From Eledone cirrhosa (taxonomy: Eukaryota), in assembly GCA_964016885.1 (NCBI GenBank), contig OZ024763.1, forward strand, positions 18,724,001-18,788,000: a stretch of DNA of 64,000 bases, in the 5' to 3' direction. Both the position numbers and the translations under genes were made by a program. A model generated the notes under the pieces. The model worked only from the letters and a program-made list of their open reading frames with translations, searched no databases and was not told the DNA's origin. Of the stretch, positions 1 through 64,000 are shown piece by piece. How positions within the stretch are numbered: the stretch's first letter is position 1; each line of letters opens with the position of its first letter.

Positions 1-83
1 GAGGTGGGGTGGTAGCTAACCTATCCTCTGTTTTATATTTATAAAACTGTTATCTTTCAGATTTAGTAGAGTGATGGAGTTTG

Positions 84-730
84 TCTGGATGTGTGTGTGT
101 GTGGTGTGTGTATGTGTGTGTGTATGAGTGTGGTGCTTATGTGTGTGTGTGTGTGGTGTATATATGTGTAAGTGTATGTATGTGTATGTGGTGTGTGTGT
201 ATGTGTGTGATGTATGTATGTGTATGTGGTGTGAGTGTGTCTGGATGTATGTGTGTGTGGTGTGTGTATGTGTGTGTGTATGAGTGTGGTGCTTATGTGT
301 GTGTGTGTGTGGTGTATATATGTGTAAGTGTATGTATGTGTATGTGGTGTGTGTGTATGTGTGTGGTGTATATATGTGTAAGTGTATGTATGTGTATGTG
401 GTGTGTGAGTATGTGTGTGGTGTATATATGTGTAAGTGGTGTGTGTGTATGTGTGTGGTGTATATATGTGTAAGTGTATGTATGTGTATGTGGTGTGTGT
501 GTGTATGTGTGTGGTGTATATATGTGTAAGTGTATGTATGTGTATGTGGTGTGTGTGTATGTGTGTGGTGTATATATGTGTAAGTGTATGTATGTGTATG
601 TGGTGTGTGTGTATGTGTGTGGTGTATATATGTGTAAGTGTATGTATGTGTATGTGGTGTGTGTGTATGTGTGTGTCTGGATATGTAGGAGTGAATGTGT
701 CTGTGTATGTGTGGGTGTGTATGAGTGTGT
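84..730. repeat. GT-rich ~54-bp minisatellite
   Basis: TAAGTG anchor recurs at 54-bp spacing (581, 635). Confidence 0.85.
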
Positions 731-1169
731 ATGGTGATGGTGGTGGTGGTGGTAGTGGTGATTGTGGTGGTGGTAGAGGTGGTGTTGGTGATTGTAGTGG
801 TGGTGTCGGTGGTGATGGTGGTGGTGGTGATTGTAGTGGTGGTATCGGTGTTGGTGGTGGTAGTGGTGGTGGTGATTGTAGTGGTGGTGTCGGTGATTGT
901 AGTGGTGATGTCGGTGGTGGTGGTGGTGGTGGTAGTGGTGGTGGTGATTGTAGTGGTGGTGTCGGTGATTGTAGTGGTGGTGTCGGTGGTGATGGTGATG
1001 GTGGTGGTGGTGGTGGTGATTGTAGTGGTGGTGGTGGTGGTGATTGTAGCGGTGGTGTCGGTGGTGATGGTGTTGGTGTCGGTGGTGATGGAGTGATGTT
1101 TGAGATGTTTGTTAAATGCCAGTCACCACAGCTATACTGCTGTTGCTAATCCTTCACTGGGTCTCTCTA

Positions 1170-3650
1170 AACAACAACATACACCCTTAACAACAACACA
1201 TACAACAACACACACCTCTCACAACAACAACAACACATACAACAACATACAACATACACCCCTCACAACAACAACACATACAACAACATACAACATACAC
1301 CCCTCACAACAACAACACATACAACAACATACACCCCTCACAACAACAACAAAACAAACAAACAACATGCAACATAAACCCCTCACAACAACAACACATA
1401 CAACAACATACAACATACACCCCTCACAACAACAACACATACAACAACATACAACATACACCCCTCACAACAACAACACATACAACAACATACACTCCTC
1501 ACAACAGCAACACATACAACAACATACAACATACACCCCTCACAACAACAACACATACAACAACATACACCCCTCACAACAACAACACATACAACAACAT
1601 ACACCCCTCACAACAACAACACATACAACAACATACAGCATACACCCCTCACAACAACAACACATACAACAACATACAACATACACCCCTCACAACAAAA
1701 CACATACAACAACATACAACATACACCCCTCACAACAACAACACATACAACAACATACAACATACACCCCTCACAACAACAACACATACAACAACATACA
1801 ACATACACCCCTCACAACAACACATACAACAACATACACCCCTCACAACAACAACACATACAACAACATACAACATACACCCCTCACAACAACAACACAT
1901 ACAACAACATACACCCCTCACAACAACAACACATACAACAACATACAACATACACCCCTCACAAAAACAACACATACAACAACATACAACATACACTCCT
2001 CACAACAACAACACATACAACAACATACAACATACACCCCTCACAACAACAACACATACAACAACATACAACATACACCCCTCACAACAACAACAACATA
2101 TACAACAACATACACCCCTCACAACAACAACACATACAACAACATACACCATACACTCCTCACAACAACAACACATACAACAACATACAACATACACCCC
2201 TCACAACAACAACAACACATACAACAACATACAACATGCACCCCTCACAACAACAACAACAACACATACAACAACATACACCATACACCCCTCACAACAA
2301 CAACACATACAACAACATACAACATACACCCCTTACAACAACAACACATACAACAACATACACCATACACCCCTCACAACAACAACACATACAACAACAT
2401 ACAACATACACCCCTCACAACAACAACACATACAACACCATACACCCCTCACAACAACAACACATACAACAACATACAACATACACCCCTCACAACAACA
2501 ACACATACAACAACATACAACATACACCCCTCACAACAACAACACATACAACAACATACAACATACACCCCTCACAACAACAACAACACATACAACAACA
2601 TACAACATACACCCCTCACAACAACAACACATACAACAACATACAACATACACCCCTCACAACAACAACACATACAACAACATACAACATACACCCCTCA
2701 CAACAACAACACATACAACAACATACAACATACACCCCTCACAACAACAACACATACAACAACATACAACATACACCCCTCACAACAACAACACATACAA
2801 CAACATACAACATACACCCCTCACAACAACAACACATACAACAACATACAACATACACCCCTCACAACAACAACACATACAACAACATACAACATACACC
2901 CCTCACAACAACAACACATACAACAACATACAACATACACCCCTCACAACAACAACACATACAACAACATACAACATACACCCCTCACAACAACAACACA
3001 TACAACAACATACAACATACACCCCTCACAACAACAACACATACAACAACATACAACATACACCCCTCACAACAACAACACATACAACAACATACAACAT
3101 ACACCCCTCACAACAACAACAACACATACAACAACATACAACATACACCCCTCACAACAACAACACATACAACAACATACAACATACACCCCTCACAACA
3201 ACAACACATACAACAACATACAACATACACCCCTCACAACAACAACACATACAACAACATACAACATACACCCTTCACAACAACAACACATACAATAACA
3301 TACAACATACACCCCTCACAACAACAACACATACAACAACATACAACATACACCCTTCACAACAACAACACATACAATAACATACAACATACACCCCTCA
3401 CAACAACAACACATACAACACCATACACCATACACCCCTCACAACAACAACACATACAACAACATACAACATACACCCCTCACAACAACAACACATACAA
3501 CAACATACAACATACACCCCTCACAACAACAACAACACATACAACAACATACAACATACACCCCTCACAACAACAACACATACAACAACATACAACATAC
3601 ACCCTTCACAACAACAACACATACAACAACATACACCCCTCACAACAACA
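1170..3650. repeat. 41-bp CA-rich minisatellite (~60 copies)
   Basis: CCCCTCACAACAACAACACATACAACAACATACAACATACA, period 41. Confidence 0.95.
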
Positions 3651-4384
3651 AGCAATTCAGGGTAGCATTTGAGGAGAGGCTGCAAATGGCGACGGTGTGG
3701 TGAGGGGGTGGGGGTGGCATGAAGAGGTGGTGGTGGCGGCGGTGGTGGAATGAAGGGTGATGGTGGTGATGGTGGTGGTGGCAGCGGCGGTGGAATGAAG
3801 GGCTGGTGGTGGTGGCGGTGGTGGAATGAAGGGTGGTGGTGGTGGAATGAATGGGGTGGGACAATGGCATGGAGGTGAGGGTTTTAGAAAGAGAGAGAGA
3901 GAGAGTGGTAGGGTGGGGAGTGGGGCTGTGGGTGGGGAGTGGGGCTGTGGGTGAGGAAGGATTGGGTAATTTTTATGAAAATGTAAAGAAGGGAAATGTA
4001 TTTATATATATCACCATCATCATCATCGCTGTCATCATCGTCGCTATCAACATCATCATCATCATCATCATTATCATCATTGTCATCATTCATCAGCATC
4101 ATCACTACAACCTTCTTCATCCCCCACCACCATCATCACCATCACTATCACCATCATTTTCCTCATCATCATCATCATCACCATCATCATCATCATTATC
4201 ACCATCACCATTTAATGTCAGTTTTCTCTGCTAGTGAGAGTGTTATCTTGAGCAAGACACTTCATTACATGTTGCTGCTGTTCATGTTAAGATCCCCCAC
4301 CCCTTACCCCACCCTATCATTAAAACACCTGAGAAAGAAGAAATCTCCTATCTGATTTAACCTTGTTGGAGGCTAGCCAAAACC

Positions 4385-4832
4385 TACGAGGGGGTGCTGG
4401 AAAGTTCCTGGCTTTAAGGGTAGAACTGTTACCTTTGCAGGGGAGGTAGGACCGCTGCAGTAAATGCGTGAATCTGAGAGAGGAATATGCTGAATAAAAT
4501 CATAATTAACTGATCCTCCTGTATTTTCTTTTAACTGATCCTCCTATATTTTAACTGATCCTCCTATATTTCAACTGATCCTCCTATATTTTAACTGATG
4601 CTTCCCCATTTTAACTGATCTTCCTATATTTTAACTGATCCTCCTATATTTTAACTGATCCTTCCATATTTTAACTGATCCTCCTATATTTTAACTGATC
4701 CTCCTATATTTCAACTGATGCTCCTATATTTCAACTGATCCTCCTATATTTTAACTGATCCTCCCGAATTTTAACTGATCCTCCTATATTTACTTTTACC
4801 CAAAACCTGGAACCTTTCAGCACCCCCTCATA
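4385..4832. mobile_element. Mariner-type MITE with internal 20-bp minisatellite
   Basis: TIRs TACGAGGGGGTGCTGGAAAGTTCC / GGAACCTTTCAGCACCCCCTCATA; ~14 copies of TTAACTGATCCTCCTATATT inside. Confidence 0.75.
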
Positions 4833-5760
4833 CATAGGTGTGAGCTGTAAATCTTATTTCTTTTCAATAAAGATCAATAGGGAATGGCTGTAGCTTAAAC
4901 ATCTTTGATTATTGATTTTGCCTAATTGAGGTTTGGTCCAGTTGTACATTAAAGAATAAGGTACAGTTTTAAACCAAATCCTTTCTTAGATAAATATCTA
5001 TTGTTTGATGTTATGTGTGCCAGTTCAAGACAGCTGGATCAAAACTGACCTAGGGAGGAGATAAACAATAGGATGGTCACATCTGGAACATCTTTCGATC
5101 ATAGGTTTGCTGGATCAAGGCTGTTTACCTGGGACTATCTTTTGAGCCGAGGTCTACTAGATTCAGCCTGCTGGATAAAGACTGAGCTGCTGTGGGTCTA
5201 AACAATACGATGGTCATAGCTGAAATATCTTTTGAGCCTAGGTCCACTGGATCAAGGCTGTTCGATCAAGACTAAGCTGGTGGTGAGCAGGCTAAACAAT
5301 GTTATGATCACAGCTGTAACATCTTTTGATCATAGGTCTCCTGGATCAATGTTGCCTTGAGGTTAAACAGCAGGATAGTCATAGCTGAAATACATTTTGA
5401 GCCTAGGTCCACTGGGTCAAGACTGCTGGATCAAGGCTGTTGGATCAAGACTAAGCTGGTGGTGGTGGTGGTGGTGGTGGGTAGGCTAAACAACATTATG
5501 ATCACAGCTGTAACATCTTTTGATCACAGGTCAGCTGGATCTATGTTGACCTGGGGCTAAACAACAACAACAACTAGTGATGTATCATAAATAATGTGAG
5601 GATGTTATCAGGTTACATGACCAAATATCCAGACCAAGAAACCTGAGATCAGAGAACAGAAAACAAGACTAAACTCATTGATCCACAATATCCTGCTATC
5701 AGTTCTTCTGTAATTGATATGTATTAATATCCTCTGTGTGTGTGTGTGTGTGTGTGTCCT

Positions 5761-5801
<41 letters not shown>

Positions 5802-6339
5802 CCTTGTGTGTTTGTGTGTGTGGGTGTTCTGTGTGTGTGTGTGATGTGGTGTGTGTCCTTGTGTTTGTGTGTGTATGGTGTGTGTGCTTGTGGTGTGTGT
5901 CCTTGTGTGTTTGTGGTGTGTGTTTATGGTGTGTTTGTGTGTGTTTGTGTGTTTGTGGGTTCTGTATGTCCTTGTGTGTGTGTGTGTTTGTGTCTCCTTG
6001 ATTATGTGCTGTCACACACGAGTGTGTGTGAATGTGTGTGTGTGTGTGTCCCTATCCTTGTTTGTGCATGTGTTTGTATGCACCTATGTAATTGAAACTG
6101 TGTGTCACTGTCACTATGTGTGTGTGTATGCATCTTTGTCCTTATATGTGTGTGTTGGTGGTGATGATGATGATAGTGATTGTGGAGGGCACTGATTGGG
6201 TTGGGAAGATATGCTATATCTGGTTTCAGGCATTTTGATGTGTGTGTGTATCTGTATATGTGTATATATGTATGTATATATATATATACATTATATATAT
6301 ATGTACACATATGTATATATATATATGTATATATATATG

Positions 6340-6560
6340 TGTGGTGTGCCTGGAAATGCCAGTTGAAGGAAGACGTGGTAGAGGTAGACCACGAAAAAAC
6401 ATGGGCGGCGGTGGTGAGAACAGACCTCAGATCGCTGAAGCTCACGGTGGAGATGACGAAGGACCGTGACAAGTGGAGAGATACTGTGCTGAATAAGACC
6501 CGTCCCACCCTTGCAAGCAGGGAAAAGCGGACGTAAAATGATGATGATGATGATGATGAT
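6340..6560 (+). mobile_element. RTE LINE 3' fragment
   Basis: VEGRRGRGRPRKTW...DRDKWR peptide; GCAAGCAGGGAAAAGCGGACGTAAAA(TGA)n tail. Confidence 0.75.
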
Positions 6561-6619
6561 GATAATAATGATGATTGCATGTGTGTGTATGTATGTATGT
6601 ATCTATTAAACTCTCACAC

Positions 6620-7230
6620 CACATCATCATCATCATCATCGTTTAACGTCCGTGTTCCATGCTTGCATGGGTTTGGACGGGAGTTTTCCCACTTGAGGCA
6701 AGAGTGGTTGTCTTGCTCGCATAGGACTGTCTGGCGGGTTTTCTACAGTTGGATGCCCTTCCTAACACCAACCACATTTACAGTGTGGGTCTGGGAGGTT
6801 TTTATCGTGTTGCCTACACGGCCACATTACAGCGTGGACTGTCTGGCAGGTTTTCTACAGCTGGATGCCCTTCCTAACACCAACCACATTTACAGTGTGG
6901 GGCTGGGAGGTTTTTACCGTGTTGCCTACACGGCCACATTACAGCGTGGACTGTCTGGCAGGTTTTCTACAGCTGGATGCCCTTCCTAACACCAACCACA
7001 TTTACAGTGTGGGACTGGGACGTTTTTACCGTGTTGCCTACACGGCCACATTACAGCGTGGACTGTGTGTTTTTTTTTGTCGTGACACCTACACGATCTC
7101 ATTTGTTTCGGCCTGGATTTTGTGGCACCAACATAACTTTACATTGAAAGGGGCGGTGTGGATGGGGTGGGGGTGGTGGGACGGGGGTGTATTTTGTTAG
7201 AGATGCCTACTGACTGTAGTAGGTTTTACT
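6620..7230 (-). mobile_element. RTE LINE 3'UTR fragment with internal ~112-bp triplication
   Basis: Matches 36805-37190; the unit containing GGATGCCCTTCCTAACACCAACC occurs 3 times. Confidence 0.8.
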
Positions 7231-7411
7231 AATCTATGTCAACATAGGGAATGTAAAGTTATCTCATTTGTGCCTGGTCATCTATTTGATAAACACACCT
7301 AGTACACTCTGTAATATGGTTGGTGTAGAAAACCTGCAATACAAAAGGTCAGGATGACTCTTCAGTTGTGTCAAAGACATGACAAAAGCCTTAGTACCAA
7401 TGCCATGTTAA

Positions 7412-7616
7412 CCCTTTAGTATTTACATTACTCTATATATTTTATTGTATTTTTGTGATAAAGGCTTTATCGCACATAATATTGAATCTATGAAATTTTT
7501 TTATTTATTTTGAGAAAAATACCTTAACGCCAGTATGAGTGGCCAGTTATGGCTGGTTTGAACAGAAAGGAGTGAGAGAATCCTGACCGGATATGGCCGG
7601 TTTAAATGCTAAAGGG
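7412..7616. mobile_element. piggyBac-type MITE (family copy 1)
   Basis: TTAA|CCCTTTAG...CTAAAGGG|TCAA; related copies at 23519, 34967, 51725, 55541. Confidence 0.7.
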
Positions 7617-7894
7617 TCAATATCCATTCGATAGTATGCAGGATCATATGTAGGTGAGATGTGAGCCGCTGGCTCATTTGAGTGATCAGTCGCTGTGAAG
7701 ATTCCTCCACCCCTTGATAGCAGAGAAGGTAAACATTAAAGGAAGATGATTATATATATCCCACCCTTGCAAGCAAGGAAAATGATGATGAAGATATATA
7801 TATATTTATTTAAAAAAAAATCTAATTGAGTAATTCACACGCAAGGTTAAAATTGTTGAAAAAATTAATTGACCCACGTGTATATTATTTTAAA

Positions 7895-8032
7895 TCCTTG
7901 TGTTTCGCGATTACCTCCCCTTTCCGCTTGAAGACAGTGTGAGACTCCTCATTCTGAGACTGCTGGAATTTCAAATTTGGCGGTCATTCTGATACGGAGA
8001 GAGACAATCGCTGACATGGGATTAAAACATCG
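7895..8032 (+). promoter_or_regulatory. Candidate promoter/first (mostly non-coding) exon
   Basis: Unique, relatively CpG-containing island amid repeats, ending in strong donor CG|GTAAGA. Contains an ATG at 8016 (MGLKH). Linkage to the downstream gene is inferred only. Confidence 0.3.
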
Positions 8033-8517
8033 GTAAGAGAATTTTTTTTATATCGATGTTTGACGGGCATCCACTGATGATTTATAAGTGCCCACCTGCA
8101 TATATTCCTACGGAATGTTGTGAAGGCGTCTAAATAACCCGGACACATTCTCCCAACTTGTAGAAAACTTATAATGAAACAATTGTTTGGAAAAGGAGAT
8201 ATATTTTAATTATGTCTCATATAAAATAATACAACTGGCTATCCGCAAAATACATATCGTTAGCACCCCAAACGTAAAATTGGGATTATACTAAGGTATA
8301 TCCTAATGTTTGTTGAGTGAGATGGAAGCCAGTCAGAGTATAGCTTAAGGCTTTCTCTGTTAATGTATTGAGTATATATAATATATATATATATAGCATC
8401 GACAGTTCTCCAAGAGATGGCAACATGAATGGATCTGTTATTTTTTTCTAAAAAAATGTTTTTCCGATTCCGCTCTGCCCATCCCCTCAATCTTTCTATT
8501 TTCTATTTCTTATTCTT

Positions 8518-8553
8518 TCTTCTGATGAAGGACTAGTGCCCGAAACGTTAAGA
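8518..8553 (+). ncRNA. Minimal type I hammerhead ribozyme motif
   Basis: UCUU-CUGAUGA-[short stem II]-GAA-ACGU-U^-AAGA; palindromic stem III ACGU; stem I UCUU/AAGA. Confidence 0.65.
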
Positions 8554-8644
8554 CCTTCTTCCTGCTATTTCAAGCATTATACTAATATATTCCTTCCATA
8601 TACTGTGCCGTTTGTTTTGATATTTCTCTTTACCTTTTACATAC

Positions 8645-8707
<63 letters not shown>

Positions 8708-8947
8708 TATAGATTAGTTTTATAAATAAATATTGACATACCCTGAAAAATGCAACCTACACGGTTGGAGTATATTATATTTTATCTGATGAAAGTGCAC
8801 CATAATCTGCCTTGGTGGCCCTTGAAATATATATATATATAACTTTAAAATAGATTAAAAGCACTCAACAAAGAAATTTTTCCTGGAGTTTTTAATATTA
8901 TTCAAAATATTAACAAATGAAGATATTCACATAATTAAAATATATGC

Positions 8948-9007
8948 TTTATTATATATATTTCAAAGGTACTGTGTTGTTTTTTCAGTACGTCCTCGTC
9001 AGATAAA
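8948..9007 (-). ncRNA. Type I hammerhead ribozyme motif
   Basis: UUUAU-CUGACGA-GGAC GUACUG..CAGUAC CUUU-GAA-AUAUAUAU-A^-AUAAA. Confidence 0.65.
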
Positions 9008-9029
9008 ATATATAATTTGATATATGACA

Positions 9030-9240
9030 TACCTCTTTTTTGCCGTGACACCTCCGCGACCACTTTGCAGTGGGAGGGTGTGGGGGCATATTGTCTATAT
9101 GCTTCTGCTTCAGCTTGTATCCACAGGGGGTCGGGTATTCTGTATTACTGTGTGACGCCAGAGGTCATGGTCGTGTTTCATCGACTTTGAGAGGTGTAAT
9201 TGGGTAAGGTCGGCTTTTATCACCTCGTCCCAGGTCTTCA
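9030..9240 (-). mobile_element. RTE LINE internal/3' fragment
   Basis: Near-identical to 17045-17240. Confidence 0.75.
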
Positions 9241-9471
9241 ATCAGGACCACATCAAATTGAGACACAACAGACCAACAATTTCTATATTTATATTTGTTC
9301 CATAGTATACTATGACACCATCTAGCAAAATATAACACAACTAAATAACATAAAAACTTTGATATAACAAAGAGTGCTTCATTAACAAGCTGCTGGATGT
9401 AGTATTTTGATTGGACCCTGTCCTTGTGGTTGTGTTTATTGTCTATATAGAAAATTATATATTTCCCTTTA

Positions 9472-9665
9472 GGGCGGTGAATTGGCAGTATCGGTAGAGG
9501 GTTGGACGCCATGCTTTGACGCATAGAGTTACGGCCCTTGCCATTCTGAGTTCAAATCCCGTCGAGGTTAACTTTGCCTTTCATCCTAACGGGGTTCGAT
9601 AAAATAAAGTACCAGTAATACACTGGGGTAATTGCTGGCCTTGTGCCTATTGTAGAAACAATTAT
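9472..9665 (+). mobile_element. tRNA-derived SINE (major family) with target-site duplication
   Basis: A/B-box-like TGGCAGTATCGG...GAGTTCAAATCCC, central GCCTTTCATCCT..GGGGTCGATAAAATAAAGTACCAG, tail GGCCTTGTGCC..AGAAAC; flanked by ATTAT(A/T)TATTTCCCTT. Confidence 0.85.
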
Positions 9666-9856
9666 TTATTTCCCTTCTTATACTTGACCTTTTTGTGATA
9701 TCTTTGTGTTGGAATTTGTAGGAATTTGTGAGTGAATGTGTGAATGTGTTGATGTGCAGAGCATGGCCCAGCTGCAGCAGTGCCTTAATGACCAGTGTCT
9801 GCTTGGGTCTCCCCATATATCTTGGTCAGCCTGTCAACTATCAGAAGACCCTCCTG

Positions 9857-12759
9857 TATAGGCAATGTGAGTGTATATATATATGGTGTGTGTATATATA
9901 GGCAATGTGAGTGTATATATATGTGGTGTGTGTATATATATAGGCAATGTGAGTGTATATATATGTGGTGTGTATATATAGGCAATGTGAGTGTATATAT
10001 ATGTGGTGTGTATATATATAGGCAATGTGAGTGTATATATATGTGGTGTGTGTATATATATAGGCAATGTGAGTGTATATATATGTGGTGTGTGTATATA
10101 TAGGCAATGTGAGTGTATATATATGTGGTGTGTGTATATATATAGGCAATGTGAGTGTATATATGTGGTGTGTGTATATATAGGCAATGTGAGTGTATAT
10201 ATATGTGGTGTGTGTATATATAGGCAATGTGAGTGTATATATATGTGGTGAGTGTATATATATGTGGTGTGTATATATATAGGCAATGTGAGTGTATATA
10301 TATATGTGGTATATGTATATATATAGGCAATGTGAGTGTATATATATATGTGGTGTGTGTATATATATAGGCAATGTGAGTGTATATATATGTGGTGTGT
10401 GTATATATAGGCAATGTGAGTGTATATATATGTGGTGTGTATATATATAGGCAATGTGAGTGTATATATGTGGTGTGTGTATATATATAGGCAATGTGAG
10501 TGTATATATATATAGGCAATGTGAGTGTATATATATATGTGGTGTGTGTATATATATAGGCAATGTGAGTGTATATATATGTGGTGTGTATATATATAGG
10601 CAATGTGAGTGTATATATATATGTGGTGTGTGTATATATATAGGCAATGTGAGTGTATATATATGTGGTGTGTATATATATAGGCAATGTGAGTGTATAT
10701 ATATGTGGTGTGTATATATATAGGCAATGTGTGTGTATATATATGTGGTGTGTGTATATATATTGGCAATGTGAGTGTATATATATTGGCAATGTGAGTG
10801 TATATATATAGGCAATGTGAGTGTATATATATATGTGGTGTGTGTATATATAGGCAATGTGAGTGTATATATATATGGTGAGTGTATATATATGTGGTGT
10901 GTATATATATAGGCAATGTGAATGTATATATATATGTGGTGTGTGTATATATATAGGCAATGTGAGTGTATATATATGTGGTGAGTGTATATATATGTGG
11001 TGTGTATATATATAGGCAATGTGAGTGTATATATATGTGGTGTGTGTATATATATAGGCAATGTGAGTGTATATATATATGTGGTGTGTGTATATATAGG
11101 CAATGTGAGTGTATATATATGTGGTGAGTGTATATATATGTGGTGTGTATATATATAGGCAATGTGAGTGTATATATATGTGGTGTGTGTATATATATGT
11201 GGTGTGTATATATATAGGCAATGTGAGTGTATATATATATGTGGTGTGTGTATATATATAGGCAATGTGAGTGTATATATATGTGGTGAGTGTATATATA
11301 TGTGGTGTATATATATAGGCAATGTGAGTGTATATATATATGTGTGTGTGTATATATATAGGCAATGTGTATATATATAGGCAATGTGAGTGTATATATA
11401 TGTGGTGTGTATATATAGGCAATGTGAGTGTATATATATGTGGTGTGTATATATATAGGCAATGTGAGTGTATATATATATGTGGTGTGTGTATATATAT
11501 AGGCAATGTGTATATATATAGGCAATGTGAGTGTATATATATGTGGTGTGTGTATATATATATGTGGTGTGTATATATATAGGCAATGTGAGTGTATATA
11601 TATATAGGCAATGTGAGTGTATATATATATAGGCAATGTGAATGTATATATATATGTGGTGTGTATATATATAGGCAATGTGAGTGTATATATATGTGGT
11701 GTGTATATATATAGGCAATGTGAGTGTATATATATATGTGGTGTGTGTATATATATTGGCAATGTGAGTGTATATATATAGGCAATGTGAGTGTATATAT
11801 ATATGTGGTGTGTGTATATATATAGGCAATGTGAGTGTATATATATGTGGTGTGTGTATATATATAGGCAATGTGAGTGTATATATATATAGGCAATGTG
11901 AGTGTATATATATGTGGTGTGTGTATATATATAGGCAATGTGAGTGTATATATATGTGGTGTGTGTATATATATAGGCAATGTGAGTGTATATATATGTG
12001 GTGTGTGTATATATATAGGCAATGTGAGTGTATATATATATAGGCAATGTGAGTGTATATATATGTGGTGTGTATATATAGGCAATGTGAGTGTATATAT
12101 ATGTGGTGTGTGTATATATATAGGCAATGTGAGTGTATATATATATAGGCAATGTGAGTGTATATATATATGTGGTGTGTGTATATATATAGGCAATGTG
12201 TGTGTATATATATGTGGTGTGTGTATATATATAGGCAATGTGAGTGTATATATATATAGGCAATGTGAGTGTATATATATATGTGGTGTGTGTATATATA
12301 TAGGCAATGTGTGTGTATATATATGTGGTGAGTGTATATATATGTGGTGTGTATATATATAGGCAATGTGAGTGTATATATATGTGGTGTGTGTATATAT
12401 ATAGGCAATGTGAGTGTATATATATGTGGTGTGTATATATAGGCAATGTGAGTGTATATATATGTGGTGTGTGTATATATAGGCAATGTGAGTGTATATA
12501 TATGTGGTGAGTGTATATATAGGCAATGTGAGTGTATATATATGTGGTGTGTGTATATATATAGGCAATGTGAGTGTATATATATATAGGCAATGTGAAT
12601 GTATATATATATGTGGTGTGTGTATATATATATATGGTGTGTGTATATATATGTGGTGTGTGTATATATATATATGGTGTGTGTATATATATGTGGTGTG
12701 TATATATATAGGCAATGTGAGTGTATATATATGTGGTGTGTGTATATATATAGGCAATT

Positions 12760-12760
<1 letters not shown>
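9857..12760. repeat. ~40-bp minisatellite AGGCAATGTGAGTG(TA)nTGTGGTG(TG)n(TA)n
   Basis: Direct inspection; variable internal microsatellites. Confidence 0.95.
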
Positions 12761-12794
<34 letters not shown>

Positions 12795-12843
12795 GTAGTA
12801 TAACCAGTCTAACCCATGCTAGCGTGGAAGATAGACGTTAAAC

Positions 12844-12875
<32 letters not shown>

Positions 12876-12879
12876 GTGT

Positions 12880-13585
12880 ATGGGTGTATATATAGGCAGT
12901 ATATGTGTGATTATATAGACATGTGTGCATATATAGGCAATATATGTGTGTATATATAGGCAAGTATGTGTGTGTATATATAGACAATGTATGTGTATAT
13001 ATATAGACAATATATGTGTGTATATATAGACAATATATGGAGGTATATATAGACATTATATGTGTGTATATATAAGCATTATATGTGGGTATATATAGAC
13101 ATATGTGTGTATATATATATAGACATTATATGTGGGTATATATAGACATTATATGTGTATATATAGACAATATATGTGTATATATAGACAATATATGTGG
13201 GTATATATAGACAATATATGTGGGTATATATAGACATACGTTTGTATATATAGACATTATATGTCGGTATATATATAGACATTATATGTGGGTATATATA
13301 GACAATATGTGGGTATATATAGACAATATGTGGGTATATATAGACATATATGGGTATATATAGACAATATGTGTATATAGACAATATATGTGTGTATATT
13401 TAGACAATATATGTGTGTATATAGACAATATATGTGTGTATATATAGACATATGTGGGTATATATAGACAATATATGTGTGTATATAGACAATATATGTG
13501 TGTATATAGACATATGTGGGTATATATAGACAATATATGTGTGTATATAGACAATATATGTGTGTATATAGACATATGTGGGTAT
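12880..13585. repeat. ~22-bp minisatellite TAGACAATATATGTGTGTATA
   Basis: Direct inspection; related to the adjacent 40-bp array. Confidence 0.85.
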
Positions 13586-15102
13586 AAACCAGTAGAAAGA
13601 GGGAGGAAAGGGTCAAAAGATGGCGTTTGCAGAGTTTATGGTGTTTCATTAGAAAAATCTTTGCTATTTCCGCAAAACAAAATACAGCCTTGTTCCTGTA
13701 ATAAAGCAAACATCACCACCACCACCTCTATCACATCTCCTACCACCACCACCACTATCACTGTCACCACCACCACCACTGCCACCACCACCACCACTAT
13801 CACCACCACCACCACCACCACTATCACTGTCACCACCACCACCACTGCCACCACCACTATCACCACCACCACCACCACCACCACTATCACTGTCACCACC
13901 ACCACCACTGCCACCACCACCACCACTATCACCACCACCACCACCACCACTATCACTGTCACCACCACCACCACTGCCACCACCACCACCACTATCACCA
14001 CCTTCACCACCACCACTATCACTGTCACCACCACCACCACTGCCACCACCACCACCACTATCACCACCACCACCACCACTATCACTGTCACCACCACCAC
14101 CACTGCCACCACCACCACCACTATCACCACCAGAACATCCCCCCACTACCATCACCATCATCAGCATCACAACCATCACCACTACCACTACGACCACGAC
14201 GACCACCACCACCACCATCTCCAAAACTATTCTTTTGGACTCACCATGAGAAGAGAGGAGAAGGTTAGACAGTGAAGTGTGGGTGGGGTGCTGTGAGGGT
14301 CGGGGAAGTAGGGTAGGGCAGGGGTTGCAATGTTATCTTTTAGAAGTAAAACAAAATTAACAATTAAACAAGCAAAAAAACCCCCAAAACAATGACGTAA
14401 TTACCCCCCTCCCCAAAAAAAAAATCAACAACCACCCTCCAAAGCCCCAAACTCCGATGTCGTCCTCCCCTGCATCTCAAAACATATACCTCCTTCAAAG
14501 AAAACATAAATCCCCCCCCTAAAAAAAAAGGGTTAAAAACAACTCCTAAAAAAAACCCACATCCTCTTCCCCCAAAACATATACCCCCCCTCCACAAGAA
14601 CCCCTCCCCCCAGGATAAAAATAACTCTCCAAAAAATCGCCCCCACCCCTCCTAAAAAAAAAAATCAATATCCCTCCTTCGCCTCCCCCAAAAGATAAAA
14701 ATAACCCCCTAAAAAAAGATAAAAAAGTAACCCCCTAAAAAATAAAAATAACCCCCTTAGAAAAATAAGTATAATCCCTCCCAAAAAATCCCACATAACC
14801 CTTCCCCTAGAAAAAAAAGCAACATCTTCTCCCCCAAAACATAAAGCAAAACACATATAAGCCCCCCCCCCCCCCCCGAAACAAAACAGCACAACAATAT
14901 AAATACAAAGAAGACATTTTGAGATTTTGAGATTTTGTTTTAAAATAGAGTCCAGATGTTAAACGGAGTTAGTGAAGATGGTTTTAGGTTACATAACAAG
15001 TTAGATGTTGAAAGATCCTCACCTTAAAGTGGAGGTCTTAATAAATTAGAACAGCATATACACACACATATATATATACACACACACATATATATATATA
15101 TA

Positions 15103-15272
15103 TATTGTTATACTTTGGGAGGGTCATGTTGCCAATAAGAAACACACGCACCAGTTGCTTTCACTTCAATTTATTATAATAAATTTATAAATTTATTATA
15201 ATAAATTGAAGTGAAAGCAACTGGTGCGTGTGTTTCTTATTGGCAACATGACCCTCCCAAAGTATAACAATA
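15103..15272. repeat. Perfect ~170-bp palindrome with one-sided ~45-bp tail
   Basis: Arms are exact reverse complements centred on AAATTTATAAATTT; same termini and tail as 35191-35775. Confidence 0.9.
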
Positions 15273-15311
15273 TCGGTTGCAACACACGATTTCAGATAAA
15301 GAATCTTGCTA

Positions 15312-15349
<38 letters not shown>

Positions 15350-15397
15350 TATAGATAGGTAAATATACACGGGTGTGTATGATTGTGTATAGAAGAT

Positions 15398-15762
15398 TAT
15401 ATTAATAAGAGGAATTCCAACTTTGTCTGATTTACTCGTTTTATTTACAATCCTTTAAAATATATATAATGGTATTATAATGAAATAGTATGATAGAATA
15501 TTAAATTCTAAGTGTTAATTGAACAAGTACTTTCATGCTTTCGCAATCTTCAGGTTCATGATATGTGGTGGCAGTCGAGTTTGCAATTTTCAACTGTCAC
15601 CACATATCATGAACCTGAAGATTGCGAAAGCATGAAAGTACTTGTTCAATTAACACTTAGAATTTAATATTCTATCATACTATTTCATTATAATACCATT
15701 ATATATATTTTAAAGGATTGTAAATAAAACGAGTAAATCAGACAAAGTTGGAATTCCTCTTA

Positions 15763-15770
<8 letters not shown>
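15398..15770. repeat. Near-perfect ~370-bp palindrome containing paired hammerheads
   Basis: ~175-bp arms, ~20-bp loop, followed by (TA)n. Confidence 0.9.
15610..15648 (+). ncRNA. Minimal type I hammerhead ribozyme motif (antisense twin at 15520-15558)
   Basis: UGAAC-CUGAAGA-U UGC GAAA GCA U-GAA-AGUACU-U^-GUUCA; GNRA-capped stem II, palindromic stem III. Confidence 0.75.
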
Positions 15771-15799
<29 letters not shown>

Positions 15800-16190
15800 T
15801 ACATGAATCAAAGTTCTGTTTATTCGAAATCATTTATTCGCTTACAATTGTTTCTTCCAAACCGAGGTTTGGAGTCTTCGGAGGAATTTATCAATGATTG
15901 TTCACATACTTGACCTCCTTTTCAACACAAGAGACATACAGAAACATATGTATATACTGATGCACAGTGGGTTGACATCCATGATAATATTTAAGCATGG
16001 CAGTTTACATTTAAAGATTGAAGTCATATTAAAAGAAAATTACAAGAAAATTAAAGTTATAATACAACATTGGCAGTCTATGAAGGTGATGCAGGAGATA
16101 GTTAGAAGTAGTTATTTATATAAGATTATAGTGCGGTAAGATGTTATATGGAATATAAGCACTTATATATATATATATATATATACAGAT

Positions 16191-16223
<33 letters not shown>

Positions 16224-16805
16224 AAGGGTGCGGATGATATTTGTTCGCAAGAAAAAATTCTAGGAAATTCTAGGAAAAAATAACAGTTTTATTTTTTAAG
16301 ATATATTTATCAAACTTGGGTCAGTTTGTCTTCATGACTTGTTCTTTCGATCTCACTCGATAAACACGCCATTGGCTCTGATGACGGCCTCAAAGCGGCC
16401 TCGGAACCAGCTACAGGCCTTCGTCACTGTCCCCCGACTTAGGCCCCTAAAGGCACTTGTGATCCTGGCCTTCAGATCGTCTTTCGTATTGCAGCTAGAT
16501 CTGTTGGTGTCTCATTCCACTGCGCCCCACGCAAAGAAGTCGAGGGGGTTGCAGTCAGGCAAGCTGGGAGGCCAGATGTCAGGTGAAGTGTGGTCGACGA
16601 AGTTCTCTGACAGCCAGGCTTGGGTCTTTCGGTTGATATGGCAGGGCGCTGAGTCTTGCTGCCACACGTACGGCCTACCTACAGCTACCTGGTCGATCCA
16701 GGGCTTTACTACCTCGCTCAGAACACGGATGTAACCATCGGTGTTCAGCTTGAGGCCCTCAGGGTAGAAGTGAGGTGGCATGACGTCACCTTGACTGCTG
16801 ACGAC

Positions 16806-19092
16806 ATCATCATCATCATCATCATCATCACCGTTTTACGTCCGTTCTTCCACGCTAGCATGGGTTAGACGGGTTGTCCTGTTGTGGGCAGTGTCTGGTC
16901 GGCTGACCATGCCTTGCTCATACAGGAACTGATCTGGCTTGATTTCTACAGCTGGATGCCCTTCCTAACACCAACCTCATTTACAGTGAGTGCTGGGTGC
17001 TTTTTCGTGGCGCCTACACGTCCACTTTACAGTGTGGGCTGGGTGCTTTTTTGCCGTGGCACCTCCACGACCACCTTGCGGTGGGGGGGGGGGGGCATAT
17101 TGTTTATATGCTTCAGCATGTACCCATGGGAGGTCGGGTACCCTGTATTACTGCGTGACGCCAGAAGTCACGGTCGTGTGTCATTGACTTTGAGAGGTGT
17201 AGTTGGGTAAGGTCGGCTTTTATCACCTCATCCCAAGTCATCTTGGGTCTCCCCACTCCGCGGTTTCCATCAACTTCTAGTGCTCTGCACCTTTTTATGC
17301 AGCTGTCATCCTTCATACGCATCACATGTCCATACCAGCGTAACCGCCTCTCCTGCACGCAGCATTTGATTCCTCTTATGCTCAGTCTCTCTCTCAATTC
17401 ATTTATGCTTTGTCGTTCACGTATATTACTGTTACACATCCATCGGAGCATGCAGGCTTCGTTTCTCTCTAATCTACGTAAGTCTTCCACCTTCAGCGCC
17501 CAGGTCTCACTACCATGCAACATCGCTGTTCGGATACACGCATCATACAGTCTGCCTTTCATTCTGAGGGAGAAGCCTTTTGCAGCTAGCAGTGGTAGTA
17601 GTTCCCTAAACTTCTTCCATCCCGTTCTTACCCTAGTTATTGTACTTTCTGAGCACCCACCTCCGTTGCTAATTCGGTCACCTAGGTAGCAGAAGCTGTC
17701 TACTGTTTCTACAGGGCCCTCCCAGAGATTGGTGGTACTTGTTTCCTGTGGCTGTTTGCTTGCTGTTTCAGCACAGCTGCTGCATGTGAATCCTACATTC
17801 TTAATTAAGCTTCCTGAGATCCCGCTACATCTCTTGTGTACCCATTGTTTGCATTTGGGGCAAAGAATGGAGTTCCTACCTACACCTTTCCTACATACTG
17901 AGCAAGGCCATTTCCCTGAGGGGATCTGGGTTCTGTTTTCTCGTCTACTTATAAGGACCTTAGTCTTTGTCATGTTGACTTTGAGGCCCTTTCTCTCTAG
18001 TCCCTGCTTCCAGGTTTGGAATTTATTCTCTAGTTCTACCATAGATTCAGCTATGAGTGCGAGGTCATCAGCATACAGGAGTTCCCATGGGCATCCGGTC
18101 TTAAACTCCTCCGTTATTGCCTGCAGGACTATGATGAACAGGAGAGGGCTAAGAACAGAGCCCTGGTGGACCCCAACCTGTACGCTAAATTCCTCGCTAT
18201 ACTCATTGCCAATCCTAACTTTGCTGACTGCTCCCCTATACATGGCTTGTACCGCTTTCACAAGCCATTCATCTACTCCTAGTTTTCTAAGAGCCCACCA
18301 GATTACTGCACGTGGAACTCTGTCAAAGGCTTTCTCAAGGTCGACAAATGCCAAGTAGAGTGGCTTACTTTTAGCTAGGTACTTTTCCTGTAATTGCCTC
18401 ACAAGGAAGAGCGCATCAGTGGTGCCTTTCCCTGGTACAAACCCAAATTGCATCTCGTCTATATTCACCCGGTCCCTAATCAGCTGTGCTATAACTCTTT
18501 CTGTTACTTTCATGACCTGGTCCATCAACTTTATACCTCTATAGTTTCCTCTATCTAGTGCATCGCCTTTACCTTTGTAGCAGTTGACAATGATGCTACT
18601 GCACCAATCTTTTGGTATGGCCCCCTCTAGTATTACCTGGTTAACGATACGTGTGGTTATAGTGTGACCTACAGACCCAGATGCCTTCAGCATCTCGGCA
18701 GCTATACCCGATGGGCCGGTTGCCTTCCCTATCTTCATATCTCTGATTGCCTTACTTACTACGCTGCCGCTGACTTGTACTGCTGGTCCCTCTATAGGGT
18801 CTACGTGGGGTAGGGTCTCTTCTTCCCATGCATTCTCCTCATTTAGTAATCTATCATAATGACTCTTCCATGCATCTTTCTTCTCAGCACTTGTGAGGGC
18901 AAGCTCACCTTTATCATTCCGGATACACTTCTCTCCAATGACATCACAACTATCTCTGACACACTGCCTCGCAATCTTGAATACCTCCTGTTTCTGGTCC
19001 TCACGTTGTAAAACATGCTTGAATTTTCTATCCTCTGCTTCCCTCCTAGCTAAGTATACTTGTCGCCTAGCTTCCCTCTTGGTCTCTATGTA
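16806..19092 (-). mobile_element. 5'-truncated RTE-clade LINE
   Basis: RT motifs (NYRGIKL, QFGF, FVDLEKAFD, QGSVLSP, YADD), C-terminal RLRWYGH/GRP motifs, 3'UTR shared with many fragments in the window, (GAT)n tail at 16806-16830. No endonuclease domain. Confidence 0.92.
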
Positions 19093-19242
19093 ATGACACC
19101 TAAGACCAATATTGTCACTGGAAACTTTGTCTGCATGACTCTGGGCACGTCTTTGGATGAGACGCCATTCTCCTGCTGACGCCGAGAAAGTCTGAAATTT
19201 CCTTATTTGTCCTCCCGGCGCGGATTCCAAGAAGAACTCCAT
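17113..19242 (-). CDS. 709-aa chimeric ORF: ~50 aa mariner-derived N-terminus fused to LINE reverse transcriptase + PHD-like Cys/His finger
   Basis: ORF track; RT motifs intact; CSVC...CPKC..WVH..C...CSSC finger after RT. The first ~50 codons lie in the mariner segment (19093-19242). Confidence 0.75.
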   Translation of the reverse strand: MEFFLESAPGGQIRKFQTFSASAGEWRLIQRRAQSHADKVSSDNIGLRCHYIETKREARRQVYLARREAEDRKFKHVLQREDQKQEVFKIARQCVRDSCDVIGEKCIRNDKGELALTSAEKKDAWKSHYDRLLNEENAWEEETLPHVDPIEGPAVQVSGSVVSKAIRDMKIGKATGPSGIAAEMLKASGSVGHTITTRIVNQVILEGAIPKDWCSSIIVNCYKGKGDALDRGNYRGIKLMDQVMKVTERVIAQLIRDRVNIDEMQFGFVPGKGTTDALFLVRQLQEKYLAKSKPLYLAFVDLEKAFDRVPRAVIWWALRKLGVDEWLVKAVQAMYRGAVSKVRIGNEYSEEFSVQVGVHQGSVLSPLLFIIVLQAITEEFKTGCPWELLYADDLALIAESMVELENKFQTWKQGLERKGLKVNMTKTKVLISRRENRTQIPSGKWPCSVCRKGVGRNSILCPKCKQWVHKRCSGISGSLIKNVGFTCSSCAETASKQPQETSTTNLWEGPVETVDSFCYLGDRISNGGGCSESTITRVRTGWKKFRELLPLLAAKGFSLRMKGRLYDACIRTAMLHGSETWALKVEDLRRLERNEACMLRWMCNSNIRERQSINELRERLSIRGIKCCVQERRLRWYGHVMRMKDDSCIKRCRALEVDGNRGVGRPKMTWDEVIKADLTQLHLSKSMTHDRDFWRHAVIQGTRPPMGTC

Positions 19243-20319
19243 GTCTCTTCCACAAATTTGGAGGTTCGAAATTATTCTTAATCAATTATTCTGAAAATAA
19301 ATAATGGAAATATAGTCAGTGTTTTTATGAAGACAAGAGTGACAACGGAAGTAAAGAAAACTTGCATAAAATTAGCAGCTGAATATCGTCCACACCCTGT
19401 ATATACAGATACACACACATATATCATCACCACCACCACCACCACTATCATCACCACCACCATCACCACCACCACCATCACCACCACCACCACCACCATC
19501 ACCATCACCACCACCATCACCATCACCACCACCACCACCACCACTATCATCACCACCACCATCACCACCACCACCATCACCACCACCACCACCACCATCA
19601 CCATCACCACCACCATCACCACCACCATCACCACCACCATCACCACCACTATCATCACCATCACCACCATCACCATCACCACCATCACCATCACCACCAC
19701 CACCACCATCATTACCACCATCATCACCACCATCATCATCATCATCACCACCACCACCACCATCACCACCACCACCACCACCACCACCACCACCACCACC
19801 ACCATCATCACCATCATCATCAACACCATCATCATCATCATCATCACCACCACTATCATCACCACCACCATCACCACCACCACCATCACCACCACCACCA
19901 TCATCACCACCACCATCACCACCATCATCATCACCACCTCATCATCATACTTTGTTTCCCCTTCCTTTAAAGAAATGTCATACGTCCCTTCAAAATGTTA
20001 TCCATCAACCCAATTTAAATATAAACCCCTCCCCCTCCAGAAAAGCACCTCCTCCCCCGCAACAACCCCTTAACAGTTGAAAAAAAGCACAACCCCCTTG
20101 CCCCCCGAAACAAAACCTTCTCCCAGCCCTGGACAGTCATAACATGATACAATAGAAAGTATTTAGCTGCCATTTAAAATACTACTTGCATGTTATTAAC
20201 TTCCGTTTATGAAGCCCTCCCTCCCACCCCCACCATTTGTTGTATAATCATCTTGTTGTCACCTTCTCATTCATAATCTGTTTAGTGTTGTATTGTGGAA
20301 TAATTGTAGTTGATTTTAT

Positions 20320-20750
20320 AGGTGGGGCAATGGCAGACGAATTGGTAGAGCGTCGGACACTTGCTTTGTGGCAAATTGTGTTATAGCCCGTGATGTTCTA
20401 AGTACAAATCTCACTGAAGTTAGATTTGCCTTTCATCCTTATGGGTTGATAAAATAAAGTACCAGTAGCGCACTGGGGTCGATTTAATTGACTCCCCCCC
20501 CCCCCAAACATTGCTGGCCTTGTGCCTAAATCAGAAACTCTTATTATAAATTTGAAGGGTGGTGTATTGGCAAGTATCGGTAGAGGGTCGGACGGCATGC
20601 TTTGCAGCATAGAATTATGGCCCTTTGCGTTTTGAGTTCAAATCCCGCCAAGGTTAACTTTGCCGTTCATCCTTACGGGATCGATGAAATAAAGTACCAG
20701 TAATACACTGGGATAATTGCTGGCCTTGTGCCAAAAGTAGAAACAATTAT
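20320..20750 (+). mobile_element. Two tandem SINEs of the major family
   Basis: Same head/core/tail motifs as 9472-9665. Confidence 0.8.
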
Positions 20751-20900
20751 TTATATTCGAAAAACTCAGATTACATTTATTGAATTCAGCCATGTAGAGC
20801 GGGATTTTCTTTATATATATATAAACCATACTTGTGGAGTGCTTCTAATCTATTGTAAAACTTTATTCTTTGATTTATTCATTGAACCTTGTTTAACCTT

Positions 20901-20935
<35 letters not shown>

Positions 20936-20939
20936 GAGA

Positions 20940-21432
20940 TCGAGATCGTGTAGGTGTCACGACAAAAAAACAAACAGTCCACGCTGTAATGTGGCCATGT
21001 AGGTAACACGGTAAAAAGTTCCCAGTTCCACACTGTAAATGTGATTGGTGTTAGGAAGGGCATCCAGCCGTAGAAAACCTGCCAGATAGTCCTATATGAG
21101 CGAGACACGGTCACCCGACCAACCTTGTCTCAAGTGGGACAACTCCCGTCTAACCCATGCTAGCGTGGAAGATGGACGTTAAACGAAGATGATGATGATG
21201 ATATATATCATCATTTCATCATCATCATTTCATTTTACGTCCGCTTTTCCCTGCTTGCAAGGGTGGGACGGGAACCGATTCTGGCTTGATTTCTACAGCT
21301 GGATGCCCTTCCTAACACCAACCTCATTTTACAGTGAGTGCTGGGTGCTTGTTTGCCGTGGCACCTCCACGACCACTTTGCAGTGGAATGATATGGACCC
21401 CAGCGGATGTAAAATGATGATGATGATGATGA
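20940..21432. mobile_element. Two tail-to-tail RTE-derived 3' fragments
   Basis: RTE 3'UTR motifs with (GAT)n / (CAT)n tails in opposite orientations. Confidence 0.7.
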
Positions 21433-21622
21433 TATATATATATAACCAACCAACACATACTCAATTTTATTTTATTTTTTTTTTTGTTTCTTTCATCCAA
21501 ATATATCAGGACTTAAAATTCCCTTCATCAGAGCATAAGGACCTTTTAGAGTTCCTTATAATCTGATGAAGGGGATTTTAAGTCCCGAAATATTAGAAAT
21601 AAATAAACAACAACAAAAAAAA

Positions 21623-21659
<37 letters not shown>

Positions 21660-22257
21660 TTAGAGCATTATTCAACAGAGTACATGATATTTGGAATAGT
21701 AGTGTGTGTGTGTGTGTGTGTGTGACAGCTCACACCTATGCAGGTTTAGCTGGCCTCCTCCAAGGTATATCTCGTTGGAGGTGTCTTGGGTAATTTAATG
21801 ATAGGGACCCCAGTCCCTATCATCTCATTTCTACAGCTGAGTAAACTGGAGCAATGTGAAATAAAGTGTCTTGCTCAAGGAAACAACACATCACCCGGTC
21901 CGAGAATTGAACTCACAACTTTTCGATTGCAAGGCCAATGCTCTAACCACTAAGCCATGTGCCTCCATATATATACATATATATATATATAAGAAATCGA
22001 CTGTGTTCAAACCTGGTGAGAGGATGGGCTCTACCTGGTTTTAAATGATGTAGGCCACTACAGCACCATTACAACCCCATCATGAGACAAGAGTCTGTCT
22101 GTACAAGGCTACTGCACTGCAATACTTCAAAGTTACTGAGCGCCAACAGTTTGATGCACCCATCATCAATGCAGTGTCTGTGCAACTGTGCACCCACACA
22201 CTTTAGAGGTGAGCAGGGGCTTCTATGTGTGCGAATCTGTATGGATATGTGTTTGTG

Positions 22258-22312
<55 letters not shown>

Positions 22313-22419
22313 CTTAATTATCATCACCACCATCATCATCATTTGATATATATATATATAATATACATAAATATACATACATATAATATATACATAAACA
22401 TATATATAATATATGTTTA

Positions 22420-22460
<41 letters not shown>

Positions 22461-22531
22461 CAGAACAAACTGGTACTTTGTTCCAAGAACCAAGTAAAAA
22501 CTGTTCTTTGTTATAAATACACAGACAATAC

Positions 22532-22587
<56 letters not shown>

Positions 22588-22599
22588 TAAACATATATT

Positions 22600-22653
<54 letters not shown>

Positions 22654-22665
22654 TAAACATATATT

Positions 22666-22715
<50 letters not shown>

Positions 22716-22726
22716 TAAACATATAT

Positions 22727-22787
<61 letters not shown>

Positions 22788-23518
22788 TACACAAACACAC
22801 ACAAAAAGGCATATATACGTAGGTATATATTCATATATATATATATAAACATATACACTTGCATATATGTGTGTATATATATAGAGAGAGTTGCTATTTA
22901 TTATAGGAACAAGGCTGTGTTTTGTTTTGCGGAAATAGCAAAGATTTTTCTTATGAAACACCATAAACTTTGCGATCAATAATGTTTGAGGTTGAAGTTG
23001 TTGAAATATTGGTTTATGTTTTGTGATGTGTTGTTGTATGAGTTGACTGGGTTGTGGCTAAATATACAATCAGGACCACATCAAATTGAGACACAACAGA
23101 CCAACAAATTCTATATTTATATTTGTTCCATAGTATACTACGACACCATCTAGCAAAATATAACACAACTAAATAACATAAAAACTTTGATATAACAAGA
23201 GTGCTTCATTAACAAGCTGCTGGATGTAGTATTTTGTTTGGACCTTGTCCTTGTGGTTGTGTTTATTGTCTATATAGAAAATTATTTATTTCCCTTCTTA
23301 GACTTGACCTTTTTGTGATGATATCTTTGTGTTGGAATTTGTAGGAATTTGTGAGTGAATGTGTGAATGTGTTGATGTGCAGAGCATGGCCCAGCTGCGG
23401 CAGTGCCTTAATGACCAGTGTCTGCTATAGCCAGTTGTCGGCTGTCAAGTGTCTCAGAGACCAGCAGATTGAGAAGAAGAGTGACAAGAGAACGCAACTG
23501 AATTTGAGCTGGGTTTAA

Positions 23519-23799
23519 CCCTTTAATGTTCAAACCGGCCAGAATTCTCTACATTTTTCTGTTGAAACTGGCTGTAACTGGTCGCTCAAACTGATGTTAA
23601 GGTATTCTTCTCAAAATAAATACTTTCAAAATCTCATAGATTCGATATTATGTGAGATAATTATGTGAGGTAAAGCCTTTACCATGAAAATATAATAGTA
23701 TATATAGAGTAATGTGAATGTTATGTGAGATTTTATGTGAGGTAAAGCCTTTACCATGAAAATACAATTGTATATATAGAGTAATAAAATGTTAAAGGG
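23519..23799. mobile_element. piggyBac-type MITE (inverted copy with internal duplication)
   Basis: TTAA|CCCTTT...AAAGGG|TTAA. Confidence 0.7.
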
Positions 23800-24395
23800 T
23801 TAAATATCCATATATTTTCTGATAACTATTTCTGGTTAAGATGTTATGATGATGTCACAACTATTTTAGCCTCCAGTTTAATATCTGAAAGAATACGATC
23901 ATGAATACATGCCACTGAAGTGGTGTTCCTCCAAAGGGTCCTTGGAATATTGTTTCTCAATAGAGTGTGTAGCTTGGAGACCAAGGAATCACTCCAGGTA
24001 GAGCTGCTACTTCTCTGAATTGAGAGATCACAGCTCTGACACTATGGACATGTGGTTAGAATGTCTCAGGGAAAGAATTGCTGAACAGATTTGATGTGTG
24101 TGTGTATATAGATATATATATATATATACACACATATCAAATCTGTTCAGCAATTCCCCCTCCCCATGAGACATTCTAATACATATATATATATCTTGAG
24201 TTCAGTTTTTTTCCTCGCTTTCGTCACTGCGGCTCGCCTATCGGTCGCTGTCTTCAATTTGCAAAGCTGTCTAAACATAATGTTATAACTCTAACGTAAT
24301 ATGCCTTATTGAGTGCTTAGCTGCACACCCCGATTGCATTCGTTAGCTTGGCTGCACCCAGAGCTTCGATTATGCTGTACTAAATTTTGTATTGT

Positions 24396-24562
24396 CAGTA
24401 TCGGTAGAGGGTCGGACGCCATGCTTTCCACCATAGTTACGTCCCTTTACGATCTGAGTTCAAATCCCGCCGAGGTTGACTTTGCCTTTCATCCTTACGG
24501 GGTCGATAAAATAAAGTACCAGTAATGAACTGGTTATTTGCTGGCCTTGTGCCTAAAGTAGA

Positions 24563-24568
<6 letters not shown>
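24396..24568 (+). mobile_element. SINE (major family)
   Basis: Same motifs. Confidence 0.8.
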
Positions 24569-24599
<31 letters not shown>

Positions 24600-24738
24600 T
24601 CATCAGCAGCATCTTCGTTTAACGTCCATCTTCCACGCTAGCATGGGTATATATATTGTGTACATCTTTATGTATGTATATATACATATATATATGTATA
24701 TATACACACACGCACATATGTATACACACACACATATA

Positions 24739-25519
24739 TCTGTATATATATAAAATTAAGTATGTGTGTGTCTGTGTATTACCTATAGGAGCCTACATCT
24801 TACGACCGATTTTCATGAAACTTTACAGGCTCATAGATTAGTCATCGGGGAGTGTTTTCTATATATCAGCGTATCGTTTTTTTTTGTTATTCCGGGGTCA
24901 AAATCGATAGGAGGGTCACTTTTTTTTAGGTATTGAAAAATAAGATTTTTGGCTCTATCTCCCACATTTTGCCACCGATTTCATTCAAATTTTAAAGAAA
25001 AATAGAATTTATCATTGCACATCCTGTAATGGCTTTATATTTTGCATTTGTTGTTCAGGGACGGCGTGGCAGCCGCTTAAATATTCAAAAGTACCACTTT
25101 TAGACTCAAATTTCCACTTTTTCGGCTCTAGCTCCCACATTAATCAATCTACTTTATTCAAATTTTACACTACGCTACATCTGATTATTTCACGTCTTAA
25201 AGTGGATCTTTTGTTCAGGAACGGCATGGCAGCTGCTTAAATATTCGAAAATACCACCTTTTCGCTCAAATTTCCGCCTTTTCGGCTCTAGCTCCCACAT
25301 TTTTCAACCGATTTCGTTCAAATTCGAAACTCCCTCCCCCAGCATGCCCCTTCGTCAGTCACCCGCGTTTCTCAGTGATAGAGGTCATCACCACCCTCCC
25401 CCGCATGGCCTGTGTGTGGCCATAGATGAATCATCGAGAAGCAGTCGCTAAGATCAACACCTTTTCATCAAAGCAGATATTATTTTACCTACCCAGGCAA
25501 CGCTGGGTACTGCTGCTAG
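24739..25519 (+). mobile_element. Non-autonomous Helitron
   Basis: A|TC start (TCTGTATATATATAAAA), 3' hairpin CCCAGGCAACGCTGGG followed by CTAG|T. Confidence 0.75.
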
Positions 25520-25559
25520 TACATACATATATGTATATATATGCACACACAAACACATG

Positions 25560-25596
<37 letters not shown>

Positions 25597-25856
25597 TTCC
25601 AGCAACAACAAAGACAACAATATATAACATTTAACATATTTCCACACACACTCATATGTGAGAAAATAGAGAGGAGAAAAAACCCTTGTAAAATAACAAA
25701 TGGTTAAAAAAGAAGGGCCCTTCCTTTAACTAGATTTCTCAAGACCCTTTCTGTTGCCTTCTCTTGTCTTGAGAGAATGTGGACAGAGGAGAAAGTGTGT
25801 ATATATATATATAGGCATAGAGGGAGTGTATAATGTATGTTATACTATATACACAG

Positions 25857-25889
<33 letters not shown>

Positions 25890-25908
25890 CATAAATGCAC
25901 ACACATAA

Positions 25909-25955
<47 letters not shown>

Positions 25956-25983
25956 AACATCCGCCTTTTGTTTTCATTATTGT

Positions 25984-26023
<40 letters not shown>

Positions 26024-26048
26024 ACAATAATGAAAACAAAAGGCGGAT

Positions 26049-26137
<89 letters not shown>

Positions 26138-26215
26138 TAGATAGATAGATACATCTATATATATATTATATCTATCTATATATGTACACACACATACACC
26201 CACCACACACGCATA

Positions 26216-26271
<56 letters not shown>

Positions 26272-26630
26272 TGTGTCTAGGTGCGTGTACATATATAGAT
26301 ACATCTATATATCTACATCTATATATATATATACACACACACACACACATCTGTGTATATACACATGTACTAGTAGATTGGTTTACAGTGTATATAGTCC
26401 CTCTCTGGTGTTTATTTGTCCTCATGTTATCTGCAACTGGCTGTTTATTTTGTGTTTGTGTTTTTCTAAAATAATTTTGATTATTTTAGTTACTTTCCAA
26501 GGAAACAGAAACAAATGACCAAACCCCCTCAGAAAATATGAAGCCCTTCCCTACCTTATTTTTATATCTACCCCCTCTTTAGAGTGGGTGTATTGTATGT
26601 GTAGACCACAAATTAACAGAGTAATTTACA

Positions 26631-26652
26631 ATGTCGGATAGAGTGCTTTGTG
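26631..26652 (+). CDS. Probable start-codon exon portion (MSDRVLC-) of the SKAP/AFAP1-like gene
   Basis: ATG TCG GAT AGA GTG CTT TGT G|gtattt gives a phase-1 donor that joins the 43990 exon as MSDRVLCELLPGIESFF. Candidate upstream acceptors end at 26604 and 26619. The donor is weak. Confidence 0.45.
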
Positions 26653-26670
26653 GTATTTGCTTCAGCTCTC

Positions 26671-27215
26671 TGTTTGTGTCTATATTGTATCTATATTGTT
26701 TGTGTCTATATTGTATCTATATTGTTTGTGTCTATATTGTATCTGTATTGTTTGTGTCTATATTGTATCTGTATTGTTTGTGTCTATATTGTATCTGTAT
26801 TGTTTGTGTCTATATTGTATCTATATTGTATCTGTATTGTTTGTGTCTATATTGTATCTATATTGTTTGTGTCTATATTGTATCTGTATTGTTTGTGTTC
26901 ATATTGTATCTGTATTGTTTGTGTCTATATTGTATCTATATTGTTTGTGTCTATATTGTATCTATATTGTTTGTGTCTATATTGTATCTATATTGTTTGT
27001 GTCTATATTGTATCTATATTGTTTGTGTCTATATTGTATCTATATTGTTTGTGTCTATATTGTATCTATATTGTTTGTGTCTATATTGTATCTGTATTGT
27101 TTGTGTCTATATTGTATCTATATTGTTTGTGTCTATATTGTATCTATATTGTTTGTGTCTATATTGTATCTATATTGTTTGTGTCTATATTGTATCTGTA
27201 TTGTTTGTGTCTATA
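26671..27215. repeat. 26-bp minisatellite TATTGTTTGTGTCTATATTGTATCT(A/G)
   Basis: Period 26 (26941, 26967). Confidence 0.95.
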
Positions 27216-27382
27216 TGTATAATGATGATGATGATATCTATATATATATATATATATATATATACTAGAGTAAAGCATGTCCAGAGAATTATTTGATAAT
27301 ATATATTCTCCATTGAGCCACAACGTGAAAAGTTGCAAAAACACATATATACCTGTAACTGTTTAATTGGTGTATGTGTAAA

Positions 27383-27466
<84 letters not shown>

Positions 27467-27467
<1 letters not shown>

Positions 27468-28456
27468 TAGCATTAAAGCCCGGCGTTGCTCGGGGTCATT
27501 AATTTACCAAAGTTAGGTTGCACCACCCATTTTATGGCAGCACTTTTTTGTCTGCCAGGCACTGGGTGAATGAATTGCAGACCTGGAAGCATGAGCTACG
27601 CCAGCAGTGACAATTGTAGTTTCGCCTATGGATATTATCTCTGTGCAAAAAAGTGTTGAAATTTATTGTTTCACAGTACTTGCGCAACACGCGCGTAGAC
27701 GATGCCAGCCGAACAACAGAGCTGCGATGGAGTTGTTCTGCATGGTTGTCTGTGTGTTTTCTAAATTTCAGACAGTAGGGAGGGTTGTGATATGAGGGAG
27801 AGTTAGCTGTTGTTTCTAGCAGGTTTAGTGACCTCATAGAGGATATGTGTTTTCTAAATTTAAGAGAGTAAGGAGTGGTGTGATATGGGGGAGAGTTAGC
27901 CGCTGTTTCTAGCAGGTTTAGTGACCTCATAGAAGATATGTTTTCTAAATTTAAGACAGTAGGGAGGGGTATGATATGGGGGAGAGTTAGCTGCTGTTTC
28001 TAGCAGGTTTAGTAACCTCATAGAGGATATGTGTTTTCTAAATTTAAGACAGTAGGGAGTGTGTGAGGAGGGGTGTGATATGGGGGAGAGTTAGCTGCTG
28101 TTTCTAGCAGGTTTAGTAACCTCATAGAAGATATGTTTTCTAAATTTAAGACAGTAGGGAGTGGTGTGAACGGACAGTATCACCATCAAGCTTGGAAAGA
28201 GAAAGTAGCAGAAAGTATGAAGTTGTATAGATTTTGAATGGTAGTAGAAAGAGTTCAGCAGTTTAAATGAGAGAGAAAAATCGTAAAATATTGAGTTTTA
28301 TCTATTTTTTGCGTAATTGTGGGTGAAATTGAAAAAATTATCTGCGTCAAGATGCAATCGAAACTATTTCGAATACTGAATTGTAAATTTCAATTGAAAT
28401 TCTATATCGTAGATTTCTATAACGAAGGAGCTTGACCACACACTGAGCTTTATAGA
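27467..28456 (-). mobile_element. Non-autonomous Helitron with internal ~90-bp tandem repeats
   Basis: Minus strand starts A|TCTATAAAGCT and ends with hairpin CCCGAGCAACGCCGGG + CTAG|T; 4-5 internal repeats at 27755-28165. Confidence 0.7.
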
Positions 28457-28721
28457 TTATGATGATGATGATGATGATATATGATATATATATATATATA
28501 TATCCTCCTTCATGTTCCCATAACCAATCAGTGATTTAACAATCAATGGACATGATGTATAAGAGACTATATAACAGAAGTGAGTGTATATTATATATCA
28601 ACAGAGGCGTGAGTGTAGAAAATATATAACAGATATCTCCTAATAGTCTCTCTTGGAACTGACTTAAACAACACCCCATATCTTGTTGTTGTTGCTGTTG
28701 TTGTTGTTGTTGTTGCTGTTT

Positions 28722-29224
<503 letters not shown>

Positions 29225-29275
29225 ACACACCCCAACAAAAACAGCTGTAAATTCTTTAGTTTCTTGAACAATTAA

Positions 29276-29279
<4 letters not shown>

Positions 29280-29334
<55 letters not shown>

Positions 29335-29590
29335 GTCTGGTAAGTGTGTGTGTATGTATATATATATGCATGTGTTTGTGTGTGGTGGGTTTATTTGTAT
29401 CTGTATGAGTGTTTGTGTGTGTTATGTATGAGGAATATGTGTATGTATATGTGTATGAGAATACATATATATATGTGTGTATGTGTCTATGGTTATATAT
29501 ATACGTGTGGGTGGGTGTGTGTGTATTTGAATGTATATATAGATGTGTGTATGCATATATATATGCATACGTGTGTGTATGGGATGTGTG

Positions 29591-29631
<41 letters not shown>

Positions 29632-29893
29632 ACACATATATACATACGTGTATGTATGTATATATATATATATGTGTGTGTGTGTGTACACATATATACA
29701 TACGTGTATGTATGTATGTATGTATATATATATATATATATGCATGTGTGTGTGTATGGTGGGGTATGTACGTACATATATGTATGTGTGTTGGTGTGTG
29801 TGTGTATGGTGGGCATGTACATATGTATATGTATGTGTGTATATATAGTGAGTATATACATACGTATGTATATATGTATGTATGTATATATAC

Positions 29894-29979
<86 letters not shown>

Positions 29980-30030
29980 CATATATATATACATATATAT
30001 ATACACATATATATACATATATATATATAC

Positions 30031-30061
<31 letters not shown>

Positions 30062-30062
30062 C

Positions 30063-30099
<37 letters not shown>

Positions 30100-30124
30100 C
30101 ATATATATATACATGTATATATAC

Positions 30125-30155
<31 letters not shown>

Positions 30156-30188
30156 CATATATGTATATATACATATATGTATATATAC

Positions 30189-30219
<31 letters not shown>

Positions 30220-30408
30220 CATATATATATATACATATACATATATATATATACATATATATACACATACATATATACATATATATATACACATACATAT
30301 ATACATATATATATACATATACATATATATATATATATACACATACATATATACATATATATATACATATACATATATATATATATACATATATACATAT
30401 ATATACAC

Positions 30409-30443
<35 letters not shown>

Positions 30444-30530
30444 CATGCATATATACATATATATATACATACATATATACATATATATACACACATATAT
30501 ATATACATACATATATACATATATATACAC

Positions 30531-30567
<37 letters not shown>

Positions 30568-30648
30568 CATACATATATATATATACATACATTTATATAT
30601 ATACATACATATATATATATATACACATACATGTATATATATACATAT

Positions 30649-30695
<47 letters not shown>

Positions 30696-31002
30696 TACAT
30701 ATATATATATATATGTCTATATCCTTACTGGAAATAGCCTAGATTCCATATCTCATCTTGCCTAACATTGCCCCTCCTTTCCTCTTCAGTCTGTCTGCTT
30801 ACCTTTGCGGAAGAAATTACTTTCTGTTCTCACGCGCCAAGCCTACACACTCACATACACTCACACACACACACACACACACATACTCTCTCACACACAC
30901 ACTCTCTAACACACATACTTACATACACTCACACAAACTCACACACACACTCAGTTATTCTTTCATTCTTTTACTGCTTACAACCAATTAATTATATTAT
31001 AT

Positions 31003-31070
<68 letters not shown>

Positions 31071-31522
31071 GTGAGGTTTTTTTTTACAAAATGAAAAACG
31101 AGATGTGAGAAAAACCACAGACCTTCCATCTCAACTCACCTTTTGAAAAGCAGAACTGCAAAACTGCTAAAGGAACCAAATAAATATATATATTTAAAAA
31201 AAATAAGACTCCAGTTGCATTTTCGATTTCATCTCTTTTTCTTTATATATATATATATATATATATGATATATATATGATATATATATATTATATATATA
31301 TATTATATATATATATATAATATATATATATATTATATATATCATATATTGGGAGCCCCTACATGGACACACTAGAAGAGGAAGACCAAGGTTAACATAT
31401 GTTGATGCCCTAAGGACAGACACTGGTCTGTTGGAGATGCAGGATATGGCAGTGATAATGAGGGACAGAGACCGCTGGAGAGAACTCGTCCATGGATCTC
31501 GGGAATTTTACCCGCCTTAGAT

Positions 31523-31571
<49 letters not shown>

Positions 31572-31751
31572 ATATTATATATATATATATTATATATATA
31601 TATATTATATATATATATATTATATATATATATATTATATATATATATATTATATATATATATATTATATATAAATATATTATATATAAATATATTATAT
31701 ATATATATATTATATATATATTATATATATATATATATTATATATAAATAT

Positions 31752-31785
<34 letters not shown>

Positions 31786-31973
31786 ATTATATATATATAT
31801 CATCATTTCATTTTACGGCCACTTTTCCCTGCTTGCAAGGGTGGGACGGGAACTGATTCTGGCTTGATTTCTACAGCTGGATGCCCTATATATATATATA
31901 TAAAATATATATATATATTATATATATATATATATTATATATATCACCATCATCATCATTTTACGTCCGCTTT

Positions 31974-32004
<31 letters not shown>

Positions 32005-32120
32005 ATATATATATATATATTATATATATATTATATATTATATATATTATATATATATTATATATATATATATATTATATATATATATTATATATTATAT
32101 ATATATATATATATTATATA

Positions 32121-32171
<51 letters not shown>

Positions 32172-32530
32172 ATATATTATATATATATATATATTATATA
32201 TATATATACATTATATATATATTATATATATATATTATATATATATTATATATATATTATATATATATTATATATATATTATATATATATTATATATATA
32301 TTATATATATATTATATATATTATATATATATTATATATATATTATATATATTATATACATATATTATATATATATTATATATATTATATATATATTATA
32401 TATATTATATATATATTATATATATTATATATATTATATATATATTATATATATTATATATACATTATATATATTATATATACATTATATATATTATATA
32501 TATATTATATATATTATGTATATTATATAT
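29280..32530. repeat. (TG)n/(TA)n/(TACA)n microsatellite field
   Basis: Direct inspection. Confidence 0.9.
31345..31520 (+). mobile_element. LINE (RTE-like) C-terminal fragment within (TA)n
   Basis: WEPLHGHTRRGRPRLTYVDALRTDTG...MRDRDRWRELV peptide typical of LINE ORF2 C-termini. Confidence 0.65.
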
Positions 32531-33065
32531 ATCTTCCCTCAAGTGGGACAATTCCCGTCTAGACCCATGCTAGCATGGAAAATGGACGTTAAGCGATGAT
32601 GATGATGATGATATATATATATATAATATATATATATATATATAATATATATATATATTGTTTAGCTCTAGTTTTATTAACTATTGGAGCGCTTGCCAGC
32701 ATATCTACGATTTTGCGTTTTGTTTTGTTTTTTCTACCGGCCGAAATACGATTCTCGCTGATTTTATATTTATATTATATATATATATATTATATATATA
32801 TATATTATATATATATGTCTCATTTGAAATAATACAGCCAATTTTCCACGCAATACTTTTAGTTAGCACCCCGAACACATAATTGGGAATATAATCACTT
32901 ATTTCCTAATGTTTGTTGAGTGAGTTGGAATTTGGCCGGAGTATCGCTAAAAAGCATTCTCCAATATTGTATTTATTTATTATATATTATATATATATAT
33001 TATATATATATATATATATATTGTATATATATATATATATATTATATATATATATTATATATATG

Positions 33066-34255
33066 CAGATGACCTCGCATTTATAGCTGAATCTATGGTA
33101 GACTTAGAGAAGAAATTCCAAACTTGGAAGCAGGGTCTCAAAGTCAACCTGACAAAGATTAAGGTCCTTGTAAGTAGACGAGAAAACAGAACCCAGACCC
33201 CTCAGGTAAATGGCCTTGCTCAGTATGTAGGAAAGGTGTAGGTAGGAACTCTATTCTCTGCCCCAAATGCAAACAATGGGTACACAAGAGATGTAGCGGG
33301 ATCTCAAGAAGCTTAACTAAGAATGTAGGCTTCACATGTAGCAGCTGTGCTGGGACAGCAAGCAGCAAACAGTCACAGGAAACAAGTACCACCAATCTCT
33401 GGGAGGGCTCTGGAGAAACAGTAGACAGCTTCTGCTACCTAGGTGACCGAATTAGCAGCGGAGGTGGGTGTTTGGAAAGTACAATAACTAGGGTAAGAAC
33501 GGGATGGAAGAAATTTAGGGAACTACTACCCTTTCTAGCTGCAAAAGGCTTCTCCCTCAAAATGAAAGGCAGAATGTATGATGCGTGTATCCGAACAGCA
33601 ATGTTGCATGGTAGTGAGACCTGGGCACTGAAGGTGGAAGACTTACGTAGATTAGAGAGAAACGAAGCCTGCATGCTCCGATGGATGTGTAGTAGTAATA
33701 TATGCGAACGGCAAAGCATAAATGAATTGAGAGAGAGACTGAGCATAAGAGGAATCAAATGTTGTGTGCAGGAGAGTCGGTTGCGTTGGTATGGACATGT
33801 GATGCATATGAAGGATGACAGCTGCATAAAATGGTGCAGAGCACTAGAAGTCGATGGAAGCCTTGGAATGGGGAGACCCAAGAAGACCTGGGATGAGGTG
33901 ATAACAGCCGACCTTACCCAATTACACATCTCAAAAGCGATGACACATGACCGTGACCTCTGGCGTCATGCACTAATACAGAAGACCCGACCCACCACGA
34001 AGCTGAGGCATATAGACAATATGCTCCCACACCGTCCCACTGCAAAGTGGTCGCGGAGGTGCCACGGCAAAAAAGCACCCAGCCCACACTGTAAATGAGG
34101 TTGGTGTTAAGAAGGGCATCCAGCTGTAGAAATCAAGGCAGAATCAGTTTCCGTATGAGCAAGACAAGGTCAGCTGACCGGACACTGCCCACAACAGCAC
34201 AACCCGTCTAACCCATGCTAGCGTGGAAGAACGGACGTAAAACGATGATGATGAT
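33066..34255 (+). mobile_element. 5'-truncated, frameshifted RTE LINE copy (same family as 16806-19092)
   Basis: ADDL..., PHD-like finger, ESTITRVRTGWKKFRELLP..., 3'UTR and (GAT)n tail. Confidence 0.9.
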
Positions 34256-34659
34256 ATATGCAAGCAGGGAAGAGCAGACATAAAATGATGATGATGATGA
34301 TGATGATATATATAACAGTTTTGTAGCTTGCTTAAAGGAAGGTTTAGCTGGAAACATAAATTTAAATTTTGAAGACCAACACAATGCGTAATGAAGAAAG
34401 CTAAATTGCCAAGATAACATTTAACAACCCCAAATATTTCAGGTTTAAAAACCCATTATCAAGGTAATAATCCTATGAGAAATTTAAGAAACGATCGGAT
34501 AGACTTGCTTGTATGGAACTGAGCGATTTGTAAGTCTCTCATTGGGTTATTCCTTTGATAATTGGTTTTTAAACCTGAAAATATTTGGGGTCATTAAAAT
34601 TGCTATGGCAATTAAACATTCTTCATATGCATTGTTTTGGTCTTCAAAATTTTAATTTG

Positions 34660-34690
<31 letters not shown>

Positions 34691-34715
34691 GGAAGTATAT
34701 ATATATATATACATA

Positions 34716-34962
34716 TGGAGACACGTGGCCTAGTGGTAAGGGTGTTGGACTTACGATCATAATGTTGTGGGTTCGATTCCATGTTGTGTTCTTGAGCAAA
34801 ACACTTCATTTCATGTTGAAAATGAGTACCAGCAATAGCTGGGGGTTTAACCTTGCGATGGACTGGTGTCCTGTCCAGGGGGAGTCTTGTACTCTCAGTC
34901 GCTTCATGCCATGAAACTGGGATAAGCACCGGCCAAATGAGCCTTCGGGTTTTAGACAGACT
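34716..34962 (+). mobile_element. tRNA-derived SINE with V-domain-like motif
   Basis: tRNA-like head GTGGCCTAGTGGTAAG...GGTTCGATTCC; GCGATGGACTGGTGTCCTGTCCAGGG resembles the V-SINE domain (recall). Confidence 0.65.
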
Positions 34963-35190
34963 TTAACCCTTTAGCATTCATATTACTCTATATATACTAT
35001 AACATTTTCATGGTAAAGGCTTTACCTCACATAACATCGAATCTATGAGATTTTGAAAGTATTTATTTTGAGAACAATACCTTAACATCAGTTTGAGTGG
35101 CCAGTTACAGCCAGTTTCAACAGACTATATGCATTTCAGTGACCAGGTTAGATAGAATCCTGGCAACATATATATATATATATATATATA

Positions 35191-35717
35191 TATTGTTATA
35201 CTTTGGGAGGGTCATGTTGCCAATAAGGAACACATGCACCAGTTGCTTTCACTTCAATTTATTATCATAAATTTATAAATTTAGGAATTTATAAATTTCC
35301 GGTTGGTTGGTTGGTTCCACAACCAGATGGTTGTTTATATATTGTCAAAGTTCTTTGGTCACACATTCTGTGACCTCTTCAGTGACTGGGGATTATTTTG
35401 TTTGTTTTTGTGCCTCTCCTTTGTTCTGTCCTATGTCATCTTGAAACAAGATGGCGTAGGCGTAGGACAGAACAAGGGAGAGGCACAAAAACAAAGAAAA
35501 GAATCCCCAGTCACTGAAGAGGTCACAGAATGTGTGACGAAAGAACTTTGACAATATATAAACAACCATCTGGTTGTGGAACCAACCAACCAACCAACCG
35601 GAAATTTATAAATTTATAAATTCCTAAATTTATAAATTTATTATAATAAATTGAAGTGAAAGCAACTGGTGCGTGTGTTTCTTATTGGCAACATGACCCT
35701 CCCAAAGTATAACAATA
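35191..35717. repeat. ~530-bp palindrome containing paired hammerheads
   Basis: ~250-bp arms with few mismatches; (TA)n flanks; one-sided tail to ~35775. Confidence 0.9.
35510..35552 (+). ncRNA. Minimal type I hammerhead ribozyme motif (mutated antisense twin ~35344-35385)
   Basis: GUCA-CUGAAGA-G GUCACA GAAUG UGUGAC-GAA-AGAACU-U^-UGAC. Confidence 0.7.
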
Positions 35718-35905
35718 TCGGTTTCAACACACGTTTTCAGATAAAGAATCTTGCTAAACAAATTCAGAAACGAAATATATATATATATATATATACATAC
35801 GTATACAAGGTGACCACAAAAACACTCCTTGATTTCAAGGAAAAGTGTACATAAAATGATGATTATGTTGATATATATAAATACATGTGTGGTGCGTGTA
35901 TATGC

Positions 35906-35967
<62 letters not shown>

Positions 35968-35999
35968 CTGGTGTGTGTATATATAGTTACAAATGTGTG

Positions 36000-36069
<70 letters not shown>

Positions 36070-36149
36070 CAGGGTGTCCCTCAAAAATGTATACATACTT
36101 TGATTGGAATGGTGTTGAGGTGTATATACATTTTGGGGGGGACGCCCTG
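36070..36149. mobile_element. Tiny Tc1/mariner MITE
   Basis: TA|CAGGGTGTCCC...GGGACGCCCTG|TA with ~30-bp TIRs. Confidence 0.7.
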
Positions 36150-36526
36150 TATAGACACACATTGCCATCACACCCCCCAGTCATGGCTGATTGGTATTAT
36201 CTGAGGGTGTATATGGTGTATATATTACATCTAGGCAGGACCCTATCATATTTCCATTGTAGTTATATATCTGCACTACTAACCTTTCATATCACTGCAA
36301 TCGTGATGGTGATGGTGATGGTTGTGGTGTGTGGTGGTGGTGGTGGTGGTCGTGGCGGTGGTGGTGGTGGTGTTTGGTAGTGGTGGTGGTGGTGGTGGTG
36401 TTTGGTAGTGGTGGTGGTGGTGATGGTGGTGGTGGGCTAGTTCATAGCTTCTCTCTCTCTGTCTCTCTCTATATATATATACACACACACACACATATAT
36501 ATATGCAAAATCTCAGTGCAGCCGAC

Positions 36527-36564
<38 letters not shown>

Positions 36565-36804
36565 CAGCGTATATATGTATGTATGTATGTATACATACAT
36601 ATATATATACACACATACACACACACACACGAGATATATGGAACAGCTGTTCCTTCAAACCTGCTTTGTAGAAGACATGACAGTTTTGTTAATGACTTTA
36701 TATATATATATATATACACACACACACATATATATATATACATATATATATTTATTATATATATTAATATATATATTCATATATATATATATACACACAT
36801 ATAT

Positions 36805-37868
36805 TCATCATCATCATCATCATCATCGTTTAACGTCCATGTTCCACGCTTGCATGGGTTTGGACGGCAGTTTTCCCACTTGAGGCAAGAGTGGTTGTCT
36901 TGCTCGCATAGGACTGCCTGGCGGGTTTTTTACAGTTGGATGCCCTTCCTAACACCAACCGCATTTACAGTGTGGGGCTGGGAGGTTTTTACCGTGTTGC
37001 CTACACGGCCACATTACAGCGTGGACTGTGTGTTTTTTTGTCGTGACACCTACACGACCTCATTTGTTTCGGCCTGGGTGTTGTGGCACCAACATAACTT
37101 TACATTGAAAGGGGCGGTGTGGATGGGACGGGGGTGATGGGACGGGGGGTGTATTTTGTTAGAGATGCCTACTGACTGTAGTAGGTTTTACTTTGTATTT
37201 AGGTAAGGCGGGTCTTCTCTATTACTGAGTACCGCCAAAGGTCTCGGTCCAGTGACATTGTCTTGGAGAGGTGTAAGCGTGTGAGGTCAGAATTTATCAG
37301 GTCGTCCCAGGTTTTTCTGGGTCTGCCTACTCCGTGGCTACCGTCTATCTTTATTGCCCTGCACTTTTTTATACAGCTGTCGTCTTTCATGCGCATCATG
37401 TGACCATACCAACGTAGCCTTCTCTCGAGTAAACAACATCTGATCCCTCTTATTTCTAATTTTTCCCTTAGTTCGTTTATGCTTTGCCGTTCGCGTATAT
37501 TACTATTACACATCCAGCGGAGCATGCAAGCTTCGTTCCTCTCTAGTCTGCGTATATCCTCTGCACACAATGCCTAGGTCTCACTACCGTGCAACATTGC
37601 TGTTCGTATGCAGGCATCATACAGCCTGCCTTTCATTTTTAGGGAGAACCCTTTAGCGGCTAATAGTGGTATAAGCTCTCTGAACTTTTTCCATCCAGTT
37701 CTGACTCTAGCTACTGTACTTTCAGAGCACCCTCCCCCACTTCTGATTTTGTCACCCAGGTAACGGAAGCTGTCCACTATTTCTATAGAACCCTCTGCGC
37801 AATTGAAAGAGCTAGTATTTTGTGGGCACTTGCTGCTACTTATTGCACCAGAGCACCGGCCACATGTA
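36805..37868 (-). mobile_element. 5'-truncated RTE LINE, related subfamily
   Basis: DSFRYLGD...RTGWKKFREL...ERRLRWYGH peptide with a stop; 3'UTR nearly identical to 6620-7230; (GAT)n tail. Confidence 0.88.
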
Positions 37869-38197
37869 ACTCATAAAATCATCTTCAATGGATATAAAAA
37901 CTGTTTAATGCTACTCGAAATTGGTCCTTAATTCAATCATATAAGTATTATTTAATCCTTACGGGGGTCGATAATATAAAGTACCAGTAATGCACTGGGT
38001 AATTGCTGGCCCTGTGCCTAAAGTAGAAACAATTATTTAACCCTTTTGTTGTCAAACCACTCAAAACTGGTCCTTGATTTTCTGATATAAAACTTTTTAA
38101 CCCTTTTATTGTTAAACTACCTGAAATTGGCCCCTAATTCTATCATATAAAAACTGTTGAACCTTTTTAATGCCAAACTATACAAAACTGGTTCCTA

Positions 38198-41100
38198 CCA
38201 TCATCATCATCATCACCACCACCAACACCATCAAGACCATCACCATCAACATCACCATCAACATCACCATCAACATCACCACCACCACCACCACCATCAC
38301 CACCAACAACACCAATATCACCAAACCACCACCACCACCACCACCATCATCATCACCAACACCACCATCATCACCACCACCACCATCACCACCAACAACA
38401 CCACCAACAACACCAATATCACCAAACCACCACCACCACCACCACCACCACACACCACCACCACCACCACCAGACCACCACCACCACCACACACCACCAC
38501 ACACCACCACACACCACCACACACCACCACCACACACCACCACACACCACCACCACACACCACCACACACCACCACACACCACCACCACCACACACCACC
38601 ACCATCACCACCACCACACACCACCACACACCACCACCACACACCACCACACACCACCACACACCACCACCACCACACACACACCACCACCACCACACCA
38701 CCACCACCACCACCACCATCACCACCACCACACACCACCACACACCACCACACACCACCACCACCACCACCACCACACACCACCACACACCACCACCACC
38801 ACCACCACCACACACCACCACCACCACCACCACCACCACCACCACCACCACCACACACACCACCACCACCACCAGACCACCACCACACACCACCATCACC
38901 ACCACCACACACCACCACACACCACCACCACACACCACCACACACCACCACACACCACCACACACCACCACCACCACCACACACCACCACCACACACCAC
39001 CACACACCACCACACACCACCACCACACACCACCACACACCACCACACACCATCACCACCACCACACCCACCACCACCACACACCACCACCACCACCACA
39101 CACCACCACCACCACCACACACCACCACCACACACCACCACCACCACCACCACCACCACACACCACCACACACCACCACACACACCACCACACACCACCA
39201 CACACACCACCACCACCACCACACACACCACCACCACCACCACCACCACACCACCACCACCACCACCATTCAGAATAACCGATCCTCTCAGTACAACTGA
39301 TGTGTTGTCTCAAAGTTGTCCATGTGGAGTAATTTCTACAGTGAAGTGGTCTTTGTTCTCTCTTGTGGGGCGGTGTGGTGGTGTGGTGTAGTAAGGTGTT
39401 GTGTGGTGAGGTGTGGTGGGATGTGTTGGTGGGGTGGGGTGGGGGTGTTGGTGGGGCGGGGGGGGGGGGGGGTGTAGTAAGGTGTTGTGTGGTGAGGTGT
39501 GGTGGGATGTGGTGTGGTGGTGTGGTGTGGTGTAGTAAGGTGAGGTGTGGTGGTGTGGTGTGGTGTGATGTAGTAAGGTGTTGTGTGGTGAGGTGTGGTG
39601 GGATGTGTTGGTGTGGTGGGATGTGTTGGTGGGGTGTGTTGGTGGGGTGGTGTGGTGTGTTGTAGTAAGGTGTTGTGTGGTGAGGTGTGGTGGGATGTGG
39701 TGTGGTGAGGTGTGGTGGGATGTGTTGGTGTGGTGGGGTGTGTTGGTGGGGTGGGATGTGGTGTAGTAAGGTGTTGTGTGGTGAGGTGTGGTGGAATGTG
39801 GTGGTGTGGTGGAGTGTGTTGGTGGGATGTGGTGTGGTGTAGTGTTGTGGGAGGTAGCCAGGGGTGTAGAACCCAGCCCCCATCCTACACAACCACAGTA
39901 ACCCTCCCAGCGATTCTTTCCTGAGACATACTGGAGAGGGGGGGGATGATGAGGAAGAGGGGAAGGGAAGAGAAGAAGAAGCCTACACTCCACAACCCCC
40001 ACCACAACATGATATACACTCCATTGCAGGACATGACCAGTTGGATCCACCCTGGAACTCACATTCCACACTGCACTCAACACCACCTCGCCTGCACTCT
40101 ATATCATCTTGCCCACACTCCAATCCACCTGACCTACACTCCACTCTACTTCACTCAAACTCCACTGCACCTCACCCACACTCCATACCAATTGCCCACG
40201 CTCGACATCACTTCACCCACACTCGACATCCCATGCCACGCAACTCACACTCCACATCACTCTACCCAACTCACACTCCAGATCACATGACCCCCCCACA
40301 CCATACCACCACCACCACACCACCAACACCCCCACCACCACCCACATTACCACACCCCACCCTACCACCATCACACCACCACCACCACCACCAACACGAC
40401 CACCACACCACCACCACCCACAGTACCACACCTCACCCTACCACCATCACACCACCACCACACCACCACCACCACACCACCGCCACCACACCACCACCAC
40501 ACCAACACCAGCCCACCACCACCCGCAATATCCCCCACCCTACCACCATCACACCACCACCACCACACCACCACCACCACCACACCACCACCACCACCAC
40601 ACCACCACACCACCACCAACACGACCACCATACCACCACCACACCACCACCACACCACCACCACACCACCACCACACCATCGCCACCACCACACCACCAC
40701 ACCACCACCAACACGACCACCATACCACCACCACCACCACCACACCACCACACCACCACCAACACGACCACCATACCACCACCACACCACCACCACACCA
40801 CCACACCACCACCACACCACCACCACACCACCACCACCACCACACCACACCACCACCAACACGACCACCATACCACCACCACACCACCACCACCACACCA
40901 CCACACCACCACCACACCACCACCACACCACCACACCACCACCAACACACCACCACCACACCACCACCACACCACCATCACACCACCACCACCACACCAT
41001 CACCACACCACCACCAACACGACCACCACACCACCACCACACCACCACCACCACACCACCACCACACCACCATCACACCACCACACCACGACCACCACAC

Positions 41101-42280
41101 CACCACCACACCACCACCACCCGCAGAACCACGCCCTACCCTAGCCAATCTTGTTGGCACCAGGAGACTGGAGAAATTTTCTATAACCTTCCAGCAAGGT
41201 TGGTTTGGAGGTGTGTTGAACTGGAGGTTGGTGGCAGGGGGTGGGTGTAGGTTGGTTGTAGTGGAGGGGCTATATGGGGGGGTGTAGGTTAGTGGTACTG
41301 GGGGAGGGGGGGCTATTTTTTGTGGGGGTGTAGGTTGGTGGTAGTGGAGGGGCTATTGGGGGGGGGGGGGGGTTGTAGTGGAGGGGCTATATGGGGGGGG
41401 GGGGTGTAAGTTAGTGGTACTGGAAGAGGCGGGGGGTGTAGGTTGGTGGTAGTGGAGGGCTATTTGGCAGGGGAGGGGTAGGGTAGTGTGTAGGTTGGTT
41501 GTAGTGGAGGGCTATATTTGGGAGGGTAGTGTGTAGGTTGGTGGTAGTGGAGGGGCTATTTTGGGGGGGTTAGTGTGTAGGTTGGAGGTAGTGGAGGACT
41601 ATTTTGGGGGGAGGAGGTTAGTGTGTAGGTTGGTGGTAGTGGAGGGGCTATTTTGGGGGGTTAGTGTGTAGGTTGGAGGTAGTGGAGGACTATTTGGCGG
41701 GGGGGGGGAGAAGGTAGTGTGTAGGTTGGTGGTAGTGGAGGGCTATTTTTGGGAGGGTAGTGTGTAGGTTGGTGGTAGTGGAGGGGCTATTTGGCGGGGG
41801 GGGGGGGGGGTAGTGTGTAGGTTGGTGGTAGTGGAGGGGCTATTTTTGTGAGCCACATAGTTGTCTGGTTTCAGTTACATACAGATAGCAACCTGTCTCT
41901 GATGTAAGCTTAAAACACCAACAACAATACCAACACCACCACCCCTACCACCACCACCACCACCAACACCACCCCTACCACTATACATACCACCACCAAC
42001 AACAACACTAATACCCCCACCACCACCACCACTACCACTAACACCAATACAACAACCAGCATCACCAACAACACCACCACCAACAACAACACCGCCACCA
42101 CCACCAATACAACCACCACCACCACCACCAACACCACCACTAACACCAATACACAACCAGCACCAACACCACCACCACCACCACCACCAACACCACCACC
42201 ACTAACACCAATACATCAACCAGCATCACCACCACTGCCAACACCACCACCACCACCGCCACCACCACTACCACCACAAA
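38198..42280. repeat. (CAC/ACCAC)n low-complexity blocks of alternating orientation, plus a G-rich ~55-bp repeat at 41240-41845
   Basis: Direct inspection. Confidence 0.9.
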
Positions 42281-42710
42281 TAGAACAGCAACATCATTGA
42301 TACCAAACATAGCATTTACTGTTGAATAAACCCCCAATCTAATTTACTCATATATGGATGAACACACACACATGAATACATACACACACACATGAATACA
42401 TACATACACACACACATGTACATACATACACACACACACATGAATACATACACACACACACATGTACATTCATTTATGTACGTGTAAAGTACAAATGCAT
42501 CAATACATCATATATATATATATATATAATATAGAAATGGCTTCTACAGGATTAGAACTGTTTCATTCGAAGGAAATCATCAGGAAAACTTTCCAGGATA
42601 CACACACACACACACATCTAAACTATAATAAAGGAAGGTCTGCGGGACTGCGTACGGTTTATAATTTGTTTATCCCATTAGTAAAATAAGTTGGATTACT
42701 TTGAATAAAT

Positions 42711-42895
42711 AATTGTTTCTACTTTTGGAACAAGGCCAGCAAATACCCAGTGCATTACTGGTACTTTATTTTATCGACCCCGTAAGGATGAAAGGCAAAG
42801 TCAACCTCGGCGGGATTTGAACTCAGATTGTAAAGGGACGTAACTATGCTGGAAAGCATGGCGTCCGACCCTCTACCGATACTGCCAATTCACCG
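42711..42895 (-). mobile_element. SINE (major family)
   Basis: Reverse complement of the same motifs. Confidence 0.8.
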
Positions 42896-43082
42896 AATAA
42901 ATAATGAATGAATATTACATAATTTATCTACTAAATTTCGTGGCTGTTGATTAAATATATTTTGTTTATTTAAAGATTCACTTCTTTAAAATTTCTGAAA
43001 TGTCAACACTCCCGGTTGGCCATCGCTTAAATAAACATTAATTTTCTGTCACTAATTTTCTCCTAATGCAGTTTATATATAA

Positions 43083-43700
43083 CTAGTAGCTGAGCCCGGT
43101 TGCACCCGGGGCCACTTTTTATTAAGTTAATAATTTGAAAAATATTATTGAAAGTTTATTATAAAGAAGCAGTTTCAGGGAAAAAAAATAGAAATATGCA
43201 CTTGGGGCTGGACGGCGTACAATGAGAAGTGGAGCGACGTGAAAAGCGTTGTTTATTAACAGCGAAATAGCAATGTCGATGATATGCAATTTGAAAAATA
43301 CTACTTACTGTTAGTGGTGGTTAACATGTATTAGAATTAAAATAAAAACACGCGTCCCTTCTTCGCAATCTAAGGGTTTTATTTCTTTTGATGGAAAACA
43401 GTGACCGTACTGCAGAATCGATTTCATAAAACGGTACTGTGAAAATGAAACGTACTGTAGAAGGCAACAGTTTATTAATCTGCATTTTCAAATTTGCATA
43501 TCATCGACATTGCTATTTCGCTGTTAATAAACAACGCTTTTCACATCGCTCCACTTCTCATTGTACGCCGTCCAGCCCCAAGTGCATATTTCTATTTTTT
43601 TCTTCCTGAAACTGCTTCTTTATAATAAACTTTCAATAATATTTTTCAAATTATTTGTACTGTATGTTAACAGCGAAAGAACGTTGAGGAGTTTAAAAAT
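43083..43700 (-). mobile_element. Helitron-like 3' terminus followed by ~170-bp inverted repeat
   Basis: Minus-strand CCCGGGTGCAACCGGG hairpin + CTAG|T at 43083-43110; inverted arms ~43128-43297 and ~43485-43655. The far boundary is uncertain. Confidence 0.55.
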
Positions 43701-43989
43701 TTGTATGAAATTTGACGAAATGAAAAGTTCATAGGCTGACTGACCAAGATACTCTCATGGAATGACCAAATGAGGTTTATTTTTCAACATAGTCCCTGGA
43801 AAGAAACAATGCAGTTATTAATAAGAAGAGTTGAAAATTAATGCATGCAAGATTTCACAGCTCTAGCATCACTCCTTCATAGTCAGCCTATGAACTTCTC
43901 AGCCTATCTTCATATGTTTAAAATTGTTGACCTTGTATGTCTAAAATGTAACTCATTAGTTTTAAAGACTTTATTTCCAACTATTTCAG

Positions 43990-44160
43990 AACTGCTACCC
44001 GGTATTGAGTCCTTCTTTACTAATCTACTTGCTGAGGGTAACTTGTCCGATACTGCTGAATCTCGCTGCAAATACTATGTAGAACGGCTGGAAATACTGA
44101 AACTGCCACCAACTATACCCCCAAGACCTCGACAAGAAAACCCTCAGGAGACTAGCAAAG
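43990..44160 (+). CDS. Coding exon of SKAP2/AFAP1-like adaptor gene (N-terminal helical domain + PPxIPPRP motif)
   Basis: tttcAG acceptor, G|GTAAAT donor, 171 bp, phase 1-1. Peptide (E)LLPGIESFFTNLLAEGNLSDTAESRCKYYVERLEILKLPPTIPPRPRQENPQETSK resembles, from recall, the N-termini of SKAP2 (LLADVETFVADILKGENLS) and AFAP1L1 (VLEQLLPEL...EYLSDT). Non-repetitive sequence. Confidence 0.8.
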
Positions 44161-44501
44161 GTAAATACCTCAAATCTTTGTCTCCCACCCCCTTCTCTCC
44201 TTCCTCCCTACTGCACCTTCTTTTATTTTTGTTCTGGAATCTGTCAGCATGTATAGGTGTATACATATATACACTGTATACACCTACAAGCACATATATA
44301 AATATATATATATATATATGTAAGAATATATTCGAAACGGCGAGTGGGTTTGAAATTATTAGAAATGTAAGCTATCGCCGTATTTTGACTAAAGAAATTA
44401 AAGAAATTATTTAGCCTGATAGTGGGGTTAAGAACCCTCGGAGAAATGGAAAAAGATGAGTATTGACGTACATGGGAGACGAACCCACATCTTTGGTTAT
44501 C

Positions 44502-44533
<32 letters not shown>

Positions 44534-44610
44534 ACGAAGGCAATGTGGTAAGGAACCAGGTGGACCATAACGCACCAAAGTACTCAATACTTAGGCTAGT
44601 AGAGTGGGTA

Positions 44611-44962
44611 ATAGGAACCAGTAAGACCCCGACGGCTGAGCTCAAGCTGTTTCGACGGCTAATTCTGGACTAAATGAAAATTTATCCTGGTATTTAAATA
44701 GCCGAGCTTCTCAAGGGGTAATTCCATATATGGTCAAAGTGATTGTCAAAAGTCAGTAGTAATTCTGTGATTGCAAATTAGCCACCATCTCCCCTACTAA
44801 TTTGCAATCACAGAATTACTACTGACTTTTGACAATCACTTTGACCATATATGGAATTACCCCTTGAGAAGCTCGGCTATTTAAATACCAGGATAAATTT
44901 TCATTTAGTCCAGAATTAGCCGTCGAAACGGCTTGAGCTCAGCCGTCGGGGTCTTACTGGTT

Positions 44963-44967
<5 letters not shown>
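44611..44967. repeat. ~355-bp palindrome containing paired hammerheads
   Basis: ~170-bp arms, 16-bp loop, one-sided ~80-bp extension to 44532, (TA)n flanks. Confidence 0.9.
44859..44952 (+). ncRNA. Type I hammerhead ribozyme motif with U3-A8 variant core (antisense twin ~44626-44719)
   Basis: ACCCC-UUGAGAA-[G..CGGCUA...UAGCCG.C]-GAA-ACGGCU(7 nt)AGCCGU-C^-GGGGU; canonical GUC site. Confidence 0.75.
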
Positions 44968-45003
<36 letters not shown>

Positions 45004-45176
45004 TAGGTATTAGTATTGGTGCTCTGAAATGGCGATGTAGACATGAATGTATGTATAGTATATTTGGCAATATACCGTATGTTTAATTAAAAACATTTAG
45101 AAGATCATACGCTATCGGTTTTACAGTAGTGACTATGTCACTTACTTCTATTTTCGGCGAAAGAAGGGAGAGAAGC

Positions 45177-45227
<51 letters not shown>

Positions 45228-45315
45228 GTTGTCAAGTATGAAATCTGTAGAAATTTAGAGGAAAAAAAAAACAAATTCCTACAAATTTCATACTTTATGA
45301 CCCAATATATTATAT

Positions 45316-45503
45316 AATTGTTTCTACTTTAGGCACAAGGCCAGCAATTACCCAGTGTGTTACTGGTACTTTATTTTATCGACCCCGTAAGGATGAAAGG
45401 CAAAGTCAACCTCGGCGAGATTTGAACTCAGATCGTAAAGGGACGTAACTATGCTGGAAAGCATGGCGTCCGACCCTCTACCGATACTGCCAATCCACCG
45501 CCC
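45316..45503 (-). mobile_element. SINE (major family)
   Basis: Reverse complement of the same motifs. Confidence 0.8.
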
Positions 45504-45565
45504 CCAATATATTATATAATAATAGTAAGAAACGAAAGATATGTATTTTATATCATCTCTATTAA

Positions 45566-45638
45566 TTTTATTATATATATTTCGAAGATGCAAAGTTTAT
45601 ATATAACATAAACCAAAACATGTCCTCTTCAGACAAAA
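45566..45638 (-). ncRNA. Type I hammerhead ribozyme motif
   Basis: UUUUGU-CUGAAGA-[extended stem II]-GAA-AUAUAUAU-A^-AUAAAA. Confidence 0.6.
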
Positions 45639-45700
45639 TACATACAAGATGTATAATTTTTTAATGATATGCTGGTAGACAAACAAGCTTTTTTCATTGA

Positions 45701-45758
<58 letters not shown>

Positions 45759-45767
<9 letters not shown>

Positions 45768-45928
45768 AGATCAAAAGATGGTTAAAAGAGTTCCATGTAT
45801 TTTATTATGCGCATTTCAAAAACAAATATCATCATACAATAATATTATTGCATGATGATATTTGTTTTTGAAATGCGCATAATAAAATACATGGAACTCT
45901 TTTAACCATCTTTTGATCTTATATATTA
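45759..45928. repeat. ~170-bp palindrome with degenerate hammerhead-like motif
   Basis: Arms reverse-complementary around AATATT; AUGAUGA...GAAAUGCGCAUA motif. Confidence 0.85.
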
Positions 45929-46012
45929 TGCATACTCCAGTCCTACAAACTGTAGAGTGCTTCTTATCCGATATCTGCATTGCTTTATTGTACTACAATA
46001 AAACTCACCTCC

Positions 46013-46059
<47 letters not shown>

Positions 46060-46101
46060 GATATTAAACAAATGGAAACTATATTTATAAAACCATATTT
46101 A

Positions 46102-46163
46102 TTTCATTATACATATTTCAGGGATACCATATTAAAAATATGGCATGCCTTCTTCAGATAAAA
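46102..46163 (-). ncRNA. Type I hammerhead ribozyme motif
   Basis: UUUUAU-CUGAAGA-AGG C AUGCCAUAUU UUU AAUAUGGUAU C CCU-GAA-AUAUGUAU-A^-AUGAAA, overlapping AAUAAA. Confidence 0.72.
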
Positions 46164-46484
46164 TACAATATATAAGCAGTTTTATAAATAAATTTGACGT
46201 ACCATAAAATATTGATCAACTTCCATTTAAAAAAGTTGGTTTGGTAGTGAAATGTTTGTAAATATTTAGTGTTGAGCACAGTTAGAAAGAAAGATATATC
46301 TACTCCAAAACTTGTTGAGTGCTTTATATCAGTTATAAAATATTTACTCGTTGTAACCCAACAATTTTAAATAAAACTTTTGCATATATATATATATATA
46401 TTTGTGTGTATATAACTTCCTCCTAAGCGTGATATTAATAGGACTTGGTGTTTTTGTATCTGTGTTTGTCTCAACATTTCTTTA

Positions 46485-46532
<48 letters not shown>

Positions 46533-46642
46533 ATGTTAGTATCGTGAGAGAGTAGAAGGTTTAAAGGGATAAACGATACATATATGTTCTAACAGTCTGT
46601 ATTCTCTTTCGTAATCCTTTCATTTATATATATATATATATA

Positions 46643-46992
46643 TATAAAGTGTTTCCGTAGGAAGGGTAAAGGAAAGGAGAGTTATATGCTACAGAGCTAT
46701 TTATTTATGTAATAAACAACATAAGACAATCATTCCATTTACCAAAGGTTTCACGAAGACAAGCGAGCTCAACACAGACGTCTGAAATGGATCATCAGAA
46801 TGAAATTTTATTTGAAGACTTTAAATAAAATTTCATTCTGATGAGTGATTTCAGACGTCTGTGTTGAGCTCGCTTGTCTTCGTGAAACCTTTGGTAAATG
46901 GAATGATTGTCTTATGTTGTTTATTACATAAATAAATAGCTCTGTAGCATATAACTCTCCTTTCCTTTACCTTTCCTACGGAAACACTTTAT
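46643..46992. repeat. ~350-bp palindrome containing paired hammerheads
   Basis: ~170-bp arms, tiny loop, (TA)n on both sides. Confidence 0.9.
46831..46903 (+). ncRNA. Type I hammerhead ribozyme motif (antisense twin ~46730-46805)
   Basis: UUUCAUU-CUGAUGA-[stem II incl. AGAC/GUCU]-GAA-ACC UUU GGU-A^-AAUGGAA; GUA site. Confidence 0.7.
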
Positions 46993-47659
46993 ATATATAT
47001 ATAGTGAAACCTATATATATCTATATCTAGGGAGTGTAACTTGGAGTTACTGCAGGTTCACCCGGGTGAGCACTCGATGTTTAGGTTCACTTCAGTGTTG
47101 AGGTGTAGAGCTAGACAGAGTGTAATATATAGAAAGGATAACAAGGACGATTGGTTACTCCTTCATTACATTTATTGGTAGGTGACACGTGTTTCACCAC
47201 TGATCAGCTCAAGGTTCGATCTGTATCGATCTTACACGACTCTATAATTGGCAGCTCGACGGACCCTATATATTAATTTAAATTCAGCGAGATTCGTATT
47301 TCGGCAGGGTCGAAAACAAGCAAAAACGCAATATCTGAGTTATCAGCATAACAAGCGCTCCATGGACCAAATAGAGACCAGAGCAATAAACATAGGTTAT
47401 AAAGGCCAAACAAACTAAGATGGCGGTTAAGAAGCCATCAACCACCTAAGCCAAAAAGACAAGGCAAGCCAAATGTGTCAAACAAAATACATGACGTATT
47501 CACCCGGACCCCATGGAACTGATGGTGTAGTCCAGTACAGGCTTTCTGTGACACCTACATCAATTATACTGCTGCCTCATTAGAATAATTAGCTTTTGGT
47601 ATAATGATAGAATTGACCCAGTACTTTACTAGTGTTGTGTTTTAAACCTGGTGGCTCCC

Positions 47660-49800
47660 ATCCCACACCACCACTACAACATACCACCACAACTACAACA
47701 CACCACCACTACAACACACCACCACTACAACATACCACCACTACAACATACCACCACCACAACACATCACCACTACAACACATCACCACTACAACACATC
47801 ACCATACCAACACTACACCACACCACCACTACAACACACCACCACTACAACACACCACCACTACAACACACCACTACAACACATCACCACACCACCACTA
47901 CAACACACCACCACACCACCACTACAACACACCACCACTACAACACACCAACACACCACCACACCACCACCACACCACCACCACCACACCACCACCACAC
48001 CACCACCACACCACCACTACAACACACCACCACCACTACAACACACCACCACACCACCACCACACCACCACACCACCACTACAATACACCACCACACCAC
48101 CACCACACCACCACACCACCACCACACCACCACCACAACACACCACCACACCACCACTACAACACACCACCACACCACCACTACAACACACCACCACACC
48201 ACCACCACCATCTGTTCTTTATGAAGATAAATTTATGTTTATCACAGACCTGTCTCTGATAAACAGTTACACACTGACTTTTAATACACTGTGTATATAT
48301 ATGTGTATATATGTATATATATGTATATATATGTGTGTATATGTATGTATATATATGTATATATATGTATATGTATGTATGTGTGTATATGTATGTATAT
48401 ATGTGTATGTATATGTATGTATATGTATGTATATGTATGTATATGTATGTATATGTATGTATATATGTATATGTATGTATATGTATGTATATGTATATGT
48501 ATGTATATGTATGTATATGTATGTATATGTGTATATGTATGTATATGTATGTATATGTGTATATGTATGTATGTATATGTACGTATATGTATGTATATGT
48601 GTATATGTATGTATATGTATGTATATATGTATATGTATGTATATGTGTATATGTATGTATATGTGTATATGTATGTATATGTATGTATATGTGTATATGT
48701 ATGTATGTATATGTATGTATATGTGTATATGTATGTATATGTATGTATATGTGTATATGTATGTATATGTATGTATATATGTATATGTATGTATATGTGT
48801 ATATGTATGTATATGTGTATATGTATGTATATGTATGTATATGTGTATATGTATGTATGTATATGTATGTATATGTGTATATGTATGTATATGTATGTAT
48901 ATGTATGTATATGTATGTATATGTGTATATGTATGTATGTATATGTATGTATATGTGTATATGTATGTATATGTATGTATATGTATGTATATATATGTAT
49001 GTATATGTATGTATATGTGTATATGTATGTATATGCCTGCATATGTATATATATGTGTATGTGTTTGTATATGTATGTATATGTATATATGCATGCATAT
49101 GTGTATATGTATGTATATGTGTATATGCCTGCATATGTATGTGTATGTGCATGCATATGTATGTATATGTGTATATGCCTGCATATGTATGTGTATGTGT
49201 ATATGCCTGCATATGTATGTATGTGTATGTGCATGCATATGTATGTATATGTGTATATGCATATATATGTATGTATATGCATATATATGTATGTATATGC
49301 ATACATATGTATGTATATGTGTATATGTATGTATGTATATGTGTATATGCATGCATATGTATGTATATGTGTATATGCATGCATATGTATGTATGTATGT
49401 ATGTGTATATGCATGCATATGTATGTATGTATGTGTATATGCATGCATATGTATGTATGTATGTATATGTGTACATGCATGCATATGTATGTATATGTGT
49501 ATATGCATGCATATGTATGTATGTATCTATGTATATGTGTATATGCATGCATATGTATGTATGTATATGTGTATATGCATGCATATCTATGTATATGTGT
49601 ATATGCATGCATATGTATGTATGTATGTGTATATGCATGCATATGTATGTATGTATGTGTATATGCATGCATATGTATGTATATGTATATGTATATGTGT
49701 ATATGCATGCATATGTGAGTATGTATATGTGTATCTATATGTGAGGATGTGTAGTAGCATATGTAATTTGTTAGGGATATGTGTGTGTGTGTGTGTGTGT
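47660..49800. repeat. (ACCAC/ACTAC)n then (TATG)n low-complexity tracts
   Basis: Direct inspection. Confidence 0.9.
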
Positions 49801-49884
49801 GCGTGCATATGTGTATGTGAGTATGAATATGTGTATCTGTGTGTTAGGGTATGTAGTAACATTTATACATTATATTATTTATTT

Positions 49885-50740
49885 AGAGTCGATAAAATAA
49901 AGTACCAGTAATACACTGGGATAATTGCTGGCCTTGTGCCTAAAGTAGAAACAATTATTTATTTATGTTCATAGAGTTACGGCCCTTTATGTTCTGAGTT
50001 CAAATCCCACCAAGGTTAACTTTGCCTTTCATCCTTACTGGGAGATAAAATAAAGTACCAGTGATACACTGGGGTTGATTTAATCGACTTCCTATACCCA
50101 TTATTATTGTTGTTGTTGTTAGTTATGTTACTTTTGTTGTTGTTATTATTGTTGTTAATGTTGTTGTTATTGTTACTGCTGCTGTTGTTGTTGTTGTTGT
50201 TAGCAACACTATCAACAATAATAATAATAAATGGTTTCTACTTTAGGCACAAGGCCAGCAATAACCCAGTGTATTACTGGTACTCTATTTTATCGACCCC
50301 GTAAGGATGAAAGGCAAAGTTAACCTCGGCGGGGTCTGAGATCAAATCCCACTGAGGTTAACTTTGCCTTTCATCCTTACGGGGTCGATAAAATAAAGTA
50401 CCAGTAATACACTGGGTAATTGCTGGCCTTGTGCCTAAAGTAGAAACAATTATTATTATTATTATTGTTGTTAGTGTTGTAGTTGTTGTTGTTGTTGTTG
50501 TTGTCATTGTTATTATAATATTATTATTATTATTGTTATTATTATTAGGGTGGTGGATTGGCAGTATCGGTAGAGGGTCGGACGCCACATTTTGACGCAT
50601 AGAGTTACGGCCCTTGCCATTCTGAGTTCAAATCCCGCCGAGGTTGACTTTGCCTTTCTTCCATACGGGGGTCGATAAAATAAAGTACCAGTAATGCGCT
50701 GGGGTAATTGCTGGCCTTGTGCCAAAAGTAGAAACAATTA
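49885..50740. mobile_element. Cluster of full and partial SINEs in both orientations among (TTA)/(TTG) repeats
   Basis: At least 5 copies of the core; the head-to-head pair at 50232-50450 forms an inverted repeat. Confidence 0.8.
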
Positions 50741-50853
50741 TTATTATTATTATTGTTGTTATTGTTTGTGTTGTAGTTGTTGTTGTTGTTGTTGTTGTTA
50801 TTATAATATTATTATTGTTACTATTATCGTATCTGTTTCTGCTTGTTAAATAG

Positions 50854-50916
50854 CCAGGTTAAATCCCCTTAAGTTCAGCAACACAGTTCCACTGCCGAAA
50901 CGGGGCCATCGAAAGG
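50854..50916 (+). CDS. Coding exon (ARLNPLKFSNTVPLPKRGHRK) of the same gene
   Basis: Pyrimidine-rich tract ending aatAG, strong G|GTAAG donor, 63 bp, phase 1-1, open frame compatible with flanking exons. Confidence 0.7.
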
Positions 50917-51724
50917 GTAAGAAGTGTGGTGGCACAGTCACCTCCTCCAGATGACTTCCGCTCTTTAAAAATGCCTTTGAAAAAAAAAAAAAAAAAAAAA
51001 AAAAAACTTGGCTAAATAACTCCTAACTGCTGAAGGTGGCATTTGCTAATATTGCTTTAACTGTGGTTAATAACTGGTATATTGGTACAATGGCAGTATC
51101 TGATATGTTTTTAGCTTCAGATAATATCTAACATAAAGCAGCAAATTGGCAGAATCGTTAGATCATCAGATAGAATGCTTTGCAGTATTTGTTCTGGGTG
51201 TCTGAGTTCAAATCCCGCTGAGGTCAACTTTACCTTTCATCCTTTGAAGGTCAATAAAAAAAAGTACCAGTCAAGTACCGGAGTCGATTCTTCTTCTATA
51301 TTTCTTACTTCTTCTTTCTCTCTCAATCTCTCTCTCTCTCTCCTTCTCTGGAAGAAATCAGCTGTGTTCAGATCTGATATCTTCCAGAGAAAGATAGAGA
51401 GTGAGCAAGAGGAAGTGAGAAAAAGATATAGAGGAAAATTCGACACCAGTACTACACTGGTACTTTTTTTTTTTATCATTCTCGAAAGGATGAAAGGCAA
51501 AGCTGGCCGTTGTGGGATTTGAACTCAGAGAGCTGGAACAAATACCACAAAGCCTTCTATCTGATGTTCTAATGACTCTGCCAATTTGTCCTGCTTATAT
51601 TGGTACTTGGTCTATACTAATGTGTTTTAAGCTGGTTTATTGGTTCAAAGTTTTTGCTAATATGACTTTAACTGTTGGTAATTACTGGTATAGTTCTGGT
51701 CAATTAATGGTTCAAGGTCTTTAA

Positions 51725-51946
51725 CCCTTTAGCATTTACATTACTCCATATTTACTATTATATTTTCACAGAAAAGGCTTTATCCCCCCTTAATTATCTC
51801 ACATAATATCGAATCTACAAGATTTTGATATTATTTATTTTGAGAACAATACCTTAACATCAGTATGAGTGGTCAGTTATGGCCGTTTTGAACAGAAAGA
51901 GGTGAGAGAATTCTGGCCGGATACAGCCGGTTTAAATGCTAATGGG
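51725..51946. mobile_element. piggyBac-type MITE
   Basis: TTAA|CCCTTTAGCATTTA...TAAATGCTAATGGG|TTAA. Confidence 0.72.
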
Positions 51947-52940
51947 TTAATAGTAGATAATTACTGTGAAGGCATGTGGCTTAGTGGTTAGAGCATTGGT
52001 TTCACAATCATGAGGTTGTGAGTTCAATTCCTGGACTGGACAGTGCATTCTGTCCTTCAGCAAGGCACTTTATTTCACATTGCTTCCATTCACTCTGTTG
52101 TAGAAATCTGTTGCGACATCACTGGTGCCAAGCTGTATTGGCCATTGCCTTTCTCTTGGACAACATCATATATGATGTTTATATATAATATATATACAGT
52201 ATATATATTGTATATAATATAAATGGGTGTGCAATGACATTGGCGCCCAGCTGTATTGGACTTTGTCTTTCCCTTGGACAACACGGGTATCGTGGAGAGG
52301 GGAGATTGTTATGTATGGGTGACTGCTTGTCTTCCACAAAAACAACTTGGACAGGTTTGAACCTTGGAGGGGACCCGTCTAGGTGCAAAACGCTTGGTCA
52401 TTCATGACCAAAATGGATCTTAAGTTCGTTGATCACCAATGAAAAGAGCCATTTTAATTACTGGTACATACTATAGCCACTTGGCATGGCGCACTAGTTG
52501 TATCTCGGACTTCTGCGTCTGTATGGACTTTCTAGTCTACGGGTTTGAAGTCCAGTTTATAGCAGGAGTTAAGTATTATTTTAGGCGGTGAATTGGCAGA
52601 GTCATTAGAACGTTGGATAGAATGGTTTGTGGTATTCATTCTGACTCTCTGCTTGCTGAGTTCAAACCCTGCTGTGGTCGACTTTGGCTTTCATTCATTC
52701 GAGGTCAATAAAAAAAAGTGCCAGTCAAAGTACATGGGTCAATTCTCCCCCTATATCACTTTCACACTTCCATTCTCTCACTCACTCTCTCTATCCTCCT
52801 CTGGAAGAAATCTGCTGTATTCAGACCTGGAGAGGAGATGGGCTCCACCAGGCTTAAACAATACCCTAAAAACACCACATATCAATGGGGCACCTCTATG
52901 ACCCTCTCAAGAGTTACAAGACAATACATACACACATACA

Positions 52941-53085
52941 TGGAGGCACATGGCTTAGTTGTTAGAGCATTGGGCTTGCAATCGAAAGGTTGTGAGTTCA
53001 ATTCTCAGACCGGGTGATGTGTTGTTTCCTTGAGCAAGACACTTTATTTCACATTGCTCCAGTTTACTCAGCTGTAGAAATGAGA
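52941..53085 (+). mobile_element. Second tRNA-derived SINE family (also 21830-21966 minus, 51968-52160 plus)
   Basis: GGAGGCACATGGCTTAGT..TTAGAGC...GAGTTCAATTC head; CCTTGAGCAAGACACTTTATTTCAC core. Confidence 0.75.
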
Positions 53086-54469
53086 TGATAGGGACTGGGG
53101 TCCCTATCATTCCACTGCAAAGTGGTCGTGGAGGTGCCACAGCAAAAAAGCACTCAGCACTCACTGTAAAGTGGACGTGTAGGTGCCACGGAAAAAAAAG
53201 CACCCAGCACTCACTGTAAATGAGGTTGGTGTTAGGAAGGGCATCCAGCTGTAGAAATCAAGCCAGAATCAGTTCCCGTCCCACCCTTGCAAGCAGGGAA
53301 AAGCGGACGTAAAATGATGATGATGATGATGATGATGATGATACATATTACTCTGGAATTGTTGCTAATACAGTTTTAGCTACAGATAATAATTGGTATA
53401 TTGTTACAAATTTTTCTCTAATTATGCTTTTCTTAAACGTAATTTCTGTTTTGTTGGTGTCAGGTGATTGTTAATATGATGTAAACTATAGATAATAACA
53501 TATATCATTGCTATTTTATTACTCCTGTAGGAGACATAGGGGCGCTATATCGACATACTGTGTTTCTAGGGGATTTTTAAAAACCCGGCAGAGCCCATTT
53601 CCTCTCCATGTCTGAACACAGAAGATTTCTTCTAGAGAAAGATAAAGATAGAGAGGGTGATGGAACGGAAGTGAGGAAGGGATCTAGAGGAAGAATAGAC
53701 CCCAGTACTTGACTGGTATTATATTTATTTGTATGTATGGTCTTGTAACTCCTGGTGGAATCGTAGAGGTGCCATGTTGACATACTGTGTTTCTAGGGCA
53801 TTTTAAAACCTGGCGGAGCCCATCTTCCTTTCCATGTCTGAACACAGCAGATTTCTTCCAGAGAATGATGGAGAGAGTGAGGGAACAGTAGTGAGAAAGA
53901 GATCTAGAGGAAGAATTGACCCCAGTATTTGACTGGTATCGTTTTAATTGATCTCAAATGGATGATAGGCAAAGTTGGCCTTAATTTTATTAAAATATAT
54001 ATAACGCCACATCCCACTCCTCACCCATGTCCCCACATCCCACCCTTCACCAGATATGTTCCCCATATAATGTCCAGTCTACACTGTAAAGTGGTCGTGT
54101 AGATTTCACTACAAAAAGCACCCAGTTCACATTGTAAATGTGGTTGCTGTAGAAACCAAGCTAGAAACAGTTATGTATAAGCAAGTCACAGTCATCTGAT
54201 CTGACTTGTCTCTAAGGGGCAACTCTTCTAACCCATGCTAGCATCGTGAAATGGATGTTAAACGGTGATGATAACATTTTACATACACTGAAATTCACAG
54301 AGTATTAAAAAAAATTCATTGTAACGAAAAATTCTTTATAACAAGATCAAACTAAGACATCAAGCTTGTGGCTGGGGATTGAAAAACATTTCGTTATAAT
54401 GGAATTTTACCTGTATTACAATATATTCCACTTATAATATAGTCTTGGTATTCTAAAAGTTAAGAATAA

Positions 54470-55340
54470 AGTCTGTCTCAAGTTCGGAGGCTCATCAGGC
54501 CGGTGTTTATTCCACCTTCTGTGGCATGAAGTGACTGAGAATACAAGACTCCCCCCTGGATAGGACACCAGTCCATCACAGGGTTAAAGTTTCTCTCAAG
54601 CCCAGGGGATCATCAGGCTGGTGTTTATTCCACCTTCTGTGGCATGAAGTGACTGAGAGTACAAGACTCCCCCCTGGATAGGACACCAGTCCATCACAGG
54701 GTTAAAGTCTCTCTCAAGCCCAGGGGATCATCAGGCTGGTGTTTATTCCACCTTCTGTGGCATGAAGTGACTGAGAGTACAAGACTCCCCCCTGGATAGG
54801 ACACCAGTCCATCACAGGGTTAAAGTCTCTCTCAAGACGAGGGGATCATCAGGCTGGTGTTTATTCCAGCTTCTGTGGTGTAAAGTGACTGAGAGTACAA
54901 GACTCCCCCCTGGATAGGACGCCAGTCCATCACAGTGTTAAAGTCAGTCTTAAGCCTTGAAGCTCATCACGCAGTGCTTATCCCAGTTTTTGTGGCATGA
55001 AGCATCTGAGAGTAGAGGATTCCACCTGGATAGGACACCAGTCCATCACAGGGTTAAAGTCTCTCTCAAGCCCCGGAGGCTCATCAGCTCAGTGCTTATT
55101 GTGGTTTCTGTAGTGTGAAGCAACTGAGAGTACAAGACTTGCCACTGGACCGGATACCAGTCCATCACAGGGTTAAACTCCCCCAGCTATTGCTGGTACT
55201 CATCTTCAGTTGAGTATAGTGGAGCAACATGAAATGAAATGTTTTGCTCAAGAACACAACACACAACCGAGTCCAGGAATTAAACCCATCACATTACGAT
55301 CACAAGCCCAACACCCTTACCACTAGGCCACATGCCTCCA
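54470..55340 (-). repeat. SINE copy with its 3' ~118-bp segment tandemly amplified ~6x
   Basis: Unit ...GAGTACAAGACTCCCCCCTGGATAGGACACCAGTCCATCACAGGGTTAAAG is the reverse complement of the 3' half of the 34716 SINE; head at 55200-55340. Confidence 0.8.
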
Positions 55341-55540
55341 CATTCCCATTATATATTCTTGATATTCTAACTCTTAATAAAATTCTCTGTTTTTCATTCT
55401 AAGTTAACTCTTAGCATCCTGTAATGATTTGGCAGAAAATATCTTTCAAAAGTGATTCCATAATTCAAATGTTTGTAGTCTCTTTATTTGTGAACAGATT
55501 GTTGTGAATATTTTGGCAGTATTAGGATAAAGTTTTTTAA

Positions 55541-55761
55541 CCCTTTCGCATTTACATTACCCTATATTTACTATTGTATTTTTGCAGTAAAGGTTTTATC
55601 CCACATAATTATCTCACATAATATCAAATCTATGAGATTTTGATATTATTTATTTTGAGAACAATACCTTAACATTAGTATGAGTGGCCAGTTATGGCCA
55701 GTTTGAACAGAAAGAGGTGAGAGAATTTTGACTGGATATGGCTGGTTTAAATGCTAAAGGG
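55541..55761. mobile_element. piggyBac-type MITE
   Basis: TTAA|CCCTTT...TAAATGCTAAAGGG|TTAA. Confidence 0.72.
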
Positions 55762-56394
55762 TTAAGATAAATTTTTCATATGATGCCATCACATTGAAGT
55801 GTTGTGCTGTTCTGTGGTTTTACACAGTACGGTATGGTACAGGATGTTAAGAGTTAAATAAAGTGTGGAGGGACAGGGTTTATAAGATATTATTGGCTGG
55901 TTTATGACAGAAGTGAAAAATATGCAACACCAATTGAAATATAATGAATTAAATTGGAAAGAAAAAAGGTTTATGTAAATTTTAATGATCTTTTATCTCC
56001 TATAATCAGTTTATTACAAATGTTTTGTGTGAATTTTATGTAATTTTATGTAAATTTATGTAAATTTAATTCATCTTTTACCTACTATAATAAATGATTT
56101 ACAAATTATATGTAAATTTATGTAAATTTTATTGATTCTTTACTTCATAAAATCAATGTATTACAAATGTTCACAGCGATTTTTGTTTGGTTAGTGATCT
56201 GATGACCCCATGTGTAGAAAAACTATCGCTACATGTTACATATCAACACCCAGGCAGTTTCTAACTCTCTTTCTTAATCCCCCCTGCCTTCCTCCCCCCA
56301 TCCTTTATGGTCGTGGGTCTAAGTCCCTAATCACTTGGCCACATACCTTCTTCACTACTCCCTCATATAATTACAAACCATACAAATAAAAACA

Positions 56395-58200
56395 TCCACC
56401 CCTATTTATGGGATTACTGTATATTACTTGAATATAATCCACTCCTAATTTATGAGATTACTGTATATACTTGAAAATAAGTAACCCCGTATTTGATGGG
56501 ATTACTATATATACTTGAATATAAGTTGACCCCCTAATTTATGGGAATACTGTATATACTCAAATATAATCCACGCCTAATTTATGGAAATAATGTATGT
56601 ACTTAAATATAACTATTTTATGGGATTACTGTATATACTCGAATATAAGCTGACCCTATTTTATGGAATTACCGTATATACATGAATATAAGTATCCCCC
56701 TTATTTTATGAGATTACTGTATATACTTGAATATAAGTAACCCCATATTTATGGGATTACTGTATATACTCGAATATAATCCACACCTAATTTATGGAAA
56801 TAATGTATATACTTAAATATAAGTAACCCTCTATTTTATGGGATTACTGTATATACTTGAATATAAGAAACCCCATATTTATGGGATTACTGTATATACT
56901 TGAATATAAGTAACCCCATATTTATGGGATTACTGTATATACTCGAATATAATCCACACCTAATTCATGGAAATAATGTATATACTTAAATATAAGTAAC
57001 CCTCTATTTTATGGGATTACTGTATATACTTGAATATAAGTAACCCCATATTTTATGGGATTACTGTATATACTTGAATATAAGTATCCCCATATTTATG
57101 GGATTACTGTATATACTTGAATATAAGTAACCCCATATTTATGGGATTACTGTATATACTCGAATATAATCCACACCTAATTCATGGAAATAATGTATAT
57201 ACTTAAATATAAGTAACCCTCTATTTTATGGGATTACTGTATATACTTGAATATAAGTAACCCTCTATTTTATGGGATTACTGTATATACTTGAATATAA
57301 GTAACCCCATATTTTATGGGATTACTGTATATACTTGAATATAAGTAACCCCATATTTATGGGATTACTGTATATACTCGAATATAATCCACACCTAATT
57401 CATGGAAATAATGTATATACTTAAATATAAGTAACCCTCTATTTTATGGGATTACTGTATATACTTGAATATAAGTAACCCTCTATTTTATGGGATTACT
57501 GTATATACTTGAATATAAGTAACCCCATATTTATGGGATTACTGTATATACTTGAATATAAGTAACCTCCTATTTTATTGAATTACTGTATATACTTGAA
57601 TATAAGTCGGCCCCTATTTTATGGGATTACTATATATACTTGAATATAAGTAACCCCCTATTTTATCGAATTACTGTATATACTTGAATATAAGCCGGCC
57701 CCCTATTTTATGGGATTACTGTGTATATTGAATATAACCTGACCCCTTTTTTATGGGATTACCATATATACTCGAATATAATCCGCCTCCCTCCTACTTT
57801 ATGTCTGAGAAATAGGCGAAAATCCAAACCCCGTTTATAAACTGAGGCAGCTAATCAACACACTGTTAAGGTGGTATATATAAGCCAATCCACCATTTTA
57901 CCATCAAGGGGTAGTTTATAATCAAGTATATGCGGTAATCCCATAAAATAGGGAGTAACTTATATTCAAGTATATGCGGTAATCCCATAAAATAGGGAGT
58001 AACTTATATTCAAGTATATGCGGTAATCCCATAAAATAGGGGCAGTTTATATTCAAGTATATGCGGTAATCTCATAAAATAGGGAGTAACTTATATTCAA
58101 GTATATGCGGTAATCCCATAAAATAGGGAGTAACTTATATTCAAGTATATGCGGTAATCCCATAAAATAGGGAGTAACTTATATTCAAGTATATGCGGTA
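56395..58200. mobile_element. Foldback-like element: two opposed tandem arrays of a ~43-bp TIR-like unit
   Basis: Forward array TTATGGGATTACTGTATATACTTGAATATAAGTAACCCC (56395-57785), short spacer, reverse-complement array (57920-58200) ending ATGCGGTA. Confidence 0.65.
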
Positions 58201-58324
58201 TATATTTTGAATCTGATGCCGAAAATGTCTGTAAACCGTCAGACACACAGACAGACATAAAATTATGAAAAAAATACAGAGAAAAATATTGTCTTTTGTA
58301 TTATGTTTGTTGGTTTGTTTTCAG

Positions 58325-58411
58325 GCTTATTATCTGGTGATGTGGAGTCCTTCATCAACAGCAAAGACCGTGCACCTCCATTGCCTCCGAGGGACAGATT
58401 GTATGCTGGAG
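58325..58411 (+). CDS. Coding exon (GLLSGDVESFINSKDRAPPLPPRDRLYAG) of the same gene
   Basis: tttgttttcAG acceptor; PPLPPR SH3-binding motif; G|GTGATA donor keeps phase 1 (87 bp). The donor position is less certain. Confidence 0.7.
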
Positions 58412-58964
58412 GTGATAGATCAGCACATACGGTGGTTACCACTACCACCAACACTACCACATTCCACTCTCACCACCACTATACCACACTCCACTCACAC
58501 CACACTCAATTCAGTCTCAGTGACACACTCCACTCACACCACACAATGCTCCACTCACACAACACCACACTCCATCACACTACACCACACACTGTTCCAC
58601 TCACACAACACCACACTCCATCACACCACACCACACCACACTCCACCACACCACATTCCACTCACACCACACAATGCTCCACACACACCACACTCCACTC
58701 ACACCACACTACACCACACAACCTCCACCAGTCTTTATCAGATGGTATCACACAATTTCTATAACTCCCTGAAAACCAACAACAGAGCTAGCCTCTATGT
58801 GGTAACTCTACCTGCTGGAAATAGCAGCAAAGCCTCCCTGAAATCTCACCCATACACTTATATATTATTTTCTTCCACTATAATATATACATATTGCTCC
58901 AGTTTCCCACCAAAGACACAAAATGCTGCCTTTTTTCCCCATGTATAACTTCTTCTTCAGCCTT

Positions 58965-59248
58965 CTGTTAGAATGTTTTGGCCTGAAAAGATCTCCATTG
59001 AGGAATTGCTAGGTAGATGCCAACAGGAGAATATGTCAGCAATCCTTCTCAGAAGAAGATGGAAGTAGATAGGGCATGTTGTCAGAAGAGGGCAAGATAG
59101 CAACTGTCCAAGAACAGCCCCTCACTGGACACCGGAAGGCCAAAAAACACCTGTCACAGATCAGTTGAGGGAGAGATGAAGACCTGGCTACATATATGGG
59201 GTCCAGAACAGACAGGCTGGAGTACCTTCATTGCTGCCCTACATGCTT
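58965..59248 (+). mobile_element. Degenerate RTE-like LINE 3' fragment
   Basis: RMFWPEKISIEELL...ILLRRRWK*IGHVVRR...HWTPEG motifs. Confidence 0.6.
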
Positions 59249-61650
59249 CGTAGCATAGAGTTACGACCCTTTACATACTGAATTCAAATCCCGCTGCAGT
59301 CAGCTTCGTCTTTCATCCTTACTGGGGTTGATAAAATAAAAAGCACCAGTAATGCACTGGGGTCGATTTAATTGACTTTTTCCTCCACCAAAATTGCTGG
59401 CTTTGTGCCAAAAAGTACCAGTAATGTACTGGGTAATTGCTGGCCTTATGCCAAAAGTAGAAACAATTATTATGGTGGATTGGTAGTATCGTTAGAGGGT
59501 TGGACACCATGCTTTGCAGCATGGAGTTACGTCCCTTTACGGTCTGAGTTCAAATCCCGCCGAGGTTAACTTTACCTTTCATCCTTACGGGGACGATAAA
59601 ATAAAGTACCAGTAATGCACTGGGATAATTGCTGGCCTTGTGCCTAAAATAGAAACAATTATTTTATGTGGCAAGAATGGCCCGCGTGAATGGGCCGCCT
59701 ACTCTGAGTATGTGCCTGTAGGCTGGTTAACTTGAGAAGGAGAGGGATGCCCTTCCCGGGGGCCTTCAAAGCGTTGGGCATTTCAGGATTGCTGGGGTAC
59801 CTGAGACGCCCCTGGGTGGTTCACTCCCCCCCCCCCCCCCGCATTGGGGAATTTATTTATTTTGTTATATTTTTATTTATATTTTATTTTTATTTATATT
59901 TTAATTTTATATTAATTTTAATTTTATATTTTTTCATTGTTAAATTGATTTTGTTATGTATTTTCACTCAATTTTATTATAACCCCCGCCCCCCACTGTC
60001 CCTGTCTTGGTATTGTTCCCTACATGTTGGCCCTTGAGGCCAATAAATGAAACCATTATTATTCGGTGGATTGGCAGTATCGGTAGAGGGTCGGACGCCA
60101 TGCTTTCCAGCATAGAGTTACGGCCCTTTCCAATCTGAGTTCAAATCCCGCCGAGGTTAACTTTGTCTTTCATCCTTACAGGGGTCGATAAAATAAAGTA
60201 CCAGTAATGCGCTGGGTATTTGCTGGTAGAAACAATTATTATTAATTACAATTATTGGTGATGACAGTGGGAGTTTGGCCGTTCTTACTGGGCTGCTTGG
60301 ACACTAGGTTGATGTAGTATAGTATAGAATACGTTACATTGAATGTCCTATTACAATTATCGGTGGATTGGCAGTATCGGTAGAGGGTCGGACGCCATGC
60401 TTTCCAGCATAGTTACGTCCCTTTACGGTCTGAGTTCAAATCCCGCCGAGGTTGACTTTGCCTTTCATCCTTACGGGGTCGATAAAATAAAGTACCAGTA
60501 ATGCACTGGATAATTGCTGGCCTTGTGCCTAAAGTAGAAACAATTATTATTATTATTAATAATTGGCAGTATCGGTAGAGGGTCGGACGCCATGCTTTCC
60601 AGCATAGTTACGTCCCTTTAAGGTCTGAGTTCAAATCCCGCCGAGCTTAACTTTGCCTTTTATCCTTACGAGGTCGATAAAATAAAGTGCCAGTAATGCA
60701 CTGGGTATTTGCTGGTAGAAACAATTATTATTAATTACAATTATTGGTGATGACAGTGGGAGTTTGGTCGTTCTTACTGGGCTGCTTGGACACTAGGTTG
60801 ATGTAGTATTAGTATAGAATACATTACATTGAATGTCCTATTACAATTATTGGTGATGACAGTGGGAGTTTGGCCGTTCTTACTGGGCTGCTTGGACACT
60901 AGGTTGATGTAGTATTAGTATAGAATACATTACATTGAATGTCCTATTACAATTATCATTATTATTAATATGCTTTCCAGCATAGTTACGTCCCTTTACG
61001 ATCTGAGTTCAAATCCCGCCGAGGTTGACTTTGCCTTTCATCCTTACGGGGTCGATAAAATAAAGTACCAGTAATGCACTGGATAATTGCTGGCCTTGTG
61101 CCTAAAGAAGAAACAATTATTATTAATTAGCCAGTTTGTTGGAAGATGGGTGAGAGAGGCAAGAATGGCCCGTGTGAATGGACCTGCTCTGAGCGTGTGC
61201 CTGTAGCATTGTAGGAGGAAAACTGGAAGAGGGCACTTGCCCTAGCGGTCAGGGTAACCCTCGGAGGTCCCCCCCACCCCCCCAAAAAAATATTGGGGAA
61301 TTTTTCATTGTTTCTTTTTTTGTTACATCCTTTGTTTTTATTTATTTTACATGCAGAAATACCCATTTGAACTGTCCTGTGCTGTCCTTTATACTTTGTG
61401 TCAACCCTTGTAGTTAATAAAGAAAACATTATTATTATTATTATTGTTATTATTATTAGGGTGGTGGATTGGCAGTATCGGTAGAGGGTTGGACGCCATG
61501 CTTTGACGCATAGAGTTACGGCCCTTGCCATTCTCAGTTCAAATCCCGCCGAGGTTAACTTTGTCTTTCATCCTTACAGGGGTCGATAAAATAAAGTACC
61601 AGTAATACACTGGGTAATTGCTGGCCTTGTGCCAAAAGTAGAAACAATTA
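59240..61650 (+). mobile_element. Dense head-to-tail cluster of ~7 SINEs with duplicated flanks
   Basis: Copies at ~59240, 59473, 60064, 60360, 60560, 60970, 61457; spacer GGTGATGACAGTGGGAGTTTGG...GAATGTCC repeated 3 times. Confidence 0.85.
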
Positions 61651-61722
61651 TTATTATTAATTACAATTATTATTATTAATTAATTAATTAATTAATTATT
61701 TATTTATTTCCCGCCCCTCAAG

Positions 61723-61913
61723 ACAAATCAAGCAACCCAGTCCGGGGACCAGTACCACCACCACCACCACCATCACCACCACCACCACCACCACCACCAG
61801 AGGTAAAGTTGGACAAAGCTGAACTAGAATCTCATGTTGTTGGCTTACAGAGTGACCCGGTTCCATCTGTGACCACCACATCTGATACTATAGAAACAGA
61901 AGACTCTGATAAG
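61723..61913 (+). CDS. Proline-rich coding exon (DKSSNPVRGPVPPPPPPSPPPPPPPPEVKLDKAELESHVVGLQSDPVPSVTTTSDTIETEDSDK)
   Basis: Pyrimidine tract + cAAG acceptor in phase 1, open frame, AAG|GTTTGT donor. An alternative in-frame donor GAG|GTAAAG follows 61802. Confidence 0.65.
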
Positions 61914-62229
61914 GTTTGTATTATCTATTGTCTTATATATACACCCTACCTATATATATACACACCCTACCTATATATATACACACACCCTACCTATATA
62001 TATATATATATATACACCCTACCTATATATATATACACCCTACCTATATATATATATATATATACTTTATACACCCTATAATCTTTTATACTATATATTT
62101 TGTATATATGTGAGTGTATATGTAGGTATGTATGTATATGTGTGTGTGTATGTATTTACGTGTGTATATGTAAATATGTATGCATATGTATGTTTGAATA
62201 TATGTATGTGTGTATGTATGTATGTTTGA

Positions 62230-64000
62230 ATTGTATGTTCTTCTGGTTTTATAATTTCACAAAGTTTTACCAATAGAGAGAGAGTTGGTTTCTAACACAG
62301 ACACAAGACTCTCACATTGGAATTTACACAACATCAACTAGGTAGATATGTATGTATGTCTGCATACATGCATGTGTAGATATGGATGTTATTGTATGTG
62401 TGGCTGTGTATGTTTTGAGTTGTATGTGTGCATGTGTATATGCTTTGTATCTGTACATGTGTATATGCAGTTATTAGATGCAAATTTTTTGGAATGTTTT
62501 ACATATTTTTACTGTTCCATTAATGGATTGTACTTGTAATTTCCTAACTAGTTGTGTTCTTTCTGTTCCTGTGAAGCCTAGCTTCTCAAGATTTGTATTG
62601 AGGCAGTTACTAACATATCCCAGTGCCCCAATAATCACAGGCATAAATCTGAAGGTGTAATCAGGGTGGAGTATCTGCAGATTTCTCATCAGTTCTGCAT
62701 AAATATTCTCCTTTTCACTAATCTTTGATATTATATTGGCATCTGCTGGGCAGCTAATTTCCACTGCTGTGCATGTTTTCTTCTCCCTGTCCCATATCAT
62801 AATATCTGGTCTGTTATGCCTGCATTTTATTGGGGTTTTTACTGGAACATTCCACCAGTACTCTTTCATATTATGTACATAGATGTCTTCCACATTGTTG
62901 TAGCTTTTAATGTGTTTATTATCGGGGCTATCTTTTTTACGAACTGCATTGTACAGTGTTTTAGCCACTACATCATGCCTCATAGGTAGATAGTACCGCG
63001 ATGATATCTTTGGGCAGCTGCTGATGACATGGGTGATATCCTCGATGTTAGTTCTGCAGAGTCTGCACTTGTTATCACATCTAGGTGTTTTGCCTGCATC
63101 CCTATCTCTTTTGTGAATCAGGTATTTTGTACTAATCTCCTGTTCTTGGATTGCAAAAGCGTATCCTTCAAAGTGGGAGCCAATATAGCGGTTGTTGGTC
63201 CAAGATAGACTACTTTCCTTATCTATATTACTCTCACTCTGGAGCTTCCTGGCAACATATCCATGCATGATTTTTTGCTGATAGGCATGCAGTTTTTCAT
63301 CCATGGATTCACTGCGATACTGCTGAGCGACATCCCTGGGTGTGAGTTTTTGATTATCACACAGGGAATATCTCTCGAGGAGTTCCTTCCCAACTCTCAT
63401 GATCTTATCTGTTTCATGCAGATAGACTTGCTCGAGAAGCGGGCTCCTACGCTTCGAGGTTCGTAGATGTTGTCGGAGAGATATGATGCGACATTCAAAT
63501 GTTGTCTGGACTGATGTTAGGCCTCTGCCTCCCTGCTTACGTTTCAAGTAAAGGCGGTCTATGTCACTGTTGATGTGGAAGTTTCCGGTGTTGTTCAGTA
63601 TTTTTCGAGTTCCAACATCAACTGCTCGGATTTCGTCTATCGTCCACTTGAGTATTCCAAATGTTGGTGTTAGGACAGGCACAGCAAACACATTGTGAGC
63701 AACTGTTTTGTTTTGCGCAGAGAGTTCCGATGACCAGATCTTTCTTAATCGGGTGTAGTATTCCCTGGTTACACGTTCTTTATTACAGATACCATTATAG
63801 GATATGTTCTCATCTATCCCCAGGTATGGTATCTGTAGCAGTCCTCATCAGATATCGGTGAAACAGTTAGACCATTGATGACAATGTTGCTAGATTGGGT
63901 TGTTGTTTTTCCCCGCTTTACAGTCATGTATGAGCATTTATCTTGGCCAAACTCCATTCCTATATCCTTTGAGAACGTTGTAACCAGGTCAAGATTTTTC
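62230..64000 (-). mobile_element. R4/Dong-like non-LTR retrotransposon (RT C-terminus + CCHC knuckle + restriction-like endonuclease), continues beyond window
   Basis: FSKDIGMEFGQDKC and YRYLG-like RT end with a ~5-bp duplication frameshift near 63826; CRLC...HVISSC, RHD, RPD...E..CP...K..Y RLE motifs; 3' end abuts (CATA)n. Confidence 0.85.
62474..63691 (-). CDS. C-terminal 405-aa part of RT-RLE polyprotein (pseudogenised)
   Basis: ORF track; RLYLKRKQGGRGL, CCHC zinc knuckle, PD-(D/E)xK nuclease. Confidence 0.8.
   Translation of the reverse strand: MFAVPVLTPTFGILKWTIDEIRAVDVGTRKILNNTGNFHINSDIDRLYLKRKQGGRGLTSVQTTFECRIISLRQHLRTSKRRSPLLEQVYLHETDKIMRVGKELLERYSLCDNQKLTPRDVAQQYRSESMDEKLHAYQQKIMHGYVARKLQSESNIDKESSLSWTNNRYIGSHFEGYAFAIQEQEISTKYLIHKRDRDAGKTPRCDNKCRLCRTNIEDITHVISSCPKISSRYYLPMRHDVVAKTLYNAVRKKDSPDNKHIKSYNNVEDIYVHNMKEYWWNVPVKTPIKCRHNRPDIMIWDREKKTCTAVEISCPADANIISKISEKENIYAELMRNLQILHPDYTFRFMPVIIGALGYVSNCLNTNLEKLGFTGTERTQLVRKLQVQSINGTVKICKTFQKICI

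Follow-up and report, generated by a model that had tools for sequence, protein, structure and literature searches.

The window, a 64,000-nt stretch of animal DNA rich in microsatellites, carries a 436-nt element between two (TA)n runs. SINEs of octopus-like appearance flank the element. Most of its length is an inverted repeat (44611-44967) in which a 15-nt spacer separates two 171-bp arms that differ by one mismatch; what an earlier note on this DNA had called a 355-bp hairpin is actually a 357-nt span. The anatomy of the insertion is as follows.

44505..44533, no strand: (TA)n microsatellite, probably the left half of the insertion target
44532..44610, minus strand: 79-nt 3' tail on the left arm only, probably of Penelope-like element (PLE) type
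44611..44781, minus strand: left arm of the inverted repeat, the element reading outward
44778..44800, plus strand: inversion junction, consisting of TTAG, the spacer (44782-44796) and CTAA
44797..44967, plus strand: right inverted-repeat arm, which lacks a tail and directly abuts (TA)n
44965..44995, no strand: (TA)n microsatellite, probably the right half of the insertion target

Both ends of the element thus meet (TA)n, in a window of which 9.5% lies inside such runs or within 5 nt of them. Each arm contains a hammerhead motif, and both copies point outward from the centre of the hairpin. The right-arm copy, on the plus strand at 44859-44952, is of type I, with its ends in stem I.

44859-63/44948-52, plus strand: hammerhead stem I, ACCCC/GGGGU, 5 bp
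44864-70, plus strand: hammerhead core UUGAGAA, with U3 at 44864 and A8 at 44869
44871-79/44917-24, plus strand: stem II, in which G10.1 (44871) pairs with C11.1 (44924)
44925-28, plus strand: GAAA of the right-arm hammerhead
44928-33/44941-46, plus strand: palindromic stem III, six Watson-Crick pairs
44947, plus strand: C17 of the GUC site, predicted cleavage on its 3' side
44853-58 with 44959-64 (span 44853-44964), plus strand: extension of helix I in the predicted fold, with a 6-nt bulge at 44953-58
44626-44719, minus strand: left type I hammerhead copy, core identical to the right, U3 at 44714, predicted cleavage after 44631

The earlier note had read the core as UUGAGAA in both arms, next to a 5-bp stem I and a GUC site, and all of this holds, with the identical cores on the plus strand at right and on the minus strand at left. 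Its long stem II proved discontinuous, being built of one pair, a 2x1 internal loop with a C10.2/U11.2 mismatch, six further pairs and a 37-nt closing loop. The 6-bp stem III that it had assigned to both arms is present in the right arm; in the left arm one pair is broken at 44648, the sole arm-to-arm difference (G at 44930 on the other side). Since the pairing letter at 44648 accounts for 93% of family depth in sequencing run X1, the left arm is the changed one and the change is private. Position 44959, within the predicted helix I extension, is variable in the family.

The motif follows the type I pattern N3-UGA-N-N8-A / GAAA / UH with a Watson-Crick 3-8 pair, here U3-A8, and has three helices of 5, 1+6 and 6 bp, although the hammerhead form is not the minimum-energy fold. 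A core register one base earlier was rejected, as it misplaces G5 and A6. We conclude that this is a genuine hammerhead-ribozyme motif whose core pair, usually C-G, is U-A. The premise that positions 3 and 8 form a Watson-Crick pair and tolerate U3-A8 agrees with Perreault 2011 (PMC3088659), which cites in vitro activity; here and below, published work is compared through parts of each source. A strict descriptor fitted to the motif matched none of 150 block-wise dinucleotide-shuffled windows and none of 20,000 shuffled versions of the 171-nt arm, figures that overstate significance because the descriptor was fitted post hoc. An ATG 12 nt ahead of the core opens a frame of only 22 codons.

Standard searches pass the motif by. 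Rfam returned no match at gathering score in the whole window and, at E<=10, no hammerhead among 59 matches in 44450-47100; its miRNA matches are generic hairpin matches below gathering score. The Rfam test is insensitive here because a canonical-core motif at 46838 was overlooked as well. The expectation that strict CUGANGA searches would miss UUGAGAA was therefore correct and extends to Rfam, so that these searches under-count U3-A8 hammerheads.

A high-copy family and its core alleles

The stretch bearing the element is partly present in 17 of the 20 listed sequencing runs, with no RNA run among those containing it. Family analysis used runs X1, X4, X5 and X6, which represent four organisms and four studies; nine rows of small share and runs X2, X3, X7, X8 and X18-20 were left out. 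Family contigs numbered 13,858 in X1, which is possibly the window's own sample, 3 in X4, 41 in X5 and 2 in X6. In X1, depth (which does not equal copy number) falls from 3.6 million over the tail to 0.24 million over the core region, about 15-fold, and to 0.01 million over the spacer, about 360-fold, a drop that gives the polarity of 5' truncation. Loose ends in (TA)n cluster at 44544 (157 in X1, 4 in X5) and at 44611 (68 in X1, 1 in X5), and family copies thus terminate in (TA)n close to either boundary of the tail. The family is therefore high-copy and 5'-truncated, with both end types present.

A loose end at 44617 in X1 (167 loose ends, agreement 0.49) represents a divergent subfamily. 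Its GUC, its stem I and the palindrome at the centre are kept, and the 3' strand of its stem III differs, with a hint of compensated stems.

U3 makes up 66% of X1 depth and 61% of X5 depth at the core, is the sole letter in X4 and X6, and occurs together with A8 in all four runs. An uncompensated C3 with A8 occurs in one X5 contig and, in X1, in 49 contigs that make up 34% of the depth. C3-G8 copies were not seen at >=3% in any of the four runs, although an absent row falls short of proof, and at the 3% threshold no row showed a change at position 8 or an inserted base in the core. Thirteen of the 14 core positions had no variant at >=3%. Outside the core, an A at 10.2 (41% of X1 depth, and also in X4, X5 and X6) restores a stem II pair, the C16.3U allele lets stem III retain a G-U pair, and a 4.6% change disrupts the top pair of stem III. 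Pooled contigs thus show, as covariation goes, one pair-restoring, one pair-keeping and one uncompensated core allele. With the private change at 44648 excluded, 6 of 46 loop positions and 4 of 48 core or stem positions vary (p=0.34).

The family majority retains the paired U3-A8, as a consensus check on the earlier note's proposal asked. Its further claim, that the compensated core supports selection on catalysis, is not shown by these data, because C3/A8 forms a large minority of X1, C3-G8 is absent at >=3% and variation is not significantly depleted. The C3/A8 copies in X1 and X5 argue that an intact core is dispensable for some amplifying copies. Because U3-A8 and C3/A8 subfamilies coexist, they offer a natural experiment on whether PLEs need hammerhead cleavage in order to amplify.

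Insertion anatomy and the other hairpins of the window

The reading that we prefer, at a probability of about 0.78, is that the pLTR, or 3' end, of a PLE family was inserted twice into (TA)n, head to head and with 5' truncation, which gave the 436-nt element with a U3-A8 type I hammerhead in each arm. Several features expected of a PLE pLTR are present: 5' truncation with an adjacent inverted, head-to-head copy; a type I hammerhead close to the 3' end; and a one-sided tail with two recurrent 3' ends, the tail of 79 nt exceeding the 30-40 bp usually cited. Published PLE insertions show 5' truncation, an adjacent inverted 5'-truncated copy, a tail at one end and a (TA)n bias (Craig 2021, PMC8557442); head-to-head is their commonest form (Arkhipova 2013, PMC3846280), and tail length equals the spacing of two reverse transcription start sites (Frangieh 2024, PMC11167929). 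Recently active Penelope-like families have been reported for Octopus vulgaris (PMC13282606).

Membership in PLE rests on anatomy because no reading frame could be linked to the element: no PLE frame (RT plus GIY-YIG) was linked to it within the window, where Pfam on 48 of 187 candidate frames detected just the RT with PHD finger at 17116-19281 and a PHD fragment, and a 46-aa frame in the tail had no relative. Also speaking against this reading are the long tail, the lack of an extra core nucleotide and a stem III that exceeds the length seen in the minimal hammerheads of metazoan PLEs.

How might such a double insertion arise? The element endonuclease would cut the (TA)n target, and the two target ends would prime reverse transcription at start sites 79 nt apart, one yielding the tail-bearing and the other the tail-less end. 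Both cDNAs would end early and be joined through the 4-nt TTAG/CTAA match, making the hairpin a by-product of their joining. In contigs of other organisms (X4 record 10, X6 record 21) the spacer runs continuously into the arm; the spacer is therefore element sequence in right-arm sense, which, at this one locus, suggests that joining of two cDNAs fits better than fold-back of the tail-bearing strand. Fold-back predicts a spacer in left-arm sense, the opposite of what is seen, and would require that the spacer flipped later; self-priming is the route favoured for such PLE junctions by Arkhipova 2013 (PMC3846280). A junction with the spacer after the tail-less arm thus bears on how PLE inverted repeats arise. 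Within the tail, 44551-44566 echoes a motif of the tail-less end, 44613-44628 (81% over 16 nt), perhaps in connection with two reverse transcription start sites.

Near-perfect 171-bp arms between TA-rich flanks would also suit a foldback or MITE DNA transposon whose termini are the arms and whose hammerhead-like motif is fortuitous. With an asymmetric tail, a strongly polar family depth, a spacer that other organisms' contigs join to one arm and a motif that was not found in shuffles, we regard this as extremely improbable.

The element might instead be a non-autonomous hammerhead retroelement, either a non-LTR retrozyme or SINE-like, that has no coding version of its own and uses PLE protein in trans. 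Its copies are indeed very numerous and short, no ORF was found, loose ends carry differing 5' extensions, and animal retrozymes have been proposed to derive from PLE pLTRs (bioRxiv 10.64898/2026.07.22.740005). Retrozymes, however, are head-to-tail tandems, whereas the window copies are inverted and 5'-truncated: the window has no direct copy, and no tandem joint came up among the family contigs bar one minor row. This origin therefore seems quite unlikely.

Seven other hairpins were examined. In four of them one arm abuts (TA)n and its partner reaches (TA)n after a further 43-86 nt; among the remaining three, (TA)n flanks both sides of one hairpin and a single side of another, and the last has none. 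Outward-facing CUGANGA hammerhead motifs occur in the hairpins at 35190, 15398 and 46633, so the hairpin form is independent of U3-A8. These and other hammerhead-like or retroelement features of the window are:

46633-47003: (TA)n-flanked hairpin; canonical CUGAUGA hammerhead at 46838 (plus) with 8-bp stem I, bases after the core altered in the left copy (46798, minus)
35190-35718 and 15102-15273: hairpins of one other family, with a one-sided 43-56-nt tail to (TA)n; the longer insertion, 35190-35718, has CUGAAGA motifs at 35514 (plus) and 35382 (minus)
15398-15770: hairpin with outward CUGAAGA minimal hammerhead motifs at 15615 (plus) and 15553 (minus)
45758-46015: 172-nt hairpin with an 86-nt extension between (TA)n runs; by eye, a degenerate hammerhead-like motif and palindromic GCGC
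45632 (minus), 46157 (minus), 9002 (minus), 8786 (plus): solo AT-rich type I motifs with canonical cores, apparently interrelated by eye
34358-34658: old hairpin with 78% arms, UUGAUAA ... GAAA in both, stem I not assignable; possibly a second, decayed U3-A8 family
43129-43655: two 171-bp arms in inverted orientation, 190 nt apart, no (TA)n flanks and no clear hammerhead
17116-19281 (minus): non-LTR retrotransposon remnant with RT and PHD finger (Pfam), best protein match 69% identity
33178-34095 (plus): non-LTR retrotransposon remnant with a PHD fragment (Pfam)
62477-63844 (minus): non-LTR retrotransposon remnant, a frame with no Pfam match that presumably resembles a restriction-like endonuclease C-terminus

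Predicted folding and the possible origin of the U3-A8 core

Stems II and III have sequence in common (CGGCU at 44874 and 44929; AGCCGUC at 44918 and 44941), and because of it an alternative fold is predicted to beat the hammerhead form. In folding energies that leave out tertiary contacts and magnesium, the hammerhead form of the right arm lies 3.2 kcal/mol above the ensemble, or 5.1 with more flank, and that of the left arm 6.1 kcal/mol; the predicted population of the hammerhead fold in the window copy is only 0.5%. Family alleles shift the cost of 3.2 kcal/mol to 1.0 with A10.2, 4.5 with C3 and 6.9 with U16.3, the last computed in the background of the window copy. We counted the restored pair of A10.2 and the retained G-U pair of C16.3U in favour of our preferred reading, and the raised cost of C16.3U together with p=0.34 against it. 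The 44850-44960 transcript that the earlier note proposed for cleavage is predicted to misfold, and U3-G8, a natural combination in PLE hammerheads (PMC4209133), may retain activity.

Stem III with its loop is a palindrome bar one base, and its predicted homoduplex (-32.1 kcal/mol) is far more stable than the hairpin (-7.8 kcal/mol), making dimers as plausible as monomers. According to the PLE reading, the ribozyme in full-length family RNA would cut after GUC, probably weakly, either aided by protein or once two molecules have paired along their palindromic stem III. At the window locus the situation would differ: a transcript from either flank makes the antisense arm first, for which reason the ribozyme is predicted to be trapped in double-stranded RNA and to stay silent, locked in the long hairpin. 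Indeed, adopting the hammerhead form within the whole element carries a predicted penalty of about 142 kcal/mol on either strand.

Published PLE hammerheads with palindromic stem III are reported to cleave slowly and as dimers (PMC4209133; PMC6765202), fungal ones with a large helix III cleave as monomers (PMC4209133), and the Anolis PLE hammerhead cleaves only with protein and is dispensable for insertion in vitro (Frangieh 2024, PMC11167929).

From the full stem III the earlier note had suggested monomeric activity, which as a rival reading gives an active monomeric U3-A8 ribozyme able to work from the window locus. The right arm does have every core nucleotide and a 6-bp stem III, and the fungal precedent is a monomeric one. 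Weighed against the hairpin penalty, the costs of even the isolated arms and a palindrome that favours dimers, that suggestion is weak, and we consider such an active monomer highly improbable.

More to be reckoned with, if still somewhat unlikely, is a decayed relic, descended from an ancestor with the common PLE core CUGAAGAA, from which one A was lost, leaving U3 and C3 alleles that drift with no catalysis. The C3 allele equals CUGAAGAA, the commonest core in Cervera Fig. S3, minus one A; a third of X1 depth is C3/A8 and no G8 row was seen; the window copy is predicted to populate its hammerhead fold very little; core and stem variation is not significantly depleted; and a PLE can insert in vitro with no need of its hammerhead (PMC11167929). 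A drifting relic fits poorly, however, with a core in which all positions but one lack variants at >=3%, with U3-A8 in all four organisms, with an A10.2 allele that re-pairs stem II and with the lack of any inserted-A row.

The relation of the C3 allele to CUGAAGAA suggests a history of deletion followed by compensation. A more elaborate version has the lost A move another A into position 8 and C3U then re-pair the core, both steps persisting as live subfamilies, while the stem II/III duplication acts as an off-switch released by the element protein; we rate this two-step route as very unlikely.

Relation to known hammerheads and retroelements

The U3-A8 core variant is already published, and the window copy is a further example. 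U3-A8 covariation occurs in several natural hammerheads, cited as active in vitro (Perreault 2011, PMC3088659); these have the compensatory pair in common with ours and belong to different elements, PLE insertion anatomy being absent from the text compared. In Schistosoma PLEs, about 1,300 U3-A8 motifs have been counted (Cervera and de la Pena 2014, PMC4209133). In the literature searched, no description of the present family was found, and a search for C3U/G8A gave nothing relevant; Lunse 2017 and Przybilski and Hammann 2007 might bear on novelty and on U3-A8 rates. In sequence, a metagenome scan with a 16-letter pattern returned 118 loci whose best match, 31 nt, was judged chance, and scans of genome contigs and viral contigs gave no match. 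In the part of the Craig 2021 supplement compared, neither the Hydra-1_Obim hammerhead nor the Naiad_Obim 3' end matched the element by eye, and a motif search found no stem III and six matches to an 8-letter core term, the two of them compared being unrelated.

Non-LTR retrozymes (Cervera and de la Pena 2020, PMC7229834) resemble the window element in being small non-coding animal repeats with a type I hammerhead. They differ in forming tandem head-to-tail monomers that give circular RNA (PMC7229834; bioRxiv 10.64898/2026.07.22.740005), tandems that the window element lacks.

Published PLE insertions (PMC3846280; PMC8557442; PMC11167929), like the window element, combine a head-to-head inverted 5'-truncated copy, a tail on one arm, an AT-rich or (TA)n target and a pLTR hammerhead; the window element departs from them in its tail of 79 rather than 30-40 nt and in having no ORF left. 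Particularly close are the Cercyon pLTRs of Schistosoma mansoni (Sm3, Sm4; PMC4209133), which like the window element have type I hammerheads with U3-A8, a 4-5-bp helix I and G10.1-C11.1, a palindromic helix III region, mostly truncated copies and opposite-strand motif pairs 100-700 bp apart. In Cercyon hammerheads, in contrast, the core is 8 nt long, with one more nucleotide ahead of 10.1, and there is nearly no helix III (PMC4209133); the core of the window element counts 7 nt, its stem III 6 bp and its loop II 37 nt, and no ORF is linked to it. Judged as a PLE minimal hammerhead (min-HHR), the window motif thus falls outside the type, with no extra nucleotide between 9 and 10.1 and a stem III of 6 bp that is not vestigial. 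To these known systems the present case adds an animal family of U3-A8 hammerheads that is high in copy number and has an unusually full stem III.
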